DNA from: Podarcis gaigeae
Taxonomy: Eukaryota
DNA: 64,000 bases
Strand: one strand, 5' to 3'
Assembly (NCBI GenBank): GCA_964106915.2
Contig: OZ066927.1
In this document: positions 1-64,000 of the stretch, piece by piece
Layout of the letters: each line of letters begins with the position of its first letter
Position numbering within the stretch: the stretch's first letter is position 1
Notes under the pieces: generated by a model
Told to the model about the DNA's origin: nothing
What the model saw: the letters and a program-made list of their open reading frames with translations, nothing else
The model's database searches: none
Made by a program: the position numbers and the translations under genes

Positions 1-774
1 GTATGTGCCCTAAAAATAATCATTGTAAACAAACTTTTCAGTGTTGTTTAGCAGCAAGAATGTATCTGAAGACCATAGAGATTCAGGTTTTAGTCCCAGC
101 TCAAATATTAGCATCAGCCTTCCTTGACAAAGCCTTACTATATCCATATTTTATGTTTCAAAATGCAAGTAAAAAGCTTATTCTTCCAGAGAAATCAACC
201 TTCTACAAAACTTCCTTCCCTCTTTTAAACTAACTCTGCCAACTCCAGACATGTTATTAACCAATCCCACTCAAAGTGAGCTTCTTGAGTCTTCCATTTC
301 CTAGCCCACAGTATATTGTCTGCTATCAACAGAACACATAAATAATAGTTTCAATTTATTCCCCATATCATCTTAAATTACACTGAATAAAACCAGCATT
401 GGAGTGGGCCTCAATATAGTCCCTATTATGTCAGTGATAGCTGCACTCAGGCAAGCCCACCACATAGGCAACAAATGTGCATTCCACACTGTATGTTTCT
501 AGCATTTAAATTGATTTACTGAATATATCCTATTTAGTCTTGCAGGTGTCAAATACCATCTCAACAATGACTTATATTGTGCCTTTGTACTTGATAAACT
601 TAGTGAAGAACTATGCACCCAGCTACAAATCTTATTCCCTTGCTTCTCTAAAATAAGCCATCCCAGTTCTCCTTCCCATCTTATTTGATTAATTATATTC
701 CCATCTCATTTGATTTGCTTAATAATTAAAACCATCAATATCTTATAGGTTTTCTGATATCTTCCCAGTAAGAT

Positions 775-1428
775 ATGCCCATCCAACCTGTTTAAAAAAC
801 CTCCAAGGAAGGACATTTGAAAATGGCCGCCATAACCCCTTAGTCTTCTCTTCTCCAGGCTAAACATACCTAACTCCCTCAACTGTTCCTCATAAGGCTT
901 TGTTTCCAGACCCCTGATCATCTTGGTTGCCCTCCTCCATGCACATTCCAGCTTGTAAATATATTTCTTAAACTGTACTGCTCAGAACTGGGCTGGGGTA
1001 TTGTTCGTGGTGGAGGAGGGTTGCCATTATTGATATTAATCTTTCATATTTTTTTTTAGATTTTATGATTTATGTTCAGTTTGGTTGTGTACTTTTTGAC
1101 GGTTTGCTTCTTCATAGCTAGTTTTGTTACATTTGCAATTTTGATCCCCCCCCATGTTGTAAGCAGTCTTGAGCATGGTTATGGCTATGGAAATTTGGAA
1201 TGCAAATAAAATGATGGATGGATGGACACAGTCCTCCAAGGCAGAATACAGTGGCACTATTACTTCGCTTGATCTGGGCACTATACTTCTGTTGATGCAC
1301 CCTAGAACTGTATTAATTTTTTTTGCTGCTGCATCACACTCTTTACCCATGTTAAGGCTAGAGGGCTACTAAGACCCCTAGATCTTTTTCACATGTACTG
1401 CTGTCAAGCCAGGTGTCCACCATCCTCA
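775..1428 (-). mobile_element. CR1 LINE fragment (ORF2 C-terminal region), interrupted by a nested insertion at 992-1225
   Basis: Translations [26 protein letters not shown] and CDAAAKKINTVLGCINRSI...EVIVPLYSAL are typical of CR1 ORF2. Confidence 0.9.
992..1225 (+). mobile_element. Retroposon 3' end (probably L2-related) inserted into the CR1 fragment
   Basis: T-rich body, gtaagcagtcttgag motif, AATAAA plus (ATGG)n tail; splits the CR1 sequence at aactgg|acacag. Confidence 0.6.
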
Positions 1429-1510
1429 AGAGATCTCAAAGCTTTGTTGTACAGTTTTTGAAATGCACAACTAAAAAATGTGCAACAGGAACAATAAGAT
1501 GTCCACATAC

Positions 1511-1759
1511 TTTTTCTCCTGAGGAACTGCTTTTCCCTTTCCCTCGTGTATTCTTCAGCAGCTCTGGATAAAAGAACTCTGGACAGCGCTTGTGATCTGG
1601 CTCAAAAAGGGTGAGGGCAATGCGAACTGCTGCAGCCGCAGGTTCAGATTCCGGCGGGTGCTCTGTTCCTGTGATGTCCTCCCGGCGAGGCTTTTTCAGT
1701 AACGTGGTGCTCAGTGGACCAGACAGAGAGGTGAGCTGGACCCTGTGGGGTTCCGTCAT
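1511..1759 (-). CDS. UBN1: Ubinuclein-1 (HIRA complex subunit), first coding exon, 83 codons; the rest of the gene lies beyond the left edge
   Basis: [12 protein letters not shown]...[27 protein letters not shown] matches the UBN1 N-terminus. GCC-ATG at 1759. Donor AAA|GTATGT after 249 nt (GT at 1510-1509). Candidate upstream acceptors at 1851-1850 or 1912-1911. Confidence 0.95.
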
Positions 1760-2472
1760 GGCTAGACTTACGTTGTAGTTGCTATCATGGCATGGTTTCC
1801 AACAGTCTAGGCCAAAGTCTGGACTAGTATATACATGAGGGCATCACCACTGGAAAACACGCACACACAGATGGATGCCAAATGCAGAAATTAATAGATA
1901 TGCTAGATTCCTGCGTTTTAAGAAAAACAACGCAACAATCTCTGCTTTCATAAGAGGAGAAGAATCATCATCCCATAGCCTCACCACTGCAAGTTAGCAT
2001 GTGGCCCTTGAAGTTTATGCAGCACAACTCTGCTTCAAGCCAAACGTGAAGGAAAGAAAGAAAGAACTTTCTGAACAGAGCAACTTTTATGGAATCAGTT
2101 TCATTGTGACATTGGCCGGAAAGGTCAGTCTGGGCTATGTTACTCCACATCAGAGAATTTCCCACACTGGGAACTGACATAATGCAAAAAACACTGAACA
2201 CATATGCTCCGGCCTTCTGCTGAATACAAATGCCGATCTGCTAGCATTCAGACCCAAACGAATCCAGATCCGTGGCATGTAGATAGTACTCTGAAATTTC
2301 TTTCCAAAGACGTATCTTCATATTTCTACCTAAAAGACAAAATCAGAAAGTTCCAGCCACAAAAAATAGCACAGGTGAACACACAATTTTTGTTCCTCCA
2401 TGGACTATGTTTCAAATGAGGCCTGTCTGGCAGGTCTGGTGCTGTACTGAATAATAACTGTACCCTGTAACT

Positions 2473-2608
2473 CAGGTAGGGATACTCTAGCCCTCCAGAT
2501 GCTGCTGAACTACAAGTGCCATCAGCCCTAGCATGTATGACCAATGGCCAGGGCTGAGAGGAGCTGTAGTTCAGCAACATCTGGAGGTCCAAATGTTCCC
2601 CACTCCTG
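2473..2608. mobile_element. Palindromic hAT MITE, 136 bp, with perfect 8-bp TSD CTGTAACT
   Basis: CAGG...CCTG termini, internal inverted symmetry, TSD at 2465-2472 and 2609-2616. Related copies near 16405, 19636, 31610, 41275, 43200, 44219, 44598, 45822, 55790. Confidence 0.85.
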
Positions 2609-5308
2609 CTGTAACTGGATGAGATCTCTGAACATCCAAGCAAATAATTCTTCCACACAAAACTCAATTACACAGTTGAATGTCATGAAATGTAGTAATT
2701 GCTACTAAACAAATGATTTAAGAAAAGCATTAAACTCATAGAGAACATGCATGCCCAAAAATATTAGCCATAACAGGCAGAAATGGAAGCTCCATGGTCA
2801 GAAAAAGCATGCTTGTCCTTACCAGTTGGCAGAGACCAACCAATAAAAGCTTAGTCACTATTACACCCTCTCTGAGCACTCATCGGGGCACATTTGGGAA
2901 CAGAGTGATAAGCATAAACATTTGTTCTTAACCCAACAAAGCAATTCTTACTTTTTTAGGATTGGCAGTAACCAATAGACATGGTTTGGACTCTGACAGA
3001 TTGTGGATGCAAATGTTTCATGCCAATAGAAGATAATCAGCAAAATTATTACACAAAGTAGATGATCCACTCTCTAGAGAGAAAACTGGCAGACAGAAAG
3101 TCCTCTAAATAGTGATGAGAGAAAAAACCAATTGCGGCAGCTTGGATGAGGAACTGCCCCCAAATAAAATATCTACAACTGGAGATGTTGCTGCTGAACA
3201 ACTGACTGTTCAATGTACAGCAGTAACATAGTTTCCCCATGGCACAGAAAGTGAGATGCACACAAACAACATGCTTTGGAGAATACATTTGTGTGAGTTA
3301 TGTCCTTGGGGGCACCTGCTACAAAAGTCTCTTACACATTCAAATGACTCCCCCACCCGTTGCTTTGTGAGTAAACCCCAAGGAAAAATCTGTACCCACT
3401 GCCTTATGGGAAATCCTTGGGAGAAGAAAAGGCTATGGAGTAAACCCTACACAAATCCGGAGTGGAGTCCTTAAGACAGTTGTCTTGTATGCCTCTTTCC
3501 AGCAACTCCTGCAGCTCAAGCTGGTGCCAAATGTATTGCTATGTTTCCCTTTGGACCACATCAGCAAGGCCAAGAGTGGGTTCTTGTTGTCTGGGTAACC
3601 CAAAACCTCCATACACACTGCCCAGGTTGGCACCCCGGAGAGATTACTTCAGTGCTGCTAACACAGCAAAAGCAATGCAGGAGGCAACGGTTACGAGTTA
3701 CAAGTCTCTGCAGCCACAGGAAGCACTGTGACTCTCTAGTGGTTTGACTTCACCCCTGGAAACACATTCCATTGCCTCTCGAGACAGATAGATGCTAACA
3801 ACTACACTCTGTTCTGCTCTGTCTTGACAGCATTAGGTTGAGTGTTAGAACAAAACCCATCCACTTTCCTGTCAGTGCAATGGCACAATAACAGGATTAG
3901 GTCTGCGAGATCCAAGTAGCCCAGGCATTCACATATAGCATTCCTTTATTTATAGAACTTATTTCAGTTTCCAGAGAGTTAAAGGAATGCATGCTTCTGG
4001 TCCCCATGGCAACAACAGGACAATTTTTCTTTATTGTTTCCTGGCATTTAGTCACTCCTCACCCGCCTCCTTTATCTAAGTGAGGTTCACTGTAGCAAAG
4101 CTAAGCTCAAAAATAAGGTAGAAAAGTTGGCATGATGTGCTGCTTAGCAAAGCTGGGAAGTCCAAAGTTTAAATCATATAAACTTAGAAGGCGGCCTTTG
4201 AACAACCCACCCTTCAAACCTCACCACAACCACCTCATAATTTGGAATACAGAGATAAAACCACTAGCTCACGTTTTATGACTAAAAGGATGAATGAAAT
4301 AACATGTGTGGCATGCTCTGGACACTAAGGAAATGTAACTAATGCAAGTGCAAAGTATTTAGAACACAGAAATAGGTTAATTGCCTTGCAGGGTCTGAAC
4401 AAAGTCCACCTGCTTCAACATTCTCTCTCACACACTGATAGGTCAGATAGATGCCTGGCTGTTTCCTCTGGACTTGCCCCTAGTATTCAGAGGTACACTG
4501 TCTCAGTATAGGGAAGCCCCATTGTGCTGTTGTCCAAAAGACACCAGCAAGGGTACAAGATATATCTTGACATATCTACTTAACCCCCAAAGTGGGGAAA
4601 TCTGAGTTCCAACTCCCATCAGCCGTAGCAACATGGCTAATAAACCTCAGGGATGATGAGAGTTCAGAGCCCAAGAAAATCTGGAGGCGTTCAAGTTCCC
4701 TCCACTGCTGGTCTGATCCAACGCTCCCAATTTCCAAAAACAGTCAAGAAAGCTTCTCCAGGAAGCCCACAAAAGCAGAACCCTGGTCCTTTTCCCACCC
4801 ACACGCCTGCACCGTTATTTACCCACAGCATCTAGCGCTGACGTAGACTGCTCCAGCACATGGAGGTTTTGTTTACAGACATCCCAGGTAGTAGCTACTG
4901 ACGTAACTCACTAGGGGTTTTCCGGTGTGGCGTGTAAGAGGCTATGAAAAGATTCCCCCTCCTCCTCGTTCAGGCTTCGCGGTACCTAATTCCCCTCCCC
5001 CGCACCGATCCATGCACCCAAAATAAATGCAGAAGCACAAATGGCAATTTCCAACACTCTGCAAGGGCTGCCCACCCACGCGCACATTTCCCCTGCATTA
5101 TGTATTAGGGGGAAAGAGAGGAGAAGGCCGAAGCTCATCTCCAAGTCCGGGTTAAGCGGGCGGGCGGGGGGCGGGTTCAAAGAAAAGGTGTCGGTTATTC
5201 CCAGCCGGCGAGGTGGCGAAAGGAAGGCCCCGTTGCCCCTGGTAACGAGGGAGGCGCTTTGGAGCGCCTGGGGAGGTTTGTCCCTTCTCCCGCCCTCTAC
5301 CCGCTTAC

Positions 5309-5460
5309 CGGCGCGCCTCCATTTCTTCGACTCCAAAGTCGCCTCACGGCACCTCTCCGCTTTCCCTCCGGCTACCTCAAACCGTTGCCCAGGCCTCAGC
5401 AGCTAACCCTTCTCGCAAGCGCCGCTGCTGCAACTGCCGCCGCCGCCGGATCCAATTCCT
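5309..5460 (-). other. UBN1: Putative non-coding exon 1 of UBN1 (5' boundary approximate)
   Basis: Strong minus-strand donor CCG|GTAAGC (GT at 5308-5307) inside the CpG island, pointing toward the UBN1 coding exon. Confidence 0.55.
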
Positions 5461-6050
5461 CGCTCCCTCAAGTCACGTGCAAGGGGAGAGGGCGGAGAGA
5501 ACGAAAAACAACAAGCCAGGGTTGGAGGGAAACCCCCGAGGCCCGCGTCACGTGACGCCAACGGAACGCGCTCGCGCTCTTCGCTTTTTGACAAGCAGAG
5601 CGGGAGGAGGGGGGCGGGGGGAGGTCACGCGCGGAGGTCTCCCTCGTCACATGCAAAGGGCCGGCCTATCAGAGAGCGCGCTGATCTTACAGGGCATAGC
5701 TTTCCATCCATTTCTCCTCTTCCCCTCCCGTCGGTCTTTGTATTGCTGCTGTTGTTGAGGGAAGCGGGGGGGGGGGGGCGGCGGCTACGGAGTGCGTGCT
5801 GCGCGCGCGCCAGCCAGTGTCCCGGTAGGCTCTGCGGCAGAGTGGGGGGGAGAGAGAGAGCGAGAGAGAGAGAAGGAAGGAAGAGGAATAGCAGTAGGGA
5901 TCGTCGTCGCTGCCAATTCTGGCTGCTGAGGGGCGGAAGGAGGGGGAGCCTGAGGAGGGGTGTGGCGGCGTCGGCTGTAGAGGAGGAGGAGGAGAAGGTG
6001 GTAGCGGCGGCAGCAGCAGCAACAGCGACGGTGCCGGCCGGGTCAGGAAA

Positions 6051-6106
6051 ATGGCTGCGGCTGCGGCTGCTGTTCCTGTGAACCTGCGGCTCGGAGACCT
6101 GGTGTG
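6051..6106 (+). CDS. GLYR1: GLYR1 exon 1 ([19 protein letters not shown])
   Basis: AAA-ATG-G Kozak context; TG|GTGAGT donor. Confidence 0.93.
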
Positions 6107-9100
6107 GTGAGTTGCGGGGTGGCACCGGGGGGGTTGGGGGGCGCCTCCCTTCTGGAAAGGGGTGAAACGGGGAAAGCTGAATCTTCTGGCCTGGGCCTCG
6201 TAAGCCCGCAGGCGGCCATCGCCGCCGTTTGTGGGCAGAGCCCTGCGAAGGAGGAACACCCCCCCTCCTCAGTCACAAACACGGACTCGCCTTGTGGGAG
6301 GAGGCACGGGCAAGTCAGCCCCGCGAGGACTTGGGGCGGGATGTGGGGCTAGACTTACCTCCCGACCACCTTCCTAGAGGGGAAATTCGCCACCTTTAAG
6401 AGTGGGGGGGGTGGAAGTCGCTTCGTAGGGGGGCTGCTGGAGGTGGCGGCGGGCGACTCGACTCGAAGGGCGGCGCGGCCTGGGGCATGTTGCGCGTGAG
6501 AGGAGTTCACTTTTAAGAGACAGAAAAAGGTAAGCTTTGGTGTGAGCGGAGAAGAAAGACGAAAACGAGTAACATTATCCGGGTGGTCGGGAGATGGGGA
6601 GGAGTTAAATCTGAAACACCACCCCATGGCTTCCAGTAAATGTAGCCATATTGGGGGCCACTACAGTTTCCTAAACACGCAACTTCCATAGTTAAGAGGC
6701 TTGGGCCTCCTCTGCTTTTCTGCATTTTTAGTACTGAAAGAAACTGAGGTAAAGAGGCAAACTTGGTTGTGGGGAGGGGGGGAGTGCATGCTAATATTCT
6801 CAGTAAGCTGGCAAACTTGTGCGGAAGGGATATACCGCATCAGTTGGGTTGGTCTTTTGGTAAGAGAAATGGAGCCAAGGGTAAATTCCTGCCAGCACTC
6901 AGTGTGAGCCAGGAAGTCTTAGGATCAAACTTATTGAAGCCTTAAGCAAGCTGCTTTTCCCCTTAATTTTAGTTTTTAGACAGCATTGTGGAGAAAATGG
7001 CACTGACATATTCCAGAATGGAGCAAAGATTGTAATTAGAATTGTACGATAATGAATTAATTAAAAGTACTTTGACAATTCAAATCACGGTTACTGCTCT
7101 AGGTGGCTCGATGAGTGATCCTTTTAATTGGACCGACTAAATTCAGTGAGAGTTGTTCTGGAAGCTATTGTTTACTGTTGAAATCTGACTTGTTGAAATC
7201 ATTGTAAATTGCAGTGAGCACTTAAAGCAGAGTTGTCACACACAAAGTTATTAATAGTGATAGTTATTTTAAATAACACTCTTAATGTACAAATGTCTTA
7301 CTGTTTTATTTTACTTTTACAGCAACCCTGTGATTCAGGTTGCTGCTGTTCTTCTTTGCAGGATCTGAAGTGGAGAGGTAGTGTCTTGGCCAAAGCCACC
7401 GACTTAGTCCATAGCTGAGCTGGGATTTAAACTCAGGTTTTATAGTGTAATCCTATTGATGTTTACTCTGAAGTAAGTTCCACTTAGTTTAGGGGAGCAT
7501 ACTTCCACGTAAGTGTGCACTGGGTAGTGTACTCACAAGCTTTTGTTCTCATTTTTATTCTCATTTCGTCTTGTGGGATAGATCACCAATGCAGCCACTT
7601 TACAAATGGGAAGCATAAAAAGTGTAATGGCTTCTCTACCAAAAGGATACTTTCCTTTTTTACAGTAGTCAGTCCAATCGAGATACTTGAAAAACCAAGG
7701 AACCTGCCCCCAGTACAACAGCTAACCAGATTTAAATCATAATGAAGTGTAGTAGTTACTCTGCAAAAAATACTTTCTAAATTTGGATCCTTTCTAGAAT
7801 GTTATAACAGAATGTGTGGCTATTGTTAACACATAGTTTAGAAGTAGGCAAATAAGTTGAGCTACATTGGAATTTGTTCAATGAGTAATACAAAACCTTT
7901 TCTCCCTGCTCCTTTGTGACTTCCCACAAGCATATTATGCACTAAGAGCCACAAGGGAGCTGTTCCATAAAATTATTTGAGACATCTTGACTGTCTCTTC
8001 ATTATATGCCCAAAAATATTTTTTTCAAAAACCAGAACTTCAAATTATGTTCTTAATTAACAAGCACAAATGATTGTTGAAAATCCCACAGAATGCAGTG
8101 AGGATACTCTGGAAATAACATTGCTAGTCTGCAAAAATGTTTGATAGCCTTCTGGGGACTGGCAAAAAGATGGAGGGTCGCACTCTTGCAGCAAACTGTT
8201 GTTTATGTGCTGGGGGTGGGCACTTTCTTCATCTGATTGTTTCTCTGCCAGCCCATTCATTCACTAGCATAGAATTTTATACACTCAGTTTTATGCATTA
8301 GTCCCTTTATGGTTTCTAGGCCGGTGCTTAAATGCAGGGTTGGTGTCATTGCTTGGCTGTGTTAGGGTTGAGGTACCAAATGGGGCAATCATCTGGAATT
8401 GCCAGTGTAATGGCCACCTTTTGTAAGAGAAGGAGCTAGTAATTATATGTGACTATGCTGGAGTTGGTGCACAAATACAGAACTGGAAGCAAGACTTGAT
8501 TCTATGAAATTTTTATCTGGGCATGTGAAGCCTGGGTTTTTTCCAGGGTAGTAGCTCAAGGCCATTGAATGCCAAGCAAGTAGAGAGTCTGCTTCTGGTA
8601 GTTAAAGCCCTATTTTCATTGAGCAGTGGTGTCTGAGCAATATGACTTATTTCAAGAGCCACTGAGCAATTTATGTTTGTGTCCTCAAGATGGGTCATAT
8701 ACCACTAGAACTACAGTACACAGATTTTGCTCCCAAGAGAACATGGTGAATGGTAAAATTTTTGGAGCAGCTATTGAGAATCTGGAAAAACTGGCATTTA
8801 TTCATCATTACATATAAGTATGGCTTATTGGCAGATACCTCTGCCATGCGAATAAATCATATTCCTATTGTTTTTTGCTCTAATAATGACTTTATTAAGC
8901 ATTTTCTTATTTAGTGTTTCTGCTAATTCTTCTAAATGGTGGTCTTAAACAGATTTGTTTTAACTTTGAAACAAGTAGTTATATACTCAACTTGCAAGTT
9001 TGTATTAGCTTATATACCAAAGAAAACTAATTATACAATCCTGGCAATAACCATCTCAGATTTCTCATTAGACTTGCTAACAGAGAAGCTAGAATGTGAT

Positions 9101-12100
9101 TTATTCAGATGATGCATTTCCAGTCTGTGTTGGCTCTTGTACTCAACTTGTAAAGTCGTTAAATATGAGTTCAAGTTGGAATTTGCATGTAGCTTTGTGG
9201 ATAGACTTTGATGATTATTTAGTCATGTGCTAATATAGTATGTTAGATGATCACCAAATATTGAGAGATGTGCTATAAAGAGGGATGGCAGCAGAGTGAG
9301 TGAGTGAATGGCAGCCTAACTTAATCTCATAATAATAATAACAACAACAACAATCAACTTGGTTGTTGCTTGTTCTATATGCCAGTGTTGATTCTTGGTC
9401 TTTTGCTTCCAGGTTTGTGTCTAGTACAGCAGCTTTCGGCCCTTCCTTAATTGCTTTGCTTTCTTATTGGCAGGAATGTTGTTTCCTAGCTCTGTAAATA
9501 GGACCAAGATTAACATGGGGACTTGTGTAATGGCTGTTAATATCACTAAAGTAGGGGGAATGGTTCCCTACATGTGACCCATGACAAACTGTCAAAAACT
9601 GGTGCTTGCTTGAACTTTTGGATCTACAAAGTGTAGTGCTCACTTTGTAGAACAACTTTGTTCTTCTCTAATTTCTATGAGCCAGCATGGCTAGTAGCCA
9701 TAGATTATAGAAGTTGTAGTCAAGTAACCCCTAGAGGGCCACACAGTACCTCCACTCTTGGTTTATGGACAGCAAAGCCAGTAAAAGGAGTGGTATTAGG
9801 AGTATCAGTGAAGTAAGCATCGGCAGGGATGATAGGCATTGTAGTCCAACAGCTTCTGGAGGGCAACAGATTGGAAAAGCCTGTCCTAAGGGAAAGGGGA
9901 ATTTGCGGTCTGTCTTCCACACCAGGAGAAAGGTAATTCCTTTATTTCCCTTTGTGCTTTCTGATACAACTTCTACCTACACTAGCAGGAGAAGATGAAT
10001 TTTCAGTGGCGTGAAGTCAGGGTTCCACAAATGGACTTGCCAAATTGCTGTTGGCGACTGTGAATCTAATTAAAGCACACCCACAAACTCAAATCTCAGC
10101 AGATGATATCTCTTCCCCTGAATTTTTTTTGTACAAACGTAAATAATAAAACATGACATGACTAACAAAAAATGAATCACTAGGGAAGTAAAATACTAAA
10201 CATTATTTTATAGTACATAATCAGGTGATTTCAATAAACCAGTAAAATGAATTCTTCAATAAATCAAATTAGAAAACACAGAGTAATACGGGAAAGATAA
10301 TGAATAGTACCTGGTTATCTATGCTATATTGCAATGTATGTCTTATTTTAATTGTATATTTAATAAAATCACACCATACCTTGTAAAACTACTTGTTTCT
10401 CTGTCCCCTTGCCACCTACAATTTTTGCGACAGCTTTTCCATTGTTTCCCAGACTATACTATACCAGTGATCAATATTCATTAAATTCAAGGTTTTCCAA
10501 GTTCTGGCTATTACCGTTCTAGTTGCTTTTAATAAATGTGTTATTAATTCCTTCCTAATTTGTCCATATCTGGAATATGTAAATTAAGTAAGGCTAATGC
10601 TGGTGTTACTGGAATTGTCTGAGCTATAATCTGAGATAACCCTTTTAAAACTTTCTTCCAAAATTCTACTTTTTGTGGACATTCCCACCACATATGTTGG
10701 AATGTACCTATAATTTGGCATCCTCTGCAACACAACAGAGAGCTATTCAGCTGTGTATAAGATAGGCACCTCAGTGTTAAATAACACCCATTCAGTTTTT
10801 AGTGAATATTCCCTAGGATTTACTGACATATTTATATGGTGCTTTGGTCCATAAAAAAAAATTCTATTTATCTTCTTCAATGTTTATATCCCAATTTAAT
10901 TCCCACCAGCTTCTTATATTTTGTTGGGGCAAAATTGCTTCTCAATAAGTTTTTTATAAAAGGGAAAGTAATCCCTTAGTCCTCTTCCCCTGCATCATGG
11001 TGGCAGGGGGGCTTGTTTTGTGCCAAGCAGGAAATACAGACCTGCCCTTCCCTCAAATCTCCCAGCACTTGTACAGAGGATTTGAGGGAAGGGATCAGCT
11101 GTTCACTTTGGGTTGGTGTTTTCATACACTTGGAAGCATCAGAACTCTTTGTATTACAGTTTGAAGGTACTGAAAAGCAGTGAGAAACTGACACATTTTC
11201 TCTCCAGAGCTGCTTTTTTGTTGGGTGTCATGGAAAAAAAGGTCATTGGTCATCTGCAAGTAACAGCTGGCTAAGACCACCAGCTAAAACTTGTAGATTC
11301 CTGTATGAGACCTGCCTATAAAAAAGACTCCATATTTTTATGCACCTATATACACCTTTTATATCTAACCCCAAATCTGCCTTTTTTCCTGAGTTGTTTT
11401 TTTTTTTTTTAATTAAGCTTGAATGTTGCTGACTGCCAGTTGCCTATTTTGTTGCATGTTTTGTTGTTACCTATTTAATCATGTATTCCTGGGTGTCATC
11501 GGGGTTGGACCAGTTTTTAATAATGAATGAAACCATAGCAAGATTTGGATTACAAGACTTCCATCTACATATTGTATAATATTGAATTGTCTAGGAAGTG
11601 TAAGTATCTGTGTCAGTTTCACTTCTCAGCAGTGATGTAGGGCTGAAATATTTTCATTTCTAAAAATTCATTGCTTTGTAAAATTCATTAGTTGATGCCA
11701 GTGTAACAGACAAACATGCTTTCTGCATGGCAGTTTCAAAGTTGTAATTACCGTATTTTTCGCCCTATAGGACGCACTTTTTCCCCTCCAAAAATGAAGG
11801 GGAAATGTGTGTGCGTCCTATGGGGCGAATGCAGGCTTTCGCTGAAGCCTGGAGAGCAAGAGGCGTCGGTGCGCACCGACACCTCTCGCTCTCCAGGCTC
11901 CAGGAAGCTATCCGCAAGCTCCCCCCTTGCAGCGCGGAGCATGGGGCGCCCTCCGGAGGACGCCCCGTGCTTCGCGCAGGTGTCGGCAAGCCTTGCGCAC
12001 CGGGGGGAACTCCCCCCGGGCGCGCAAGGCTTGTGGGCGGCAGCCTGCAGCACAGGGCGCCCTTTGGAGGACCCCCCGGGCTTCGTGCAGGTGTCGGCAA

Positions 12101-15100
12101 GCCTTGCGCACCGGGGGGAACTCCCCCCGGGCGCGCAAGGCTTGCGGGCGGCAGCCTGCAGCGCGGAGCACGGGGCACCCTTTGGAGGACGCCTGGGCTT
12201 CGTGCAGGTGTCTGCAGCCTGCCGGCGGGCGGGGCACCCTGAAGCAGAGCGCCCCGCGCGCCGGACAGACATCCGCAGCGTGGGGAGCCCTGCAGGAGTT
12301 CCCTGCAGGGCTCCCCACGCTGCGGATAGCAGCCTGCTGCCCGGCGTGTAAGGCACCCTGAAGCAGAGCGCCCCTCGCACCGGGCAGACATCGGCCAGCC
12401 CCACAAGCTCGGGGGACAGCGGGGAGGCGCAGCGCCGCCACCCCACTGTTCCCCGACCTGGTTTTGGGGGGGAAATTCCTTTATTCGCCCCCCCCAAAAA
12501 AGTAGGTGCGTCCTATGGGACGAAAAATACGGTAAATGTTTTTCATGTGATTGTTCTTAGAAAATGGAAGAGACTACATTTTGTTTTATAAACAGGTAAA
12601 ATACAAATACAAACCAAACATGAATTCATCCGATTGGCTGTGCAGTTAAAATCAAAGCCAAACCTAAAATCCATATAAACTTGGGGCTGCAAGTGTGTTT
12701 ATATTTAGTTGAAGTCAAATATTCAAAATCAAATTATGCTCTGTTTAAAGCATCAATATTTTTCTAACTAAAAATTATCTGGAAAACCCGCATCACTGCT
12801 TCTCAAATAGTAATAAAGTATGATGTTTGTCTAACCCAGTGCATTTAGCCTATCTCAGCTGTTAACATCAGGTTCCAAGCAGCCTTAAAGTGCACAGCTT
12901 GACCAATACAGTGGTGCCCCGCAAGACGAATGCCTCGCTAAACGAAAAACCCGCAAGACGAAAGGGTTTTCCGATTTTTTAGCGGCTTCGCAAGACGAAT
13001 TTCCCTATGGGCTTGCTTCGCAAGACGAAAGCCCATAGGGAAATCTCCGGGGACAGCGGGGAAGCGCAGCGCGCCTTCTCCTCTGTTCCCGGACCTGTCC
13101 TAAGGCTTGCGGTGGGAGGTCCAGGAACAGAGGACAAGGCGCGAAGGGCTTCTGAATGTTGGCGGTGGGGAGGAAAGCCCTCCTCCCACCGCAAGCCTTC
13201 AGGACAGGTCCGGGAACAGAGGGGAAGGTGCGCAGCGCTTCTCCTCTGTTCCCGGACCTGTCTTGAAGACTTGCGGTGGGAGGAAGGTTTTCCTCCCCAC
13301 CGCCAACATTCAGAAGGCTGTTCTGAAGGCTGGCGGTGGGAAGAAAAGCCCTTCTCCCCCGCCAGCCTTCAGAAGAGTTCCCGCCTAGGCTGCGGATAGC
13401 AGTCTGCTGCCCCGCGCGAGCGGCGCTCTTAAGTAGAGCGCACCTCGCGCGGGGCAGCAGGCTGCTATCCGCAGCTTGGAGAGCCCTCTGGACCTCTTCT
13501 GAAGGCGGGCGGGGGGCAAAAGTCTTTGCTCCCCCCCCCCCCGTCTGCCTTCAAAAGCCGTCCGGGAGCATTTTAAAATCGCCCCGGGACAGCGGCTGAA
13601 TTCTCCGCTGTCCCGGGGCGATTTAAAAGCCCCCGGGAAGGCAGGCAGGGGGGACAAAGACTTTTGCCCCCCGCCGGCCTTCAGAAGAGGACCTCCGCTG
13701 TCCCGGGGGCTTTTAAAATGCTGGGGGACGGCAGCGAAGCCTTTGCTGCCGCCTGCCAGCATTTTAAGATCGCCCCGGGACAGCGGAGAAGTCTCCGCTG
13801 TCCCGGGAAGGCAGGCGGGGGGAAGCAAAGACTTCCCCCCTCCCCCGCCGGCCTTCAGAAGAGGTCGGGGGACAGACTGTCCCCGGACCTGGTCTGAAGG
13901 CGGTTTCCATAGGAACGCATTGATTGATTTTCAATGCATTCCTATGGGAAACCGTGCTTCGCAAGACGAAAAACTCGCAAGACGAAAAGACTTGCGGAAC
14001 GAATTAATTTCGTCTTGCGAGGCACCACTGTAACTGCTGGTAGAATTTGAAAAATATGAGGGGCCTGATCATCTAGGCCAGTGTTTCTCAAACTTGGGTT
14101 ACCAGCTGTTGTTGGACTACAACTCCCTAGCTGGCAGGACTAGTGGTCAGGGATGATGAGACTTCTAGTCCCAACAACAGTTAAAACCCAAGTTTGAGGA
14201 AAAACTGGTCTAGGTTAAGAATTACGGCATTTCCCCATTCTTTAGGACTTGCTGCTTAATTTGATTCTGCCTCCTAATTACTGGAAACCCTTTCCCCCCA
14301 CCCAACCATGCCTATTAGTCTTTCTCCTGTGTGGACTAGCTATTTTCACCTTGACCTACCATGGTGTTTGTAACTTGTCTTACGATGGCCAAGTGTGTAA
14401 ACTGTCACCAAAGCTCTGCAAACTGTAGCTTAGAAATATGATTGTGTGAGAGAGAGCTTAAGCTTTGGGTTGGCATTGGATCCCCGGGTGTTTCATATTG
14501 CAAAAAACCTAAATTATTTATTTTATTTTATTATTTAGTATTTTTTTTACTGTATGGACAGGATCCAGAGTTCCTGTGAGTCAAGTCAAGGGACTGGATG
14601 CTCGTGCTGTAGGAAGGGAGGAAAGCGATTTCTGCCATTTACTTCTTCCCCGCCCTGGGTCCCCTGAAAAGCTGCTCCAGAAGGAACGTTGGCAACTGTA
14701 TCAGAGGAACTGCAGGAGGGGGGAATCAGCTAATATATTTCTGCTTCCCCCCCCCCCTTTGGGGGGAGCCTCCATAGGCACTCATCCTCTTCTGCAAACA
14801 CAAGGCACATTCTAGTCCCAAGCCTATATCTTTTAGCATATAATGATCTGTGCAGTCTATTATCTCTTGCAGTCTAAGCCCAAGTTACACTATTGCTTTT
14901 TCTTTCTTTTTTTGTAAACAAGCCTGTGGAGTCATGGAAACAGACTATTTTGATTGAGCTTAGCAGTATGGCTTACCTGTGCTGGTTTAATCTAAACTGA
15001 GATAAACAGGCCGTAAGTCAAGGACTATGCATCTTGTGTGTTAAGCTATATGAATTTAAAACCAGCTTTATGATAAGTTGTTTTACATGGATTTTGTAGA

Positions 15101-18100
15101 CAGCAAAGAAAGGCAATATAAATATAAGGAATAGCCTCAATACTGTGAATAACATTTATTGGAAACAGCATTTATGTATATTATCTAGTAGACTACAAAA
15201 TAAGGACCATTATTGCAGTGTTTTGTGGTTACCTCAGGGAATTACTTAATCTCTGCATTATTATTTTTCTAGACAACCCTCCATTCCTTGGGTTAAAAAT
15301 TCTTCCCAAAATTTGGTTTGTGTAAGAGTTTGAGGCAAAACCCTTCATATTCTTTGCCCAATTTGGGCCCTAGAAGGTTTGGAACCACTAAAAAAGATCC
15401 ACAAGATATTAACATGATTTGTGGAAGCATCATGGAAAAGAAGCTGAATAGACATTGCAAAGTGTGTATAACCTGTTTTTCAGATTGTACTCAAGTAAAA
15501 ACATAGCACCTGGACCTCTGAGACTTGGTCTTTCAATCAATTGTACATTATACAACATTTTTTCCACTTGGGCTATTATTAGAAATGGTATAACAATCAG
15601 ACAGTGAACTATTTGGCATATAATAGCTAGGGCAAAACATATCCTGCGCCCCTTTATTTCTGACAAGTTCCAGCTTTTGAGGTACCTTACTGCTGTTTGC
15701 ACTCCATTTCCCTTCCATGTAAAGTAGTTGCATGAACAATTCAGAATAAGGTACTTAAAAGTGACTGCAGCACATTCTTTCATGAGAAAATCATTAGGTT
15801 TCCATATTTAGCAGCATTAAAGAGAACCTCTACATGAAGCTAATGAAAATGCACATTCTTTGACCAGCCTGAAACAAATTTAGGATTATAGGGCTATTCT
15901 CTTAAATGCGTCCTAGTAAAAAAAGTCAGGAAATGTTGCAGATAACCTTTTCCCCCAAGGCGGGTAAGGTGGGGAATCAGACAGGTATACAGTGGTACCT
16001 CGGGTTAAGAACTTAATTCATTCTGAAGGTCCATTCTTAACCTGAAACTTTTCTTAATCTGAAGCACCACTTTAGCTAATGGGGCCTCCCACTGCTGCTG
16101 CGCGATTTCTGTTCTCATTCTGAAGCAAAGTGCTTAACCCGAGGTACTATTTCTGGGTTAGTGTAGTCTGTAACCTGAAGTGTCTGTAACCTGAGGTACC
16201 ACTGTATTGCCTGAAATAAAATGCAGAGGTTTGGGGTTGTAGTCAACAAAGTTTTAGTCAGAGTAGATCCTTTTAAATTAATTAATGTCATTAAGTTGTG
16301 CCTATTAGTTTCAGTGAGTCTACTCTGAGTAAAATTTAGTTGAACGCTACCCTTTAAAAACCTGTTTTCTAAGTACTTTTCCCAGTTGACCTCCAGGCAG
16401 GAGTCACCAGTGTGTTGCACTTAAGATGTCATTGAACTCCAAATTCCATCAGCCCCAACCACCACAGCCAAAGGTCAGAAATGTTGGGAATTAGGGTCCA
16501 TTGTCCAATAACATCCAGAAGGCACAACATTGGCTTCTTATATGTTAGCTCATATTTTATTGTTTGTAGAATCTTAACTTTAAACCATTTCTGTTCTGTG
16601 ACAATGGAAGATGTATAAAACCATTCACCCTACCTAAGCTAAGGGTCTAGTGATACTGTGAGCATATGTAATCTGTTTCCCCCCTTCAGTTTCTGTGGGG
16701 AAGTGATTTAATGGTTTTAGTGATGAAAGAAAATTGATGGGGCATAACATGAACACCTGTATCTCTAAGGAGTACAACATGGGGTGTGTGGAGAATTTTG
16801 TAAGCTCTAAACTTGAAACTCACATGCCTGTCTTTTGTCATGAATACATGTCTAGATGAGACCATGTGCTCCAGGGAGCTCAGTTTTCATATATAATCAT
16901 GTAGATATTTATTCCATGTATGGCAGCTCTCTTTGTGAGGAAACAGGCAAATGTGAACAGTCCTTGGATCTGGGCTCTTCAGATAGTGTGGGATCCAAGA
17001 GATACTATTTTAATTTGAAAAGTGGTGCATTTAAGGAATTGCTGGCTTTGATCTGGGATTCGATGGATAATACAGTTATGAGATTCAACCTGGTGTGGTC
17101 CTGAGGCAATCTGTACTCAATGCAAGCTAAACATGCATGCAACCAATTTATGCAGGATAAATGAAAAGGGGGTAGTTGAAATTTAATAAAACCAAGCATG
17201 TTTCTGGTTGCTTTATTTTTCTGGTTGCTTTATTTGTCCTACTGACATCTGCTCTTGGGAGGCTTGTCACAAGGATTGTAAATAGCCACTGACCTGAATG
17301 CCTGTGGCAAAAAAGAATTCCCTTCAGGTGAAGAAGCTGAGAAATTTGATGATTAAAAAAAGACTGATTTTGCAGGCAGTCCAGCAAATGTGTCTGGATA
17401 TGTTTGTAAGTCAACTTGCTATGCTTGGGAACATGCACAAAAGAAGATACTAATGAGATTTTGCCTCAGTTCCAGGGAAGGGGACATTCTTTAGCATCCA
17501 TGGAAGAATATTGTCCTGGATTCATACTTCCCCCCTAAATTGCTCTCAGTTTTCTTTTCTAGTAGTACTGTGTAGGTGAAGAATGTTGAAGTGTTGCTGC
17601 TGTTTTTCATAGCCATTGGCTGACTTCTGGTTTTTCTATAGGGGGAAGCTGGGCCGATATCCTCCTTGGCCAGGAAAGGTGAGTTCTAGTGTGCACTTCT
17701 CTTGCTTTTTGGTGTTCTCTTTATTGGAGTAACATATTTTTATTAATGTCAAATGCAATGTGTAGATCTACATTTCCTTCAATATTGCAATTGACCCACA
17801 GCATGTTACATAAACCAAAGTGAATGTAGACCAGTTTTGGTGGGTTTTGAAATCAATTGTAACCTGGATGTAGCTACTTAACCCTTTTTCCGTCTTTCTG
17901 AAAAACTGCTTTCCCTTTCTTCATAAATAAGCCCTGACACCACCCTCAAATAAAATGTGCAATCTGATCTTATGAATGAAAGAAGTCCCATTTGTGTTCA
18001 GTGGGACTTTCACTCAAATGACAACGAATAACAGCCAAAGGAAAAATTTTGAAGGCTAAGGATTTATTTGTAAATGTATTTTTGTTTTGCAAAAGCTCCA

Positions 18101-21100
18101 GATTTAGGCCTAAATATACACCAGAAGTTCCATGATGTTATGCTAAGAGATGCCATGCTGGTGGAATCACACATAGTTGGCCTGGCCTGCAGTTGCTGGG
18201 GGCAGGCCCTTGGGGGCCATGTAGAGATTAATCGGTTCAGCCAGGCCGGTGAAAATGAGTTGCCTCAATGGCATGGTGTGTCCATGTCATTCGTGCCTTA
18301 CAAAGCTACTCAGTCTTGTTCTCTTGTGCTGTTACTCTAGATCTGCAGGAAAAGCATGCTCATGTACCATAATTCATTGCTTGGGCTTGATTCTCTTACA
18401 TAAATGCTGTCAGCCTGTTTTTCATTCTCTGGCCTCTCACAGTTCTGCTGTCTATAAAAGAATGGAACATCTTAGCAAAATTTTAGTAGGAGGAGCTCAG
18501 TGTGTGCGTTCCAATATCAATTCAGTATCTGTGTCTGCTAGAATCAAAGGCACACTTACTGAAATTACTTTATTTAATTATTTGATATATCACCGATTAG
18601 TACAGTGTTTGTTTACTTCCATTCACTTAGATAAATGATTGACGAGTGTGACAAATGTCTGGATTTATCTCCTGAAAAGCTGGTGCCTTTGTAGCATTTA
18701 CCTTGCAATCAGTTTGTTACTGTAGGGATAATTACAGTCTGTCCTGATGCTGTGTTGTGTATGGTGTACTTAACTATGCAAAGCCTGTTGCAGAATTACC
18801 ATATAAACTTAGTCTATATCAGCGTAACTGGCGTGATTGCGAGGCATCATGCTTTGAACAGCATAATACACAGATAGCCTCATTTGCTCGTTGATTGACA
18901 TGAGTGGTGCAAGTTGTTAGGGTACATCCTAGTGACCCAGAGTCCTAAAATGTGTTACACAAGTAGTTTGACATAATTGATTTCCAGAAAAATCTCAGAA
19001 TGAGATATTTTTACATATATCTGTAAAAACATGTTACATGCATTTTTGTAATAAGCTTAGCCCAAAGTTTTAAGAGTAGCACTGCACTCAGGAATATGGG
19101 CCTTCTTTTTCTGGCATGAATATACCTTTAGTTACAAGGTATTTCCCCCCCCCCCCCACCAATAATCTTGTTTCACAACAGTCTTTACCAATACATGCAA
19201 AGATTTTGGAGCGGGTTGTGGAGAATGTTTGAAAAGTTCTGTTTTTATTACCTCTAATTGTGGTTTCCTGTGTTTCTCTCTCAGATTGTTAACCCGCCTA
19301 AGGACCTGAAGAAGCCTCGTGGGAAGAAGTGCTTCTTTGTGAAGTTTTTTGGGACTGAAGATCAGTATGTACCCACTTCTTTTCTGCCAGGGGGATCTAT
19401 TTTTAAACTTTAGAGCCTTTGTAGAAAAGCTGGCACAGTAAAAATAGTCTTAATTTATCAGCTAGCAGCAGAAACCTCTAGAGCCTATGTGCTGGTCAAG
19501 GCTGAAGAAGTTGATGTACCAGCTTACCTAGGCATCAGAAATGTCCATAGCTTTTTTAAGACAGTTTAACACACATCCACATTCCCTGCATTAGGAAGAA
19601 TCTGACAGCATGTAGTTGGCATTGAGATTTATATCAAGGCTAGGGAACCTGTGGCCCTCCAGATGTTGGACTTCAGCTCCCATCAGCCCAGCTAGCATGG
19701 CCAGTGGTCAGGGATGATGGGCATTCTAGTCAAGCAATACCTGGAGGGCTGCAGGTTTGCTGTTTGGTTTGTTAATTTGAAAGTCAGACTCACATATTGA
19801 ATATTGTTACAGTTGATATTAGTGATATCCAGTGAAATAGGAAGAAACTGGTTGGTGTAAAAAAACTGAAAAGCAGTCTAGTTCATTCTCTCCCCGCCCC
19901 CATCAAAGGCAGGCATTTTTGACCATCTTCATTTGCAAAATTCAAACTTCTGGGTTCCATAAACAAGTGGAGCAGGAAGTAATGAGGTACCTCTGCGGCA
20001 TGTACAGAGAACCAAGGGAAGAGGTCAGGCATTTGCCTCATGGTGGATTTTGCAAACACTTTGGTCTGCACAGCCCATTGGGAACTGCGTGAACAATCCC
20101 AGGAGAACCTTCTATATTGTATCATAATCATCCATCCCTCTGTTTCTGCTTCAAGTCTTCCCGTGCTTGAGGAGCTGGAGCCCAAACTGCATCAACCACG
20201 TACAAGAGAGAGGTATTAGCAGATTCAAGATACAATAGAGGTTTGCGGGTGCTGAGTAATCTTCAGTGGAAAAAAACAACAAAGGGGTTTGGGAAATCCC
20301 CCATACATCCCCATAAGAATTCAGTGATACAAAATGTTGAAAGAGGAAAAATAAAAACCTGATAACCATGTGGAAGGAACAGATAGGTAGCCGTGTTGGT
20401 CTGCCATAGTCAAAACAAAAAAAATTATGTGGAAGGAAAAATTTAATGTGGAAGGAAAAATTTAATGAGTGAACAAAAAGTACTCCGTGTTGCTACATTT
20501 TGTTGTAGGTTGCACTTATACAAAGTATTTCTACTGAGATATATTCTCATTCTGTAAGCACCCACACATGATAATTTCATTTAAAAACTGGGCCATTGTG
20601 TCAGTATTCAACACATTATGCTTTAGACAACAGCATAAATTCCTCCTTTATACTTGCTTTTTCTTTTTCTGAAGCTTAAATATTTGGACTAACAGTGCCA
20701 CACAAGAGAGTGCTTATTTTCTAGTCAGGTATATGTCCTCTAATAATTGGGGCATACCTGTCAGTGCTTCAAGGCTGTTGCTATTCCTCACCCTTAGGTA
20801 GTTCCATTTTTTGTAAATTCTTTAAACCTTACATTTTTATATTGTTGTAACCTGCTATGGGAGCTTACGGTGAAGAGCAGGTAGGAAATAATACAACATC
20901 ATGAGATGGGAACAAAAAAGGAGAAGGGAGAAACTGCAGTATGCTTTTATTTGCTGTGGAAACTTTTGAAAAGTGGGTTGAATGGTCTGGAATTCTGTTT
21001 AGCATAGATTAATGAACAAATTGCAAATGAAAACGTTGATGTACCAAACCAAATAGCAGTATGGCATGTAGTTTATAATATAATTCGGTGAAGGAGGTTG

Positions 21101-24100
21101 GCTAAAGAGCAAGCCCGGAGGAATGTATTAATCATGTCCTGTTGAATGATTTCTGTCTGCTGAGCAGTGGATATTTCATTCAAGTACAGGCTACATCTTA
21201 TGTATAAGGGAAAGGGAAGATATAAGCAGGGCTCTGTGTGCTGCAATTTGAGGGGGGCATAGAAGATTGTATTGCAAAAAAATAGTTTCCTGAGGCAAGC
21301 ACAGTAAGTTTCTAGCCCTTACTGCGTTTATCGAAACAGGAGAGTTGATGCAAAGTACATTTATACTTTAAACTGTCCTGTCATCTTTGGCTGAAGGGCA
21401 GTATACAAAATTATTAAATAAAAAATAAACATTTCTATGATGCAGAATTTATTCTTATCACATAACTGGGATAAGAGTGGGATTTAAAAAATCATTTAGT
21501 AAACCTTTGTGACCTGTGTCTAATCCTCAGGTGAGCCTTTGAGTCACAGTCATTCACTTTAAGTGGGAATTTAGTTACCATCTGACAAAGTGTGATAATG
21601 CTCTGTTAATCCTGGTTATCTCCTCCAGTTTCTGTAATGGAAACAAAGCAGTACCTCCAGTAATGAAGCAGCATTCAGGCAAGTGCCCTCCACCCATACT
21701 TTTGAGGAAAAACAACATAAACCTGAAGTAGTCAAGGAAAAAACCCAACGTACCTTCTGACAAACTAATTTACAGCCCATTTGTATAATATTTGTAACAA
21801 TAACTAATAATAATAATAAATTTGTTAATTATACCCTGCCCATTTGGCTGGGCCTCCCTAGCCACTCTGGGGGGCTCCCAACAGAATATTAAAAACACGA
21901 TAAAACATCAAACATTAAAAACCTCCTTAAACAAAAACTATATGATGTTTTTCACCACTCAAAGTACTTTACATGTGTTTTCTTATTGTAGTCTTTAACA
22001 GACACCCTGTAAGGTAGATCAGTATTATCCCCAAAGTGCAAATAGTGGGGGGAGACTGAGATCATTAGGCTGAATTCATGATAGAGGTAAAGTTTGAACC
22101 AGGGTCATCCTTACGTAGTTTAGCCTCTTATCTACTGTTCCACACCAGCTTTCTATGTATGATTAGGAACATCATATTATAGAGCCATTTGGGAATACGA
22201 CTTAAAACTGTAGGTCTTGCCAGATGCAGAAATTTTGTGCATCTAGGAGAGAGTTTCTGGCATATTGTTTTGGTATGCCTATGTGTGCTATGTGCATTTC
22301 ATAAGACTTCATAATAGAAGACTTCCCAAGTGACTCTTTTGTGCTGTATTTGGTTGAAACAACCTCCCTCTCCTGCCAGAAACAGGAAGAAGTCAGTATG
22401 CATGTTTTTATAGTGTATATCTCCCTAAAACACCTGATTGTAGGCTTCTGGGAAGAAACTGAATAGTCACGGTTGACCATTTAAAAAAATAATAATAATG
22501 CATAAATATTTGACTGAAACATTTCTTTTTAACCAAGTAATAGTTATGGCTTGTGGGCCCAGTTATGTCCACCAAGCCTCTCCTTTTGGCTTGAGAGACC
22601 ATTTTAGCCATGCCACAGACACCTGCCCTGAATGTGATGCCATATACAATGTCAGTGTGAGGCAGGTAAATTCATATATTGCTGCTGAAACTCTGTTTAC
22701 GTGTGCAATTTGATTGCAAACTGTTGCCTCACAATTCAACTTTCTATTTATTTTTATTTATTTTTAAAGGCAAGTTTCTAGTAGAAATATTCTTGAATTT
22801 GTGTGTCTGTGAATCTTGAGAAATCCTAACTCTTGAGGGTTTGCTGAATAAGACATTCAGAGTTAGATATACGGCTTTAGTGCTATGCTTGCCTTCGTAT
22901 TCTTTCCCATAGTTCCCTTTTTCAGAATAAGGAGACAGGTGCTATTCATACAGCTTTCCTTGATGCAGAATTGAGTTACCTCTACGCCTGGGCAACGGTG
23001 GGTAGGTGGGCTGCACACTGCTGGTCCATGCTCCCGCGCTGCTTCCGGTGGGGGGGGGGGAGCTGCACCGCTTTGCCGGCAGCCTCCCCCCCTTCCCACT
23101 TCCATAGGAGGCTTGGGAGCGGTGGGCAGGTGGTGCGGCGCTGCCCCACACTCCCAACTGCTTCCTGGTATAAGCTCCTGGTATAAGCACTGGGAATACC
23201 CAACGCTGAACATGACTATAACCTACTTTAATAAGTGAACGGGCATTTTTGGTTTTAAAATAAAAGGAAAAAGCTCTCATTCTGGTGACTTATGGCTGCT
23301 GTTTGTAGAAGGAATAGTGCCAGAATGGTCATATACATGGCCTAGTTCATAATATCTTCCCCAATTATGGAACAAAAGGGCATAACTGTGATGCCAAAAC
23401 AAGGAAAGGAGTTAATCCGTACACATTCTCAGTGCCCAGCCTCCTCACTAAGGCTGCTTTGTGCCTAGCTGCTTACCCATAAGTAAGCTCAATTTAATTC
23501 ATTAGGACTTATTTCTGAGTAGGTCTGGCTAGCATTGCACTATATATTATTAATAATAATAATATGTTTTGTCTGCAAGCTTAACTATTTGTGTGTGTGG
23601 ATATGTTAAGTCAGGATAAACTGCTTTAAAACACTAAAGTCTGAAATCAATAGTAGCATAATTCTACTAGGACCAATTCAAGTCATAGAAGAAATGAATT
23701 GAAGCTTTTTTGAGTTCATAACTTTTATCAGGCCGGGTGAGTAGGGATTGTGAGGAAGACAGATGTAATAGTTACTTGGCATAATGGAGAGCCCAGTTTG
23801 TGGTAATAGTTGAAGATTGAATGGAGGATAGATTGCACAGGTTGCTCACTGGGGCAAGAAAGGCTGTGCATATAACCATTCTGGCCTGACAGCGCTGATT
23901 ATGAGTTAATTTCAGGGCACAATTCAAAGTGCTGGTTTTGACCTATAAAGTCTTAGGTTGCCCCCCCCCAACTGACCCAGACCCTGCAATCATCATCTGA
24001 GGCCCTTCTTTTTGGGCCCCTCCACAGGCGTTCTGGAAGATGTCAATATGGGAAAAGGGTGTTTTCATTGGGTTAGCTCTCTGCTAGTGGAATGCTTGCT

Positions 24101-27100
24101 CAGGGCAGGTTTGCCTAGCACCATTGTTGCATATCCTTAAGTGCTATGCAAAAACATACCTTTTTAATCATTTTTAACTCCCAGTGGCCTTTTTGTGTTG
24201 GTGAGATGTTTTAATGTAGAGGGTTATTTTCCAATGCTGGTTTTAATGTATCTATGTGTTTGGTTTTTTGCTTAAAATATTCTAACTCGCTTTGAGTTGC
24301 TGTGGCAAAAAAAATGACTAATAAACTTCATAGATAATAATAAAAGAAAACCCTTTTTTACTTAGACTTTTGGATTCCCTTTTTCTAATGGACCAAAATT
24401 TCTTCCCACATTGTTTTGTCTACTAAAACTGCACACTATTCCTTGGTGCTTAAAAGTCAGGTGGAATGTAATTTTATTGAGGCGACAACTCCTTTAAACA
24501 ATGGTTTTTGCAACTCCACTGGAATTCTGTAGATAGAAATTGATTTCTCTTATAAAATGATATGCATGGATTCTGATTTTTTGTTTATGTGACAGAACTT
24601 GTAAAGTTAATAGATTATATATAGCAACATACCTACTGAGAAGGAGAAATGTCGTTTAAAACATGTCGTTAGGAACAAAGTCTAGGACTTGAAATATCAG
24701 AAATGCTATAGAAATGCATATAAAAGAAAGCAGAAGAGGTGAATAAGTTCCCCTTCATTCTGTAATAGTTGATTTCAGCTAAAGACAGGTGTTCTTCCTA
24801 ATTCAGCTAGGTGCTGCTAAGGAATCAGAGTTTTGCACAGGTATCCTAGTTGGACAACTAACTGAATAACAAAAACAAAACAAGAAGCACTATCCCGCTC
24901 AGTTGCTTGGGAGTTGAAAGTCTGGCAGTGTGAGGGGTATCACCAGATTGAATCAAGAAAACCAAAGCAAAACCTTAATAGCTTAATTTACCCAATTCAT
25001 TATACGCAAAATAGCTCCTAGTCAGAAGTGACTTCTGATTTCCCTAGTGATTTCCTTGAACACAGAAGACACGCTCACATTGAAAACCAGCAGTGGCATC
25101 TGAGGAAGAACTATTCTGCTTGAAAAACATCAGGCACAAACCTGTTTGAGATGTGGTTTGTTAACAAGTAAACTGCTTTTTCAGCACCTTGGGTTCACCT
25201 CTAATTGAGGAGGTATGGGAGTGAATGCTTACAAATAACTGAAGCAGTATAAAGTTAGCTAAGAAGAGGATTTGCTGTGGGCGCTAGGTAGTATGCCACT
25301 TGTGAAAGTATATATGTTCCAAGAAAGGCTCTTGGAATATGGGGGCGGGGGGACAAAGTATTCAGGTTTTGTCCACACATCTTGCTTGGGAGCAATATGA
25401 CTGGAAAATACCATTTTGATTTCTCTTTTATTAGTGCTTGGATTAAAGTGGAGCAGCTGAAGCCTTATCATGCCCACAAAGAGGAAATGATCAAAATTAA
25501 CAAAGGCAAGAGGTTCCAGCAAGCTGTAGATGCTGTGGAAGAATTCCTCAAAAAAGGCAAAGGCAAGGACCAGGTGAGTGTCCTTTCACTTAGTTTTGCC
25601 TCCTGACACTGTTCCCTGGAATAATGAATGAAATGCTTCCGTTTTTACTTCATTGCCAGGTAGGTGTGACAGACTATGTCTCAAGAATTATACTATGGAA
25701 CAGTGAAGTTGTAAAGCAGTTAAGTTTCACAATTCTGTCACCTCTCTGACTTCCTTAAAGTGAAGAATGACAAAAGGATCGGCTGGATCTCCTTACAGCG
25801 TTGGAATGTGTTTACTATGCACTCTGAAGTTAGAACTTTTTTTTCCCCTTATAAAGTAGGTGTCTGCCTAGAACACACAGCCGTGCTTTGCCTCTCCTTG
25901 TCTGTTCTAAATAGTTGCTTGAAACTGCTAAAACCCTGAGTTCAGGGTCCTTGGCATTCTTCAGATATCTGGCAAAACTCATGTTTGGATTTTGTGAGTT
26001 TGGGGACAACAAAATCCATGCCAGCTCTTGCCCCTTCTTTTCCTCATCCTCTCTGTTCTGTAATCTCTCAGGCTTCTCATAACTCCACCGAAGAGAAGAA
26101 TCGGCGGAATTCGAGTGAAGAGAGGGGCAAGCAGTCAGTGGGAGAAGAGAAACACAAAGCCAATTTGTCTGAAGGGAAGCCGAAGAAGAGGGTGTCTTCC
26201 GTTTCTTCAGAGCGAGGCTCAAAATCCCCTCTGAAGAGAACATATGAGCAAAGCCCCCGGAAGCGAGGGCGCCCCCCTAAAGATGAGAAGGTTTGTGTTT
26301 TGCATCTCCTCCCATGCTCTGTGAGCTTGTCCAGATGGAATGTAACCTTAACAGCCAACCAGATGACTTCATTGTTGTGGCCATTTGAAAAGTTGCATGT
26401 GTTAACTGTTCAAAGGTCCACCAGGCAATTCCTTTATTCCTCAGCCATAATCATTTATATTAGTTGGCTCTTCCAAAGTGCTCAGCTTTAGAAGTTTCAT
26501 GGAGTGGCTCCTCCCTGGGAAATCCAACGAGATAACACCATTTTTCCATCTTGTGCACGCTAACCAAGGAAACAGAGCACAATTTCACCGTCAGTAGTGG
26601 TATGTGTTAACATCTCCATCTCATTTGTACGTTTGGTCAGATGACAGCCCTTTCCATCTCATCCTTTCTCCGGTGCAGTCAGGCTGGAAAAGAGCCAGTT
26701 GCCTTGATAGATGAGCACGAAGAAAGCTTCTAGAAGTGGATTACGTAGCCAGAAGACATCCGTTTCTATGCATTCCTAATTCTTTGCCAGCCTTTGATTG
26801 CTCACCCCCCATTGTGGTCTGTCCCATCCTTGGACACTTGACAGATGTTCACTAGCGGAACGTGGCCACCTCTATCTATTCAAGAAAGTTGGAATCTCCT
26901 GGCGGTTGATGTTACCTACTTCAATTCTTACCAGTTGAATGGATTATTATAATGCTAATGCTCCACGAGGCTGAATCTGAATGCCACTAAGAAGCATAAG
27001 ACAGGATTACTAATCAGCTAAGATTTAGTAGAATTGCATTCCACTCATTTTCAGTTGAATGGTACAAAGTGCTTCCCTCTTTCTCGCTGCCATCTTTTAT

Positions 27101-30100
27101 TAGGTCACAGTTGTGACTCTCATCTTTACTAGTTTGAGGTTTAGATTCCTGCAGTCTGGGAAAACCATTATTGATACTTTATTGGTTACTGACCAGATCC
27201 CTGCGTTTAGATGTGATGAACTGCTTGCAAGTAGGATTTTCCCTGAGATTTTATTTTAGGTTATACATTTCCAAAACAGTTGGCTTGAGGGTGTGCATAT
27301 TTGCTAACTTGTTCTTTTGGAGAGTGTATCAGTACAGTGGAAACTCGAGTTGCAAATATGATCCGTGTGGGAGGCACATTTGCAACCTGCAGCACCACCT
27401 CTGCACACACGCACGACGCGATTCAGCCCTTCTGTGTATGCGCAAAATGCGGTTTTGGTGTTTCTGCTCGTGCGTGAGCACCGAAATCCGGAAGTAACTG
27501 TTACGGTACTTCCGGGTTTGGCGCGTCCGTAACTCGAAAACGCACAACCCACAGCGTTCGCAACCTGAGGTATGACTGTAGTAAATTTAGCCCTTTGAAT
27601 TTCAGAAGCATACTAAGTCACTGGCTGAATACCAGGTATGGGGGGTGTCCCTTTTTACATGGTTGATTGCAGAAAAGTTGGCAGTTATGCATGGATTTTC
27701 TGGCTGATGGAGAAGCAGCATCAAGAAGTTTGGAAAGAAAAGAGGCTACTGAAAGCAACAGACTTCTTGATGACGCTGCTCATTCAACAACCACTGCTGC
27801 ATACTCTCTTGCCCATTCTAGAATACTCAGTAATTTTTCAAAATATAATCATTAAAAGAGAGTGGGAGCCCAGTTCCAGTGGAGGACAGCCCTGCTTTTG
27901 TAAGAATGGCTGTTGGACCAGGCTTTGTATAGATAGCACTGGCTGTGGCAGTCCAAGTCATCTTGGCAACTGAAATGGTCCTGGTTTGTCACTGTTGTGG
28001 AATCTCACTCTGCTTAAAATCAAAAGGGATTGCAAGCTGCTGTAGAAGATGGCTAGAAAACATCTCACTGAGAGGTCTTTTAATCTGTGCACTAAATGGA
28101 CACTGGTTGGTTGGTTGGTTGGTTGGTTTGGCCTTTTACTTAAAATGTGGTGGAGCTGGGAGGTTTAATGTAGGAGAGTAGTAGAGTTATTGTTGTCACC
28201 GGATTCCAAAGATTGTGATGGGATAAAATGCTCCCTAGATTATGATGAGGCTATGGCAACTCCCTCTACACCTTCAGGTGGTTGTTGTAAAATAATTTAT
28301 ACCCACCTTTCAATCCCTACAGATGTCTTTCAAGGTGATAGCTCAATGGGTAGAACGTATGACGTATGAATATGATAATGTTTTGGTCCGTTGAAAAACC
28401 TAAAATTCTTAGCCAGATCATTTATTAAAATAGAAAGCAAAAAGTGGTGGTGCTTAGAAGACATGCAGTGAAAATTGGCCAAGATTCCAAAACCAGTAAA
28501 GATTTTGTCTTTTGTTCATCGCTTTCCTTCTCCCTCAACAGTAGATATAGATTAGAGTGTAATGTGCTTTTGGCACAATTCTTCATTCCAGAAATTGGGA
28601 CCCGTTAAGAAGAAACTAGGTTAGAGGTGAAGGGTGGGTTCTGTTTGAGTCAAGGAAAGGGATGCAAATTGATGTTCATATATATATAAATAACAAGAGG
28701 TTAATAATGGTAAAAGAGCAAGCTGAGATGTTCTCAGTACATTTCTCCATGACAATAATGGCAGAGGGAAATAAGATAAGATGAGGGAGTCCTTCTTGGA
28801 AATAAATGTCATCCTGGCTTGTGAAATTTACTGGATAGCATGTATTGAATCATTGTCATGTGCATTGATTATGTTACGTTCACGATGTTAAACACACCTA
28901 ATATGGTGTAAGTCTTAGTGAACCTGGGGGTGGGGTGGGGACTTGCTTCCAAGTTTACAATAGGATCTTGCTGCATGGATTATTGCTTGATTGCTTTGAG
29001 TCACCTTGAAGCTGCTAAAAGTCCTTGCTTATTTTGGTTAATTTGCTTTTATTGGATTTATTGTCCATTCCACCCACCCAAAGTTCCTAGATATAACAGA
29101 AATTAAATCAAATCAATAAATTAACCCATTTTTTAAAAATACTGTACGTTACCAGAATTCAAATTATCTTGGATCTCATTTAACACTACCCATTAAAAGC
29201 TGGCCCCAATAAATTATTACTTGCCCAACTTTCACCAAATACTATAAGCTCAGACCTTGGGAAAGAGAACATTTTTTATTGTAGAGTCAACACTTCTCTG
29301 TCCTCTGTGTATAGAATACAGATGGACCCTTCCTCACCATTCATTCCTTTCCTTTTTTGCACATGAGAGATGACACTCTCCTAACCAGCCCAGCCATTTG
29401 CTCCTAGCGCAAACCCCTTTCTTCCACTGAGAGTTTTTCATATGCCATTTTGCAAGCACGTTCCACTACTTGATTTTGGAAGTTGTATTCCTTTGTAAGA
29501 GCAACATTTTCCAAAGACTGATTGGGGATGTGGAAGAGGAAAATATGCTTCATTATATTTGTTACATATTCATTTAGCTGCTATTCAAATATCCTGCGCA
29601 CAGATTTTTGGGATTCTGTCCGTAAACTTTGTTCTTATTCAATCTCCTCCTTGCTTCACAGGATCTGACAATCCCTGAATCGAGCACAGTGAAGAGAATG
29701 ATGACTGGCACCATGGCTGGCTTTAAATGGCCACCGAGTGTAAGCGAGGTGATTTAATTCTTTGTCTTTTCCTCAGTGGAAAAAATTCTAGCATTTCTGC
29801 TGTTGTACGAAGCACAGAGGGGTGGATCACAGTAATCCTCTACTTTGCATACATCAGAGTTTCTTAATGGAAGGCTTGGTTCCCCAGATTTTGTGCAAGA
29901 GACCCTTTCCTTCCTTGCTCTTCCATTTCCAGTCCTCTCTGTGCATGACTTGCATCATGCGCCTTTTCCAGTTTCAAATACTCGCCTCTTGTATTACTTC
30001 ATCTCCTCTCTCTTACTGTCCCTATTCCTGTACCCATCTCTGCATTGCCCTGGTTACTGTCTGTTTCATATGGGCGAAGGGAAACAAGAGGAGGAGCCAT

Positions 30101-33100
30101 TGGGCTCGCTCTAACATAACACTAAACCATGGTTTAGCATGAACTGAAACAAACCTGAATAAAGCCTTGGACTCACCATCAGCCAAGAGAAGGATTTCTG
30201 CAGCATTTGCTTCCATTGAAACCTGGCTTATTATGTGCAAACCAGGCGTTGTGGTTTAAAGATGTTTTGGTCAGCTTCTGAGTAAACCAACTACTAACCA
30301 TGGATTATGAAGCTGGCTTGCTCAATTTAACCAAAGCTTGTTTTAAACCACAGTTATATTGTGATGACAAGTTAGATTTCAAATCTATAGAAGGCCTCCT
30401 GGTTGCATGGGAGAAGATGATTTGCTCTTGCTCATTCCAGCACATGTACATAGTACCAAACCATAGTTTACGGTTGCATACAAACCAGCCCACTGTAGAA
30501 GAGGTGTTACTTTTCCATGCATTGGTGCTCTTAAGTCGGGTCACCTGGTGCCATGGTGATGTCAGGTGATTGACAGTTGTGTAACCCTGTTTACCTATCA
30601 AAATGGTCTGGGTGTGTGTGTGTGAGGAGCTTGGGATCTGGTCATTCCTCATTGCTGACAACCCATTCTGCAGTCTTTCAGTCTTAAGATGACAATAGTA
30701 GTCTTCATCTAATAGCCTAGTTTAATTAGTCTAATAGCTATGCCTTAGCTTCTTAAAACATTTTAAAATTAAATGTATATAAATAATAAAAATATTTTTA
30801 TATAAGTTAATTCTTAGGATAGCTCTTTAAAATGGTTTAAATCACATACCATGAATTGTATTTAAAGGTCTCAGATTACTATTGCACGAGGCATGCCAGG
30901 CCTGAGAAGCAAGCTATAAGCATGTTCTTATATATGTTTACTCAAAAGTAAGGCCCATCAATTTCAGTAAGGCTCATTCCCTGTTTACTTACTTGTAAAG
31001 TGTTCTCTGAGAAACTCACTTTGGAAATACACAAAAAAGCTGTTACGTTATGAACATAGTGGCTGAAATGCAAAAATATATCTTGTGAACATGAACAAAT
31101 ATGTTCCTGTCTTTCATCACCAGGTGGTAATCATAAATATTTTCCATCTTTTGGGGGTTTGGGAAATGGGGATGAGACCCACAAAGTGAAGCAATGCAAA
31201 GCAAGACATCACTCTTCTCCTCCCCAGAAACACTAGCATGCTCAACTTCAAATTTCCTATCCTCTCCCACCCCTTAGACTCCAATGTTATGTAGTTATAG
31301 TAAAGAATGACCCCTCACACTACCAGGCAAAATCCCTGCAACACAGAAGTCATGCAGGTCTGTCCTAGAAAGAAAGGAGGAAAGAATCCAAAGGCAAACA
31401 CACATCATGTTCAGAATTTGCTTTTTGCATAGCTCAGTATGTTCATTGCTGCCTCTTTGATCTTTGAAATGCAATACTCATAAGCTAGGAGGTAAGGGAA
31501 GCTTAGCAGCACAGGTGATTGTCTGGGGCTCCAGGGCTACCACTTTACAGCCCTCTGGCAGCAGTGAGGAGGCAGCCAGCAGGACTTCCTATAAAGAATC
31601 CAGCAGTTGGCAAAGTTGGTAGGGCAGGGTTAGTCAATGTGGTGCCCTCCACTGTTGCTGAACTCCCATCAGCCCCAGCCAGCATAACCACTGGTGAGGG
31701 ATGAAGGGTGTTATAGTCTAGCAATGCCTTGAGGGGCGGGCACCACATGGGCTACTCCTTTACTAGGTCCAATAGCAGAGAGGGGATAGAACTCATGGAA
31801 TTGTTGGCTGATAGAAGTCTTGTCACGTGATTCTCCCTGCAATTTCCCCTCCCCTCCTACCCTTCATTGCTCAGTTCTGAGGGCCAAACTGCACAAAAAA
31901 TTAAATACATCTTTGCATTTGGCTTGCAGGGTTTTTAAATACAAATTTCCTTCCAAACCAAATTTTGTATATTTATCACAATTATTTGTATACCGGCCTT
32001 CATCCGAAGATCACAGGGTGGTTCACAACATAATATATATATAATATATAATAAAACAAAAACAAACCAGTAATCTCCCGCCTGCAAACACATTTAAACA
32101 GCCATAGAATGTTAAGCAGCCAAAGATGTGGTTATAGAGAAACATTTTTGCCTGGCATCTGCAGATAGGTAATGAAGGCATTCCACAAAACGGGAGCCAC
32201 CACAGGAAAGGCCCATTTTTTGCGTTTCCACCCTCTGGTCCTTTCCTGGAGGAAGCACACAAAGAAGGGCCTCAGAGGATGATCTCTGTATCTGGGCTGG
32301 TTCATATGGAAAGAGGCAGTGATGACGAACATCAAAACCTATTACACTGTTAATGCAATACTAATTGAATCTTGCCTTTCTCTTTGTTGTGTGACCATTG
32401 GTAGAAAATATAAGGAGGGGTAAGGATGATTAGATAACCAGTCAACACCAATTATTAGTTGAAGAGTTGATAGTGGCTGGTGCCAAGAGGCAGAAGATAA
32501 AAAAAAGTAGTCAAAGTAGTTTCTGAGATATCACCTTAGGTTTGATTTTTGGAGTTGGCAAACTGTGTCCCTCACCATTTAATATTTATCAGAAACATTT
32601 CACTTAAATTGATGATTTCCATCTAACATGAACATGCTCTTAGAATGGGTAGTACTTAACTGATTTATTTAAAGAAGTAATAAACCGCTCTTCAGACAAA
32701 AAAAAAAGGCTTCCTAAGTGACTTTTTTTTTTTAAAAAAAAAGATTTGAGAGCACAGACCTGTAGCAGAATTTTAAGCATGTTTACTCAAAAGTAAATTG
32801 TTTGCTGCTTAATAGTGTGCTTAGGATTGCAACTTAGAAACCAATACATTCAGATGAGTCCTGTTTTTAAAAGGAAAGTGCTTTTATGGGATATATCACA
32901 AGCTTAAATATATCCCAAGGAGTCATTTTCAAGCAGCCTCCCATAATGTTGCCATGGGTGGCTTTCACTGAAGAGGCTATTGTGTGTATTATGTCCTGGA
33001 AATTACTTTCCTTCTCCTGCCAATTCTTTCTGAGCTGAACTCCCCAGCCTGCCTCTCCTGGACTCTCTTAATTCCCACCTCTATTACCAAGCATAATGAT

Positions 33101-36100
33101 AACTTCTTGACACATCCTGTATTAGGTACATAGATAAAAACAAGACTCTTGCTAGTCTGTGGCAGACATCAAGGAGTCTCCTCAGAATTGAGAAAGTGAC
33201 GACCCATTAAAATGTGTGTGGAGGCTTTTCAGACTTGAAGTTTGGTTGCCTTGGTTTCTAAGTTTGCCTCTTTGCAATTGCAGCCTGTGAAAGATGGCGA
33301 CCCTCATTTCCATCACTTCCTGCTTAGCCAGACAGAGAAGGTGAGCAATAGGTTTGGCTGATGAGTTCATTGCTTGTGGCACTTAAGGAGTTGAAGTCTC
33401 TGTGCCAGGTTTCATTAGTTTTGCTTTGGCATTCATAAGTGAAAATGCCTTTAAAGCTGAGCCGTGTCATCCTCAGATTTCCTTGAGGAACAGCAGTTTT
33501 TTACTTGTACATATGGGACAGGTATGATTCCTGGAGCAGGTCACCAGAAGTTGCGCATAAGGCAGCTATAGGGAGATAACAGTCATTTATTTCACCCCAC
33601 ATGCATTTCATAAAGATTCTTCCATCCTAAGGGAGCATGGTTGGGGAGTAGGAAATAGGATGTTGCCTTATACTGAGCCAGATCATTGATCCATCTAGCT
33701 CAGTATCACCCTAAGCCTAGACTCTCCACTGACTGGCAGCTGCTCTCCAATGCTGGTGATTGAAACTGGGTCCTTCTGTATGCAAAGCAAGTGCTCTACC
33801 CACTGACCTGCAGCTGTTCTCCTGCAATAATTATTTACTTGGGTTTTGTTTGTTTTTTTGCCAGATCTCTCTAAGCTTGGTTCTTCACCTATGAGTTCAC
33901 AGTGTTATCTGGGATTGCCCTGGAGGGAAGGTGTTGAGCATAAGAACTGTTTTTCTCATACAGAAAGTAGGGTGGGGTGTCTCTGGCTTGATCATAATTA
34001 TTGTCTATTCATGCTGAGTATATAGGTCTACTTGCCCTGCAAGACAGCAAAAGAGTTTCCCCCAAAATTTGTTATTTTCCTTTTCCTCTCTATGCAGCCA
34101 GCTGTTTGCTACCAAGCCATCACAAAGAAGCTGAAGGTGTGTGAAGAGGTATAGCAGACTTCCTTTTTTACTTGCCTGCATTAAAGTTTTGAGACTGCCT
34201 GTTTCTGTAAAGTAAAATTATCTTTTATGGCTGTGTTTTTTCTACCCCTTAGGAAACAGGGTCCACGTCTATCCAGGCAGCCGACAGCACGGCTATCAAT
34301 GGCAGCATCACTCCCACAGACAAGAAGTAAGAACCTCCTTTTCTTTCATTTCCCTCTGATTCTGAAGGCTGCCGTGTCTGCCTGTTGGCTTAAGGAGCAC
34401 TTTGCAATATAACACATATGATACATATATGTAAACAGTTATAACAATTGCACATATAAAACATTTTAAAAAACCATAGTTATATGTGTAACAGCAGTTG
34501 AAAATAAGATCACATATGGAAAACTAATTCAGATTCAAAGCAGATATCAGTTGGGATAAATATTTTAGGATGCTTGTTAAAAGAGGAATGGCTGAGTGAG
34601 TTTGTGTTTTTATAAAAGTATTTCTGTGTTACCATATTATAAAATATAAGGGTGATGTACAACAAAACATAAAACACCATTAAAAACAATACAGAGAATC
34701 ACTAAAGTAACTGGCTAGTCTAAACATTAGAAATTTAAATAGCTGCAAAGGCCTTCCAGGATTAAAAAAAAAAGGGCTCCAAGAGATGCAAGAAAGTCAA
34801 AAGCAATGAGTTTCTTGAAGAAGAGCATGATCAAACTATGAGAAACAAAATTAGTAAGACTTCCTGGATATCGTAATGAGCCTGCCTGCTGATCCGATGA
34901 ATGCATTTTGAAAAATGAAAGTTGCTTTTATCACAACTCTAGGGTCGTTGCATGAATGTGCTGGGAGTTGCCCAGTCAATATGTGGGTGATAGCATTGTC
35001 CTGCAAGGCACGTCAGGTGGCCTAATCTGTTTAACCACCAACCCCAAACCACCAGACACATGGGCAGAGGCGGAAGCATTGTACCTTTCAAGAACTGCAC
35101 TCTGTGACACTTGTGTCCTCTGGCACTTCCTGTGCTTCCCCCTCTCTAGAGTGACAGGAGCTACAGTTGCACTTCCTGCCTCGCTCTCGGAAGCAATTTC
35201 CCTCCTGCTCCGATGCAGAACAGGCTGTGGCCTGTTTGTCGCTGGAGCTGTCTCGGAATGTCCGTTTTTCAGGCTTGCTGAAGGGAAACTTAATATATAA
35301 CAATGAAAGTATTCAGGTAAACCCTTTCCCCTTAGCAATTCGGAAGCAGACAATGCGTCCCTCTGGGTTGGGCTCTGTTAGTGTGAAAATGTCTTAGCAG
35401 TGGCTTGCCGCAAGCCTCTCAGGGTGGTTTAGTTAAGCATTGCAAGTGCTGCCAGCTGTGAACTGAACAGCAGACATACAGGAAGCTAAAATGTGTTAGC
35501 TTTATTAAGATCAGTTTTGAAACGACTTTGTTAATTGAGGAGGGAAACAGTCACTTGTACTCTTTGTAAGTTTCCAAGGGTAATTTGTCTTTGTTCCATT
35601 CTGGTATCCCTTGTTCTTGCCACTGCCTCTTTATAGTTTACTTAAAGTGCATGCAGGGTCCTCTCAACCAAAATTCTTCCAATACCCCCCTCCCCTCCTT
35701 ACTAATTTGGATAAGGAATGTTGCATGTTAGCAGTGGCTTTTCCTAAGCATGAAACCAGAGTGGCTGCTAACATGTGAACTGTAGCTTAAACAAGCACTT
35801 AATTCTCTTTAAGTGGCATGGCAGAAAGATTTACAAAAACATAAGTGACTTTTGATCTATGAGTTGTGCACCAGGATACCAAATGCTGTGTTGAGCCTTC
35901 TGAGGCAAACTAGCTAAGAGAGGGAGTTGCCCAGTCATTGCTGAACTGTACTCAAATTTAGACCTTGCACATGCAGACCCAAGACATTTTTCACTGCACC
36001 GTCCTAGTCTGTTTTGTGCTATCAATATGACTTTGTGCACCCAGTTCTTTGCCCTTCTAGGATGAGGTTCTCTTATCTTCCTGAGCAGAAAGTAATGTCT

Positions 36101-39100
36101 CTTAAGTCCAGACTGCTTGTTTAGGCATGCTGTATAGAGCAGATTTTTGATGTCTGTCAGCCATTGGCTCTTTGCTAGGGATATAAATGTGATCCTTTTG
36201 GTGTTCCTGCTCCTGAGAACATTGGTGCTCACTCAATAAATCCTCTGTTACTATGAATTACGCACTTTGCTGCCTCTGTATATCTGTTTCCATGAAGCTT
36301 GAACCCCACAAAGCCTCAAAGAGCCTCTGCGTCTATATCTCCAACCTCACATTAAGCCCTTATGCAAATTTCCAACGCTACAAACTTCCTTCTCTCCTCC
36401 CCAGGATAGGGTTCCTTGGCCTTGGCCTGATGGGGAGTGGCATCGTGTCCAACTTACTAAAAATGGGTCACACTGTCACGGTCTGGAACCGGACTGCTGA
36501 AAAGGTGAGTTCATTCTTTGGGAAGTATGAGGCGATATCATACATGGTCTTAGTCACCTAGTCTAAGCTTCTTCATCTGCAGAGAGACTTCATTATGAAG
36601 CTGTGGCGACTTTCAGCTTGGCTGACCTTAAGCCATCATCCCAAATGTGAACAGTGGGGTTTCACTGAGCTTGGAAGTATAGTAATGAGGAGAAGCCATT
36701 TAGACAAAAAGTATGCCTTTCTGTCAGTCACGTCTGAGACATGCATTTCTGAGCTCCACCACTGCTGTGACAAAGTCAGCTTAAATTATCACACCAGAAC
36801 ATAGTAGCCATGGTAACATTTTCCTTCCCTCTGCTTCATGTTCTCTCCTCTCATTTTGTGCTATTTTTGTGGCTAGTAGCAGAAGCTCTGCCTTCTGATC
36901 TCTGGAACAGCTGTGTCCACATCATTCTTGTATCAAGTTTTTGGAGATGGATTTCTTTATTTGAAGCATTGGTTTACCCTGCCCTTCAGCCAAAAAGGCT
37001 CCTGGAATAGCTTGTATATGAGATCAGTGGTATACAAACCAGTCCCTTCAGGCTTGCAACCTAACAGATACAACACAAGAGGGAAGAGGAAGAGAAGCTG
37101 ACTCAGGCATCAGTTCGTAGTGAACACATAATAGCTTTTGAATGGGAAGATTTGAATGAGAGGAGGCCAGTGGCAGCCTGTCTCAGCAGAGTCAATGGAG
37201 TGGACCCTGAAGCCCCTCTGTCCCTCTGCTACAGCCAGCTGGAATGGCTAGTCTATAGATTGCTTGAGCACAGTGGAGTGAGAGACAGTGTGCATGTCTA
37301 ATTCTTAAAAACAGTGATCAAACTCACAATGGTGAACCCCCCCCCCTTATTCTGGGGTAAAAGCAATCAAGAGACTTGGTTTTGGAGCTACCATCTAGCG
37401 GCCTGTGGCAGCAGGGGAATGGCCCAAATGTTCAGTGCTCACACAGAGATGATAAAAGCTAATGCCAGGACCCATACCCAGCTACTGCCACCAGTAGAAA
37501 GTAGCAGGTTGTCTTCTGTCATTCAGGACAGGTGAGGTTTTCTATTCCCCACCAGCCCGCATGGGCTTTGTTTTGGAACTGGGCTCTAGCTGTTGCTACC
37601 TGTTTGGCTATTAGAAGGTAGCCTGCTATCATTGGCCTCTTGAGCTGTGCGCCTGATAAGTTGCTATGGAAGCCCTGGGGTCTTTGGAATGCTCCTTGAA
37701 ATGCGCTGCCTAAAGTAAGAGGATAGCTAACCACTCTAGAAAGCAGAGAAGAGAACCTGACATCACTGAACATGATCTCCACACCCCAGAAAACAAGGTT
37801 CTTCTAAATAGCCTAGCCCTGTTTCATTTTGTTCATGTGAATGTGGTCCAGGATGCAATCCTCTTCAGTTCACCATGGGCACATCAGGGTCCCTGGTAGA
37901 GCAAAGCCAGCTTTGACCTTTATTATTCAATGGTTTCCATTTCTTACATTTGGGTCTGTGACTTTTGCAGTGTGATTTGTTCATCCAGGAGGGGGCAAGG
38001 TTGGGAAGAACCCCCGCTGAAGTGGTCTCCACCTGTGACATCACTTTCGCCTGCGTATCTGATCCAAAGGCAGCCAAGGATGTAAGGATTGTCTCTTTTT
38101 CTTGCACGCTCTCACCTTTCTCTCAGTGCTGTACACAGCGCTGACTTTCCATGACCAAAAACTCTTCCAAAACATACTGACTCCTGATGAATGAATCCCT
38201 CCATTGATTGCAGTCATGAATCTCTGCAGCTCTTTAATTCTAAGCCAGGAAAGTGCAGAAATCATATTCCTCATTGTAATGGATGCCCCAAAGTTTGTCT
38301 GGTACAGTAATTCCCAAACTGCATCAGGGCATGCTAAGTGTACTGCAAGAGAGGCTGAAGTGTGCCTTGAAAAAATTAGTAAACTGGAGGCGTCGTCCAT
38401 TCTGTGTTCCTTATAGCAGTGAGGGCCCGTGCAACATTGATTAACCTTCCTCACTTTTTACTTAGCATATATATAAGGACATGCTAGAATTAGACTATTT
38501 GAATTGTATCAGAATATTCAATTGGAATAAGTGTGTGCTAGGATTCCCTTATGCAATTGCTGATGGAGGCAAGAAAAGGCCAGAAGCATCACTGTTGTCT
38601 TGCCTTGACTGGGAAGGGGGAAACAGGAGGTAGTGGTAGTTTCAAGGAGGAAGCCTGGCTGCTGTTCTGAGAACAGAAATTGTGAGAATTAAGAGTGAAG
38701 TGTGCCTCCCAGTTTTAAATCATGGATGGAAACTGATCAGAGTATCAAAACATGGCTCTAGTATGTAGAACAAGGTTACCCTGTCTTTTCAGCTGTATGT
38801 TGATATTTTCTGCCCAAATGCTTAATCTCCTTCTAAAGGCTTTTCTGTCAAATGACTGGAATAGTTCACAGTAGGTTTGGGCAGAGCTGGTTACTTTTGC
38901 TTTTTGTTTTCTTCATTTTGTGTGGTTGCTGGTGTAGTGTATGTTTATAATTTTCATGATCCTCTTTGAAGGCTGTAGTCTAAAGGCAATATATAAAACA
39001 AATAAAGGACTGTGTGTGCTCTGGGATAGGATAACCACAGTCAGCCACAGAAGCAAATTGTATCACTTCACAGTTTAAAATGTTTTAGATAACTTTATTG

Positions 39101-42100
39101 TGACTTTTCCATAACCGCAGCCAACCCTGTGAGAGGTTGCTATTGTTCCCATTTTACAGCTGAGGAACAGAGGCTGAGAGTGACTTGGATGAGACCATCA
39201 AGAGGTGGAGCTTGAACCTCGGTCTCAAAGGCTGAGGTCATGGAGTTTGATTAGTGTGTGCTTTCCCAGTAGCACACTCCTAAAACCCGAGACTACTAAT
39301 AGAGGGCGGAATAAAGAGGACTGTGCTTGTGCTACACGTTTTGTAGCTCTTATGTGGTTGTAAGAGTAGCCTTGAAAAACTGTTATCTCAGAAAAGCAGC
39401 AGAGAATCCCCAGGCACAGTTAAGTATATTTTTCTATTTATTAAGTGATTTTGCTCCAGGGTCCTACCTAAGCTCATGTTATCCATACAACTCAACCAAT
39501 GCACAATACAAGTAAAATACACAAAAATAATTGTGTGGCTGAGTGTATATGAAGTAGAGTAACACAAAATGTATGATCTACTCCTCCTAATAGGACCTAA
39601 GAAGCTACCATTGTGCCAGGTCAGACCAAGTCCATCTAGCCCCGGAGTTAGGCAACTCTTCATCTGCTACCTTTTTAAAAAAGGATTTTCCCTCCCCATA
39701 TCATTTAAAATGGCCTGTTGTCATAACCAGCACCCAATCCAGAGCCCTACAATGTCAACACATCAATCAAATCTTACCCCTGCTGTTTTATATATATGTA
39801 ACTGCAAGGCTGTGAAGTTAATAGAATGGGAGGTTTCATCCTTGAGTAAGAAGTTGGGCTGCATGAATTTTGGATTCCTTTTGAGTTAATGTTTTATACA
39901 GGTGCTGCAGTATAGCACTGCAGATTTGTGCGCATGCTCGGCTGACCCTGTGAGAAACTAGTCGTATTTCTGTGTGGTCCAGTTCCTCCCCTCTGCCTGG
40001 AACTGCAAATAGTAACACATCCTAATAGAGCTTCAACCAGACATCCCTTATCCAAGATAGAGAGAAAATGTAGCCCAAGGCAGTAATGCCATCATCTTCC
40101 TGATCCTTTGTTAGAGCTTCCTTAAAACTATCCTCTGTCTAAAGTGAATAGCAGCATCCTACAAGGTAAATAATGTTGAGGCCACTCAAGTCATGGGGGC
40201 ACTTTCAGCAAGCCCTTGTGCAGAGATGGTTAGCAGGAGGCCCTTTAGCATTGGCATAGGTGGGTTTCTTTTGCAGACATCCTATTGCTTTGGCGCTCTT
40301 CTATTCCCACAGCTGGTGCTTGGTCCTAGTGGAGTGCTCCAGGGTATACGTCCAGGAAAGTGCTACGTGGACATGTCCACCGTGGATGCAGACACTGTTA
40401 CAGAACTGGCTCAGGTAAGCATTGCAAACTGAGTGCCTGGTAATAGGGTTAGCTCTACTTCAGGATGGTGTTCATTCACTCTTTTTCCGCTACATGCAAA
40501 TTCTGCCTTAAAAGAGCCAGGCAATTTGCAAGCTTACTAAAAATTGAGACCTGTAACCAGGGATTCGGATTTTTGATTCAAATGATTTTTGGAAGTCTGC
40601 CTCACCTCCCTGTACCCTGTTCTTCAATCTAAAGAAATGGTAGCCAGTGTGGTGCCCTCCAGATACTGTTGGAGTCCACAAACAACTGGAGGGCACCAAG
40701 TTGGCTGCCCCTAAATTGATGTGACCTTTCAGTTCCCTCAAAAGTAGCTGCGCTGTCAATAGTCTCCTGCTGACACACTCAACATTAGCCAATATATGGG
40801 GTGTTTTCAACATCAGTGTCACCACAGCAGGTTAACCCAATGGCTAGAAGGAGTTCATGGGTGCTCCTGTCATTAATAGGTGCTTGGGGTTTCCTGTATT
40901 TCCTGATGGTTTTCAAGGCATAGTTTTCCTCTTTGACCTCTTGGTTGGTTCCATATGTGTGTGCCCCATTTAATTGGGACATTTCTTCTCGTTTCTTCCA
41001 GGTGATCGTATCCAGGGGTGGTCGCTTCCTGGAGGCACCAGTTTCAGGGAACCAACAACTCTCTAATGATGGCATGCTGGTGATACTAGCCGCCGGTGAC
41101 AGGGGCTTATATGAAGACTGCAGTAGTTGTTTCCAAGCAATGGGGAAAACCTCTTTTTTTCTAGGTAATATCTTCCATCCCAGAGCTGAAGAGAATCATA
41201 GTAGGCTGATTATAGGCAGAATATAGTTTAAGCCCACTGGATTCAGTTGGCTTTAGTGGGCCTCGATTTGTATAGTAAGGATGGGCATTCTGTGGTCCTC
41301 CACACTGTTGTTCAACTAAAATTCCCAGCAGCTCCAGGCCAGCTGATGGCCAGTAATCAGGAGTTGATCTGGAGGGCACTGTGTTGCCCACCCTTGCTAT
41401 CAGTATCTCCATTCTGAGAGGTGGAATAGGAAGGTGAGTCTCCCCTCAGCATGTTTAGGCAAGAGAACATAAAACTGTGTGGTCAAAAAAATAGTTTTGG
41501 AATCCAGAGTCTGTCTGAAGCAGTGATACAGGCAACCCCTGATTTGCAGAAGGGTTGTGTAAGGAGTCACATGCACAACTGCGGAGCACACATAAGCCCA
41601 CTATGCTCCCACCCCCTGTTATGCCCCCTTTTCTAGCCGCTTCCAGGCTGCTGTCATGCACGCATTCATATTAGGGATTCAGTCCACCCACCCGAAACAG
41701 AAGATGTGGTTGCTTTCACTCGGTGTCTTTCAGAACGGCTTAGATCTCAGTGGGCATGGTGCAGGTTCTTGGTTTTTTCCTTATATAGAGCTGTCAAACA
41801 GTGTGTGCCTCTCTCACAGGGGAAGTGGGCAACGCTGCCAAGATGATGCTCATTGTGAACATGGTCCAAGGAAGCTTCATGGCCACAATAGCAGAAGGAC
41901 TAACTCTGGCTCAAGTGACTGGTCAGTCGCAGCAGACTCTTCTGGATATCCTCAACCAGGGACAGCTCGCCAGCATCTTCTTGGACCAGAAGTGCCAAAG
42001 TAAAGTTCTCTCCCATCTTTTCTTCTTAACCAGAAAGCTGGTTTAAGTGTCACCAAACAGTTGCATAGTGGGGTTCAAAGAGTGGGGGAAAGGATATAAG

Positions 42101-43704
42101 CATTGCTTCTGGGATTCACTATTCCATTAGTGTAGTGTAGGATGGATTTGCTGCAGATTCATACTCCCACATCCAAGCCAAAGATTTTATCCACTGAACA
42201 TTGCAAGCTTGTTGCTACTTCATCTGTCTTCACAGCCAGGCTTTTAAAAATATGGGGTGATACAGGAGGTCCGTGGTTGGGGGAGGGTCACAGTTTAGCA
42301 GTGTTACTGAAAGGAGGGTTAGGAAAGATATCTGCCTTGAAGATCCCTTTTAGAGTAGCAATCTGACTCTACTTGATGTCTTTAAGCAGGATCAGTTTGA
42401 TCCTGGCACTGGTGAAATCTGCAAGGGAAGAGAGAAAGCAAGTCAGCAGCTGGGAAAGTGGAATGTGAAATGTACCTGGGGTTTTGTTTCTTTTCTTTTT
42501 TTCCAGACATCCTGCAAGGAAATTTTAAACCAGATTTCTACCTGAAATACATCCAGAAGGATCTCAGATTAGCCATTGCACTAGGCGATTCTGTTAACCA
42601 CCCAACTCCCATGGCAGCTGCAGCCAATGAGGTATGTGTGCTGCCCAGGTCTCCTCTCTTGCTCCAGTTCCATCTTCAGGAGAGCTCCTGATACCCCTTT
42701 TTGTAAAGGTCAGGGGAGTTGCCACTTTGGTCCTGCATGGCCAAGCCTCTTTGGGTGCCTTGGCCACGCGGCCCCCAGTCTTCCAACTTTGGAGGTATGG
42801 CTCACTGGCAAAGGACTCCCACCCTCCTTCTTAGCTTCAAAGTTTGGAAATAGGCTGGACCACCCACCATGCTCGCCAGGGGGACGCATCACACTTGCTT
42901 AGATAAGTGATGGCTGGGAAAAAGAGGTGGATGGGAAACGGCCATTTTTTTTCACCTATTTTTAATGGGCATGCTTCACATCTGCATGCTTCACATCAAC
43001 CCTGGTCGTTTCTCTTGATAATTCCATACACACACCTTTTTTCAAAAGGCAGCAGGCACTTATAGGGAGGTGATCTTGATGGTGCCCCTTGATTATGACA
43101 CTCTTTCCTTGATTTGCCAAATCCTCTGGGGTTCAGCCATTTTTTTCAAAGCATTGTAAAACATTTTTGTTTGCATTGGCTTCTCATGGTTAAAATTAAA
43201 CCTGTAGAACATTCGTTGTTCAACTCCCATCATCCCTGGCCATGCTTGGCAAGCCTGAAGTCTAACAACATCTGGAAGGCCACAGGTTGCCCATCCTGGT
43301 TTAGAGTTTGGTGATTTAATACTGCTTATGGCTGTTGAAAGTTTATATTTTAATGGAATATTTTGGCTCTTTTACATGACACACTATCGTCTTTCCTGTG
43401 GGGGGAAGCTTTGTTGGGGCTAATTATGGCCAGCAGGCTTTTCCTCATAGTGAGCTACACATAGGTGCTGGCTGTGGCCCCAATTCCCCAACTCACATAG
43501 CGTTCCTTGAAGGGAAGTGTTTATAGATATTGCTGAGGCAGTTCTGTATTCTAGTGGGAAACCAATAGTATTATGAGAATACTTGCTTTCTGAAAGGACT
43601 GCTCTCTTATTGCCTTTCTCTTTCTTCAGGTCTACAAACGAGCAAAAGCATTGGACCAATCTGACAATGACATGTCTGCTGTGTACAGGGCCTACATCCA
43701 CTAG
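6051..43704 (+). CDS. GLYR1: GLYR1/NPAC/NP60 complete spliced CDS, 551 aa: join(6051-6106,17642-17678,19285-19364,25435-25573,26072-26290,29662-29748,33284-33340,34098-34148,34253-34326,36405-36504,37971-38081,40313-40414,41002-41164,41820-41999,42507-42631,43630-43704)
   Basis: 16 exons, all GT-AG, with consistent phases, total 1656 nt. PWWP ([15 protein letters not shown]), AT-hook [20 protein letters not shown], Rossmann [10 protein letters not shown]-terminus VYRAYIH*. Confidence 0.97.
10123..10977 (-). mobile_element. L1/Tx1-clade LINE 3' fragment
   Basis: [19 protein letters not shown]...FWKKV is the ORF2 C-terminal zinc-knuckle; T-run at 10123-10130 is a possible poly(A) tail. Confidence 0.85.
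11751..12532. mobile_element. Non-autonomous Tc1/mariner element (Tc2-like CCGTA termini), 782 bp, GC-rich palindromic interior
   Basis: TIRs CCGTATTTTTCGCCCTATAGGACGCAC and GTGCGTCCTATGGGACGAAAAATACGG (25/27), TA TSD on both sides. Confidence 0.9.
12909..14030. mobile_element. Non-autonomous pogo/Tigger-like element, 1122 bp, GC-rich tandem and palindromic interior
   Basis: TIRs CAGTGGTGCCCCGCAAGACGAA and TTCGTCTTGCGAGGCACCACTG (21/22), TA TSD, repeated subterminal CGCAAGACGAA. Confidence 0.9.
14079..14207. mobile_element. hAT MITE (same family as 60067-60199)
   Basis: CAGTGTTTCTCAAACTTGGG...CCCAAGTTTGAGGAAAAACTG, near-TSD atctaggc/gtctaggt. Confidence 0.8.
15990..16204. mobile_element. 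Tigger-like MITE, 215 bp
   Basis: TA|CAGTGGTACCTCGGGTTA...TAACCTGAGGTACCACTG|TA. Confidence 0.88.
17642..17678 (+). CDS. GLYR1: GLYR1 exon 2 ([16 protein letters not shown] motif)
   Basis: tttttctatag acceptor, AAG|GTGAGT donor, 37 nt. Confidence 0.95.
19285..19364 (+). CDS. GLYR1: GLYR1 exon 3 ([27 protein letters not shown])
   Basis: ctctctcag / gtatgt, 80 nt. Confidence 0.95.
20380..20426. mobile_element. 47-bp Penelope-like fragment
   Basis: ggtagccgtgttggtctgccatagtcaaaacaaaa overlaps the start of the 49512 copy (agtcgaaacaaaa). Confidence 0.6.
21805..21932 (-). mobile_element. L2-type LINE 3' end
   Basis: (AAT)n tail followed by ataccctgcccatttggctggg...ccactctggg. Confidence 0.6.
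21950..22150 (-). mobile_element. MIR/CORE-SINE relic (others near 7320-7440 and 39065-39235)
   Basis: ccctgtaaggtag...attatcccc...gactgag CORE-like sequence. Confidence 0.55.
22950..23192. mobile_element. GC-rich DNA-transposon relic (left boundary uncertain)
   Basis: GC/CpG-rich block in an AT-rich intron, ends AAGCACTG, 13-bp tandem duplication tcctggtataagc. Confidence 0.45.
23875..24345 (+). mobile_element. L2 LINE 3' fragment
   Basis: ttcagggcacaattcaaagtgctggttttgacctataaa encodes [13 protein letters not shown], an L2 ORF2 C-terminal motif; AT-rich tail. Confidence 0.75.
25435..25573 (+). CDS. GLYR1: GLYR1 exon 4 ([12 protein letters not shown]...KGKGKDQ)
   Basis: ttttattag / gtgagt, 139 nt. 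Confidence 0.95.
26072..26290 (+). CDS. GLYR1: GLYR1 exon 5 (low-complexity linker plus AT-hook RKRGRPPK)
   Basis: ctctcag / gtttgt, 219 nt in frame. Confidence 0.92.
27335..27578. mobile_element. Tigger-like MITE, 244 bp
   Basis: TA|CAGTGGAAACTCGAGTTGC...GCAACCTGAGGTATGACTG|TA, CpG-rich interior. Confidence 0.8.
29662..29748 (+). CDS. GLYR1: GLYR1 exon 6 ([29 protein letters not shown])
   Basis: cttcacag / gtgatt, 87 nt; alternative donor 9 nt upstream. Confidence 0.88.
30102..30491. mobile_element. Palindromic MITE (PIF/Harbinger-like)
   Basis: GGGCT...AGCCC termini, repeated AAACCAYRGTTT motifs. Confidence 0.5.
31965..32320 (-). mobile_element. L2 LINE 3' fragment
   Basis: [13 protein letters not shown] motif (L2 ORF2 end) and L2-type 3' tail. 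Confidence 0.75.
33284..33340 (+). CDS. GLYR1: GLYR1 exon 7 ([22 protein letters not shown]2/KDM1B-activating peptide)
   Basis: ttgcag / gtgagc, 57 nt. Confidence 0.95.
33650..33822 (-). mobile_element. Squam3-like tRNA-derived SINE
   Basis: Reverse complement reads gtgggtagagcacttgctttgcatacagaagg...actgagctagatgga...cagtataaggca. Confidence 0.7.
34098..34148 (+). CDS. GLYR1: GLYR1 exon 8 ([17 protein letters not shown])
   Basis: tatgcag / gtatag, 51 nt. Confidence 0.93.
34253..34326 (+). CDS. GLYR1: GLYR1 exon 9 ([25 protein letters not shown])
   Basis: ccccttag / gtaaga, 74 nt; 104-nt intron upstream. Confidence 0.94.
36405..36504 (+). CDS. GLYR1: GLYR1 exon 10 ([36 protein letters not shown](P)-binding loop)
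   Basis: ctccccag / gtgagt, 100 nt, phase 2 start. Confidence 0.96.
37971..38081 (+). CDS. GLYR1: GLYR1 exon 11 ([37 protein letters not shown])
   Basis: ttttgcag / gtaagg, 111 nt. Confidence 0.93.
40313..40414 (+). CDS. GLYR1: GLYR1 exon 12 ([34 protein letters not shown])
   Basis: cccacag / gtaagc, 102 nt. Confidence 0.95.
41002..41164 (+). CDS. GLYR1: GLYR1 exon 13 ([16 protein letters not shown]...KTSFFL-G)
   Basis: ttcttccag / gtaata, 163 nt. Confidence 0.96.
41820..41999 (+). CDS. GLYR1: GLYR1 exon 14 ([21 protein letters not shown]...DQKCQ-N)
   Basis: ctctcacag / gtaaag, 180 nt. Confidence 0.96.
42507..42631 (+). CDS. GLYR1: GLYR1 exon 15 ([23 protein letters not shown]...AAANE)
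   Basis: ttttccag / gtatgt, 125 nt. Confidence 0.96.
43630..43704 (+). CDS. GLYR1: GLYR1 exon 16, coding part ([24 protein letters not shown])
   Basis: tttcttcag acceptor, TAG stop at 43702-43704. Confidence 0.96.
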
Positions 43705-46700
43705 GCTACCCCATTCTTGTTAATACCATGATTATTAATTATGATGATGATGATGAATACTGGGTTTTAACTCTGGACCAGTCCATCTCTGTCTTTCTGT
43801 CTCTCTCTCTTTTTCTTCCCCCCACCTCTCCTCAATTGTTTTTCCTTTTTTAAAATACAAAAACTCTCCTGGGATCTGCCACAAGGGCAGATTCTACAGC
43901 AAGCCTTCCTGTGCCAGCAGCAGCAAGAGTAGGAGGGAAAGGGCTTGGATCATTACCTTCTTGACAACAAATTACACCACATGCTCAGAGTCACAGAATG
44001 GAATTGGCTGCAGGTCATCTCAGAAACCCTGAGGCGACTCTTGCCAGGAAGTCTGCTGCTTGGCTTCTTCTGGTGTTCACTTTTGTACCAGTGTCCTCAA
44101 GAGGTTGTTTGTTTGTTTTTAACTGCTGTTTCACTTATTTGCTGTGGGTAATGTGTTCATTGTCCTCTCTTATGCACTAGGGACAATTGAAAGAAGGCTA
44201 TCTCACCTGCCTGTGAACCTGGGTGGCTCAATCTCAGGCCCTCTAGATGCTGATGCACTACAGCTTCCACAAGCAAGATCAGTGGCCCAGTCGTGATGGG
44301 AGTTGTCGTTCAGCAACATCTGGAGGGCCAGAGATTTCCCACACCTGGTCTAGACCCTGGGAACCTGGCTCCTCTTTTTTTCCCTAGGAGGGAAGCAGTC
44401 ACAATCAAGAAGGTGACAGGGCTAAAATTAGCATTGTAGTTTCGGATATTCCCCACCTCAGTATCTCAGTGGAATTAGTTACGAGAACCAAAACAGGCTC
44501 CATCCATGGCCCTTCCCATTCAGACAGCTTAGTTTTTAGTGTACACAGGATCCAGCATATGCCTGTGGCACTTGGATATGCCAAATGCATTTAGAACAGC
44601 CTTTGGCTTTCCAAGCATTGTTGAACTCCAAATCCAAGGCACTCTTGGAACAAAGGGATTTTTGTCCCCCAGCATCTGGAGGGCACAGATTCCCCATTGT
44701 TGATTTTAAAAAGACTCCAGTTCCCAAAAGGTTAATCCAGTCTTGAATATTGCTGTAAAACCCTATTGCTTTTTATAATTCAGAAAATGAACTGGTATGT
44801 GTTTTAATGAGCAAAGGTAGAAACTTTGGTGTCCTCCTTTGGTTTTATGTCCTGAGAGCATGCACAGTGTGCACGCACCTGATCTTCTGTGGCTGTTAGT
44901 GTTGGCAAAGTTTATTAGGATTCTTCTCATGTTGCCAGAGAGCCATAGGGCAAGGTAAGAGAAAGTGGCTTCAGGAAGACCCAGGATCTTGACTTCCATG
45001 TTTCCCTTTCTGCAAAAGTGGAGGAGATATGCCTATTTGCTGGCAAGAACTTTAATACAGCCTAATAAACAAGCAGAATGACAGTGACAACAAGCTTTGA
45101 ATTGATATGCTGTCATCTGTTGGTGAAGTTGTGAGCGCTCCAGCAGATTGACAAAGTACCGATACTTTGGAAATAACCTAGTAAAGGGAAGTGGGGAATG
45201 GCTCCTGCTGTTGAGGACATTTACCATGCTGGGTCTCACTGGAAGTCAAGTAGGGTCCCAGAGAATTCAAATAAATCTATTTGAATCAACCAGAGCTGCC
45301 ATTAGGAGAGGGTGAGCTTTTGAGCCCAACAGAACTTGACCACATGCTTCCATGTGGCTGGTGTCAAATGAACAGTCCTGAGTTCTCTCTGGCAGCTCCT
45401 GAACTTTCAAAATGGAATGCAAGGATATACAAAGTGGGTGCCGTACAAATAGCAGAGAAAATGCCCCTATGTCTTAAGTATATCAGCTCAATGTTAGTCT
45501 TGGAAGAGAATCCCGTGTTCACACTTGGAAAGCAGCAGGATGGACACCCCTTGCTGTTCACACATCAGATTTCACATTTTCCATGGGTGTCCTGCAGCTG
45601 TAGAGCCCTAATATGCACAGACCCAGTCTGCACAGTAATCCATACTTACATTTTGTAGTGAATATACTACATGGACCAGGACGTTACCTTGATCAGGACC
45701 TTCACATTTGTAGATCCAGTACAAAAACGAAAGCCACACTCCTCTAGTTGCTTGTTACTTCTGTGGCATTTTAGCAGTTGGCCTGGGAAAGGAAACAGAA
45801 CCAGTTAAGTGTTCCTCTGGAGCAGCCTTCCTCAAACTGATGCCTTCCTGGTGTTTTGCACTACAGCTCCCATCAGCTCCAGCCATCATGATGGGAATTA
45901 GTCAAAATCTTCTGAAGAGTACTAGGTTGAGGAAGCCTACTCTCCCTAGGGTCTTCCATTCCTGTTTGTATGATCTCTGGCCATAGATAGCCATCAGAGA
46001 CTGCTGCTCTGCCCTGTGCTGAAATTTTATCTTGATGAGCGGTGGAAATGAGCACACAACAGTTGTGTTATGGATTCCCTGTTGGATCCTGCTAGGACAG
46101 CTTAGGATCTTGCAGAAAGAGCAGTTTAATTTTGGAGGACATACTTTGCAGTCTTCACATAGCATGATTTATAAATGATAGAAGTAGTTGCAAGGATCTT
46201 AAGGTACTATCCCAAAGAGGTCCAGGGTGTGTGTGGGGGATTTCTTAATCTTGTGATAAAGGCAGTCTTCAGAAAACTTTTAAAAGATGTAAACAGAAAC
46301 AGCAGATTTCAGTACACTTTATTTTGCCTTGGAGCAAAAAATCCAAACTAGGCTGGGTGTGGGAGTAACAGAAAACAGTAACCCCTTGTATTGAAGGCCT
46401 ATCTTGTGGCTTCTTTGGCAAGCAAAATAAAGATCTGCTGGCGGGTGTGGTACTTCCTGCAGGACTCTACAGTTACTGATAAACCAAGAACAGCTGAGAA
46501 CACTCTCAGATAGAAGCCAAGGGTGGGCCGAGCACTCTGCAGTCTCAAATGCCACTTCAGAAGAATAGTCGCCTTCATTTCTTGCATCAAAATGGGAGCG
46601 AGTTGTGGTGCCTTAAAGCTTTTATTGTGGCATAAACTTTCACGGGTCAGAAGTGTGCTATGGCCCACAGGTTTTATGCCACAATATATTTGTGGTGGGG

Positions 46701-47235
46701 TTTTTTTAAGGGGCCGCAAGACTCGCTGTTTCATTCTATTCAGTTTCTCACCTTCAGGAGCCAATTTCTCAAAAATCCTTTTTTTGTGGGTCCCTTCAGA
46801 TTCCAGCTGTTGATGTTGCAGGAGGGGAAGCTTGGATTACAAGACTGTGTGATTGAACTGGCTTGGTCATTGTTGTCTTAATATTGTTGACAATACTGTA
46901 AAGTTACTTTTTAATGGGGATTTCTGTTTTAGCAATTGCTTTTTATTTTGGATCCTTCCTTTTTAAAGAGAAAAAAAAATGTGACACTTGTGGAAAGCTT
47001 GTAAGAAAAAGCAGTTTTCTTTTAATTCCCTCTCCTTCAATGACCGATCTATAGTTAATTAAGGTTGTGAATTTTTTTTAAATTTTTTTGCCTTGTTTTT
47101 AATTAACGTTTGTCATTCAGAATAGGATGTGTGGTGATGATTAAATGGCAAAAACAGAAGAAATGATTTTTTTTCTTGTGCAATTAACAAAGCTACTGGC
47201 AAAAGGAAATAAAACCTTTCTTGGTAACACAATGT
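43705..47235 (+). other. GLYR1: GLYR1 3' UTR, about 3.5 kb to the likely distal poly(A) site
   Basis: AU-rich, repeat-free terminal block 46880-47230 ending with AATAAA and a downstream U/GU-rich tract; a proximal AATAAA also occurs at 45064. Confidence 0.65.
47208..47213 (+). terminator. Polyadenylation signal AATAAA of GLYR1
   Basis: Canonical hexamer, CA dinucleotides about 15-20 nt downstream, then tgttacttgtctgttt. Confidence 0.7.
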
Positions 47236-47539
47236 TACTTGTCTGTTTCTAAACTCTCCCCACCAATATTCTCTTTTCTCTCCCTGCACCAGCCATTAAA
47301 TCAAAAGAAATATGTTAAGCCTAACATTCCCTTTACTTTTGATTCATAGAGCACAATGTTATGTTTTTCCTGTATTGAAACTGAAGATACACTTCACACT
47401 TTTATACACTCAGATCCCACAATTACAGGCAGTTTTTCTTCCTGTCTGCTTGCAAAACAACCCAGTTAAAGTTGTTTCTATTGTCCTACTCTTTTTTTTT
47501 CTCTGTCAGCTCTAGAACTGTGTTTTCTGAATAATTTTA

Positions 47540-47676
47540 AGAGTATCTGCTTTGCATGCCGAAAGTCCCAGGTTCAATCCCTGAAATCTCCAAGTAGTAC
47601 TGGGGAGAGACACTCTGTGTGAAACCCTGGAGAGCCTCTGCCGGTTAGAATATACAGAACTAGGCTTGAAGGACTT
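47540..47676 (+). mobile_element. Squam3-like tRNA SINE (5' truncated)
   Basis: ctgctttgcatgccgaaagtcccaggttcaatccc with B box GGTTCAATCC. Confidence 0.75.
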
Positions 47677-47755
47677 AAAAGAGCAATCTAGCCGTGTCAT
47701 TCAACAGTGACAGACAACAGCTTTGCTCTAGACATGGCAGGTGCTCTTGTTCAAA

Positions 47756-47934
47756 GGAAGCTGCCTTATATGGAGTGAGATCACCAGACCATCTAACCAC
47801 AATACTGTCTGTACTGACTAGTGGTGGCTCTTTGGCGTTTCAAGTGAGATTCCCTCCCAGCCCTACCTGGAGATTGAACCTGAGACCTACTGCATGCAAA
47901 GCTGATACTATACTCTGAGCTATGGCCCTTCCCC
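47756..47934 (-). mobile_element. Squam3-like tRNA SINE, inverted relative to the 47540 copy
   Basis: ggaagctgccttata...gattgaacctgagacc...tgcatgcaaagc...ctgagctatggccc. Confidence 0.75.
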
Positions 47935-48594
47935 TTCTGTTTCTAGCTGCAGGCTGCTTGCTACCTTGGGGGGTTCTTAAGCCAAAAGAGTTCAGGTGAA
48001 CATGAAATTCTGGTGTTTACTGGGTTCTACGATGGATATCCCTAGGTCAGAAGGGTTCCTTTCTGATATAAATGACCACCTAGAACTGCCTGTTTATATA
48101 TGATTTTACATCTTATTTTGTCTAGAGTTTTATAATTTTGTAATTGGTATCTTTGTCTTGATACTGGTTATTGACCATAATAAAATGACTTGGCTAGTTG
48201 ATCCTAATGAGAAGAATTGCCTACCTTTGGCTTTTGGGAATGTTGATGCCTACGTCTGTTTGGCTACACAATGATTTTTGTGTGCTGCAACAAAGTAGGA
48301 AGCAAGAATTTCCTGTTCTCCCTCCTTTAAGACATTGCTACCCAAACACGTTGGATAAGTTTTGAACTGGATAGAGGACAGCTTTAGCACAAAGTTTTGT
48401 TTTGTGTAAATATTTAAATATGGGGGTTCTGTTTAGGCATACAACTTGTTTATCTTTAGCATTAAACATCAACTTCTTTAATACTACACTTCAAGAATGA
48501 AAGTATCCATTTCCCTGAAAAACTCAAACGAGAAGTCTTTGGAAGCGAATTTCTGCTATACACTATAGAAAAAGCAACTTCACAGTATGATAAA

Positions 48595-48636
48595 TCATGT
48601 CACTAAACATAACTTTCATGTCACTAAACATAACTT
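48595..48636. repeat. 21-bp perfect tandem duplication tcatgtcactaaacataactt
   Basis: Read directly from the sequence. Confidence 0.9.
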
Positions 48637-49511
48637 TCTTTTTCAAATAGTATTGGGAATGAAAGTTGCTTGCTGTTGTGGTTAGGTTATATGGAAATCT
48701 TTGATGCAGGTACCTTCTTAACCATAAAACTAATTTGGGTAACATTGGCCCAGTCACTGTCTCCCAACCTTGGGAATGAAAGGTGGGATATAAACAGAAG
48801 GAAAGCACAAGCTGAAGAATTTATGGTAACTATTTCACTGGGAACACAATGCCAATCAGAGAAGTGCTATATGGTTTATAATCTGGATGTGATAACTCCC
48901 TTTAGTTTACAATATTAATCTGAATTATATTTGGTGTGTTGCGGGATGGAATGTGCCTGCTCAAGAGTTCTATCCAGCTACGTCTTTTTCAGGATTTTCC
49001 ATTCCATGCCCCTCCCCTTTCTGTGGCTGTTTTCGAGCACAGTCAATTACTACTCCATGGCCACTGAGCATGCTCAGTCATCAGCAGGGTTTTTCCTGTC
49101 TCCTTGGTTGTGAATACAGTAATTTCGTTTTGACCAGCATTCAACTGCACTTTGGAAACAGAATTGTACAGTACTTTTTATCTTTTTATCCCTTAGATAC
49201 AGTTTTAAATAGTATACCCATTAAAATGGTGGATTTCACATTTATCTTCCCTTGGTTGTTTTCACAATTCTCCCTCTACGTCCCCCCAAAAACGCTTGGG
49301 CGGACTAGGCTGCTTTATTACGTCACTAGGCTCTATGACGCCACAACTCTCAGAAGCTGGAAAAGGTAGGAAAGCAGAAATACATGAGTGTCAATGAGAG
49401 TCGCCTGACTTCCACGTTGCTAGGCTTCAGTTTTTAAAACGTAGAGATAAAACACTATATAGTCTTTATACCACTATCACCCTGAAATTCCGGTGAAAAC
49501 TGAAGGACCCC

Positions 49512-49672
49512 AGTCGAAACAAAATTTAAAAAATCCTTCTAGTAGCACCTTAGAGACCAACTAAGTTTGTCATTGGTATCTTTCGTGTGCATGCACACTT
49601 CAGATACACTGAAACAGAAGTCACCAGACCCTTATATATCGTGAGAGGGTGGGGAGGGGTATTACTCAGAAG
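49512..49672 (-). mobile_element. Penelope-like element terminal fragment with a degenerate hammerhead ribozyme
   Basis: agtagcaccttagagaccaactaagtttgt...tttcgtgtgcatgcacacttcagatac, typical of squamate PLE terminal repeats. Confidence 0.7.
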
Positions 49673-49959
49673 AAATGCAAATTGCACGTCAGAGTTGTCA
49701 CCGGGGATGTACATAGGAAAGCTGTTTTATGTAATATGATCCTCGGGTAAAAGGGAGAAAGCATGAACTGTAAGAGATAAGTCTAAGGAGGCTTTACGCC
49801 GCATTCTGCACCAGGGTATGCCCACTTGTGTCTAAAATATGCAATTAATAAATAGATGTAGGCACACTCAAAAAAAATAAAATGCAAATTGATGCCGTTC
49901 TAGCCCTTGGCACCAACCTCTATGGTAAACCCGTTTGGCATTGATAAATATAAAGGCAC

Positions 49960-50560
49960 CGAGAAAGAGAAAAAACACGTTCAAACCGGAAGTGGTTATA
50001 AACTCCTCCTATCTCTAGGGTTATTTAAAAGCCGAGGAGTGGGCGGAGCCTCGCGGAGGCGTCTAGGCAAGGCCTTTCAGAACTGGCCAATAAGAACGCC
50101 TTCTCTTGAAGTTCCTGCCCAATAAGGAGCGAAGGGGCGGGAAGAGTCCGCGCTTCACTCATCGCCTCAAGTCAAGCGGTCGGGTCCGTGGAGCATCTCC
50201 GTGAGGCGGTTATCGATCTGGGTCTGGCGGACGGCGGACGAGAGGCGGCGCGGCTATGAGGATGGCGGCGCTGGCGAGCGCGGCCGAGCGGGCTGTACTG
50301 GTGAGAGAGCGGCTGGGGCGTCCGGCCGCGTTGCTGTTGTAGCTGCTGCTGGGTTCGGAGGTAGCGGCGGCGTCTCCTTCCCACTTGGCCGAGAGAAGCC
50401 GAGGCGCCTCTGTTCAGCCCTGAGGGACCAACAGCGGCTCTGCCTGGCTCAACCCCTTCGGTGTGGAGCGGGGCCTTGCGTGACGTCACCCGCGCCGGCA
50501 TCGGCGGTGCGTGACATCACTCCACAGCATCGCGGAGCCGGCGCCGCCTCCTGCCCTGAA
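49960..50560 (+). promoter_or_regulatory. ROGDI CpG-island promoter
   Basis: CpG-rich. ETS CCGGAAGT 49986-49993, GC boxes near 50040 and 50135, two CCAAT boxes near 50088 and 50119, perfect CRE TGACGTCA 50481-50488 in intron 1. Confidence 0.85.
50256..50300 (+). CDS. ROGDI: ROGDI exon 1 ([15 protein letters not shown])
   Basis: CTG|GTGAGA donor; second in-frame ATG at 50262 has the stronger Kozak context. Confidence 0.88.
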
Positions 50561-53500
50561 ATTATAATTACCTTATTTCATAATGATATTTATCATCGTC
50601 GTCGTCATCACCATCCTGAAATATGTTGCCAGCACAGAGAGAGTGCTGTCACTCAGGTCCTCCTTGTGGGCTTCCCTATAGATGCATCTGTTTGGTCACA
50701 GGGTGGTGGACTAGATGGGCCATTCGCCTGATCCAGCAGCTAGTCTCTGTTGATGTTCTTTCCCCTGCTTTCTATGAATTGCCGGAAAAAACTGGGCTGA
50801 GAGTTTCAGCTGCACATTTAAACTTCATTTAAAAGAGTCCAGCCCAAGAGTTTGTGAATTGATGCATTCTGTCTTCACGGGTAATCTGTTCACTGTTGCT
50901 GAATAAAATCACCCGATATACTTCCAAGGAACTCCAGGACACGATTTGAAAACCACTCATGTTAGATAAGATTTGCACCCTGCTTAACAATTCCTTCAAG
51001 GAGTTCCGGGTGGTGGGCAAAGTTCCTTCCCGCAAGGGACCCCACTTTATCTTACAGCATACTTGTGAGGTGGTGATTTCCAGAGGATGTTGAGTCTCTA
51101 GCACTTGTCTTTTCCGCATTTCCTTGCCCTCTGATTCCTCCAGTGTGGTGTAGTGGTTAAGAGCAGTGGACTCGTAATCTGGGGAACCGGGTTCGATTCC
51201 CCGCTCCTCCACTTGCAGCTGCTGGGTGACCTTGGGCCAGTCACACTTCTTTGAAGTCTCTCAGCCTCACTCACCTCACAGAGTGTTTGTTGTGGGGGAG
51301 GAAGGGAAAGGAGAATGTTAGCCGCTTTGAGACTCCCTAGGGTAGTGATAAAGCTGGATATCAAATCCAAACTCTTCTTCTCTTCTCCAAACATTGTGTG
51401 TGCGCGTGTGTGTGTGCAAGTGTGCCTGTTACACAGGAGGGGTGGACACAAGCTGATGTCATAATGATTTTTTAGGCTTTAGTGTGCCACAGGCTTCTTT
51501 GGTCTTCTGAAGTAGGTTAGGCAGAGCAAAAGCATGGAGCAGGGAGGGGTTGTAGCTCAGTAGCAGAGCATATGCTTTGAATACAAAAGGTCCCAGTTTA
51601 GATTCCTAGTCTATCCAGGAAGGGCTGCAAGAGGCCTCTGTTTGACACATGTTGGAAATGATGCTAGACTAGGTGGACTTCTGTCCAAACCAGCAGAGAT
51701 GCTCTTATCCTTTGAGTTGGTGATAGTATGACTGTAGCATTTTACACTGCAAGATGTGAAAGTCATTTCTTTTTTGAAAGCTTCTTTGATGTCTTAAAAT
51801 GCTTCTTCATCAGAGCCAAGTCTTCTTGCCCAGCCTGATCCTTGCTGTGCTAGTGTTCTAGTTACAATGATTTTTTTAAAAAGACATGGGACCATTAAAT
51901 AAAACGACTCCCTGCGCACATACAGTCCGAAAAGGTACAGTCCATCCTGCCATCTGTGGATTCTTTACCACTTCCTTCTGCTGCATGTATATGCCCAGAC
52001 TCTGTCTTGCATTCCCCAAGCAGGTAGCAATAACATCAACATTAACTTCTCCTTATTGAATTGAGCAAATAACTCCTCTTGTCCAGCATTTTCTCTCCAT
52101 CACTGCCAGCCAGAGGCCACTGCCTAGAAGCAAGGTATCATGATGATTGGGATCTCCTGTTATTGTGTCCAAAGATGTACTGCCTCTGGATGTGGAGAGT
52201 CTACTTAACAAGAACTGACCGGGAGAGCTGATGGAATGGTCCTCTCTAAATTTGTCAGTCTCTGTTTGTTTGTGTTCATAGTTCTGCACTTTAAGCCTGC
52301 ATCCACAAATGTTGACAGTTCAGTTCCAGCACAATGAAACATAATTGGTTGGTTCTGTAAGGCACATGGATGGTGCAGTGGTTTTCTGCATTCCCTTCAT
52401 GAATTCTTAAATGCCATTCACAGCTGTTGCTGAAAGGTCTGAATTAGAAGCAAGGTCTGTCACTTTGCTATTTGGATATTATTGGAAAAGAAGGTATATT
52501 GTTGGGGGTGGAGTATCACTGAATAGCCAGTGTGTTGCTTTGCAGCTTCAGATGTAAATTAGGATTGATAAATTTGATCCTAACTGGAGCTGTGAGGGTC
52601 GGAGACACGTCTCAGGTTTCTCAGGAATCTGCAAACTCTACAATGTTTTCATCTGCTGCATTAGTTACCATTGTTATCGCTTTTTCGGCACCAAACACAT
52701 GTCTGCACCGGTTGGCTAAAGTACTTGAAAACTTAGCATATATGGTTCTATATGCTAGGATCCACCAACAGTATTGTTGATTTCAATTGTACAGGCCTAG
52801 AGTTTATACCTTAGTAATTTGTTAGTCTATTAAGGTGCCAGAATACTTACTTTTGCTTTATCATCAATAGAAGACTTTACTGCAGGAGTAGGGAACCTTT
52901 TTCAGTCTGAGGGTTGTATTCCTTTCCAGCGGATTGGGCTAGATGCAAAAGTGGGCCTTGAAAGTGTGAATCATGCCTTTGTGCCATACCTTGCATTCCA
53001 CCATGCAAACCTTTCCATACACACACCTCCACCCTTCAACCAGGCAAGCAAAGAGGCGTTATCACAGTTTAGGGACACGTTTCAGTTAGGCGAAAGCACT
53101 CAAGGAGCATGTGGGGTGGAGGGCCTCCTGAGGGCCAAATAAAGATTGGCCCCACAGGCCTGGGGTTCCCCATCCCTGCTTTATAAGTTTCTCCAGAGTC
53201 TTAAATATACATAAATCTAATCTGGCAACATTTATCACTTGAAACCTGAAACAAAGCATTTATTTATTTGTTTATGTCCCATGTGTTGCTGATGCCAGTA
53301 AGGCTATTCTGGCCCTTAATCAAATTGCTTGGGGCATTGTTTAAACATTAGTTCAAGCAACAGTTCTATGCTGCATGTTCTCAGTTCATATCACACTGTT
53401 CATTTGAATAACACAATGTCTCCAACGCCATAAGGAATGCTTCATCCTAGAGTAGGTTGTCTTAGTGGCAAAAGGTTATTCAGTTTACGTGCAGCATTTT

Positions 53501-56500
53501 TTGTTTGTTTGTGAACTCCTTGATCCTAAGCAGATTCACCCTTACCCAGTGGGAGTGATTCATGGTGCATTTCCACACTTGAAGTACAGTTTTAACCTGT
53601 ACAACATGACAGACTGCTGTACAGATGGGGAACTCTACATCAAGTAACCTGTGTGCATGCCCAGCGTCGGAGATGTACTCTCAGTATCTCAGTATCAAAC
53701 TCTCAGTATCAGAGGGGCACTTTTAGGGGTTTCACTCAATGGTGCTGATCAGCTGTTAAATGCAGAAGATCTGGAGACATCTGTATTCAAGTAGAAATGC
53801 GTAAATGAAGAGTAACCTAAGAGTTTGGACCTAAGAGGTTCCCCAAAGAACATGGTTGGGTGGTGGGAGGTAAGATTTGGCTCCTACCCTGTGCCTTTCT
53901 CCTTAAAAGTAAATGAAGACAGCCTCTTAGAAATAGATTCAAGTTAATTATTAAAGCTATGTAGGTGCTGTCAAGGTTCAAGAGACTCTGAAAGAATTTG
54001 TTTGTGTTCATAGCAGCTGGAGAAGAATGTTCAAGGTGCCCTTGGGGATATAGTCTTACTGTGGCTCCACCGCCCCTTCTGGATCCAGCAGTGCTTCTGT
54101 TTATCTGAAGCCATGTGGTGCTTTTGGATTCACTCCTGTGTAAACAAGTGGATTGTTGTCAGCATTGTGAATAGTTGGTTTCCTCTTTGAACCAAACCTT
54201 TCCAGAATTATTTGGGAACAGACACTGAGATGTCATTGCATGATAGGGAAAGATGTTGGGTGTGGCGTTTCCGCAGTTTATTTTGTCAAAGTCAGAACCA
54301 GGTCAATAAATTGAGGAGTGGTGGTAAGACAGTGAGTCGTGGGGAAGGGACTAGGAGGCATGCTCAGTTCAAAGTTGAGCCTTGCTGGAAGCTCCATATG
54401 TACCTGTCTCTGCAGCTATAAGGCTCAGGGGTGATTTATTTAGATCAGGCATATCCAAAGTCCGTTTTGGGGGCCTAATCCGGCCCGCCGCTTGCTTTAA
54501 TCTAGCCCCTGTGGCAGTTTATATCCCGGGGTAAAATCCTAAAAAACCCTCAACAGCTTCAATCCTAAGAAAAGCTCAACAACAACTTCAGTCCAAAGAA
54601 AAAGGTTAACAACTTCGGTTAGCCCTTTGGTCGGCCCTCATGGCCCTTCACTTCATCAAATCTGGCCCTCTGAAAAAAGTTTGGACACCACTGATTTAGG
54701 TAAATGTTGGATTTCCAAATATTTCTATCAGTATGGCTCAATTTGTGCAGTAGAAAATCTAAGCTATGAATTGTGGCACTTTGGTCACAAAACTGTAAAA
54801 ACAACAACAAAAAGGGTAGAGCCATTGAGATTAATGGACATGTTTTAGTCTTGTCCATCAGTTCTAATTTGAGTCGGGCTAACAAAGAGTGGCTTTTTCT
54901 CAGCAGAGAGAGCAGGACAGCAGAAGCATTCTCGGCAGAGAGAGCAGAACCTGATCCATCTAAACTAAGGAGACACCCCATGCCTTGCTGACTCAATAAG
55001 AGCTTGTGAAATCCGCCTCTGTGCTTGGGAAATGGAGAGGAGGAAGCAATTTTGCCATTGCCTGTGTACTCTTTACTTCTGTGTTGATTTGAATATGAAT
55101 GAAAACCCTGTAGTTTCTAGGCAAAATAAAAATCATGTGAAACTTTCAAGAATGTTAAATTAAAATGTTCTGGTTAACTTGCATAGCTTGCTGCCTGGGT
55201 AAGATCTTCAGTTTTAAAAGTGCATGATCACAAGCATTCTAAATGTCTTTGGATAGTTTCAGCAGAACTTACTCATTTATGTGTGATGATGTGAGTGGAT
55301 AGCTCAGTTGGTTAGAGGGTGGTCTGATAACGCCAAAGTTGTAGGTTTGATCCGCGCGTGCGATAACTGCATATTCCTGCATTGCAGGGGGTTGGACTAG
55401 ATGATTCCTAAGGTCCCTTCCAACTCTACAAGTAAATTATTTTATGAGTGGAGGAACAAAGAGGAGAGTAGCATTGGAGTACTAAATATCTTTCGAAAGT
55501 TCTCAGTGAATCATACTATAGAAATGTGGAGTATAAATGCAGGGGGTTTTAATATGTATTTTCTTTCCCTGCAGGAAGAGGAGTTCAAGTGGCTTTTACG
55601 AGAGGAGGTTCATGCTGTCCTACGGCAGCTGCAAGATATTCTGAAGGTATTTACCAAAACATGATATTTCTTCCGACTGTGTGTTTCTTTGTCTGAAGCA
55701 GTTACTGGGCATACTAGCAACCTCTCTGGCCTCTTGTTCCACTATAAAACAATTTCAAACTTGCTATGGGTTCTGAGTTTTGGTTGCTTCGGGTATATTA
55801 GCCTTTGGCAAAAATTAGTGCTCTCCATAAGCTTTGGAGCACAACTCCTGTCTGCCCCAGCCAGCATCGTACTGACTGGACCTGATGGGAGTTGTAGTCG
55901 AAAACATTTGGAGGGTACTAGGTTGCCAAATGCTGGTCTCTACTTATGATGATACCAGAATACAGTGGTACCTTGGGTTACAGATGCTTCAGGTTACAGA
56001 CGCTTCAGGTTACAGACTCTACTAACCCAGAAATAGTACCTCAGGTTAAGAACTTTGCTTCAGGATGAGAACACAAATCACACGGCGGCAGCGGGAGGCC
56101 CCATTAGCTAAAGTGTTAGCTCAGGTTAAGAACGGACCTCCAGAATGAATTAAGTTCTTAACCCAAGATACCACTGTATGCAAGTATGGCGACAAGACAA
56201 GGCCATGCACTAATTTCACTAGCAAAGAGCCAAATGCCAGGCCAGCTTTGTAGCAGAGATTTAAAAAGGACCCAAATTGTGTACTGCAGATTTGTCCTCT
56301 TCTCACCCCACCCCCAGTCCAGATATCAGAATTACAACTTCAGAGAGAGATTGAAAGACTTCCGCTTTTGGCGGCTATGCTGTGTATGTTCAGGTGGATG
56401 AATGAAGATTACTCGTGGGGTTTTTTAACTGAGTCAAGAAGTGTGTGTGTAGATAGATAGCCGTGAAGTACTTAAAGTTCATGAGATGAAATAAATTTCC

Positions 56501-59500
56501 CAGAAACAGGAAACTCTGGTGCATCTGTTCAAAGTATTTAAAAACAATAGAGAAGTGTGGAGGTAGGTTATACCATTGGTTTTATTTTTGTGTGAAGCAG
56601 AGTGGTCTTGCCAGTTTTCTGAGTTTCTCACAGAAGAAGAAGAAGAAGAAGAAGAAGAAGAAGAAGAAGAAGAAGAAGAAGAAGAAGAAGAAGAAGAAGA
56701 AGAAGAAACAACTTTGGGAGGCAGCTGGTGTCTCCGGCACTCATTCTTCTCTGCTTCTTTCTTGCTCAGGAGGCTTCTCATCGCTTTACATTGCCTGTGA
56801 GCGGTTCAGAGGGACCCATCAAGCAGGAGAACTTTATTCTGGGTAGTTCAAAGTACGTATGGAGATCTTCATGGGCAACATGCTTTGCAACTGTTGTCTC
56901 CTTGTAGCAGCTATAGAGGGGAGGGGAAACAAAGTGGACTTGGCTAAGGCCAGCCAGTGAGGGGGGAGCCAAGTCTGGGATCTTCCATCGCCACTTCCCA
57001 CCACACCATGCGGCTCAGACAAAAGTTGTTTCTCAGGCAGCATCTCAAGAAGCCTCTGTGAGTCAAGATTAGAAAACTATTCAGCTTCTGTCAGTGTAAT
57101 TAAGTTTAAATTAGAAGCACACGTTGGAGCTGATATGACCCCTCTCATCCTTGCCCTTCAATAGCTCCATCCATTCTCCTTTGCTGCCTTTCCCCCTTGT
57201 GTGGAATGTATTCTCTGAGTGTGTATGTTAGGAGCTTAGAACCTTTTTCAGCCCAAGGGCCCTCTGGTCATGGTGGGCAGTGCCAGATGCAAAAGTGGGT
57301 GGAGCCACAGATTTGTACAGTAGGCTAGATTCTAGCCATGCAGAAGTTTCCACATACACATCTCTCCATCCAGGCAAGCAAGAGACACTATCACATTCTG
57401 GCCAGACAAAATCCCTCAAGGAGGGTACAAAACAATGAGGGGTGTGGCCTGGGGAGAATCCCAAGGGCGCTGGACAGAGGGGCGTAGAGAGCTACATCCT
57501 GTATCCTGGCCCAAGATACCCCTCCTCTCTTGTATGCTGGGTCAAGTCTCCCTCCGAACACCTGATTTAAAATCACTTTTTCTGCTTACCCTTAGGTTTA
57601 TTATCTCCCTTGGTCCTCATTCCCAATGGTAGCCAAACTTTAATTTCATGTTGCAGTGCTTGCCTTCATTACTGATCCATCTGTCTCTCTCCATCTCATT
57701 TTCCCCACTCTATTTAGATTGTAAATCCGAACTGCAACACCTTAAGACGTGTAAATAACAAAGGCAGTTTTTTGCTTTGTTGTTGTTTTTTTAAGCCCCA
57801 GGGCTATATAGGAGAAGATGTGCTTTAAATTCTTCAAAGGGGACCACTAGAAAGGTGCAAAGCAGTCAGAAAGATGTGTGTCCCTTCCCTGGTTCTGGTC
57901 TTCAGCCTCGTTGTTTCCATAAAGGGCTGAATGCCCAAGTGGGTGGATGGACACTTCCAAACCCACTGCTCAGGCACATGTTCAAAAATGGGCTGGGAGG
58001 GGGCAGGATGAAGAGAACTCCCATTTCCTCTAGCTGTTGTCTGCTCTTCCTCTGCCAATAGCTATAAGAGCATTGAGTTTTGAGGTAGGGCTGTGCCAAA
58101 ATGCTCCCCTCCCAGATTTCACAACCCTTATTCAGAGACCGCAAACTGGCCATTTCTCTGATTGTGAGGGGTAATGCATAGTAAAAACTTGCTGCCATCA
58201 TGGAGGCCTCTTACTTAAGCAATGTGAGGGTGGGTGGGCAGTTTCTTTAACGATTTTTTTGTTAGCACTGCTGCCTGTAACAGAACAGTTCTGCTTCCAG
58301 CAGCCTGAACATCTTTTTTGTAGCTGCAGAATGACTTGAATGCAGTGTCATTTTAGGACACTTTAGAGGAAGGAAATATGGTTATCACTATTGGTGGCTG
58401 CCATATTTTCCATCCCTCAAAATGCCCCAGAATGATGCTGCATCCAGGTCAATCGGGGCTAAGCCAAAGCAGAGCTGGTCTCTTATCTGTGTCTCTACCA
58501 CTGTTTGGTATGTTGGCATGATAAAAGTTTTTTAAAAATAGAACAGAGACATTGCCCTGCCATCAAATTGTAAAAGTTTATTGCCTACCCATCCTAATAA
58601 ACAATGAATCTGCTCTTTTTTGGTGGCGGGGAGCTGAACCCCTTCCTCTACCAGATTGAATGTCCACAGAATCCATCCAATCCTTTTCCCAGCTTATATT
58701 TGAAGATGATGCACTGCTACAGAGGACCCACCATACTTGGTACTTTATTGAGAGCAGTGTGCATCCTGTCATCAGATCCTTAACCAATCCCAATTTTATG
58801 GTCACATTCCTGTTGCAGAAACAAAGACGATTCATGTCTAAATAACAAACAGAGTTTGTTTTGCTCAATCACACTTTCTGCAATTATACAAGGAGGCTGT
58901 TTGCAGTATGTCAGCAACTGAGAGAAAACCAGAAAATAGCACAAGTCTTTCTTTATGCTGTCTATTCCTGATGCTTCCAATGAGGAAGTTAGAACTGTAA
59001 ATATATAATCCCTGAACAGCACTGGCCTGCTCTTTGAACCATTTGTGTTTGCTTGCGTATATACATCCCCAAACACCTGTGAGAATTAGATGCATTTTAT
59101 TATCCATGTTAACAACACTGCCTTTTATTTCAGCACTGACCAGGTGAAGGGAGTCCTGACACTTCAGGGAGATGCCTTGTGCCAGGCTGTGAGTATTTGC
59201 TCATGCAAGTTTCACGTGGTAGGGAGTGGGTACCTCCCTGATGGTGCCAGGCAGGAAAATCTCATCTCCTTCCAACACTCTTGGCATGTCAGCAGATCTC
59301 CTCTTGGGGGAATTCCAGCTTATTTTTCACTTGGGCCACTATACATTTAAGTACTATTACAGCAGTTTAAACAGTTGTGGCTTCTCCTCAAAACTCCTGG
59401 GAAGTGTAGTTTGTTAAGGGTGCTGAGATTTGTTAGAATACTCCTGGTCCCCTCCCAGAGTTACAGTACCTTGAATAGAGAGGTTGTTTGTTAAACCACT

Positions 59501-62500
59501 CTGGAAATTGTAGCTCTTAAGAAGGGGATAGAGGCGTCTCCTAACAGCCCTGAGTGCCCTTAACAAACTACAACTCTCATAATTATTTGGGGGAAGCTGC
59601 AACTGTTTGAAGTGGTGTAAGAATTCTGTGAATGTATGGCACAGATGCACTTCTGCCGTAATCAGATAAATAACCAACTGACTGGTATCACTTGCTCACA
59701 TGAGCCTTTGCCATTTACCTTGCTGAATTGTCTTTCAAAGGCCGCAGGGACCATGAAACCCCTGCCCTCGTATTGCTGCTCATGCACAACAGTTACCTGC
59801 TGCTTTTGGTTTCCATGTCAGCAATGTAGCCAACACACCATCAGTGCCAGGCAACATACCATGCAGATCTCTTAGGATTGTTATTGAGGCCTGGTTGTAG
59901 ATTCCCCCGATGGTTAAGCAAACTTCTCTCAGCCTCACTTCACTATTGCTGCAATGCAGATAAACATGGCCTCTAATCCCAAAGGGTAACAATAAATCCA
60001 AGAGAGGAATTTGGCTGTGTGTGTATGTGTGTCGAATGAACTGTAGGACTACTGCATGCTCCAAATCAGTGTTTCTCATTCTTGGGTCTCCAGCTGTTTT
60101 GGGACTACAATTCCCATCATCCCTGGCCACTGGTCCTGCTAGCTGAGGATGGTAGTTGTAGTCCCAAAACAGCTGGAGACCCAAGTTTGGGAAGCACTGC
60201 TTACCAACCTTTTGGGGCACATTTGCAAACTGGAGAAACTGTTGCGGGCACCACCACATACGCACACCACCACAATCAAGCACATGTTACAACCTATTCC
60301 ACTGGCTACAATAGAGTACTGATTTGAAGCTTAACTGTAGGGAGGGGGCCCTGTTGGGGCTAGGAAAAGCGTCTGCAGACCCAATTGCACCTGGAGGTGC
60401 CGCTTCAGTAATTCCTGAAACAGTATTTTTATTTGAGAGCTTGCAGCTTCTCAAGTTCCTTACCTGCTAAACTGTGGCTTCTCAGTGATTGACCCAGGAG
60501 GGGGTTGCATCTTTCTCTACTCCCTGTTGTTTGTTAACTGTTCAACCAGGCACAGTGTTTCAGTATGTTACCGAGGCCCCTGGAAAGTCAAGGTCCTGGG
60601 CCACTGTTATTTGAGGACTTTGCTTGTTTTTGCTGCAGTGCTTCAGGTGAGCCAGGTATTGCACAGAGCTTGGCATCAAGTAATTCAAATGATTTGACCC
60701 CTCTCTTTGGCCAAAAAAGCCTCGAGCAGCATAGAAAGATCAATAAAAGACATGACACACAAGAGGAAAAGAACAGGGAGGGAAAAAGGAAGCTCAATCC
60801 CCAGCTCTTAAAGTTACAGTTCTTCCCAAGGGCTATCTGGAATAGAAACAATTCAGGTGGCCTGATGGAACAGCTGCCACTAGGTGACAGTTGAGGCAGC
60901 TGGTTCCTCAATAGAGGTGACAAAACAACCCTTCTTCCTTTCTTTGCAACCTGACGTAATGACTGCCACTGTTGACTTTCCCAAACCAGTTAACCAACTA
61001 CTGGTTAGCAGATGCATCCAGTGTGGGGCTGAAAATGGCCATTAATGGGCTATCTGATTGTCAATCCTAAACCCTAATACCACATAGGCATCAAACAGAA
61101 TAATGTTTTTTGCCTCTCAGAAAAGGTGCTTTCTCCAGCTTGCTGTTCCTCCTATAGAAATGTAGTACCTGATACAGTACTTCCAGGACTCAGCATCCTG
61201 ACCTCAATAATCAGAAATAGGGTGGGAGGGTCAGAGTAGTCTCTGCTAGACTTTCGTTAGTAGGGAACTGCTATGAATGTATGCTGTGTGTATGCACCCT
61301 TCATCACCCTTCTCTGTTTCTCAGGATATTAACTTAAAAATGCCCAGGAATAACCAGCTCCTACACTTTGCATTCCGGGATGATAAACAATGGAAACTCC
61401 AACAGGTATGATGACTGCAAACCCGTCTTCTTGCATCTTATTTGAGCAGATTTTGTGTGCTTCTAAGTTCAAAACTCTTTTTGCCTGCTTTGGCCCAGCA
61501 TGCTGATGGGCTGCCCTTTGTGCTTTTTTCAGATCCAGGATGCAAGGAATCATGTCAACCAAGCAATCTACCTGCTTACCAACAGAGGCGCCAATTACCA
61601 GTTCAAGACAGGATGTGAGGTCCTCAAGGTGAGAATTGCGCTTGCTTCCGTTCTCCTTGGGGACAGTCACTTTTCCAGATGAGTGAACACTTCACCTGCA
61701 ACTGGAACAATTGTGGGACAGAGCTGTGGCTTGATGGCCCTGACGGGACACATGTTTAGCATGCGTCTGGTCCCAGATTCTGTCCTTTGCTCTCTTGTTA
61801 AAGGGCAAATGGTCATAGAACAGGGAAGGAAATCTACCTGGGACTTTGGAGAGCTGCTCCCAGAACAGACAGCACTGGGCTAGGCGGCACTACTGCTCTG
61901 GCTTAGTATGCAACCAGCAGAACTTTAAAGGCCTTTCTGGATCAGGCCAAATGCCCGCCTCGTCTCCAATTAAATGACTCAGAGATGCCGAGAAGCAGGG
62001 CATGAAGGCAACAGCCATTCAGTATTCAGAGGCATAACTTACCCTTACACAGAAGGGTTTTTCTTCCTTTCGATGTAGGTCACAAGAGATTTCAGACGTG
62101 TGTAATGGGATGTTAATATAGAAGGTGTAATGATGACCATTGGCTTAGATAGATTAGATAGGAAATAGAGCCTCCATGCTCAGAGGTAAAATATCTGACT
62201 TGTAAGAATCCTGGCTGTCCATAGCTGTTAATTGAATACTGGACTTTATTTATTGATACCATTTTTCAGTCCCACCTTTCAGAATGCAAATTATTCTAAG
62301 GCTGTTTAGAAGCCCACATTTTCCAAAACCTCAGTGAACGATATCCACACATAAAGTCATCAGGATCCTTCCCACAGGGCACTTGGTGGTAGAATCATCA
62401 GGGGAAAGAAGGGTGATAGTCCAGCTAGAGCCGGCCTTGGTGTGGTCTTCGCCTCCTTCCCACCTTCTCCTGGGGTCCTGCTCACGGGGCAGTTGGTGTC

Positions 62501-62885
62501 AGGGAGATTAGAGGGACCTTTGACCTAATCCAGGAAGGCAGTTTGTTTTGGGGGCAGTTTCTTGCTAAAACTCAAATGAAATGTTTCTGATGGACCCTAC
62601 GCATCAATTATGATTTGTGCATACGAAGAAAGCTCCGGGGTACCTGAGAGGCCAGGGTTATGCTTGGTTCTTGATACACTGAAAGCCATTTTGGAGTAAC
62701 GTCGTATGACTAAGACTTTTCAGCCACATCTCTAAATAAAATTGCGGGTTTCTCTCTCTGCCTTCCTCCTCCTCTCTCCACACCAGTTGATGGATGCAGT
62801 GATGCTGCAGTTGACAAGAGCTCGGAATCGGCTCACCACTCCAGCTACTTTGACTCTGCCAGAAATCGCCTCTAGTGGTGTTACG
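50256..62885 (+). CDS. ROGDI: ROGDI (protein rogdi homolog), 5' part, exons 1-7, 177 codons: join(50256-50300,55575-55646,56770-56852,59134-59188,61325-61405,61533-61628,62787-62885); continues beyond the window
   Basis: [31 protein letters not shown]...[15 protein letters not shown]...[16 protein letters not shown]...IQDARNHV...[28 protein letters not shown]. All introns GT-AG with consistent phases. Confidence 0.96.
51141..51385 (+). mobile_element. Near full-length Squam2-like tRNA SINE with (CTT)n tail
   Basis: A box TGGTGTAGTGG 51146-51156, B box GGTTCGATTCC 51190-51200, about 245 bp, tail ctcttcttctctt. Confidence 0.85.
51543..51680 (+). mobile_element. Degenerate Squam3-like SINE
   Basis: gtagctcagtagcagagcatatgctttg...aaggtcccag. 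Confidence 0.65.
52883..53178. mobile_element. hAT MITE (related copy at about 57229-57564)
   Basis: CAGGAGTAGGGAACC...GGTTCCCCATCCCTG; shares agatgcaaaagtggg and caggcaagcaa with the second copy. Confidence 0.7.
54446..54693. mobile_element. hAT (Charlie-like) MITE with an internal triplicated unit of about 27 bp
   Basis: CAGGCATATCCAAA...TTTGGACACCACTG, TSD atttagat/atttaggt (7/8). Confidence 0.8.
55292..55447 (+). mobile_element. tRNA-Ile-headed SINE with a CR1-derived 3' tail
   Basis: tagctcagttggttagag...gataacgccaa head, then gggggttggactagatga...ggtcccttccaactct (CR1 3' end). Confidence 0.8.
55575..55646 (+). CDS. ROGDI: ROGDI exon 2
   Basis: ccctgcag / gtattt, 72 nt. Confidence 0.95.
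55963..56176. mobile_element. Tigger-like MITE, same family as 15990-16204, opposite orientation
   Basis: TA|CAGTGGTACCTTGGGTTA...TAACCCAAGATACCACTG|TA; interior is reverse-complement homologous. Confidence 0.88.
56633..56707 (+). repeat. Perfect (GAA)25 microsatellite in ROGDI intron 2
   Basis: 75 nt uninterrupted, ending 62 nt before exon 3. Confidence 0.98.
56770..56852 (+). CDS. ROGDI: ROGDI exon 3 ([28 protein letters not shown])
   Basis: ttgctcag / gtacgt, 83 nt. Confidence 0.93.
59134..59188 (+). CDS. ROGDI: ROGDI exon 4
   Basis: ttttatttcag / gtgagt, 55 nt. Confidence 0.94.
59341..59637. mobile_element. Long foldback MITE (probably Harbinger-like)
   Basis: Extended inverted repeat, e.g. 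tgtagtttgttaaggg vs cccttaacaaactaca. Confidence 0.65.
60067..60199. mobile_element. Well-preserved palindromic hAT MITE
   Basis: cttgggtctccagctgttttgggactacaa and ttgtagtcccaaaacagctggagacccaag form perfect 30-bp inverted arms. Confidence 0.85.
61325..61405 (+). CDS. ROGDI: ROGDI exon 5
   Basis: tttctcag / gtatga, 81 nt. Confidence 0.95.
61533..61628 (+). CDS. ROGDI: ROGDI exon 6
   Basis: ttttttcag / gtgaga, 96 nt. Confidence 0.95.
62787..62885 (+). CDS. ROGDI: ROGDI exon 7
   Basis: ccacaccag / gtaact, 99 nt. Confidence 0.95.
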
Positions 62886-63785
62886 GTAACTGCCTTTGTC
62901 AGTCTCTCAGGAAGGGATAAGCACACACCTGCTCCAGCCCACTCAATTCTCTGTTAAGAGTAATCTTAGTTGTGCTCTAAGAAAAGTCCAGCTTTGTGTA
63001 TGCTTGCATTAAACCTGCTGTACTGTGTGAATGGCTTAGGTTTTAAGTTATTGGCAACAGCAAGGCTACAGAAGTCAAGAAGTAATAGTAATAGCAATCC
63101 TCCCACCTTGGCTTCCATCCTTCTAAACTCTGAAAGTCCTACCTACAAAGTTGCCTTTGTCTCCTGAGCTTTGAGAATTTCCTGGACATTTTTTTTAAAA
63201 AAATTGCACATCCATGAGGACTAGAATGTTGCTTGCAATATGCAGGCTCAGGGAAACCAAATCCATTCCCTAGTAATGCTTTACATGATGTGGTAAATTG
63301 TTCAGCGTTGGCAATGGGGGAGACAGGTGCGGTGGGCCCTTCTGAGGTTTCCCACCCACCAAGGAGCTGGTGGCTGCTGCTAGACGGGGGCTCCTGACAT
63401 GCTGCAGCAGACAGATTTTGCTCACACAGTTTCCTGTGACTGCATGTGATCAGAAAAGAACTGTTACAAATAGGAGCAGAGGGACTCTTTGCCCTTGGGA
63501 GCTCAGCAGTTTTGGTGAACTGGATGTTTCTGCCTCTCATTAAAATTAACAGGTGGCCCCTGATGCATTGCTCTTTGTTTAACTCCTGAAATCTTTAGGT
63601 CAGGGAGCGCCAGCCTGTCAGTGTTGACACCAAAGATGTTGATGCAGGTGGGCCAGTGGGCTTGGCCCAGTCTGCCAATTTGTATTTGCCCTGTTGAGAG
63701 ACTGGGACTTTCAGAATAGAAAAAAGATTCATCACCATCTTTGCAGCAGTGATGCAACGGTTGTAAAACGGTGGGTTGGTATTCC

Positions 63786-64000
63786 CAGGGGTGGAGGAAA
63801 GGGGGTGCGGTGGGGACAGAACACCCCGGGTGTCTTCGCTGAGGGGGGTGACATTTGGTGCGCCACCCACCCACGACTCCCAAGCCTACCCCGATCCATC
63901 GGTGGAAGGGGGGGAGCTGTGCCGCTTTGGTGGCGGCATTCCCTTCCCCCTTCGTTTTGACAGCTGGGGAAGGTTTGGGAGTCACGGGTGGGCGGCGCGC
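63786..64000. mobile_element. GC-rich hAT-like MITE, truncated by the window end
   Basis: Begins CAGGGGTGGAGG; internal hairpin cccacgactccccaagcct...aggtttgggagtcacgggtggg. Confidence 0.55.

Follow-up and report, generated by a model that had tools for sequence, protein, structure and literature searches.

The GLYR1/NPAC tetramer reads H3K36me3 nucleosomes, aids RNA polymerase II in passing through chromatin and activates LSD2, and to our knowledge little has been described about the tuning of its dose or valency. N-terminally truncated isoforms made from internal promoters are established, as RNA and as protein, for the DeltaN members of the p53 family; the short GLYR1 form considered below would resemble them in keeping the oligomerisation domain and dropping the effector N-terminus, but it is a prediction. 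Stand-alone beta-hydroxyacid dehydrogenases, such as plant glyoxylate reductase (e.g. PDB 3DOJ), are alike in their ~290 aa and N-terminal GxGxxG strand, whereas they carry a catalytic Lys where GLYR1 has Met. In GLYR1 (NPAC, NDF), the 16-exon host gene of our candidate, the dehydrogenase domain (residues 261–553) is the tetramer module, the PWWP domain, the AT-hook and the LSD2-binding linker (residues 214–225) lie upstream of it, and Met occupies the position of the catalytic Lys (human M437) (PMC13144531, in part). In the literature and databases searched, neither a dehydrogenase-only isoform nor a first exon in intron 9 turned up for this gene, and among papers available without subscription none was found on a GLYR1 internal promoter, an intron-9 first exon or a dehydrogenase-only isoform.

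In human, hybrid first-internal exons occur commonly, and their starts often lie close to the 3′ splice site (PMC11797052, in part). The intron-9 candidate resembles those described (PMC11797052; PMC8769537, both in part) in having a 3′ splice site, nearby promoter-like elements and a single shared donor; it differs in that its internal form is predicted to be non-productive and its first-exon form to be read in a different frame, only 2 nt separating the stop from the start. One supplement file of PMC8769537, looked up by Ensembl identifier, has no GLYR1 row. Poison exons and splicing coupled to nonsense-mediated decay (NMD) (PMC7347940, in part) share with the candidate a conserved intronic place, a frameshifting length and a premature stop, but the duck form of the candidate keeps the frame. 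Three NMD events are listed for human GLYR1 in the same source, and a Tra2-dependent alternative exon of the gene is reported in PMC4175592.

Within the window, the 64,000-nt stretch of Podarcis gaigeae DNA analysed here, a block of GLYR1 intron 9 (35150..35316, plus strand) is tentatively read as a rarely used hybrid first/internal exon, which would be poison if spliced in and would give a dehydrogenase-only protein if started at the adjacent ETS cluster. We hold this reading to be quite possible, if somewhat short of probable. A conserved hidden exon would be a testable control point of GLYR1, whether as a poison switch, as a built-in competitor subunit or as the two combined, and, if the reading is true, it would explain why the start of the pseudo-enzyme domain coincides with an exon border to which a second start gives access. 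Should the block be an enhancer only, it would still be a newly noted conserved element.

A candidate alternative exon in GLYR1 intron 9

The window carries a complete 16-exon GLYR1 (NPAC) gene on the plus strand (6051 to 43704). Its exon chain translates into 551 aa with zero internal stops, and exon 5 is 100% identical to the RefSeq proteins of Podarcis muralis and P. raffonei. Exon 9 (34253..34326), placed by tblastn of squamate proteins and by junction reads, ends in phase 2 and is followed by the intron that hosts the candidate exon (intron 9, 34327–36404). Exon 10 (36405..36504) starts the Rossmann fold (IGFLGLG), and its peptide is identical to that of human N-PAC (PDB 2UYY) across 33 aa. 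The remainder of the pseudo-dehydrogenase domain is encoded by exons 11–13 (37971–38081, 40313–40414, 41002–41164) and 14–16 (41820–41999, 42507–42631, 43630–43704), all on the plus strand within 37971..43704 and identified by tblastn, exon-chain translation and comparison with stored proteins.

A first-pass annotation of this DNA had proposed that intron 9 contains an internal promoter and first exon, and the coding elements it named are all present: an ATG at 35303..35305 (plus strand) with A at −3, an in-frame TAA at 35291, and a donor after 35316 (CAG/GTAAAC, 35314..35322, plus strand) whose phase 2 fits that of exon 10 at 36405. Spliced through this donor, the ATG would read on into exon 10 in frame, giving an open CDS of 870 nt and 289 aa that begins with MKVFR. 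The donor had been called strong; it is of middling strength, scoring 7.5 bits with a frequency matrix under which 7 of the gene's 15 true donors outscore it. Across 34,368 nt of GLYR1 intron, 31 GT sites (the candidate counted) score at least as high, 7 of which have an in-phase ATG and 3 a purine at −3 as well (candidate again counted). Because 3 of 31 comparable donors share it, the ATG-plus-donor pattern taken alone is weak and within chance; when conservation is counted in, the observation exceeds chance. Further upstream, the frame of 35303 contains three more ATGs (35060, 35213 and 35258), which open 15, 22 and 7 codons, respectively, each run being closed by a stop before 35303.

The element does have the donor and ATG of the proposed first exon, but acceptors and a stop codon had been overlooked, and because of these it may be an internal (poison) exon instead. 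Scored with a matrix built from GLYR1's own 15 acceptors (true sites 5.8–18.2 bits, leave-one-out), an acceptor-like polypyrimidine tract plus AG at 35130..35149 (plus strand) reaches 7.6 bits, ranking 4th of 136 intron-9 AG sites, and a second acceptor-like site, TTTTTCAG at 35260..35272 (plus strand), reaches 8.0 bits and ranks 2nd of 136. The former would delimit a candidate alternative exon of 167 nt (35150..35316, 3n+2) and the latter, from 35273, one of 44 nt; a third acceptor-like site at 35219 (6.5 bits) would give a 98-nt cassette in the same frame as the other two. In both the 167-nt and the 44-nt cassette the exon-9 frame is closed by a TAA at 35298..35300 (plus strand), 2 nt upstream of the ATG at 35303, and inclusion after exon 9 would append 49 or 8 residues, respectively, before the stop. 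Acceptor and donor here flank a frameshifting, stop-containing exon, as in a poison cassette. The A at −3 of the ATG cannot tell start from stop, since the same base ends the TAA at 35298. In the RNA contigs of a relative, the acceptor tract carries six extra pyrimidines at ~35140, and the AG, TAA and ATG show no listed change.

Five ETS-type MGGAAG cores (35071, 35124–32, 35170–78, 35188 and 35341; span 35071..35346, given without strand) form a cluster that is a candidate weak promoter or enhancer. The ETS motif CACTTCCTG, named in the first-pass annotation, indeed occurs at 35124 and 35170, two of the window's three copies, and CGGAAG sites lie at 35071, 35188 and 35341. With five cores within 300 nt, it has no denser counterpart anywhere in the window, the probabilities being P = 0.0002 against local dinucleotide shuffles as opposed to P = 0.056 for random placement of the window's 87 sites. 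The local CpG enrichment reported earlier exists in a mild form (6 CpG in 223 nt, o/e 0.43, top 4.3% among 487 intronic windows), but it is not an island. The upstream region is repeat-free as claimed: 35050–35400 matches its own genome once, namely itself, and intron 9 is without tandem repeats. A structured intronic RNA (snoRNA or miRNA) was considered and rejected, given 0 Rfam matches in intron 9 at E up to 1 and ordinary folding (z = −1.63; 14 of 200 shuffles fold equally well).

In the predicted short protein, MKVFR would stand in place of everything before human Ile270, with the rest of the domain intact and the PWWP domain, AT-hook and LSD2-binding linker gone. The suggested likeness to plant glyoxylate reductase holds for size and fold but fails for catalysis: Met replaces the catalytic Lys (human M437 position), the KMMLIV motif being kept in the lizard, and therefore no reductase activity is expected. 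In the ESM Atlas the features score 0.96 to NAD_binding_2 plus NAD_binding_11 clusters, which indicates a generic dehydrogenase only. Judged by its residues, the short protein would act as a scaffold of the pseudo-enzyme kind and not as a reductase.

Conservation, transcripts and protein records

Among 372 stored proteins bearing the vertebrate exon-10 peptide, MKLFR stands directly ahead of that peptide in three: P0299 and P0387, both UniRef models from duck, and P0309, a model from green turtle. These homologues are known only as predicted gene-model peptides, and the conservation is at the protein level. The intron-derived peptides of duck (54 aa) and turtle (24 aa) were back-translated into degenerate profiles and scanned along both strands, and each profile ranks 1st of 128,000 positions, at 35314. 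Within intron 9, residue shuffles of these peptides reached the score in 0 of 500 cases for duck and 1 of 500 for turtle; without the MKLF part the counts were 0 of 500 and 209 of 500, the latter non-significant. The duck alignment (35151–35314) comprises 92 informative matches versus 27 mismatches and includes the ETS site at 35170, which is aligned with the duck residues E-L-P. In both alignments, the best-matching stretch is the ATG-to-donor end and not the ETS sites, and between duck and turtle all 4 residues of MKLF agree, against 6 of the 11 that precede it.

The duck alignment begins one base past the lizard AG at 35148–49, which places the duck model's acceptor at the homologous position; the acceptor-like site at 35130..35149 is homologous to the point where the duck model's exon begins, and the TTTTTCAG site lines up with Gln codons of the duck and turtle models. 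The duck model exon is 165 nt long and in frame, so that via this acceptor it is not a poison exon. Counted from CAG to donor, the cassette would be 44 nt long in the lizard as against 41 nt in the other two species; both lengths are 3n+2, and the 41-nt form would shift the frame in duck and turtle. The turtle model omits the true exon 9 and cannot be relied on as a transcript. Conservation of the ATG, the A at −3, the phase and the donor, which the first-pass annotation had set as a test of its proposal, is implied by the duck and turtle models: Met is present in both, the codon preceding it begins with A in the lizard, duck and turtle lineages, and both models join the point homologous to the candidate donor to exon 10. 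Lizards, birds and turtles diverged roughly 280 million years ago, and because it is conserved over this span, the 35150–35316 block is probably under selection. A metagenome scan with a monitor-lizard isoform gave two loci, neither match spanning an amniote exon 9–10 region.

No run recorded as RNA contained 34950–35450, a result that speaks neither for nor against use of the element. Four of 24 listed runs were mapped (X21, X22, X1 and X2), all from a relative ~2% diverged. X21 and X22 are bulk raw-read libraries of unspecified tissue, ~12% of each being read. The exon 9–10 junction (34326–36405) is covered by 19 reads in X21 and 31 in X22, depth in both libraries is 0 across 34361 to 36160, and neither contains inclusion reads for the candidate exon. 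The predicted junction from 35316 to 36405 did not appear, with 0 reads on the element against 50 exon 9–10 reads in these two bulk libraries; use of the candidate donor in them is below ~6% (95% upper bound). In run X1, from a close relative, contig X1-1 (35012..35317, plus strand, depth 3.5) begins 138 nt upstream of the 35150 acceptor and stops one base beyond the candidate donor, on the G common to the intron and the start of exon 10. This end hints at a fork of spliced and unspliced reads, and the chance of its falling at the donor is 1–2% by a rough, post hoc estimate. The depth of X1-1 resembles that of the other intron contigs of X1 (2.7–5.3); X1 has no junction contig, and its exon contigs are also missing, probably filtered. 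A contig of run X2 (35125–35363) continues through the donor, and both X1 and X2 had been picked for containing the stretch.

The short isoform foreseen by the annotation was not encountered in the protein collections examined. No amniote protein beginning at exon 10 occurs among 98 matches of 143–455 aa, exon 10 lies within the first 50 residues in 0 of the 372 stored proteins, and the best 150 of 26,938 matches in a search of representatives include no vertebrate protein of ~289 aa. The exact 289-aa part of the turtle model that starts with MKLFR is absent among 15 billion proteins; its 284-aa domain, by contrast, matches that of the window residue for residue and forms the C-terminal part of 96 stored proteins. 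A hagfish protein (P0205, 307 aa) was rejected as a short form, its N-terminus being unrelated. The Podarcis muralis RefSeq isoforms compared (numbering runs up to X18) measure 478–566 aa. Clusters may conceal short members, as in one that unites a 260-aa and a 509-aa protein, and of one cluster with 234 members, 15 were covered. The UniRef turtle entry has n = 4 (Archelosauria), and hence three exact sub-sequences exist in related species.

Weighing the readings of the intron-9 block

Under the preferred reading as a hybrid exon, the block would act by two routes. Splicing of exon 9 to the candidate exon would run into the TAA at 35298, with decay of the message as the likely outcome; by the NMD rule, an mRNA is decayed when its stop lies well ahead of the final junction, and the spliced-in form would be decayed on that account. 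Alternatively, the ETS cluster as a weak promoter would make the block a first exon, and the ATG at 35303 would be translated into a 289-residue dehydrogenase-only GLYR1. Use of either splice site in the lizard is presumed from sequence. The short chain, in which the tetramer domain is retained, would join full-length subunits and lower nucleosome-binding valency; it is plausible that mixed tetramers would carry fewer chromatin arms. The poison route and the short-protein route would both reduce GLYR1 activity. A more far-reaching proposal, which we regard as doubtful, is that intron 9 has contained a two-way switch exon ever since lizards, birds and turtles shared an ancestor. An ETS-driven dehydrogenase-only subunit would then dilute the tetramer's nucleosome-binding arms in specific cell types, and splicing of the candidate exon into the full-length message would destroy that message, stop and start being 2 nt apart. 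Internal use appears in a duck gene model only, and first-exon use is hinted at by one contig only.

The alternative that survives best, unlikely in our judgement although deserving serious consideration, is a conserved ETS-based intronic enhancer, along with which the donor and ATG were carried and then picked up by gene predictors, there being no exon of consequence. The ETS cluster is present and the conserved block takes in one of its sites, but the alignments match best at the ATG-to-donor end rather than at the ETS sites. ATG-plus-donor sites also arise by chance, and the omission of the true exon 9 marks the turtle model as an unreliable prediction, yet the same donor is used by two independent models and the start of the duck exon coincides with the lizard acceptor. 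Similarly, bulk RNA without reads on the element and the lack of an annotated short isoform are as expected of an enhancer, whereas one RNA contig terminates at the donor.

That the block is a poison cassette only, with the TAA at 35298 ahead of several later junctions causing NMD and the ATG unused, we think improbable. Its two acceptors are as strong as those of true exons, and the CAG-to-donor cassettes of 44 nt (lizard) and 41 nt (duck and turtle) are all 3n+2; the duck I-I and turtle V-K codons, read back from the peptides, would permit a homologous stop, but in duck the 165-nt exon preserves the frame. Such a cassette would be expected to be missing from steady-state RNA and protein databases, while the ETS cluster, the conserved in-phase Met and the contig reaching 138 nt upstream of the acceptor are left unexplained. 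The three NMD events listed for human GLYR1 are in keeping with regulation of this kind, although by hg38 coordinates none of the three appears to lie in intron 9.

A neutral intron with motifs arising by chance would fit the same ATG pattern at 3 of 31 comparable donors and the lack of expression in bulk libraries, but it is very hard to credit, as duck aligns over ~165 nt at the same intron position with 0 of 500 shuffles reaching the score.

Other variable features of GLYR1

Several further features were observed along the gene. Intron 1 contains a CpG island (12001–14000, GC 55–62%, o/e 0.74–0.82) ~6 kb from the main promoter island, which is possibly a second promoter. In intron 3, at about 20157–20213, lies a 57-nt in-frame cassette that adds 19 aa within the PWWP domain; it is found in several Podarcis RefSeq isoforms and, slightly altered, in Rhineura. 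An alternative donor of exon 8 at 34136 removes four codons, has five X22 reads and is used in several RefSeq isoforms. Elsewhere in intron 9, positions 35707–35772 are similar to an in-frame 23-aa intron-9 cassette of gecko GLYR1 models (12 of 22 residues; tblastn E 0.059, the top match in the window) and have no AG where the gecko cassette has its acceptor; the comparison suggests an exon gained in geckos or lost in lacertids. Lastly, many bird and turtle GLYR1 models (among P0294–P0324) are 750–850 aa long and also bear PF10259, a composition that suggests read-through into, or fusion with, the downstream gene, ROGDI.
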